Virus record (IMG/VR): IMGVR_UViG_2711768001_000010 | Length of the DNA: 4,404 bases | Direction: 5' to 3' (one strand) | DNA from: a virus | Lineage: Duplodnaviria > Heunggongvirae > Uroviricota > Caudoviricetes | The notes under the pieces: generated by a model | The model's database searches: none | Told to the model about the DNA's origin: nothing | The model's input: the letters and a program-made list of their open reading frames with translations, nothing else | Part shown: positions 1 to 4,404 of the stretch, one piece after another | How the letters are laid out: each line of letters begins with the position of its first letter | Numbering within the stretch: position 1 is the first letter of the stretch | Made by a program: the position numbers and the translations under genes

Positions 1-160
1 GCTTTGAACTCTTTAGAGTAACGTTGGGTTTTTCTGCTCATTATTAGCTCCTTCTGATGCCATTCTATTTCAGGAAGGAGTGTCCGTTAAACTCAGGCTA
101 CCTCAGGTTATTCGCTTCTGGGCATGGGCGGATCAACAAATGATAGACGGTAATGCAGAT

Positions 161-181
161 TGTAACGCTCGCGGCGTTACA
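161..181. repeat. 21-bp palindrome TGTAACGC-tcgcg-GCGTTACA inside the initiator coding region
   Basis: Perfect 8-bp inverted arms with a 5-nt centre, read directly. Shares the GTAACGC arm with the site at 370-390. Confidence 0.6.
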
Positions 182-369
182 AAAAGTGCAATAGATCGCA
201 TCACTTTTATGTCTGGTTTTGCTGATGCGTTAATTCAGGTTGGATGGCTGGTCGAAAATGACGGAGGGCTTTCTCTACCTAACTTTGAACGTCATAACGG
301 AAAAAGCTCTAAAAAAAACGGGCGGTTACAAACGAGCGAGTAACAAAAATACGCGAACTGAAACGAAAA

Positions 370-390
370 GGTAACGCTGCCAGCGTTACA
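370..390. repeat. 19-bp palindrome GTAACGCTG-c-CAGCGTTAC (371-389) in the initiator linker region
   Basis: Perfect 9-bp inverted arms around a single central base. Additional GTAACG / GCGTTAC half-sites occur at 18-23, 324-330, 339-345 and 406-412. A 9-bp direct repeat AAACGAGCG occurs at 330-338 and 462-470. Confidence 0.6.
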
Positions 391-414
391 CAAACGGATC
401 AAAAAGCGTTACCA

Positions 415-432
415 GAGGAAGAGGAAGAGGAA
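415..432 (+). repeat. (GAGGAA)x3 hexanucleotide tandem repeat encoding an acidic EEEEEE stretch
   Basis: gaggaagaggaagaggaa read directly; in frame 1 it encodes EEEEEE (followed by D) in the initiator linker. Confidence 0.7.
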
Positions 433-788
433 GATCTAAATACTGATCTCCCCCTCGCCAAAAACGAGCGTCTAAAAAATTCGAGCCGGAGGCTATTGAG
501 CTGCCCGATTGGTTGCCGGAAACACTCTGGCATGAGTGGGTCCGGTTCAGACAGGCATTGCGAAAACCGATTCGAACGGAGCAGGGCGCTAACGGGGCGA
601 TACGGGAACTGGAAAAATTCCGTCAGCAGGGTTTTACACCTGAGCAGGTGATTCGACACAGCATCGCCAATGAATACCAGGGCCTGTTCGCGCCGAAAGG
701 TGTTCGGCCTGAGACGTTGCTCCGACAGGTTAACACCGTCTCGTTGCCGGACAGTGCGATCCCGCCAGGCTTCAGGGGGTAACGGACC

Positions 789-1529
789 ATGAAAAATATT
801 GCGACAGGCGGCGTTCTGGAACGCATCCGCCGACTGACCCCGCCACATGTAACCGCCCCATTCAGAACGGTAGCGGAGTGGCGCGAGTGGCAACTTGCTG
901 AAGGCCAGAAACGTAGCGAGGAGATCAACCGCCTGAATCGCCAGTTGCGGGTGGAAAAAATTCTGAATCGCTCAGGCATCCAGCCGTTGCACCGTAAATG
1001 CTCGTTTGCGAATTACCAGGTGCAGAACGACGGCCAGCGATACGCGTTAAGCCAGGCGAAATCCATCGCCGATGAACTGATGACCGGGTGTACAAATTTT
1101 GCGTTCAGCGGAAAACCTGGTACCGGGAAGAATCACTTAGCGGCAGCTATCGGGAATCGCCTGCTGAAAGACGGTCAGACAGTGATTGTGGTTACCGTGG
1201 CTGATGTTATGAGCGCCCTGCNNNNNNNNNNNNNNNNNNNNNNNNNNNNNNNNNNNNNNNNNNNNNNNNNNNNNNNNNNNNNNNNNNNNNNNNNNNNNNN
1301 NNNNNNNNNNNNNNNNNNNNNNNNNNNNNNNNNNNNNNNNNNNNNNNNNNNNNNNNNNNNNNNNNNNNNNNNNNNNNNNNNNNNNNNNNNNNNNNNNNNN
1401 NNNNNNNNNNNNNNNNNNNNNNNNNNNNNNNNNNNNNNNNNNNNNNNNNNNNNNNNNNNNNNNNNNNNNNNNNNNNNNNNNNNNNNNNNNNNNNNNNNNN
1501 NNNNNNNNNNNNNNNNNNNNNNNNNNNAG
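789..1529 (+). CDS. DnaC-family AAA+ helicase loader (prophage paralog); C-terminal half hidden in N-run 1222-1527, 3' end inferred
   Basis: The N-terminal 144 aa are readable and contain Walker A FSGKPGTGKNHLAAAIGNRLL, KCSFANYQV and IVVTVADVMSAL, closely matching recalled E. coli DnaC (FSGKPGTGKNHLAAAI, IITVADIMSA). ATG at 789 is 6 nt after the upstream TAA stop, with a G-rich SD-like AGGGGG at 772-777. The ORF track reads through the Ns to 1583, which is an artifact. At the in-frame position 1527-1529 the sequence is N-a-g, consistent with a TAG stop giving about 246 codons, and the next gene has its own AGGAGG RBS at 1534-1539. Confidence 0.85.
1222..1527. other. N-run (306 nt) of masked or unsequenced bases inside the DnaC-like gene
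   Basis: Read directly. The length is a multiple of 3, consistent with an uninterrupted frame, but the content is unknowable. Confidence 1.
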
Positions 1530-1543
1530 TTTCAGGAGGATTT

Positions 1544-1966
1544 ATGGCGAAACCTTTTACTCCCGAACAGCGGGAAGAACTGAAGACGCGAATTGTGGAA
1601 CTCGTGCATCAGGACGGTCGGGTCACGATTCGGCAGTTGTCAGATGAAACAGGTATCAGTCGTGCGTCTGTCGGTCGCTTATGCATAGAACTGGTCGCAA
1701 GTGGTGATGTATATAATTCTGGCTACGGCTTATTCCCGTCTGAACAGGCTCGCAAGGACTGGCAAAGCGCCCGCAAAAAACTCTCGAGAGTAAAGGTGAG
1801 GAAACCGGTTGTTGTTGATCCGGACCTTATCTGGTCATTACCTGACGGAGAAATACGCCGCTACGACAGGCGCCTGAATATAATCTGTCGCGAGTGCCGG
1901 AAGAGCGAAGCTATGCAGCGTGTACTGGCTTTCTATCAGGGTAATTTTCAGGAGGCGATACTGTGA
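1544..1966 (+). CDS. Small hypothetical protein with helix-turn-helix-like segment (putative DNA-binding regulator)
   Basis: 140-codon ORF with ATG at 1544, 4 nt after AGGAGG (1534-1539). The segment RQLSDETGISRASVGRLCIEL has a typical HTH pattern. The stop TGA (1964-1966) abuts the next ATG (tgaATG). The family is not recognised from memory. Confidence 0.6.
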   Translation: MAKPFTPEQREELKTRIVELVHQDGRVTIRQLSDETGISRASVGRLCIELVASGDVYNSGYGLFPSEQARKDWQSARKKLSRVKVRKPVVVDPDLIWSLPDGEIRRYDRRLNIICRECRKSEAMQRVLAFYQGNFQEAIL

Positions 1967-2024
1967 ATGAAATTAGCTATCAGGCTTCAATTACCGCTGG
2001 CATTCGCATCAAAGGAGAGGAGCA

Positions 2025-2380
2025 TGGAAATAAAACCAGAAGATGAGTTAAGCAATATCGTTTTATTTCCGGTAAAAGAGGATGACCCTCGTAATCAGGT
2101 TAATTTTCTTTATGAGCCATCGGAAAGACCATATTGCCATCACGCCTCTGTACGGGTTGACGAAAAAGAGCGTCAGGTCCGCTGTAAAATCTGCGGTGCG
2201 GTTGTGGAGCCGTTTGACTGGATGCTCTCTGTGGCAAAAAGAGAAACCAGACTGGCAGATGATGTAAGGCTATTGCGCCAGGAGGAACAGGAAAGGCGGA
2301 GAAATATAGAAAAGCTGATACAGATTGAGCGTAACGCGAAAGCGCGGATACGCAGGGCGACAAAATCCAGAACTGAATAA
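2025..2380 (+). CDS. Small hypothetical Cys/His-containing protein (possible zinc-binding) with charged coiled-coil-like tail; alternative start at 1967
   Basis: The ORF is open from ATG 1967, but the strong RBS AAGGAG (2011-2016) 8 nt before ATG 2025 favours 2025 as the start (MEIKPEDEL...). Contains C-H-H-x15-C-x2-C (YCHHASVRVDEKERQVRCKICG) and an R/E/K-rich C-terminus (RLLRQEEQERRRNIEKLIQIERNAKARIRR). Confidence 0.55.
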
Positions 2381-2407
2381 TTAAATTTAGCACTGTTAAA
2401 AATTTAA
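2381..2407. promoter_or_regulatory. AT-rich palindrome TTAAATTT-N11-AAATTTAA immediately after the stop of the Cys/His gene; candidate operator
   Basis: Perfect 8-bp inverted arms read directly. AT-rich palindromes arise by chance fairly often, so a regulatory role is speculative. Confidence 0.25.
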
Positions 2408-2485
2408 TCCTTAACCGGAGGGATTTCTGCACCCTCAAATCATCAGGAGACCACCCGAAAGGGCGGGGAGCAGTCACACATCTGT

Positions 2486-2514
2486 TTCCGATAGCCCCGT
2501 TCTAATGCTACACT
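2486..2514 (+). promoter_or_regulatory. Weak sigma70-like promoter candidate upstream of the QueH-like gene
   Basis: TTCCGA (2486-2491), 17-nt spacer, TACACT (2509-2514). Poor match to consensus, so this is a weak call. Confidence 0.2.
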
Positions 2515-2527
2515 CTTTGATATTTTT

Positions 2528-3214
2528 ATGACCCCAATAAACATATTTATGACAGTTGCTGATTTCAAACGGCCCAAATTGGAGCTCCCAAACGGGGCAA
2601 ACAAACTACTACTGCACTCTTGCTGTGCTCCATGTTCCGGTGAGGTGATGGAGGCGCTTCAGGCCTCGGGAATCGACTACACCATCTTTTTCTACAACCC
2701 GAACATTCATCCTCAGAAAGAGTATTTAATTCGTAAGGATGAGAATATTCGCTTTGCTGAACAACACGGCGTGCCGTTTATTGATGCTGATTACGACACA
2801 GACAACTGGTTTGAACGAGCCAAAGGAATGGAATGGGAGCCCGAACGAGGGATCCGTTGCACCATGTGTTTTGACATGCGTTTTGAGCGGACAGCGCTGT
2901 ACGCCGCTGAAAATGGTTTCAGTGTGATCAGCAGTTCACTGGGCATTTCACGCTGGAAAAATATGCAGCAGGTTAACGACTGTGGGCGGCGAGCCGTCGC
3001 GCATTATCCGGGCATGGTGTACTGGGATTATAACTGGCGCAAGCAGGGCGGCTCGTCCCGTATGATTGAAATCAGCAAGCGCGAAAAATTCTATCAGCAG
3101 GAATATTGTGGCTGTGTGTATTCTCTGCGCGATACCAATCTACACCGCAAATCTCAGGGACGCCCTCTTATCAAAATTGGTCAACTCCACTACGGTAAAG
3201 AAGAGAAGGAGTGA
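2528..3214 (+). CDS. queH: QueH-like epoxyqueuosine reductase (DUF208 family), phage-carried tRNA queuosine-modification gene
   Basis: 228-codon ORF with N-terminal [11 protein letters not shown] and further Cys motifs ([17 protein letters not shown]) that match my recollection of the DUF208/QueH signature. No SD before ATG 2528; ATG 2549 is an alternative start. The assignment is from motif memory only. Confidence 0.65.
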
Positions 3215-3235
3215 TTTTATGGGGCACCTTTCTGA

Positions 3236-3265
3236 TTGATTTCATATTGGCGAGGTAAGTAGAAT
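3236..3265 (+). promoter_or_regulatory. Sigma70-like promoter candidate (copy a): TTGATT-18-TAGAAT
   Basis: -35 TTGATT at 3236-3241 and -10 TAGAAT at 3260-3265. The same two hexamers, followed by a similar GACT, recur at 3542-3569. Confidence 0.35.
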
Positions 3266-3365
3266 GACTGCGGGTGCTTGAGGCTATCTGCTTCAGGCAT
3301 GAACACCAAAAGGCAGATAGAGAAAAGCCCCAGTTAACATTACGCGTCCGGCAAGACGCTTAACA

Positions 3366-3454
3366 NNNNNNNNNNNNNNNNNNNNNNNNNNNNNNNNNNN
3401 NNNNNNNNNNNNNNNNNNNNNNNNNNNNNNNNNNNNNNNNNNNNNNNNNNNNNN
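3366..3454. other. N-run (89 nt) inside the promoter/terminator-bounded noncoding unit
   Basis: Read directly. Confidence 1.
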
Positions 3455-3476
3455 CATCCTCAACGCACCCGCACTT

Positions 3477-3521
3477 AACCCGCCCATCGCTGTGATCTCT
3501 CAGCGTTTCGGCGGGTTTTTT
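3477..3521 (+). terminator. Rho-independent terminator-like two-tier hairpin followed by T6
   Basis: Outer stem AACCCGCC (3477-3484) pairs with GGCGGGTT (3510-3517). Inner stem CGCTG (3488-3492) pairs with CAGCG (3501-3505) around an 8-nt loop. TTTTTT at 3516-3521. The A-run would precede the stem on the other strand, so it is oriented for + strand transcripts only. Confidence 0.45.
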
Positions 3522-3541
3522 GTTGTTTATTTCCGGTGAAT

Positions 3542-3569
3542 TTGATTCGCGCACCTTCGCAGATAGAAT
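3542..3569 (+). promoter_or_regulatory. Sigma70-like promoter candidate (copy b): TTGATT-16-TAGAAT, upstream of the 3651-4330 cassette
   Basis: -35 TTGATT at 3542-3547 and -10 TAGAAT at 3564-3569, about 20 nt downstream of the terminator-like T-run and about 80 nt upstream of ATG 3651. Confidence 0.4.
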
Positions 3570-3650
3570 CGACTCACTTAAGTAGCGCGCAGGGAGAAGA
3601 GGGATGGACCCCGAACAGGGGAGAGCTATTTATCTGGAAGGATTCTGAAG

Positions 3651-3938
3651 ATGAAAATCGAAGAATTGCGTGAAATTTTTAGTGAAAATGGCCTCTATGC
3701 TGTGCGCGTTGAGAATGGAGCGATTGTCAGCCATTGCCGCATTAGATGTTTGCAATCTCAACAAAGGAAGAGCGGTGCTGTGTTATTTTATTTTTGTAAT
3801 GGACTTCTGACGGACGGTTTTATTTTGCGTGAGGACGAATTTGTCACATCATTACGGGTTTTGAAAGAGATTGGTTTTAAGGCTGGTTTTCTGCTTTTGC
3901 TGAAGAATAAACTCATCTACAATCTTGAGCAGGATTGA
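3651..3938 (+). CDS. Hypothetical protein, first gene of an apparently AT-rich cassette
   Basis: 95-codon ORF with ATG at 3651, 8 nt after GGAAGGA (3636-3642). Appears noticeably more AT-rich than the upstream genes by eye (not counted). Preceded by a promoter-like element (3542-3569) that follows a terminator-like hairpin. No recognisable motif. Confidence 0.5.
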   Translation: MKIEELREIFSENGLYAVRVENGAIVSHCRIRCLQSQQRKSGAVLFYFCNGLLTDGFILREDEFVTSLRVLKEIGFKAGFLLLLKNKLIYNLEQD

Positions 3939-3976
3939 ACTCCTGCTGTGTAACACCGTGCCACCGGAGAAAGCCG

Positions 3977-4330
3977 ATGGCACATATACAACTGGTCAAA
4001 CAAACCTCTTCCGGATTACTTCTCCCGGCGACGCCGGAGAGTTGCGATTTTCTGCATCAAATCAAAATAGGTGAGTGGATACACGCAGACTTTAAGCGTG
4101 TGTGTAACTACGCATTCCACAAGCGTTTTTTCAAACTCCTGCAACTGGGTTTCGATTACTGGACTCCGGTCGGTGGGGCGATCACGCCTCGCGAACGAAA
4201 ACTGGTGTCCGGTTTCGTTGATTACCTGTGTGAATCAGTAGGCCGGGAACATACGCCAGCTCTGAGCGAAGCCGCAGAGCAATTGAGGTGTACTGGCAAT
4301 AGCGGACACTACCATTTGTTCTTTTTTTAA
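3977..4330 (+). CDS. Hypothetical protein; may be truncated at a T7 tract (4322-4328)
   Basis: ATG at 3977 is preceded by GGAGAAAG (3964-3971). The ORF track start at TTG 3935 is less likely. The ORF ends HLFFF-TAA right after the T7 run, while frame 1 is open from 4303 to the window end. Family not recognised with confidence. Confidence 0.5.
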   Translation: MAHIQLVKQTSSGLLLPATPESCDFLHQIKIGEWIHADFKRVCNYAFHKRFFKLLQLGFDYWTPVGGAITPRERKLVSGFVDYLCESVGREHTPALSEAAEQLRCTGNSGHYHLFFF

Positions 4331-4404
4331 GCAGCCATCTGATGATATTTTTCCCTGAAGGCTGCCGGGGAGATATTCCCCAGACGAGAGTGACGACGCT
4401 GACG

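Follow-up and report, generated by a model that had tools for sequence, protein, structure and literature searches.

Why should a phage replication initiator gene carry, inside its own coding sequence, repeated copies of the same palindrome? The question is raised by a 4404-nt stretch of viral DNA (the window), in which the initial annotation pointed to a cluster of GTAACGC palindromes and direct repeats within a presumed initiator gene. It suggested that these might be a λ-like prophage origin with binding sites for the N-terminal domain of the initiator. We know of no origin described at present for these phages and prophages, and a search of the available literature on the origin, YdaU, oriJ, the box sequence and the replication of epsilon15 and phiV10 found no publication on the candidate origin.

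The window represents the replication module of a cryptic prophage of the Rac/CP-933P type. E. coli prophage genes match positions 105–1220 at about 98–99% identity and are annotated as ‘phage replication initiator YdaU family protein’ or ‘hypothetical protein’, followed by ydaV. The features that concern us are these:

1–105: terminal part of IS600 (IS3 family); positions 1–125 match the IS600 ends in >3000 E. coli genomes.
105–782, plus strand: what is left of a ydaU-like replication initiator gene (PHROG 2509), now a pseudogene in three reading frames.
150–156, plus strand: degenerate direct box GTAATGC (one mismatch), 12 nt before site 1.
161–181: site 1, the palindrome TGTAACGC-tcgcg-GCGTTACA, within the coding sequence of the N-terminal domain.
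370–390: site 2, the palindrome GGTAACGC-tgcca-GCGTTACA, in the linker between the domains; central element of the box array.
405–413, minus strand: terminal box AGCGTTACC, 23 nt past the right arm of site 2 and abutting the polypurine tract; kept across phyla.
414–434, plus strand: polypurine tract AGAGGAAGAGGAAGAGGAAGA, 21 nt of pure purine that include (GAGGAA)3; candidate unwinding element.
433–454: AT-rich stretch with two GATC sites, then one C5 tract; also present in ydaU of the K-12 Rac prophage.
789–1221, plus strand: 5′ part of ydaV, encoding an IstB/DnaC-like ATPase, presumed helicase-loader partner of the initiator; the remainder is N-masked.

The gene that houses the palindromes is indeed of the ydaU-like initiator type, but the copy in the window is not the working initiator gene for which it had been taken. 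Similarity to intact ydaU-like genes begins at ∼105, and IS600 took away the first ∼35 codons along with an upstream palindrome; the open reading frame at 80–343 begins within IS600 and does not mark a genuine gene start. The A-run at 311–318 is A8 where intact relatives have A6, a +2 frameshift, and a 10-bp deletion (one TCCCCCTAAA unit) follows after ∼448. The IS600 truncation, the A8 run and the 10-bp loss are the reason why the remnant is read in three frames, while the intact relatives encode 262 aa. Truncated and twice frameshifted, the initiator gene in the window is dead. The candidate origin here is therefore probably a relic, and its cis elements could fire only with an initiator supplied in trans by a related prophage. 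The ydaV gene carries this annotation in relatives, and its matches are to IstB/DnaC-like families; downstream of it lie a DUF977 gene, a zinc-ribbon open reading frame, queH and a DUF1367 gene, and the N-masked stretches are 1222–1527 and 3366–3454. The genome that carries this decayed element is IS-ridden.

The heptamer GTAACGC occurs six times in the 4404 nt, against 0.41 expected, a count that none of 200 shuffles reaches. The copies lie at 162–168 (+), 174–180 (−), 371–377 (+), 383–389 (−) and 406–412 (−), with the sixth, at 2331, standing isolated. The two palindromes of equal N5 spacing noted in the initial annotation are both perfect copies of GTAACGC-N5-GCGTTAC (162–180 and 371–389), far above the 0.01 expected by chance, and their start-to-start distance was measured at the same 209 nt. 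The half-site proposed at 406–412 is also an exact GTAACGC on the minus strand, and the terminal box at 405–413 that contains it occupies the exact place of a second palindrome's right arm. The direct box at 150–156 is a perfect GTAACGC in relatives. The (GAGGAA)3 repeat is genuine and belongs to the 21-nt purine run. The placement of the sites in the linker holds for site 2 but not for site 1, which lies within the N-terminal-domain coding sequence.

Two further elements of the initial annotation did not survive comparison with relatives. The supposed half-sites at 324–330 and 339–345 are mere GTTAC/GTAAC pentamers over conserved codons (AVTNERVT), one of which varies between close relatives (GTAAC here, GTTAC in COL60J). 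The direct repeat AAACGAGCG is present at 330–338 and 462–470, as described, but a relative with 83% identity does not conserve it; by our own estimate, ∼0.2–0.5 such 9-mer repeats are expected in 310 A-rich bases, which is near chance. Both were discarded as specific elements, being chance-level or polymorphic and not conserved.

The intact relatives COL60J and FDAARGOS_944 show what the insertion and the deletion have removed. They have a third palindrome, TGTAACGCTGCGAGCGTTACA, in the ydaT–ydaU spacer, ending 12 nt before the ATG, and their palindromes are spaced by 192 and 207 nt. After the AT-rich stretch, relatives have C5-TAAAT-C5, of which the window lost one unit via its 10-bp deletion. 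The window keeps the palindrome at 370–390, the terminal box, the polypurine run and the AT/GATC stretch.

How far does this arrangement extend beyond one prophage? Homologues of the N-terminal domain were gathered from 59 phage records, among them E. coli TL-2011b, Enterobacter BUCT554, Xanthomonas CP2 and Salmonella epsilon15, together with Ralstonia, Vibrio and Pseudomonas phages. A further 160 loci were taken from genomes and viral contigs of Shigella, E. coli, Erwinia, Serratia, Pantoea, Pseudomonas, Stenotrophomonas, Ralstonia, Akkermansia and other Verrucomicrobia, Stieleria and other Planctomycetes, and Ignavibacteria. In nearly all of the loci (about 150 compared), GTAACGC-N5-GCGTTAC occurs twice within the gene with ≤2 mismatches, so that the palindromes are kept in homologous initiator genes across phyla and down to ∼43% protein identity. 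Site 1 lies at +148 or +160 of the gene and site 2 at +337 to +412, and the five central bases vary freely. Loci with both sites come from E. coli, Erwinia, Serratia, Pseudomonas, Xanthomonas, Ralstonia, Akkermansia and Planctomycetes. Site 1 is absent from three homologues (L023, L040 and L052), two more (L085 and L039) have no recognisable boxes, and the upstream non-coding palindrome is found in the enterobacterial clade only. The distance from site 1 to site 2 ranges from 189 to 264 nt, mostly 198–232, and shows no helical phasing, with no periodicity of 9–12 bp (Rayleigh R ≤0.19, p >0.35).

The motif is also confined to this gene, a check that the initial annotation had proposed. Counted from the gene start, the stretch from −250 to +499 has 301 matches (≤1 mismatch) in 148 non-redundant loci, and the ∼700 kb of sequence flanking these loci has none. 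The 44.8-kb TL-2011b genome has no palindrome outside the initiator gene. Across 50 kb that span a whole Rac-like prophage and its host flanks, there is no full palindrome beyond the three at the initiator, and the bare GTAACGC heptamer occurs elsewhere six times versus 5.4 expected by chance. A search of plasmids for an independent replicon gave two matching records, one of which is a circular phage genome labelled as a Pusillimonas plasmid; this is no more than suggestive.

Within the linker, the elements follow a fixed order across phyla: 0–3 direct GTAACGC boxes at 11–12-nt pitch, then the palindrome, in certain lineages another palindrome 23 nt beyond the first, and finally the terminal GCGTTACC box, with a polypurine tract directly after it and an AT-rich stretch. 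The tract takes the form (GAGGAA)n or (AGAGA)n. Over 142 loci, the longest pure-purine run after the boxes is 21 nt at the median; in the null, made up of other 220-nt windows from these loci, the median is 8 and the 95th percentile 12. The tract also encodes a conserved charged peptide (EEEEEE or REEKRRE), and selection may act on the protein here as well; the use of AGA codons for Arg within it is a weak argument, since pure-purine runs were selected first and the figure is partly circular.

Boxes inside a gene raise the problem of whether the DNA or the peptide is conserved. At site 2, the TL-2011b group and several other intact lineages read V-T-x-x-A-L-Q, and the window's clade and others read G-N-A-x-S-V-T. 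Since site 2 is read in two frames, conservation of the boxes is not that of a peptide motif. One and the same gene in Verrucomicrobia has two palindromes 23 nt apart, each read in a frame of its own. At site 1, the third positions of the codons GGT, AAC, AGC and GTT carry 1.3–1.8 bits, against a median of 0.36; Met and Trp codons aside, no third positions in the domain are more conserved, and this applies to high-G+C hosts as well. The synonymous constraint that the initial annotation had thought worth looking for is thus seen as frozen third codon positions at the boxes. The window's clade has a 12-nt insertion at site 1 that amounts to one more box, that at 150–156, and adds four residues (GNA-xx-NA...) to a low-pLDDT loop; the site 1 peptide (residues 50–56) is this low-confidence loop of the structure model. 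These patterns show that the boxes are under selection at the level of DNA. The GNA...VT peptide appears to follow from the box sequence, and, judging from the alignments, the constraint on the DNA visibly overrides codon choice and even protein sequence.

If the boxes are conserved as DNA, which protein would read them? Upstream neighbours of the gene fall into >100 unrelated clusters, and downstream neighbours and C-terminal domains into many more. Because neighbours and C-terminal domains vary in this way, the boxes have no constant partner other than the N-terminal domain. The domain itself is hard to place. The intact 262-aa relative gives no Pfam match at E ≤0.01, and Pfam together with NCBIfam assigns nothing to its N-terminal domain, the sole match being a weak one to a DnaT C-terminal tail. 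PHROG 2509, ‘replication initiation protein’, is matched by the intact protein, and PHROGs described as ‘O-like’ and ‘primosomal protein’ by its C-terminal half, which is DnaT-like in many members. The N-terminal domain may have a winged-helix fold, though the evidence on the fold is weak. Compared with λ O it gives BLASTP E >1 and an hhalign probability of 0.2%, and comparison with residues 1–147 of K-12 YdaU (DUF1376) is negative by BLASTP and hhalign (probability ≤0.2%). By these comparisons the initiator appears to fall outside both the λ O family and the DUF1376 YdaU family.

Natural variants of the box offer a further view of this partnership. In L080, which has seven boxes, and in L077, every box, isolated ones included, is changed to GTCAC/GTGAC; in L081 every box reads CTAAC/GTTAG, and in L044 GTTGCGC/GCGCAAC. 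The epsilon15 homologue (33% identity) has GTCCGCA boxes in two clusters. Gene conversion may account for part of this concerted change. When viral contigs were scanned independently for GTCACGC-N5-GCGTGAC, 80 loci were found, and 28 of the 80 encode the N-terminal domain; in 26 of these 28 the offsets of the GTCACGC palindrome are the canonical ones, and in 13 there are two palindromes 211–238 nt apart. When 109 GTAAC-type and 24 GTCAC-type proteins are compared with kinship ignored, two alignment columns separate the box types perfectly, residues 51 and 113. Residue 51 is N in the GTAAC type and H in the GTCAC type because the codon within the box changes from AAC to CAC, which makes it a passenger. 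At position 113, 96% of the GTAAC-type proteins have V and 71% of the GTCAC-type proteins have K (K, Q or R overall), and residue 109 is T in 92% of the former and mostly A (A, S or G) in the latter; both residues fall in a conserved basic stretch, RALTxxRV. Since the GTCAC group has a mean identity of 43%, it is not merely one recent clade. The way in which box type tracks residues 109 and 113 is a lead, coming from a comparison that ignores kinship.

Taken with confinement, conservation across phyla, synonymous constraint and the two-frame reading of site 2, these observations speak for the λ-like origin and initiator-binding sites first suggested. We consider it rather likely that the palindromes are recognition boxes of the initiator's N-terminal domain, with the core GTAACGC, and form the cis part of a phage replication origin. 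For the linker array with its polypurine/AT tract, the best explanation is that it forms the origin proper.

How else could the palindromes be explained? The boxes might be operators, with the N-terminal domain as an autorepressor that controls transcription or translation of the initiator operon and no origin involved. The pre-ATG palindrome of the intact enterobacterial relatives, which adjoins the ribosome-binding site, would suit such a role, as would the wide spacing of the sites, unlike a compact iteron array. We nevertheless think this unlikely: the upstream site is limited to the enterobacterial clade, no promoter-like site was found in the region, and the universal core lies 340–430 nt inside the gene, an odd place for an operator and the same place as the λ origin. 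Operator and origin roles are not mutually exclusive, and because intact relatives carry a palindrome before the start codon, an operator role remains open for the upstream palindrome and for site 1. It is very improbable that the boxes are bound by another protein altogether, whether a host factor or a phage regulator such as YdaT, Cro/CI or the DUF977 winged-helix protein. They occur in hosts of several phyla and stay with the N-terminal domain while the neighbours fall into >100 unrelated clusters, and their variants follow the initiator's own residues; what could be said for another binder is that several helix-turn-helix genes lie nearby in the window.

A role as hairpins of RNA or single-stranded DNA, in mRNA structure, as a terminator or as a primosome-assembly-type signal, is more doubtful still, even though each palindrome is able to form a 7–9-bp stem and symmetric changes in the arms seem compensatory. 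The sequence itself, beyond pairing, is kept across phyla, isolated boxes without a partner arm co-vary with the palindromes, and many Pseudomonas copies have an unpaired end (GTAACGC...GCGTTAG). The DnaT-like C-terminal domain of many members would fit a primosome signal, and site 2 of L001 has one terminator-like match on the minus strand, but this single match compares with 1.3 expected. With a count at chance level and no Rfam match, a terminator or structured RNA was rejected. Hardly any credence attaches to the idea that the palindromes are due to chance or are by-products of a repeated peptide, x-N-A-x-x-V-T. In the window's clade both intragenic palindromes are read in one frame, as CNARGVT and GNAASVT, in keeping with a repeated peptide. 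Against this, the third copy is non-coding, site 2 is in another frame in the TL-2011b group and others, synonymous positions are frozen, residue 51 changes from N to H with the A to C change of the box, and the shuffle statistics exclude chance; the frame and codon data already refute it.

On the reading that we favour, initiator-bound boxes of an origin, a sequence of events can be proposed. Dimers of the initiator would bind the palindromes, with further subunits occupying the flanking single boxes at ∼12-nt pitch. The duplex would then open at the polypurine/AT-rich tract that abuts the terminal GCGTTACC box, and the YdaV helicase loader would be brought in by the C-terminal (O-like/DnaT-like) domain. 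An auxiliary or autoregulatory role may fall to site 1, ∼200 bp upstream, and to the pre-ATG site that the intact enterobacterial relatives have. Binding by the initiator, opening of the DNA and origin activity are what we infer from the arrangement and conservation of the sites.

The closest parallel is the λ origin, with its iterons at +348 to +432 of gene O; site 2 here lies at +337 to +412. In both systems, the sites have dyad symmetry and are embedded in the initiator gene itself, where the N- and C-terminal domains meet, directly beyond them comes a purine-rich or AT-rich tract (G+A polypurine here, purine-rich AT in λ), the helicase-loader gene comes after the initiator, and the N-terminal domain and its sites are exchanged as one module over a common C-terminal domain. 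The sites themselves differ: λ has four tandem 18-bp iterons, whereas here there are 7-bp boxes at ∼12-nt pitch, arranged as one or two palindromes with single boxes. Also unlike λ, the coding sequence of the N-terminal domain has a second site, ∼200 bp upstream, and enterobacteria have a third ahead of the start codon. The main sites are 190–260 bp apart without helical phasing, in contrast with the tandem array of λ. By analogy, the system would work like the λ origin but with an unrelated N-terminal domain.

The Rac prophage of K-12 allows a comparison at shorter range. It is of the same prophage type and has the same gene order (ydaS/T-like, ydaU, ydaV), and the C-terminal 124 residues of its YdaU are shared at 81% identity. 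The GATC...GATC AT-rich stretch and the C-tract-TAAAT-C-tract are common to the two as well. The K-12 YdaU differs in having the unrelated DUF1376 N-terminal domain, and at the equivalent place its gene has ATGTTCAAACA repeats, four direct (spacings of 33, 33 and 12 nt) and one inverted. As K-12 YdaU differs in both the N-terminal domain and the repeats, the two travel as one module, which is the classic lambdoid pattern. The sequence of the Rac origin (oriJ) is probably described in Potrykus et al. 2000, a paper cited in PMC11014345.

Iteron origins of theta plasmids (RepA, π, TrfA) provide a more distant comparison. They, too, have repeated initiator sites beside an unwinding element, here a candidate one, and in both settings an inverted-repeat copy close to where the initiator gene starts could serve autoregulation. 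A winged-helix fold of the N-terminal domain, weakly indicated here, would be a further likeness. Their units are 17–22 bp long; the boxes here are 7 bp and lie inside coding sequence. An origin of the plasmid iteron type was rejected, the tandem direct repeats of 17–22 bp that characterise it, bound by a Rep protein with winged-helix domains, being absent.

What would this mean for the phages that carry these genes? The copy in the window matters mainly as a possible target of initiators from related prophages acting in trans. The family at large is an example of overlapping constraint, with a predicted DNA-binding site within the gene of its own binder, and the natural switches from GTAAC to GTCAC, accompanied by the changes V113K and T109A, would, if true, provide a testable rule of protein–DNA specificity. 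The chances seem evenly balanced that we are dealing with an uncharacterised family of phage initiators that crosses phyla, in which GTAACGC is unchanged from enterobacteria to Planctomycetes and Verrucomicrobia, the box dictates residues of the protein and the rule of recognition is readable. If the boxes are the origin, their grammar (boxes at 12-nt pitch, the terminal GCGTTACC, a polypurine tract, all within a recognisable gene) would locate both origin and initiator in a wide set of temperate phages and prophages, and would flag the origin in thousands of genomes from uncultivated phages.

The GTAACGC boxes of the initiator gene have natural counterparts of other sequence. The variants GTCAC, CTAAC and GTTGC occur among five compared loci (L080, L077, L043, L081 and L044) and, as the GTCAC type, in the 80 viral-contig loci from a scan for GTCACGC palindromes (L170-L249), and every copy within one locus has been switched jointly. 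The GTCAC type of box correlates with K, Q or R at residue 113 of the initiator and with A, S or G at residue 109. Salmonella phage epsilon15 (L007) has two 41-nt clusters (1554-1594 and 1833-1873) in its initiator gene, at +54 and +333, each composed of four GTCCGCA/TGCGGAC boxes with a pitch of 11-12 nt. The box grammar of epsilon15 is identical to that of the GTAACGC loci, whereas the sequence of the boxes and the position of the first cluster are different.

A further set of repeats is found in ydaU of the E. coli K-12 Rac prophage (locus L003):

L003 4472-4578: ATGTTCAAACA-type repeats, in the linker-coding part of ydaU

Four of these are direct, with spacings of 33, 33 and 12 nt, and one is inverted; AT-rich DNA that contains two GATC sites comes after them. 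The repeats are candidate iterons of the Rac prophage origin, oriJ. Homology between K-12 ydaU and the window's initiator family starts at an element common to both, GATC-C5-TAAAT-C5 (448-455 in the window; 4618-4655 in L003), which encodes the peptide P-L-N-P-P and may serve as a signal in either the DNA or the protein. One unit of this element is missing from the window through a 10-bp deletion, apparently the product of slippage between direct repeats. Pairs of C-tracts resembling C5-TAAAT-C5 are also present in Ralstonia, Stenotrophomonas and other loci.

The surroundings of the terminal box have further sequence features, among them GATC sites:

397-400, 433-436 and 445-448: GATC sites, flanking terminal box and polypurine tract

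Enterobacterial loci keep the sequence (G)ATCAAAAAGCGTTACC between palindrome and terminal box, and together with the GATC sites this conserved sequence may point to control by Dam and SeqA. The length of the (GAGGAA)n tract (414-434 in the window) differs among close relatives, including L088 and L147. Purine runs measure 21, 27 or 29 nt, a variation that fits in-frame slippage in 6-nt units.

Outside the box region, the window has the following features:

1-105: terminal part of IS600, an IS3-family element, inverted repeat ...GGCTACCTCA, with the terminus at ~105
1222-1527: first masked run of N, covering the 3' two-thirds of ydaV
2528-3214: queH (epoxyqueuosine reductase) gene, within the prophage
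3366-3454: second masked run of N, downstream of queH, in the place of a hokD/mok-type toxin locus in relatives

The initiator gene is truncated by the IS600 end; typical carriers of IS600 are Shigella and some E. coli. Carriage of queH inside the prophage is common to the window and its relative L002.

The initiator family extends to a complete temperate phage genome with integrase, head and tail genes, a 41-kb circular record deposited as a 'plasmid' of Pusillimonas sp. T7-7 (L292, NC_015459.1). Its sole initiator-like gene belongs to the window's family and is followed by the gene for an ATP-binding loader. Many of the Shigella and E. coli database proteins of the family (P0001-P0016) are truncated, at 129-218 aa versus 262 aa, and on the strength of these protein lengths inactivation of the initiator seems to be common in cryptic prophages.

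Follow-up and report, generated by a model that had tools for sequence, protein, structure and literature searches.

The Rac replication module and gene decay in Shigella

The closest described counterpart of the locus considered here is the ydaU–ydaV module of Rac, with which it shares the gene order cI-like, cro, ydaT, initiator, ydaV and DUF977, as well as 93.5% nucleotide identity to the ydaU–ydaV record of 'Escherichia phage Rac'; one orthologue of its initiator is also named 'phage replication initiator YdaU family protein' by PGAP. It departs from Rac in that the N-terminal ~135 aa of the initiator are unrelated to the DUF1376 domain of YdaU, and in that the gene is here a pseudogene. 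A second point of comparison is E. coli DnaT, which the encoded protein resembles in its C-terminal domain, including the terminal NTVS-PDS-IPPGFRG motif; the kinship is limited to that domain, and the first two thirds of the protein hit families of phage replication initiation. A search of the literature found no papers on ydaU and ydaV in connection with replication, and nothing on the function of ydaU.

With regard to gene decay, IS600 is among five insertion sequence (IS) types that have expanded in Shigella, and IS insertion causes 50% of S. sonnei pseudogenes, with a further 12% carrying an IS plus other mutations (Hawkey et al., 2020; PMC7373316). The gene described here, with its IS600 and two indels in S. 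sonnei, is one more instance of this class, differing from it in being a prophage gene instead of a metabolic one and otherwise in nothing of substance. It lies in a 4,404-nucleotide stretch of viral DNA (IMG/VR record IMGVR_UViG_2711768001_000010; hereafter 'the window'), which is the S. sonnei segment between two IS600 copies and holds the replication module of a Rac-like remnant. We are highly confident that the gene is an initiator pseudogene, disrupted three times, fixed in the S. sonnei lineage and part of an IS-scrambled Rac-like remnant. As such it is ordinary, and public annotations and the literature on Shigella already imply it.

Three lesions in one initiator gene

The pseudogene occupies the ydaU position at 106–782 on the plus strand, where the 3′ portion of the gene from codon 36 onward is recognized by orthologue alignment, by in-silico repair and by its match to PHROG 2509. 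Three-frame translation of 1–790 reproduces the path described in the initial annotation of this DNA: the initiator-like reading occupies frame 2 as far as the stop at 341–343, continues in frame 1 (~319–449) and ends in frame 3 (~450–782). That annotation had explained the two transitions as −1 events at A-runs and proposed alignment to intact homologues as a check. Such an alignment, with the single-ORF orthologues of E. coli FDAARGOS_944 (262 aa) and FDAARGOS_943 (260 aa) as references, instead located a gain of two bases in the A-run, a loss of 10 bp between direct repeats and an IS junction further upstream, the last being a third lesion that had been overlooked.

The IS junction accounts for the 5′ end of the window. 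Positions 1–105 (minus strand) are the terminal 105 nt of an IS600 (IS3 family) ending in ...CCTCA at 105; they do not differ from the corresponding end of IS600 in S. sonnei assembly L005, and the reverse complement of 1–41 encodes the OrfA N-terminus MSRKTQRYSKEFKA. The full element measures 1264 bp and has the TG...CA ends (TGAGG...CCTCA), orfA/orfB and 3-bp target duplication (GGT) by which IS600 is identified; it is 99.8% identical to the PGAP 'IS3-like element IS600 family transposase' and matches NCBIfam transpos_IS3 at 1e-99. By megablast, 1–109 matches a multicopy element on E. coli chromosomes and plasmids, and homology to the gene starts only at 105/106. The right-hand copy of the GGT duplication occupies 106–108 (plus strand); in L005 the flanks read ...GGGAAGGT|IS600|GGTTATTCGC, as against GGGAAGGTTATTCGC in the intact gene. 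The insertion point thus falls after nt 108 of the gene, and since the GGT duplication flanks it, the event is best read as a simple transposition into codon 36. The first 108 nt (36 codons) lie directly to the left of IS600 in S. sonnei chromosomes, 1.26 kb upstream and so outside the window. Because 1–105 is the IS600 end, the GTG at 80, formerly taken as the start of the gene, sits inside the IS and the window holds no native start.

The first frame transition had been placed at the A-run at 311–318 (plus strand), and the alignment agrees with that position. The event differs from the one proposed: the intact orthologues have A6 and the window A8, a change of +2 that is arithmetically equal to one missing base yet a different event, and which shifts the frame into the stop at 341–343. 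The run is A8 in all eight S. sonnei assemblies that we fetched and A6 in the four further genomes in which it was inspected (L001, L002 and L017 of E. coli; L016 of S. flexneri). A rare allele described below has A9. As this A9 allele exists, the direction of change in the run is ambiguous, and A8 may have arisen through loss of one base from A9 (A6 to A9 to A8) as an alternative to a change from A6 to A8. The longer run also creates an in-frame heptamer, A_AAA_AAC, at 313–319.

The second transition lies at 449–455 (plus strand), where a lone TCCCCCT marks the scar of a 10-bp deletion (TCCCCCTAAA). Intact genes read GATCTCCCCCTAAATCCCCCTCGCC and the window GATCTCCCCCTCGCC; in the intact layout, GATC-TCCCCCTAAA-TCCCCCT-CGCC, the 10 bp are bounded by two 7-bp direct repeats TCCCCCT, one unit of which has been lost, with the second frameshift as the result. 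This deletion is likewise found in 8/8 S. sonnei assemblies. The preferred earlier location for the shift, the A6 run at 474–479 (plus strand), is not a lesion: its columns are invariant in the orthologue alignment, the run has the same length as in intact genes, and it is A6 in each of the eight assemblies. The neighbouring C5, offered as an alternative, was the right place but for the wrong event, being the site of the 10-bp deletion rather than of a −1.

Undoing the three lesions (deleting the IS and one GGT, removing two A's and restoring the 10 bp) yields a 789-nt ORF whose 262-aa product matches E. coli WP_038340159.1 at every residue (100% identity), the two genes differing by one synonymous nucleotide (GGT to GGA). 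The locus is in this sense a small, clean case of genome decay in Shigella: three structural mutations disable the gene, and beside them stands a single synonymous substitution. Restoring one A in both of the runs named earlier does give a continuous ORF, of 234 aa, as had been claimed, but the true protein has 262 aa rather than about 235; the ORF repaired in that way starts within the IS and misreads LNPPRQKRASKK as LAKNERLKK.

Along its whole length the repaired protein hits PHROG 2509, 'replication initiation protein' (E 1.2e-89, residues 1–262 against profile positions 1–277 of 277), a function that stands at the level of annotation. Residues 170–262 match the DnaT C-terminal domain (PDB 2RU8, E 9.5e-5; 9ZBT, 3.2e-4), so that the earlier label 'DnaT-like initiator' holds for this domain, whereas the protein as a whole is a PHROG 2509 match. 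A full-length match to the NCBIfam DnaT equivalog NF002770 failed, at 16.2 bits against a cut-off of 201; Pfam returned no family for the intact 262-aa protein even at E ≤10, and DUF1376 (PF07120), which the 285-aa Rac-type YdaU hits at 2.7e-26, is absent from it. With a 285-aa DUF1376-type Rac YdaU the intact protein shares 81% identity across the C-terminal 124 aa and no relationship in the N-terminal part. Judged by these matches, the intact protein is a putative domain-swapped lambdoid initiator, joining a non-DUF1376 N-terminal domain to a DnaT-like C-terminal one; the part exchanged, its N-terminal ~135 aa, is the presumed origin-recognition module.

We infer the mutational mechanisms (transposition, slippage and repeat deletion) from the form of the three lesions. 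IS600 would have entered codon 36 by simple transposition with a 3-bp GGT duplication, replication slippage in the A-run would have put A8 in place of A6, and slipped-strand deletion would have removed 10 bp between the two 7-bp direct repeats. Three independent mutations would thus have killed the gene. A full-length initiator cannot be obtained in any reading of the locus, and the prophage would therefore be unable to start its own replication through this protein; initiator function is presumably lost, and the S. sonnei Rac-like remnant would be without a working initiator.

Spread of the lesions and competing explanations

An exact-sequence look-up of the 87-aa ORF at 80–343 placed it on 492 public contigs, and on 73 more under a different start call; they bear the name S. 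sonnei and include chromosomes of up to 4.86 Mb. This ORF requires both the IS junction and the A8-induced stop. Most of the contigs that carry it are 2–5 kb long, which fits a 4.4-kb short-read piece with IS600 at each end. In the eight S. sonnei assemblies, whose independence is taken from their differing accessions and projects, A8 and the 10-bp deletion occur together, with the second run at A6, and the three unmasked segments of the window are 100% identical to two of these assemblies (L005 and L006).

The E. coli copies are different. Against 5,426 complete E. coli genomes, megablast aligned 105–1220 at 97–99% identity to the initiator–ydaV pair of Rac-like prophages, and among the ~664 genomes that cover 270–530 (at least 80% coverage) neither indel occurs in any; the best full-length identity over this interval is 95.6%, which is exactly the two gaps. 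The E. coli copies that were inspected are single ORFs. The exact A8 pattern had no match among species-representative genomes, which do not include S. sonnei, and a scan of these representatives with variable run length recovered copies with A6 and no other length, from an S. flexneri and an 'E. coli' genome. A genuine multi-gene arrangement was also considered and rejected.

These distributions bear directly on what the broken frames mean. Homopolymer miscalls in a draft could in principle break an intact gene, and the initial annotation had listed homopolymer undercalls among its three options; the first shift does fall in an A-run, and the window is short and draft-like, with runs of N. 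Yet A8 and the 10-bp deletion are the same in all eight assemblies, multi-Mb chromosomes among them, the A8-dependent ORF recurs on the 492 and 73 contigs, the second event is a 10-bp deletion involving no homopolymer change, and IS600 with its target duplication splits the gene as well. Since the same lesions recur across assemblies and one of them is not homopolymeric, sequencing error is excluded as their source, and we regard an artefact of sequencing or assembly as highly improbable. Equal run lengths on resequencing had been named beforehand as the finding that would leave a true pseudogene, and the independent assemblies in effect supply it. Still less credence can be given to programmed recoding, another of the three options, by which the A-run would give rise to a functional initiator through −1 ribosomal frameshifting or through slippage in transcription. 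As in dnaX and in the orfAB genes of the IS3 family, IS600 included, where −1 frameshifting is programmed, an A AAA AAC heptamer stands here in the 0 frame; a −1 slip on it would enter the correct downstream frame, and the run is polymorphic (A6, A8, A9). The heptamer nevertheless looks fortuitous: the orthologues, unbroken ORFs with A6, do not share it, conservation of the split ends at one clonal lineage, and after a slip at A8 translation would reach the −10 lesion and stop at 649–651, in a product that lacks its first 36 codons owing to IS600. With two further lesions in the gene no functional product is possible, and since not one of the ~664 copies in E. coli is split, recoding or split genes as a conserved arrangement are excluded. 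There remains the third option, genuine inactivation in a decaying prophage, which is the one that these data support.

A different question is whether part of the locus has outlived the initiator. An 89-aa ORF at 513–782 (plus strand; annotated as hypothetical protein FORC11_0720) starts at a TTG, contains the whole region that matches the DnaT C-terminal domain and appears in the ORF list as an undamaged frame; the adjoining ydaV is also undamaged, and both could in principle be expressed, a point that speaks against the pseudogene reading. One might accordingly suppose a partial domestication, in which the initiator is dead and the 89-aa ORF and ydaV are kept for a host function, and the identity of 480–800 to the E. 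coli orthologue could be read in its favour. We think this very unlikely. The TTG at 513 is preceded by CCCGATTGGTTG, in which nothing resembles a Shine–Dalgarno sequence, and the 11-bp deletion of S. flexneri described below breaks exactly this domain. Moreover, the pseudogene is young, with one substitution in 789 nt, and 513–782 is identical to E. coli for that reason, so its intactness is no signal of selection. We therefore return to the triply disrupted pseudogene, and suggest that a single pseudogene, interrupted by IS600 and frameshifted, be annotated at the locus in place of two or three separate 'hypothetical proteins' (FORC11_0720 and FORC11_0721 among them).

Some minor features of the same region may be listed here. 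A 164-aa antisense ORF (399–893, minus strand) overlaps the pseudogene and the start of ydaV and shows no sign of being a gene. Rfam had no match in the window, and a promoter and terminator scan of 1–900 gave nothing above shuffle expectation.

Parallel damage, palindromes and prophage surroundings

The same gene has been damaged elsewhere. A rare allele, found on three contigs (L013–L015) and with its protein labelled S. sonnei in the collection, has an in-frame A9, which adds one Lys, and keeps the ancestral GGT, with codon 36 free of any IS; it carries instead an IS600-like end (one mismatch) inserted after ~nt 408, in the opposite orientation. In two of these contigs (L014 and L015) two SNPs separate the upstream 1.4–1.6 kb from that of the main S. 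sonnei allele. In S. flexneri SFBU1023 (L016) and in 'E. coli' ECMA0423 (L017, 4.44 Mb) an 11-bp deletion between GGGCG repeats has removed gene nt 591–601 and frameshifts the DnaT-like domain, while A6 and the 10 bp are intact. This deletion is a parallel, independent inactivation in another Shigella lineage, and the initiator gene has thus been inactivated by at least three different routes.

The central part of the gene also contains repeated sequence motifs. Perfect 19-bp palindromes, GTAACGC-N5-GCGTTAC, lie at 162–180 and 371–389, where 0.10 would be expected by chance in the window, and a further copy is found in E. coli L001 at 3366–3384, just upstream of the intact start codon. Seven of the 14 GTTAC/GTAAC pentamers of the window fall within 150–420, an enrichment that was tested post hoc. 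The DUF1376-type ydaU has no such sites in the corresponding part of the gene. By analogy with lambda O, whose origin lies inside its own gene, the palindromes may be iterons or operators of the initiator. One could go further and suppose that the gene centre, with the three palindromes and with half-sites by the A-run and a nearby hexamer repeat, is the phage origin or operator, and that its repeated destruction (IS600 and two indels in S. sonnei, the IS600-like insertion at ~nt 408 and the 11-bp deletion in S. flexneri) reflects selection against residual replication initiation and not neutral decay; we consider this unlikely.

The hexamer, AGAGGA, forms a tandem repeat encoding a Glu run at 414–434 (plus strand; 3.5 copies by TRF), and its variation is in-frame and not a lesion. 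It is present in three copies in the window and in L005, L006 and L010, in six in four other S. sonnei assemblies and in seven in one, and in two to three in E. coli and S. flexneri. The copy number of the hexamer and the length of the A-run may serve as candidate strain or typing markers.

Downstream of the initiator are a DnaC/IstB-like gene (starting at 789), DUF977, a zinc-ribbon ORF, queH and a truncated DUF1367 gene. The first of these is ydaV, a helicase-loader gene at 789–1529 (plus strand; Pfam IstB_IS21, PGAP name ydaV); its interior is N-masked in the window and it looks undamaged, the 248-aa ORF being intact in L005. The N runs misstate length: 306 N (1222–1527) stand for 312 nt of ydaV, and 89 N (3366–3454) stand for 285 nt, including the hok toxin gene region, in identical S. 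sonnei assemblies.

The window ends in the first 121 nt of a second IS600 (4284–4404, plus strand), identical to the IS600 start and in the same orientation as the first, which truncates the DUF1367 gene, with a product of 117 aa as against 199 aa elsewhere. In L005 its flanks are AAT and GTT and there is no target duplication, which points to a rearrangement junction and to a probable IS-mediated deletion or inversion. On its far side lies an integrase fragment adjoining modABC (the mod operon). The rest of the S. sonnei remnant is similarly disturbed, with several IS elements, lysis, terminase and portal genes upstream in inverted orientation, and a ydaT shortened to 101 aa from 140 aa. In assembly L010 (GCA_001248565.1), a 55-kb contig carries the same IS600 and the broken initiator directly 3′ of a complete Rac-type module, comprising recET, kilR, sieB, the DUF1376 ydaU and a shortened ydaV, and the genes downstream differ as well. 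Either IS600-mediated recombination occurred between two prophages, or the contig was joined through the repeat during assembly.

Follow-up and report, generated by a model that had tools for sequence, protein, structure and literature searches.

A QueH-family epoxyqueuosine reductase gene carried as prophage cargo in Shigella sonnei and Escherichia coli

The window, the whole stretch of 4,404 bp analyzed here (IMG/VR virus record IMGVR_UViG_2711768001_000010), contains a gene of the QueH (DUF208) family that is carried as cargo in lambdoid prophage DNA. The gene very likely specifies a functional QueH, through which the prophage would provide its host with a cobalamin-independent conversion of epoxyqueuosine (oQ) to queuosine (Q), a form of lysogenic conversion. 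The protein is an ordinary member of its family in a mildly interesting setting. The family has been characterized and the exact 221-amino-acid product is named in RefSeq, where NCBI lists it as "epoxyqueuosine reductase QueH" from Shigella sonnei/MULTISPECIES Enterobacteriaceae on at least 1,000 contigs. The gene itself is thus already known, and calling it adds nothing new; the under-appreciated part is the phage setting.

In the open reading frame (ORF) reading of the window, queH extends from position 2528 to 3214 on the + strand, begins with ATG, and encodes 228 amino acids. Alignment of phage and chromosomal queH copies shows a conserved ATG at 2549, while the ATG at 2528 is not conserved and is replaced by CATTACC in E. 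coli A10 and Enterobacter. The start assigned by PGAP is also 2549, giving a 221-amino-acid product. Because only the ATG at 2549 is conserved and the one at 2528 is absent from E. coli A10 and the chromosomal homologs, the start at 2528 proposed in the initial annotation was dropped and its reading frame retained. The coding sequence likely comprises positions 2549 to 3214 (+ strand; 221 amino acids plus stop codon), an assignment based on the Pfam QueH profile, the match to Thermotoga maritima QueH (7lc5), start conservation, PGAP, and the NCBI protein name. No Shine-Dalgarno sequence is evident before either 2528 or 2549.

A profile search of the ORF matched Pfam family QueH (PF02677) with an E value of 1.9e-65 and a score of 220.6 bits, compared to a gathering cutoff of 23.5 bits, and the match spans model positions 1 to 174 of 175. 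This is far beyond chance and bears out the family membership that had been proposed from short motifs: the 11-letter signature cited for it corresponds to ORF residues 27 to 37, and the further Cys motifs are present as CTMC and CGC. A HMMER search across 1.84 billion cluster representatives retrieved 4,755 relatives at E values of ≤1e-3, 2,516 of them at ≤1e-10. The only solved relatives found by sequence are T. maritima QueH (7lc5) and its mutants (E = 5e-22, ORF residues 27 to 203), with 30 to 31% identity over approximately 180 residues. No homology to QueG, which has a reductive-dehalogenase-like fold with two ferredoxin-type clusters, was seen, since PF02677 is the sole Pfam family matched and the structures most similar to the model belong to QueH and PP-loop-type enzymes rather than QueG. 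An NCBIfam scan gave no match for the ORF, which we took as a gap in that library; PGAP names the protein QueH.

The cysteines of the protein fall into three motifs on the + strand (numbered according to the 228-residue ORF). The CCAPC motif with C32, C33, and C36 (positions 2621 to 2635) aligns with T. maritima C9, C10, and D13; the CxxC motif CTMC with C111 and C114 (2858 to 2869) aligns with C87 and C90; and the CGC motif with C194 and C196 (3107 to 3115) aligns with C169 and C171. We take these seven positions to bind a [4Fe-4S] cluster and an adjacent iron. Their assignment as ligands is based on alignment and on the names of mutant entries in the PDB, which include C9S and D13N variants of Thermotoga QueH, indicating that both positions were targeted. 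In an alignment of 70 diverse, near-full-length QueH members plus the Thermotoga sequence (71 in total), Cys occupies the first two positions of CCAPC in every one of the 66 members that have a residue at that site, and the CxxC cysteines are present in 69 and 70 of the 71 sequences. The CGC cysteines are found in 66 and 67 of the 71, the remainder being mostly gaps. At the third position of CCAPC, corresponding to D13, 62 of 66 members have Cys and 4 have Asp. The CCAPC of the window protein is therefore the canonical form and the Thermotoga CCAPD the minority form, and the idea that the difference marks a functional variant was rejected. All seven ligand positions of the window protein are filled, by six near-invariant cysteines and the Cys at position 36, and none of the seven cysteines is lost in any of the phage and chromosomal copies examined. 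An additional cysteine, C152, shows no conservation in the 71-sequence alignment.

An AlphaFold2 model built from 45 sequences (mean pLDDT, 78.1; pTM, 0.79) was compared to the PDB with Foldseek. The top five matches are all T. maritima QueH, including the C9S and D13N mutants and a queuosine complex, with target-normalized TM scores of 0.75 to 0.78 and E values down to 2e-10. The next structures are TtuA, LarE, and argininosuccinate synthetase-type folds. The predicted fold is QueH-like, with a Rossmann-like, adenine-nucleotide alpha-hydrolase-type core. The window protein thus shares its family, predicted fold, and six cysteines at equivalent positions with T. maritima QueH (7lc5, 7lc7, and 9deu), from which it differs at the seventh ligand position, a Cys instead of Asp13. 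The protein also has approximately 20 extra C-terminal residues relative to Thermotoga QueH, which are modeled with low confidence.

The window corresponds to a prophage remnant of 4.2 kb from S. sonnei, with a copy of IS600 on either side. It is 100% identical to S. sonnei chromosomes (e.g., CP019689), and only positions 105 to 4283 match E. coli prophages. The left end (positions 1 to 106, - strand) is the end of an IS600 copy that cuts a replication-initiator gene, whereas at the right end (4284 to 4404, - strand) a second IS600 of like orientation is represented by its other end and cuts a NinB/DUF1367 gene. Both ends match IS600 at 100% ("IS3-like element IS600 family transposase") and correspond to the two termini of a single IS600 copy (NZ_AP018808.1, 902609 to 903873); IS600 orfA/orfB gene calls lie at the left window end in identical S. 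sonnei loci. The second insertion creates a 117-amino-acid NinB-IS600 fusion ORF (3977 to 4330), whose product, named from Shigella sonnei, is recorded on 531 contigs. In S. sonnei, the locus is an IS-shredded prophage remnant adjoining modABC/gal. It has lost all of its late genes, and the second IS600 is directly bordered by a fragment of an integrase. The description of queH as prophage borne is therefore correct in that lambdoid prophage DNA surrounds the gene, but the element is a dead remnant with two IS600 copies and no late genes rather than a live phage.

Within the remnant, the genes are those of a lambdoid early region. A YdaU-type replication initiator is split into two frames (80 to 343 and 513 to 782), and a DnaC/YdaV-like loader, partly masked by Ns, is also present. 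The conserved part of the replication module ends with a DUF977/Ren-like gene (1544 to 1966, + strand; PF06163, E = 1.1e-33; phrog_142), and this gene delimits the cargo slot on its upstream side. Between this gene and queH lies a small zinc-ribbon ORF of 137 amino acids (1967 to 2380, + strand; phrog_1621, E = 5e-56), which has a weak match to Zn_Ribbon_TF below the Pfam cutoff and is limited to some queH prophages (12 of 80 viral loci). Directly downstream of queH is a hok/sok type I toxin-antitoxin locus (3236 to 3600, + strand), identified by the Rfam sok family and PF01848 (HOK_GEF). The sok match (RF01794, 3272 to 3331, 53.9 bits) is cut by a run of Ns, and the mok/hok frames are hidden under the run at 3366 to 3454. 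N-runs in the window do not preserve length: these 89 Ns stand for 285 nucleotides of intact Mok/Hok sequence, and the unmasked identical locus encodes Mok/Hok (...MKQQKAMLIALIVICLTVIVTALVTRKDLCEVRIRTGQTEVAVF...). A Rem-like ORF follows at 3651 to 3938, and the DUF1367/NinB gene stands at the right end of the row.

Homology limits delineate a mobile cassette of approximately 740 bp (2478 to 3220, + strand) that consists of a promoter-like element and queH, without a terminator. Homology to Escherichia phage HannyBb and to E. albertii starts at window position 2478, that to the Enterobacter hormaechei chromosome extends only over 2485 to 3221, and phages without queH match the window again from 3217 on, in the hok/sok leader. 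Of the phage records, 74 have nothing but the flanking hok/sok DNA in common with the window, and a single one carries queH. The cassette resembles the "morons" of lambdoid phages, as it is a single gene between conserved modules, missing from otherwise homologous phages, with a promoter-like element of its own and an evolutionary source other than that of its neighbors. It differs from them in that no terminator was detected and in that its cargo is a tRNA-modification enzyme, not a surface, toxin, or defense protein.

Among 5,426 complete E. coli genomes, queH is present in 995 (18%), almost always as a single chromosomal copy; 985 of these copies are nearly full length and 10 cover less than 80% of the gene. 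By comparison, 4,299 E. coli genomes match the cassette flanks and 942 to 995 match queH. The same slot was found in ST131, O157:H7, A10 (a wild-bird isolate among those sampled), NCTC10537, and FDAARGOS_944, in the order replication module (YdaU/YdaV/DUF1627/DUF977), queH, and then hok or nin/RusA/Q genes. Of 80 IMG/VR proviral loci, 72 have DUF977 no more than 1 kb upstream of queH and 64 have hok no more than 1 kb downstream, while 10 loci have a Dcm/NgoMIV restriction-modification pair downstream of queH instead. Temperate phage HannyBb is the only isolated phage in GenBank with a close queH copy, where it is annotated as "hypothetical protein". Other GenBank tblastn matches were not counted as evidence; these are unannotated fecal "Bacteriophage sp." fragments and the 328- to 379-kb "Acinetobacter phage MD-2021a" records, whose viral nature is doubtful.

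Outside phages, QueH proteins 78 to 93% identical to the window copy are encoded by a resident chromosomal gene in many Enterobacterales. Identity is 86 to 93% in Enterobacter, Kluyvera, and Scandinavium and 78 to 86% in Erwinia, Serratia, Rahnella, Pectobacterium, and Proteus; further carriers within the 78 to 93% range include Kosakonia, Pantoea, Ewingella, Dickeya, Sodalis, Providencia, and Photorhabdus, among others. The neighbors of these chromosomal genes are conserved within each genus and have nothing in common with the reference prophages; in Erwinia, for example, queH lies by Dcm/Vsr and a gene with an HD domain, and in Rahnella by an AI-2E transporter and DUF969. The possibility that the Enterobacter, Kluyvera, and Scandinavium copies are phage borne was rejected, as their loci share no phage proteins and their neighbors include a LysR regulator, a glycosyl hydrolase, and DUF1543. 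One locus from these three genera has an integrase-family fragment upstream of queH. Among the copies compared, phage-embedded queH is limited to Escherichia, Shigella, and E. albertii. The statement that enterobacteria normally use QueG thus holds for Escherichia but not for the order, in which many genera have a resident QueH.

The chromosomal and window proteins agree in clade, length, ligands, and conserved start, and chromosomal queH of the closest genera has a TGCTACA(C/A)T element upstream, as does the window copy. The two differ in setting: chromosomal queH is found among genus-conserved nonphage genes, whereas the Escherichia/Shigella copies are found only in lambdoid prophages. By sequence comparison, the window queH descends from the same clade as the chromosomal enterobacterial genes, and the phage gene was probably captured from an Enterobacteriaceae chromosome together with a short upstream region. 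The ~740-bp unit is most simply attributed to such a capture because of the limits given above, namely, the extent of Enterobacter homology, the onset of phage homology, and the point at which phages without queH resume.

The upstream region of the cassette contains an extended -10-like element, TGCTACACT (2506 to 2514, + strand), which was recognized by its conservation in the alignment and lies 34 nucleotides upstream of the ATG at 2549. Little or no variation is seen in it among phage and chromosomal copies, which are otherwise unrelated in their upstream DNA. Of the 14 closest loci, 12 have the pattern TGnTAnnnT at 31 to 37 nucleotides before the start (background, 2.5% per search interval); in genera further removed, other -10-like sequences occur at comparable spacing upstream of queH. 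It is reasonable to infer a private promoter for queH at this element, from which the gene would be transcribed in the lysogen. A strict scan for sigma-70 -35/-10 pairs found no + strand promoter upstream of queH, and a scan for intrinsic terminators found none on either side of the gene. The only Rfam match at E values of ≤0.01 is sok; neither a preQ1 riboswitch nor any further element was detected close to queH.

Being co-oriented with the early rightward operon, queH might be expressed only after induction. This leads to an alternative in which the gene serves lytic growth: with early rightward transcription after induction, conversion of oQ-tRNA to Q-tRNA would benefit translation of phage genes (NAC/NAU codons). 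The position of queH within the delayed-early region, in the orientation of the replication and nin genes and with no terminator predicted on either side, would suit such a role. However, the -10-like element travels with queH and is common to the chromosomal copies, where it must act alone. Such prophages do carry tRNA genes downstream, but these are for Ile, Arg, Thr, and Gly, none of which is a Q-tRNA. In addition, a short infection cycle would presumably leave little time to remodel the tRNA pool, and in S. sonnei queH is intact in a remnant incapable of lytic growth. We consider a function in lytic growth unlikely.

Sequence divergence among queH copies bears on whether the gene matters to its carriers at all. 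The prophage copies differ at 15 to 37% of synonymous sites, yet dN/dS between the window and other prophage copies is 0.025 to 0.076 (e.g., 2 nonsynonymous versus 19 synonymous differences); compared to Enterobacter queH, it is 0.01 to 0.04. Because dN/dS stays at 0.03 to 0.08 among prophage copies despite this synonymous divergence, the data show strong purifying selection on the QueH protein while it is phage borne. This is difficult to reconcile with a neutral hitch-hiker that has no effect beside QueG and persists only because of the recent origin of the prophage or of the clonal S. sonnei lineage. A gene without effect would fit the redundancy with queG in every complete E. coli genome, the 82% of E. 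coli without queH, the decaying, IS-ridden element that holds the S. sonnei copy, and the unrelated cargo, such as the Dcm/NgoMIV pair, that occupies the same slot in other phages. The copies examined are nevertheless all intact with their full set of ligands, and truncated matches in E. coli are confined to the 10 of 995 noted above, making neutral carriage quite improbable.

We therefore return to lysogenic conversion by an active QueH. QueH is an alternative enzyme to QueG (PMC5372724, PMC6461909) and has been described as the iron-dependent alternative (PMC13443448). QueG (YjeS), a cobalamin/[4Fe-4S] enzyme of E. coli, shares both its reaction and its tRNA substrates with QueH (PMC5372724) and occurs in the same E. 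coli cells but is not homologous to it, and according to Payne 2015 (PMC4646009), citing Frey 1988, the QueG step depends on cobalamin. Other members of the QueH family complement an E. coli queG mutant, as reported by Zallot 2017 and relayed in PMC5372724. Formation of the substrate, oQ-tRNA, by tgt and queA is established in E. coli K-12 (PMC9508795), and in Shigella flexneri for tgt (vacC; PMC1950534). In the genomes surveyed here, queG is present in all 5,426 complete E. coli genomes, so every E. coli carrier of queH (995 of the 5,426) has both reductases, confirming that the unrelated QueG is encoded in the same host. E. coli and Shigella do not synthesize cobalamin de novo. Because the resident QueG is cobalamin dependent and its hosts lack de novo cobalamin synthesis, lysogenic conversion is the likeliest effect of phage queH.

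In this scheme, the phage-encoded QueH would act as a cobalamin-independent iron-sulfur epoxyqueuosine reductase, reducing the oQ found at position 34 in tRNA-Asn, -Asp, -His, and -Tyr to Q. A lysogen would thereby complete Q without B12, while a nonlysogen would stop at oQ. B12 independence is carried over from the QueH family, and we infer it for this protein by analogy, together with catalytic activity in this host and any fitness benefit. In S. sonnei, where the element is dead, the presence of queH could be a historical accident. We are not aware that oQ and Q differ functionally in decoding. If expressed, queH would be a simple case of a prophage that alters the tRNA modification chemistry of its host and lifts a vitamin dependence.

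A broader reading extends this scheme to host physiology. In Shigella flexneri, tgt is vacC, and queuosine status affects VirF translation and virulence (PMC1950534). This link makes B12-independent completion of Q in S. sonnei of experimental interest. Tentatively, lambdoid prophages might be viewed as converting the tRNA modification state of their hosts, with a self-expressed QueH in about 18% of E. coli and in the S. sonnei lineage. Lysogens could then finish queuosine in B12-poor niches such as the inflamed gut or during intracellular growth, and Q-sensitive translation would be altered, possibly including VirF-dependent Shigella virulence; the intact gene, retained in a remnant stripped of all other useful functions, would then reflect domestication. 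We regard this wider scenario as possible, though doubtful as a whole.

A remaining proposal from the initial annotation, that the enzyme acts on a substrate other than tRNA, for example in a 7-deazaguanine DNA modification of the phage, starts from the fact that phages use preQ0-derived bases in DNA (Hutinet 2019, PMC6884629). The genes expected as partners (DpdA/TGT-like, QueC, QueD, QueE, FolE, and QueA) are missing from the annotation of the complete FDAARGOS_944 prophage and from that of the 77 HannyBb genes inspected (of 90), and they have no Pfam matches within 10 kb in six S. sonnei loci; this check relies on annotation and Pfam, which very divergent homologs could escape. Dpd-like clusters (e.g., that of phage 9g) likewise consist of phage-borne queuosine/archaeosine-pathway genes, but they center on DpdA and preQ0 synthesis (FolE/QueD/QueE/QueC), whereas the window has a lone late-step tRNA enzyme. 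We also know of no epoxyqueuosine-like base in DNA. With no such partner genes in the inspected annotations, 78 to 93% identity to the housekeeping enterobacterial QueH, and strong purifying selection, a role in DNA modification is highly improbable.

No QueA, QueG, or QueH turned up in the viruses covered by a 2019 survey of queuosine-pathway genes (PMC6884629), and our literature search for phage- or prophage-borne QueH (DUF208) found neither a paper discussing one nor an experiment. Phage carriage is thus the mildly new angle: the survey lists no viral QueH, whereas the cassette is present in about one-fifth of sequenced E. coli and in S. sonnei. It also concerns annotation, as the nameable QueH is "hypothetical" in HannyBb and of "unknown function" in PHROGs. 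The PHROGs profile for the QueH family begins after the CCAPC motif.

Two directly repeated IS600 copies bracket a 4.18-kb phage fragment in an arrangement resembling a composite transposon, with IS600 ends in one orientation at both ends of the window (1-106 and 4284-4404). The fragment contains rep', a dnaC-like gene, DUF977, a Zn-ribbon ORF, queH, hok/sok, rem, and ninB'. Through the right-hand IS600 copy, NinB is linked to an integrase fragment; this junction implies that the entire late region was lost by IS-mediated deletion. On the left, IS600 cuts off the 5' end of the YdaU-type replication initiator at approximately position 105. This initiator is a pseudogene split over two reading frames (80-343 and 513-782), whereas the intact prophage of FDAARGOS_944 encodes it as a single 262-aa ORF (L001 17589-18377). 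Between the two sequences there are two gaps over window positions 105 to 1221.

Neither of the N-runs in the window preserves length. The first (1222-1527), within the DnaC/YdaV-like gene, has 306 N in place of 312 nt, while the second (3366-3454) has 89 N in place of 285 nt that hold complete mok/hok reading frames. The identical Shigella sonnei locus encodes a 70-aa Mok-Hok (L091 9213-9425). In the window, the hok/sok type I toxin-antitoxin locus spans 3236-3600, directly downstream of queH, and includes a promoter-like sequence (TTGATT-18-TAGAAT) at 3236-3265. The Rfam match to sok (3272-3331) is interrupted by the N-run and for that reason reaches 53.9 bits, short of the gathering score of 59. 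A second, identical hexamer pair is located at 3542-3569, upstream of the Rem-like ORF.

In some other queH prophages, a DNA cytosine methyltransferase and an NgoMIV-family restriction endonuclease are found directly 3' of queH instead of hok/sok, as in Escherichia coli O157:H7 Z1768 (L085 4872-6882) and 10 of the 80 IMG/VR loci. From this, the interval between DUF977 and the nin region appears to be a general hot-spot for cargo genes. In the intact FDAARGOS_944 prophage, the DNA downstream of the nin genes encodes four tRNAs (Ile, Arg, Thr, and Gly; L001 23404-23714), none of which is queuosine-modified.

The closest queH copy outside Escherichia, 93% identical, belongs to Enterobacter hormaechei B56 (L005 9181-9885). 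It is flanked directly upstream by a 234-aa ORF of the phage integrase family and downstream by a LysR regulator, and its setting may be a small integrative island instead of the core chromosome. In Erwinia/Pantoea (L017 7971-9863 and homologous loci), one flank of the chromosomal queH consistently holds a gene for a Dcm-type cytosine methyltransferase together with a 155-aa ORF that is probably Vsr, and the other flank holds an HD-domain gene. Nothing in this conserved neighborhood points obviously to queuosine.

The PHROGs family phrog_3217, designated "unknown function", matches window positions 2648 to 3211 (queH residues 41 to 228). Its 188-position profile leaves out the CCAPC ligand motif, since it begins further downstream at Met41, suggesting that a truncated ORF is called in many phage annotations. 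In the temperate Escherichia phage HannyBb, the full queH ORF is annotated as a "hypothetical protein".

Follow-up and report, generated by a model that had tools for sequence, protein, structure and literature searches.

A probable rem antirepressor module of a decayed Rac/Qin-type lambdoid prophage downstream of hok/sok

Introduction

Classical phage morons are units of promoter, gene and terminator that are inserted between genes adjacent in related phages, as is the case of bor and lom in lambda and of gene 15 in HK97. Among the described systems closest to the locus analysed here is that of Rem in the Qin prophage of K-12 (b1561), which was shown experimentally to be an antirepressor of the prophage repressor DicA (Ragunathan et al. 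2023, PMC10448788). Rem relieves DicA repression, with a 165-fold induction of dicBp, and its experimental phenotype runs through DicA and dicBF, while the signal inducing Rem is still to be found according to the authors (PMC10448788). A second system is the operon dinI - gfoA/gftA - irsA of the Gifsy-1 and Gifsy-2 prophages of Salmonella, where gfoA/gftA is the antirepressor (Lemire et al. 2011, PMC3121763). Gifsy-1 carries dinI, then STM2621.1n (gfoA, 73 aa), then STM2620, which encodes a DUF1367 protein.

We analysed a stretch of 4,404 nucleotides (hereafter the window), in which an earlier note had seen a moron-like cassette of two small genes with their own promoter, directly behind a terminator. 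The two ORFs are in the ORF listing (3651-3938, 95 aa, starting with ATG, and 3977-4330), and both have the Shine-Dalgarno (SD) sequences they had been credited with: GGAAGGA at 3636-3642, 8 nt 5' of the ATG at 3651, and GGAGA at 3966-3970, 6 nt 5' of the ATG at 3977. Our results show that the first is a conserved gene of the rem antirepressor family and the second the front half of a DUF1367/IrsA gene broken by IS600. The two-gene region is thus very likely the antirepressor module of a decayed Rac/Qin-type lambdoid prophage, i.e., of the type with a DicA-like immunity repressor. This arrangement is ordinary and has been described before, and the evidence rules against acquired cargo.

Results and discussion

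The first gene belongs to the rem family

Both proteins had been left without a family when the genes were first noted, and profile searches now provide one for each. The product of the first gene (3651-3938, + strand) matches phrog_340 (E 6e-20), which also includes K-12 Rem. It is 68% identical to Rem of K-12 Qin over the conserved core (E 2e-34), and 64% identical to the protein of Rac 442/2 annotated as 'rem prophage antirepressor'. Every invariant residue of the Rem core (GLYAV.VENG ... GF.LR..EFVTSL..LKE.G.KAGF) is kept. We infer from homology to this one K-12 orthologue, at 68% identity, that the protein may act as an antirepressor.

The family is narrow, since a Rem profile retrieved just 56 matches among 1.84 billion representative proteins, and this search showed no connection to a characterised family. 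Searches of local copies of Pfam and NCBIfam with the first protein gave no match. The label PF27490 is attached to the Rem family solely as a precomputed label, and a literature search found no paper that mentions it. Structure prediction, one of the analyses proposed in the earlier note, produced a poor AlphaFold2 model of Rem (pLDDT 64, pTM 0.39) with no meaningful fold match: Foldseek against the PDB gave nothing below E 0.15, and the matches to MTH1 (TM 0.34) were discarded.

The allele in the window has 95 aa, compared with 83 in K-12, because of an insertion of four residues (QSQQ) and a frameshifted C-terminal tail. The frameshift (-1) results from the loss of 1 nt from a T5 run (3887-3890) and alters the last residues. 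The canonical C-terminus ...GFSAFAEE* (86 aa) becomes ...GFLLLLKNKLIYNLEQD* here; after the deletion the allele reads ...KAGFLLLLKNKLIYNLEQD, so that the canonical ...KAGFSAF-acidic end is absent and the conserved acidic C-terminus SAFxEE is lost.

The second gene is the front half of a DUF1367/IrsA gene cut by IS600

The second protein matches the Pfam family DUF1367 (PF07105) with 159.7 bits (cut-off 25), over positions 1-102 of the 198 of the profile, and it also matches phrog_319. It corresponds to residues 1-102 of a 199-aa DUF1367/IrsA protein and is 53% identical to STM2620 of Gifsy-1. The gene starts 38 nt after rem, with no terminator in between, and is a pseudogene of which the 102 N-terminal codons remain (3977-4282, + strand): it was broken by the insertion of IS600 at 4283/4284, with no frameshift involved. 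The end at 4330 is an artefact, the apparent stop (4328-4330) being inside IS600. The frame-corrected extension past 4330 that had been proposed therefore does not exist, as the homology to DUF1367 halts at 4283, where the end of IS600 starts. In two related loci (L009 and L010), the second half of the DUF1367 gene resumes beyond the IS. The remaining half also carries a substitution, R43C, at an arginine conserved in 90%.

PHROGs labels DUF1367/IrsA (phrog_319) as a NinB/Orf-type recombination mediator, the same function as that given to phrog_72 (lambda NinB). The position of the gene, after the replication genes, is equivalent to that of lambda NinB/Orf, the first conserved nin gene. However, the two belong to separate PHROGs and Pfam families, and the comparison of DUF1367 with NinB/Orf (PDB 1PC6) by hhalign was negative. 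Searches of the PDB sequences with phmmer and with a profile of DUF1367 gave no match. The AlphaFold model of DUF1367 has a pLDDT of 63.

The element that cuts the gene is one of two IS600 ends in the window, both on the minus strand and in the same orientation. At 4284-4404 the minus strand reads the C-terminus of the transposase (...FREKYHQMAA*). At 1-105 are found the terminal repeat and the start of orfA (MSRKTQRYSKEFK, ATG at 41-39), and this sequence is 100% identical to the far end of a 1265-bp IS in L009 (8695-9959), an element of the type annotated in plasmid records as 'IS3-like element IS600 family transposase'. The copy at 1-105 truncates a ydaU-like replication gene, which is also frameshifted, and parts the fragment from the immunity region of the prophage. 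We found no DicA-type repressor gene or immunity region in the window, because IS600 truncates the fragment at 105/106.

These lesions suggest an alternative: that Rem is non-functional and DUF1367 dead, and that the fragment survives only because it is flanked by two IS600 copies, in a Shigella-type genome in the process of losing prophage functions. The DUF1367 gene is both cut and mutated (R43C), the ydaU-like gene is frameshifted and truncated, the immunity region is absent from the window, and Rem has lost its conserved acidic tail. Yet, the frameshift in rem leaves untouched the conserved core ...DEFVTSLxxLKExGxKAGF that precedes it, and the tails of distant members of the family are widely different. 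The cluster of the 95-aa allele is also widespread (82 member sequences on about 1000 contigs), and a similar frameshifted tail is found in a K-12-type background (P0044/P0045). Finally, rem has kept an intact promoter, leader and SD, with no difference from those of L001, a near-identical prophage that is intact. We thus regard an inert relic as possible but doubtful, and favour an antirepressor module in decay. With DUF1367 destroyed, the tail of Rem frameshifted and the cognate repressor region lost from its vicinity, whatever activity is left could be exerted only in trans, on DicA-type repressors encoded by other prophages. An orphan rem whose promoter is intact could still act in this way in Shigella-type genomes, and trans crosstalk of that kind is known for the Gifsy antirepressors.

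The upstream hairpin ends the hok mRNA

A hok/sok system lies upstream of rem, as indicated by a match to the sok model, a hok ORF (annotated in L001), complementarity between the two ends of the mRNA, and a terminator. Its 5' part (3236-3331, + strand) includes the promoter of the hok mRNA (TTGATT-18-TAGAAT, 3236-3265) and the sok region (3272-3331), where the unmasked sequence of the window matches Rfam RF01794 with 53.9 bits; the full model reaches 117 bits in the unmasked and near-identical L001. The hok ORF itself falls in an N-masked run (3366-3454), and the gene is annotated hokD in L001. The motif GCACCC (3464-3469), just upstream of the terminator, is complementary to the 5' end of the hok mRNA, GGGUGC (3272-3277).

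The terminator (3479-3528, + strand) is a hairpin of CCCGCC (3479-3484) and GGCGGG (3510-3515), followed by a T-run (TTTTTTGTTGTTT). It folds at -25.1 kcal/mol (z = -4.8 relative to shuffles) and its elements (CCCGC-TTCG-GCGGG-T run) are kept in relatives; a simple terminator scan missed it because the loop is long. The hairpin reported upstream of the genes is thus confirmed, but it belongs to the hok mRNA, whose 3' end it forms, and is no part of the cassette.

A putative promoter precedes rem

The element noted at 3542-3569 (+ strand) is a putative promoter, with a -35 box TTGATT (3542-3547), a 16-nt spacer and a -10 box TAGAAT (3564-3569), and the predicted transcription start is near A3576. 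Taken as a single match it is at chance: a scan of 1.3 kb found 2 such sites where 1.2 +/- 1.0 were expected. This raises the possibility that the promoter is not used, and that rem and DUF1367 are read only by the early rightward transcript through the hok terminator, like the nin genes of lambda. The two genes are between the replication genes and Q, where the nin genes of lambda are read from pR, and a literature search found neither a transcription start of rem nor an inducing condition. Comparison with other loci argues against this possibility. The -10 box is kept in 137 of the 138 related loci, and in 135 of the 138 a TTGAnn -35 box precedes it by 16 or 18 nt. The upstream sequences concerned include several unrelated ones, and neutral sequence would not be conserved in this way. 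The DNA homology to distant rem loci begins exactly at 3576, i.e., at the predicted transcription start. The terminator and the promoter are also kept as a unit in L006 and L008, where hok and rem are separated by other genes. Furthermore, an antirepressor made only after derepression could not trigger induction. We conclude that an unused promoter is improbable. The putative rem promoter is weak when taken alone and well supported by comparison of sequences, which makes an independently transcribed unit plausible. In this respect the earlier note was right on the anatomy, a real terminator followed by a conserved promoter of the sigma-70 type, if not on its being a horizontally acquired moron.

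We searched this region for known regulatory sites. There is no LexA box (CTG-N10-CAG) between 3455 and 3650. As for a DicA operator, the rem promoter has zero 7-mers in common with the dicA-cro intergenic region of L001, and only A/T runs in common with that of K-12.

Both families occupy a conserved slot in related prophages

A search of 5426 complete E. coli genomes detected rem DNA in 3042. We compared the gene content at the same position, and all the related prophages and phages that we looked at have the order hok - rem - (DUF1367 or DUF968 module) - Q. A hok gene is present at most 450 nt upstream of rem in 107 of 129 loci; among 98 loci, rem is followed by a DUF968 module in 78 and by DUF1367 in 15. 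The intact prophage L001 has, in this order, dicA-like, cro, ydaT, ydaU, ydaV, DUF977, QueH, hokD, rem, DUF1367, DUF1364, DUF1133, tRNAs and lysis genes; the window has no tRNA genes. The repressor of L001 (WP_000787424.1) is 62% identical to K-12 DicA. The same arrangement is found in the functional phage mEp460_ev081.

In Qin of K-12, rem has the same slot directly 3' of hokD and the same terminator, TAGAAT promoter and leader, and the intact relative L001 also has a DicA homologue. The differences, besides the length of Rem, are in the -35 box and spacer (TTGATT and 16 nt here, TTGAAG and 18 nt in K-12), in the downstream neighbour (DUF1367 here, YdfU/DUF968 in K-12), and in the window having no repressor gene left beside rem. 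Rac 442/2 (MN652886) and Rac-SA53 (KU052037, annotated hok, rem, irsA, ybcO, q) have identical families in the identical order hok - rem - irsA - ybcO - q, and the DNA across rem and irsA is 82.5% identical to that of Rac 442/2. In contrast to these Rac-type phages, the window has an irsA interrupted by IS600, with ybcO and q displaced. The rem of Rac-SA53 is a short variant of 58 aa.

Gifsy-1 and Gifsy-2 also have a small antirepressor gene directly 5' of DUF1367/IrsA, between the replication genes and Q, and their repressors are of the same short, non-cleavable type (30% identity). On the other hand, the Gifsy operon is controlled by LexA and starts with dinI, whereas here there is no LexA box or dinI and hok is upstream. 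We dropped the hypothesis of homology between Rem and the Gifsy antirepressor GfoA, which have no detectable similarity (hhalign probability 0.3%; different PHROGs). The parallel with Gifsy is therefore positional only.

These comparisons bear on the hypothesis of a horizontally acquired moron whose genes would serve the host, by superinfection exclusion, defence or a toxin, rather than the regulation of the phage. As in classical morons, the promoter directly follows a terminator, and one of the genes, rem, has a GC content 10 points below that of its surroundings. The gap between hok and rem does take real cargo in relatives, namely a doc-type toxin-antitoxin pair (L006) and two other genes (L008). 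Yet, there is no insertion relative to related phages: both families are fixed at the slot in related prophages and functional phages, and the slot is the same in more than half of the complete E. coli genomes. This is largely the outcome that the earlier note had given as contradicting its reading. The AT-richness attributed to the two genes holds for rem (39.6% GC, against about 50% around it) but not for the second gene (50.8%), the remaining prophage fragment having 49.7%. All rem homologues have 38-42% GC, and the low value is therefore a trait of the family and no mark of recent acquisition. The unit has no terminator of its own, since there is no terminator-like site after rem or within the second gene; the hairpin at 3928-3947 has no U-tract (z = -1.3) and is not a terminator. 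No family of PADLOC-DB matches Rem, the full-length DUF1367 or the truncated ORF at E <= 0.01, and the function of the K-12 orthologue is phage regulation, as an antirepressor of DicA (PMC10448788). The hypothesis of acquired cargo is largely refuted by these results, and we find it very unlikely.

Weaker still, and hardly credible, is the view of Rem as an antitoxin or accessory factor of the neighbouring hok/sok (or a relBE) toxin system, suggested by its place directly 3' of hok in 107 of 129 loci and by the product label 'Antitoxin Rem' in the PhiR42_1 record, because the sok antisense RNA, present here, is what controls hok, rem remains behind its own terminator and promoter in loci where other genes part it from hok, and the phenotype of Rem acts via DicA and dicBF (PMC10448788). 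Both rem and DUF1367 are usually annotated 'hypothetical protein', a probable mis-annotation that can now be corrected.

A model of the antirepressor module

In the model that we favour, an antirepressor module, the mRNA of the hok toxin would stop at the terminator at 3479-3528, and a new transcript would start from the sigma-70-type promoter at 3542-3569 and open with a conserved 75-nt leader. This transcript would encode Rem and then, 38 nt further on, DUF1367/IrsA, and in intact relatives it would run on into DUF1364 and the Q-like antiterminator DUF1133. By homology to K-12 Rem, the protein is expected to inactivate a DicA-type repressor and thus switch on the early operons of the prophage. 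DUF1367/IrsA is the conserved neighbour of such antirepressors, also in Gifsy-1. The locus would look like a moron because the inducer of a repressed prophage requires its own promoter, insulated from upstream transcription. A promoter placed after a terminator can thus be the sign of an induction switch of a prophage instead of cargo. The region itself, a degraded copy of a prophage module already described, is of limited importance.

The promoter and leader are more conserved than the gene

The leader (3576-3650, + strand) is conserved among rem loci, and the unit that it forms with the promoter is more conserved than the coding sequence of rem. Its 5' half reads ACTTAAGTAGCGCGCAGGGAGAAGAGGGATGG. 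The leader also has a ACTTAAGTAGCGCGC box. A GC hairpin of 4-5 bp pairs CCCC (3609-3612) with GGGG (3618-3621) around the loop GAACA, and a near-invariant upstream ATG at 3604 has an SD-like GGGAG, ahead of the SD of rem itself. We rejected a leader peptide starting at this ATG, as the uORF has 3-16 codons or is fused to rem, depending on the variant. We also rejected a long-range fold hiding the SD, since the minimum-energy folds differ among variants and the short hairpin alone is consistent. Nor do we retain a reading of the hairpin as boxB/nut-like, given that its loop varies freely in sequence and that nothing resembling boxA is seen.

The unit of promoter and leader is more conserved than the coding sequence, precedes three classes of small ORFs (canonical Rem, a variant of 57 aa and a 55-aa protein that looks unrelated), and has no LexA box of the Gifsy type. 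We therefore put forward, tentatively, that promoter, leader and GC hairpin could be the sensory input that times the production of the antirepressor in DicA-type prophages. The interval 3542-3650 is the obvious place to seek the on-signal of Rem-type antirepressors and, if this suggestion is true, a cis-acting RNA or operator element here would make the question of Rem induction testable. Among the ORFs behind this unit, the 57-aa variant and canonical Rem have in common just the first ~23 residues.

A remnant of a Rac/Qin-type prophage

The window holds part of a lambdoid prophage, flanked by two IS600 copies in direct orientation. Positions 1-105 are the orfA end of the first copy (its minus strand reads MSRKTQRYSKEFK), and 4284-4404 are the transposase 3' end of the second (minus strand, ...FREKYHQMAA*). 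They match the two ends of one 1265-bp element, annotated in plasmid records as 'IS3-like element IS600 family transposase', that lies in L009, a related locus of the Shigella flexneri type. The left copy removes the immunity region and truncates a ydaU-like replication gene, left within 80-782 as a frameshifted, 5'-truncated pseudogene split over two or more frames (ORFs 80-343 and 513-782), with a GAGGAA repeat-rich stretch near 415-435. Between the IS copies also lie a partly N-masked DnaC/ydaV-like gene, DUF977, a zinc-ribbon ORF, the epoxyqueuosine reductase gene queH (2528-3214, Pfam 220.6 bits), and a hok/sok locus (3236-3528, with the hok ORF masked) that is followed by genes 1 and 2. 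The 89-N mask at 3366-3454 stands for about 285 nt in L001 (5716-6000, hok ORF included), and window coordinates across it are not colinear with the real genome; the 306-N mask at 1222-1527 stands for about 312 nt.

L001 is an intact prophage of E. coli FDAARGOS_944, 99.9% identical to the window. Its genes run in the order dicA-like repressor, cro-like, ydaT, ydaU, ydaV, DUF977, a hypothetical gene, QueH and hokD, followed by gene 1, DUF1367, DUF1364, DUF1133 (Q-like), tRNAs and lysis genes, i.e., the prophage is of the Rac/Qin type. The 135-aa repressor of L001 is 62% identical to DicA, which means that it and the antirepressor have diverged in step.

Gene 1 is a rem allele with an altered tail

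By homology, gene 1 (3651-3938, 95 aa) is rem. Its protein shares 68% identity (E 2e-34) and a PHROG with Rem (b1561) of the K-12 Qin prophage, and 64% identity with 'rem, prophage antirepressor' of phage Rac 442/2; exactly this protein has been recorded mainly from Shigella sonnei. Expression of the K-12 gene raises transcription from the DicA-repressed dicBp 165-fold and leads to DicB/DicF-dependent filamentation; Ragunathan et al. concluded that Rem is a DicA antirepressor and noted its inducing signal as unknown (J Bacteriol 2023, PMC10448788). The family has many copies but a narrow phylogenetic range: rem DNA is present in 3042 of 5426 complete E. coli genomes, yet only 56 relatives were retrieved when 1.84 billion representative proteins were searched with a profile. 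Distant members share the core GF.LR.DEFVTSL.

The 3' end of rem in the window reads GGTTTTCT, against GGTTTTTCT in all relatives. The deletion of 1 nt in a T5 run (3887-3890) produces a -1 frameshift that swaps the ending ...KAGFSAFAEE* (86 aa, P0003) for ...KAGFLLLLKNKLIYNLEQD* (95 aa); at the last residues, SAFAEE* becomes LLLLKNKLIYNLEQD*. The frameshifted allele is widespread in Shigella sonnei-type genomes, and a similar tail occurs in K-12-type rem (P0044/P0045). Since the conserved core is untouched, the antirepressor activity may survive in the 95-aa protein.

The Rem of phage PhiR42_1 (L021, 3998-4249) bears the label 'Antitoxin Rem', which is at odds with the antirepressor role found by experiment and is probably a guess based on the gene's position beside hok and relBE.

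The hok terminator, the probable rem promoter and the leader

The earlier note had described a terminator-like hairpin and a promoter-like element ahead of two ORFs, each with its own SD. The ORFs and SDs are where it placed them, and the hairpin is confirmed: CCCGCC (3479-3484) and GGCGGG (3510-3515) form its stem, followed by TTTTTTGTTGTTT, with a fold of -25.1 kcal/mol (z = -4.8). This hairpin terminates the hok mRNA, because the hok promoter (3236-3265) puts the start at 3272, the exact first base of the Rfam sok model (match at 3272-3331), because the 5' GGGUGC (3272-3277) has its complement, GCACCC (3464-3469), immediately ahead of the terminator, and because the distance from start to terminator is about 450 nt in the unmasked L001. 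Pairing of this sort between 5' and 3' ends is usual for hok mRNAs. The interval 3236-3528 is a complete hok/sok type I toxin-antitoxin locus, whose terminator has a loop insertion of roughly 23 nt relative to that of related loci (CCCGC-TTCG-GCGGG).

The promoter-like TTGATT-16-TAGAAT at 3542-3569 scores at chance as a single match (2 sites vs 1.2 +/- 1.0 expected). We compared 140 leader-carrying loci drawn from E. coli genomes, phage records, species-representative genomes and IMG/VR contigs, and counted promoters in the 138 whose upstream sequence was long enough. TAGAAT is the -10 in 137 of these, and 135 have a TTGAnn hexamer 16 or 18 nt before it. Beyond the -10, the upstream DNA belongs to several unrelated classes, yet both hexamers are kept, and in two loci with genes inserted after hok (L006 and L008) the terminator-promoter pair still directly precedes rem. 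This conservation across unrelated contexts, together with the persistence of the unit in these two loci, argues that the rem promoter is probably real. The predicted start near A3576 is the exact point where DNA homology to distant relatives begins. No LexA box was found at this promoter.

The 75-nt leader (3576-3650 in the window; also in L003, L016 and L024-L143) is conserved more strongly than the rem coding sequence, and in the related locus L016 it is nearly unchanged though the Rem encoded there is only 51% identical. Its 5' half, ACTTAAGTAGCGCGCAGGGAGAAGAGGGATGG, leads into a GC hairpin of 4-5 bp (3609-3621), whose stem is kept, with the fourth pair alternating between C-G and U-A, and whose loop varies freely. 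Behind the same promoter, the 5' half and the hairpin also precede two other classes of small ORFs: one of 57/58 aa that shares only the first ~23 residues with Rem (L008, L017, L026, about 20 other loci, and L145), and one of 55 aa that begins MNDKELIA (MNDKELIAALSVPG...) and is joined right after the hairpin (L053, L045, L068, L106, L126). Both may represent alternative antirepressor specificities. The leader is thus a candidate for the element that controls production of the antirepressor, and in the search for the signal inducing Rem it is the one lead that merits pursuit.

An upstream ATG (3604) with a good SD is almost invariant in the leader. The uORF that it opens has 3-16 codons, or is fused to rem, depending on the variant, and this inconsistent length led us to reject a conserved leader peptide. 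A longer fold proposed by RNAalifold was not reproduced across variants.

Gene 2 is interrupted by IS600

Gene 2 (ORF 3977-4330), judged from its sequence, is the front half of a DUF1367/IrsA gene. Its residues 1-103 align with positions 1-102 of 198 of the Pfam DUF1367 profile (159.7 bits), and the homology that it shares with the complete 199-aa gene of L001 ends at 4283, where IS600 begins. The S. flexneri-type loci L009 and L010 have the same IS at the same site, and the remainder of DUF1367 resumes beyond it. The stretch in which the ORF ends, at 4330, thus belongs to the IS, which leaves nothing to 'frame-correct' and removes the extension past 4330 that the earlier note had envisaged. 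At codon 43 (4103-4105) the fragment encodes Cys where 90% or more of the homologues have Arg (R43C, KRVRNY to KRVCNY), as would fit a relaxation of selection once the IS had inserted. With Gifsy-1 STM2620, the 'irsA homologue' of Lemire et al. (2011, PMC3121763), the protein shares 53% identity. PHROGs labels the DUF1367 family (phrog_319) as NinB/Orf recombination mediator, and its position is that of ninB in lambda; hhalign and PDB sequence searches gave no match between DUF1367 and NinB/Orf, and the AlphaFold model of DUF1367 has a pLDDT of 63.

A decayed antirepressor module at a conserved position

The anatomy of the locus is moron-like, as the inducer of a repressed prophage needs transcription that is independent of the repressed operons. 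In the most likely mechanism, the hok terminator would shield the rem unit from upstream transcription, the TAGAAT promoter would give an mRNA with the 75-nt leader, and the GGAAGGA SD would direct translation of Rem. Transcription would continue through the 38-nt gap, in which no terminator was found, into DUF1367 and, in intact phages, toward Q. Rem would then inactivate a DicA-type repressor and thereby open the early operons.

The alternative, favoured in the earlier note, is a horizontally acquired, AT-rich moron cassette, possibly with a role in defence. Its compositional basis holds for gene 1 (39.6% GC) and fails for gene 2 (50.8%, vs 49.7% in the rest of the fragment). Since ten rem homologues measured all have 38-42% GC, within prophage regions of 43-51%, low GC is a trait of the rem family and no mark of recent arrival. 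Nor is rem variable at its slot: hok lies at most 450 nt upstream of it in 107 of 129 loci, and farther upstream, with inserted genes between, in 15 more. What alternates is the downstream nin-type module, a small hypothetical gene with DUF968/YdfU in 78 of 98 loci and DUF1367 (usually with DUF1364 and DUF1133) in 15. With rem fixed at this position and no match for either protein among the PADLOC defence models, the moron or defence reading is not supported.

The locus is instead a degraded copy of a module that has been described before. The same gene order is found in Rac-SA53 (annotated hok, rem, irsA, ybcO, q) and in the functional phage mEp460_ev081, and the positional equivalent in Gifsy-1 is dinI - gfoA (antirepressor) - DUF1367 - ninG - Q; sequence similarity between Rem and GfoA was not detectable. 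In this genome the module lacks a repressor next to it, its second gene is broken and the tail of its Rem is altered, which makes it an orphan at best.

The site of real moron-like variability is the slot between the replication genes and hok, where the window has queH as prophage cargo and other relatives carry quite different genes, for example those for the Paa adhesin, an ORF6N protein or a P-loop ATPase. Inserts also occur between hok and the rem terminator-promoter, namely a doc-type toxin-antitoxin pair in L006 (1723-2340) and a hypothetical gene with an HTH gene in L008 (685-2419), each with a new copy of the CCCGCTTCGGCGGG terminator at its end.
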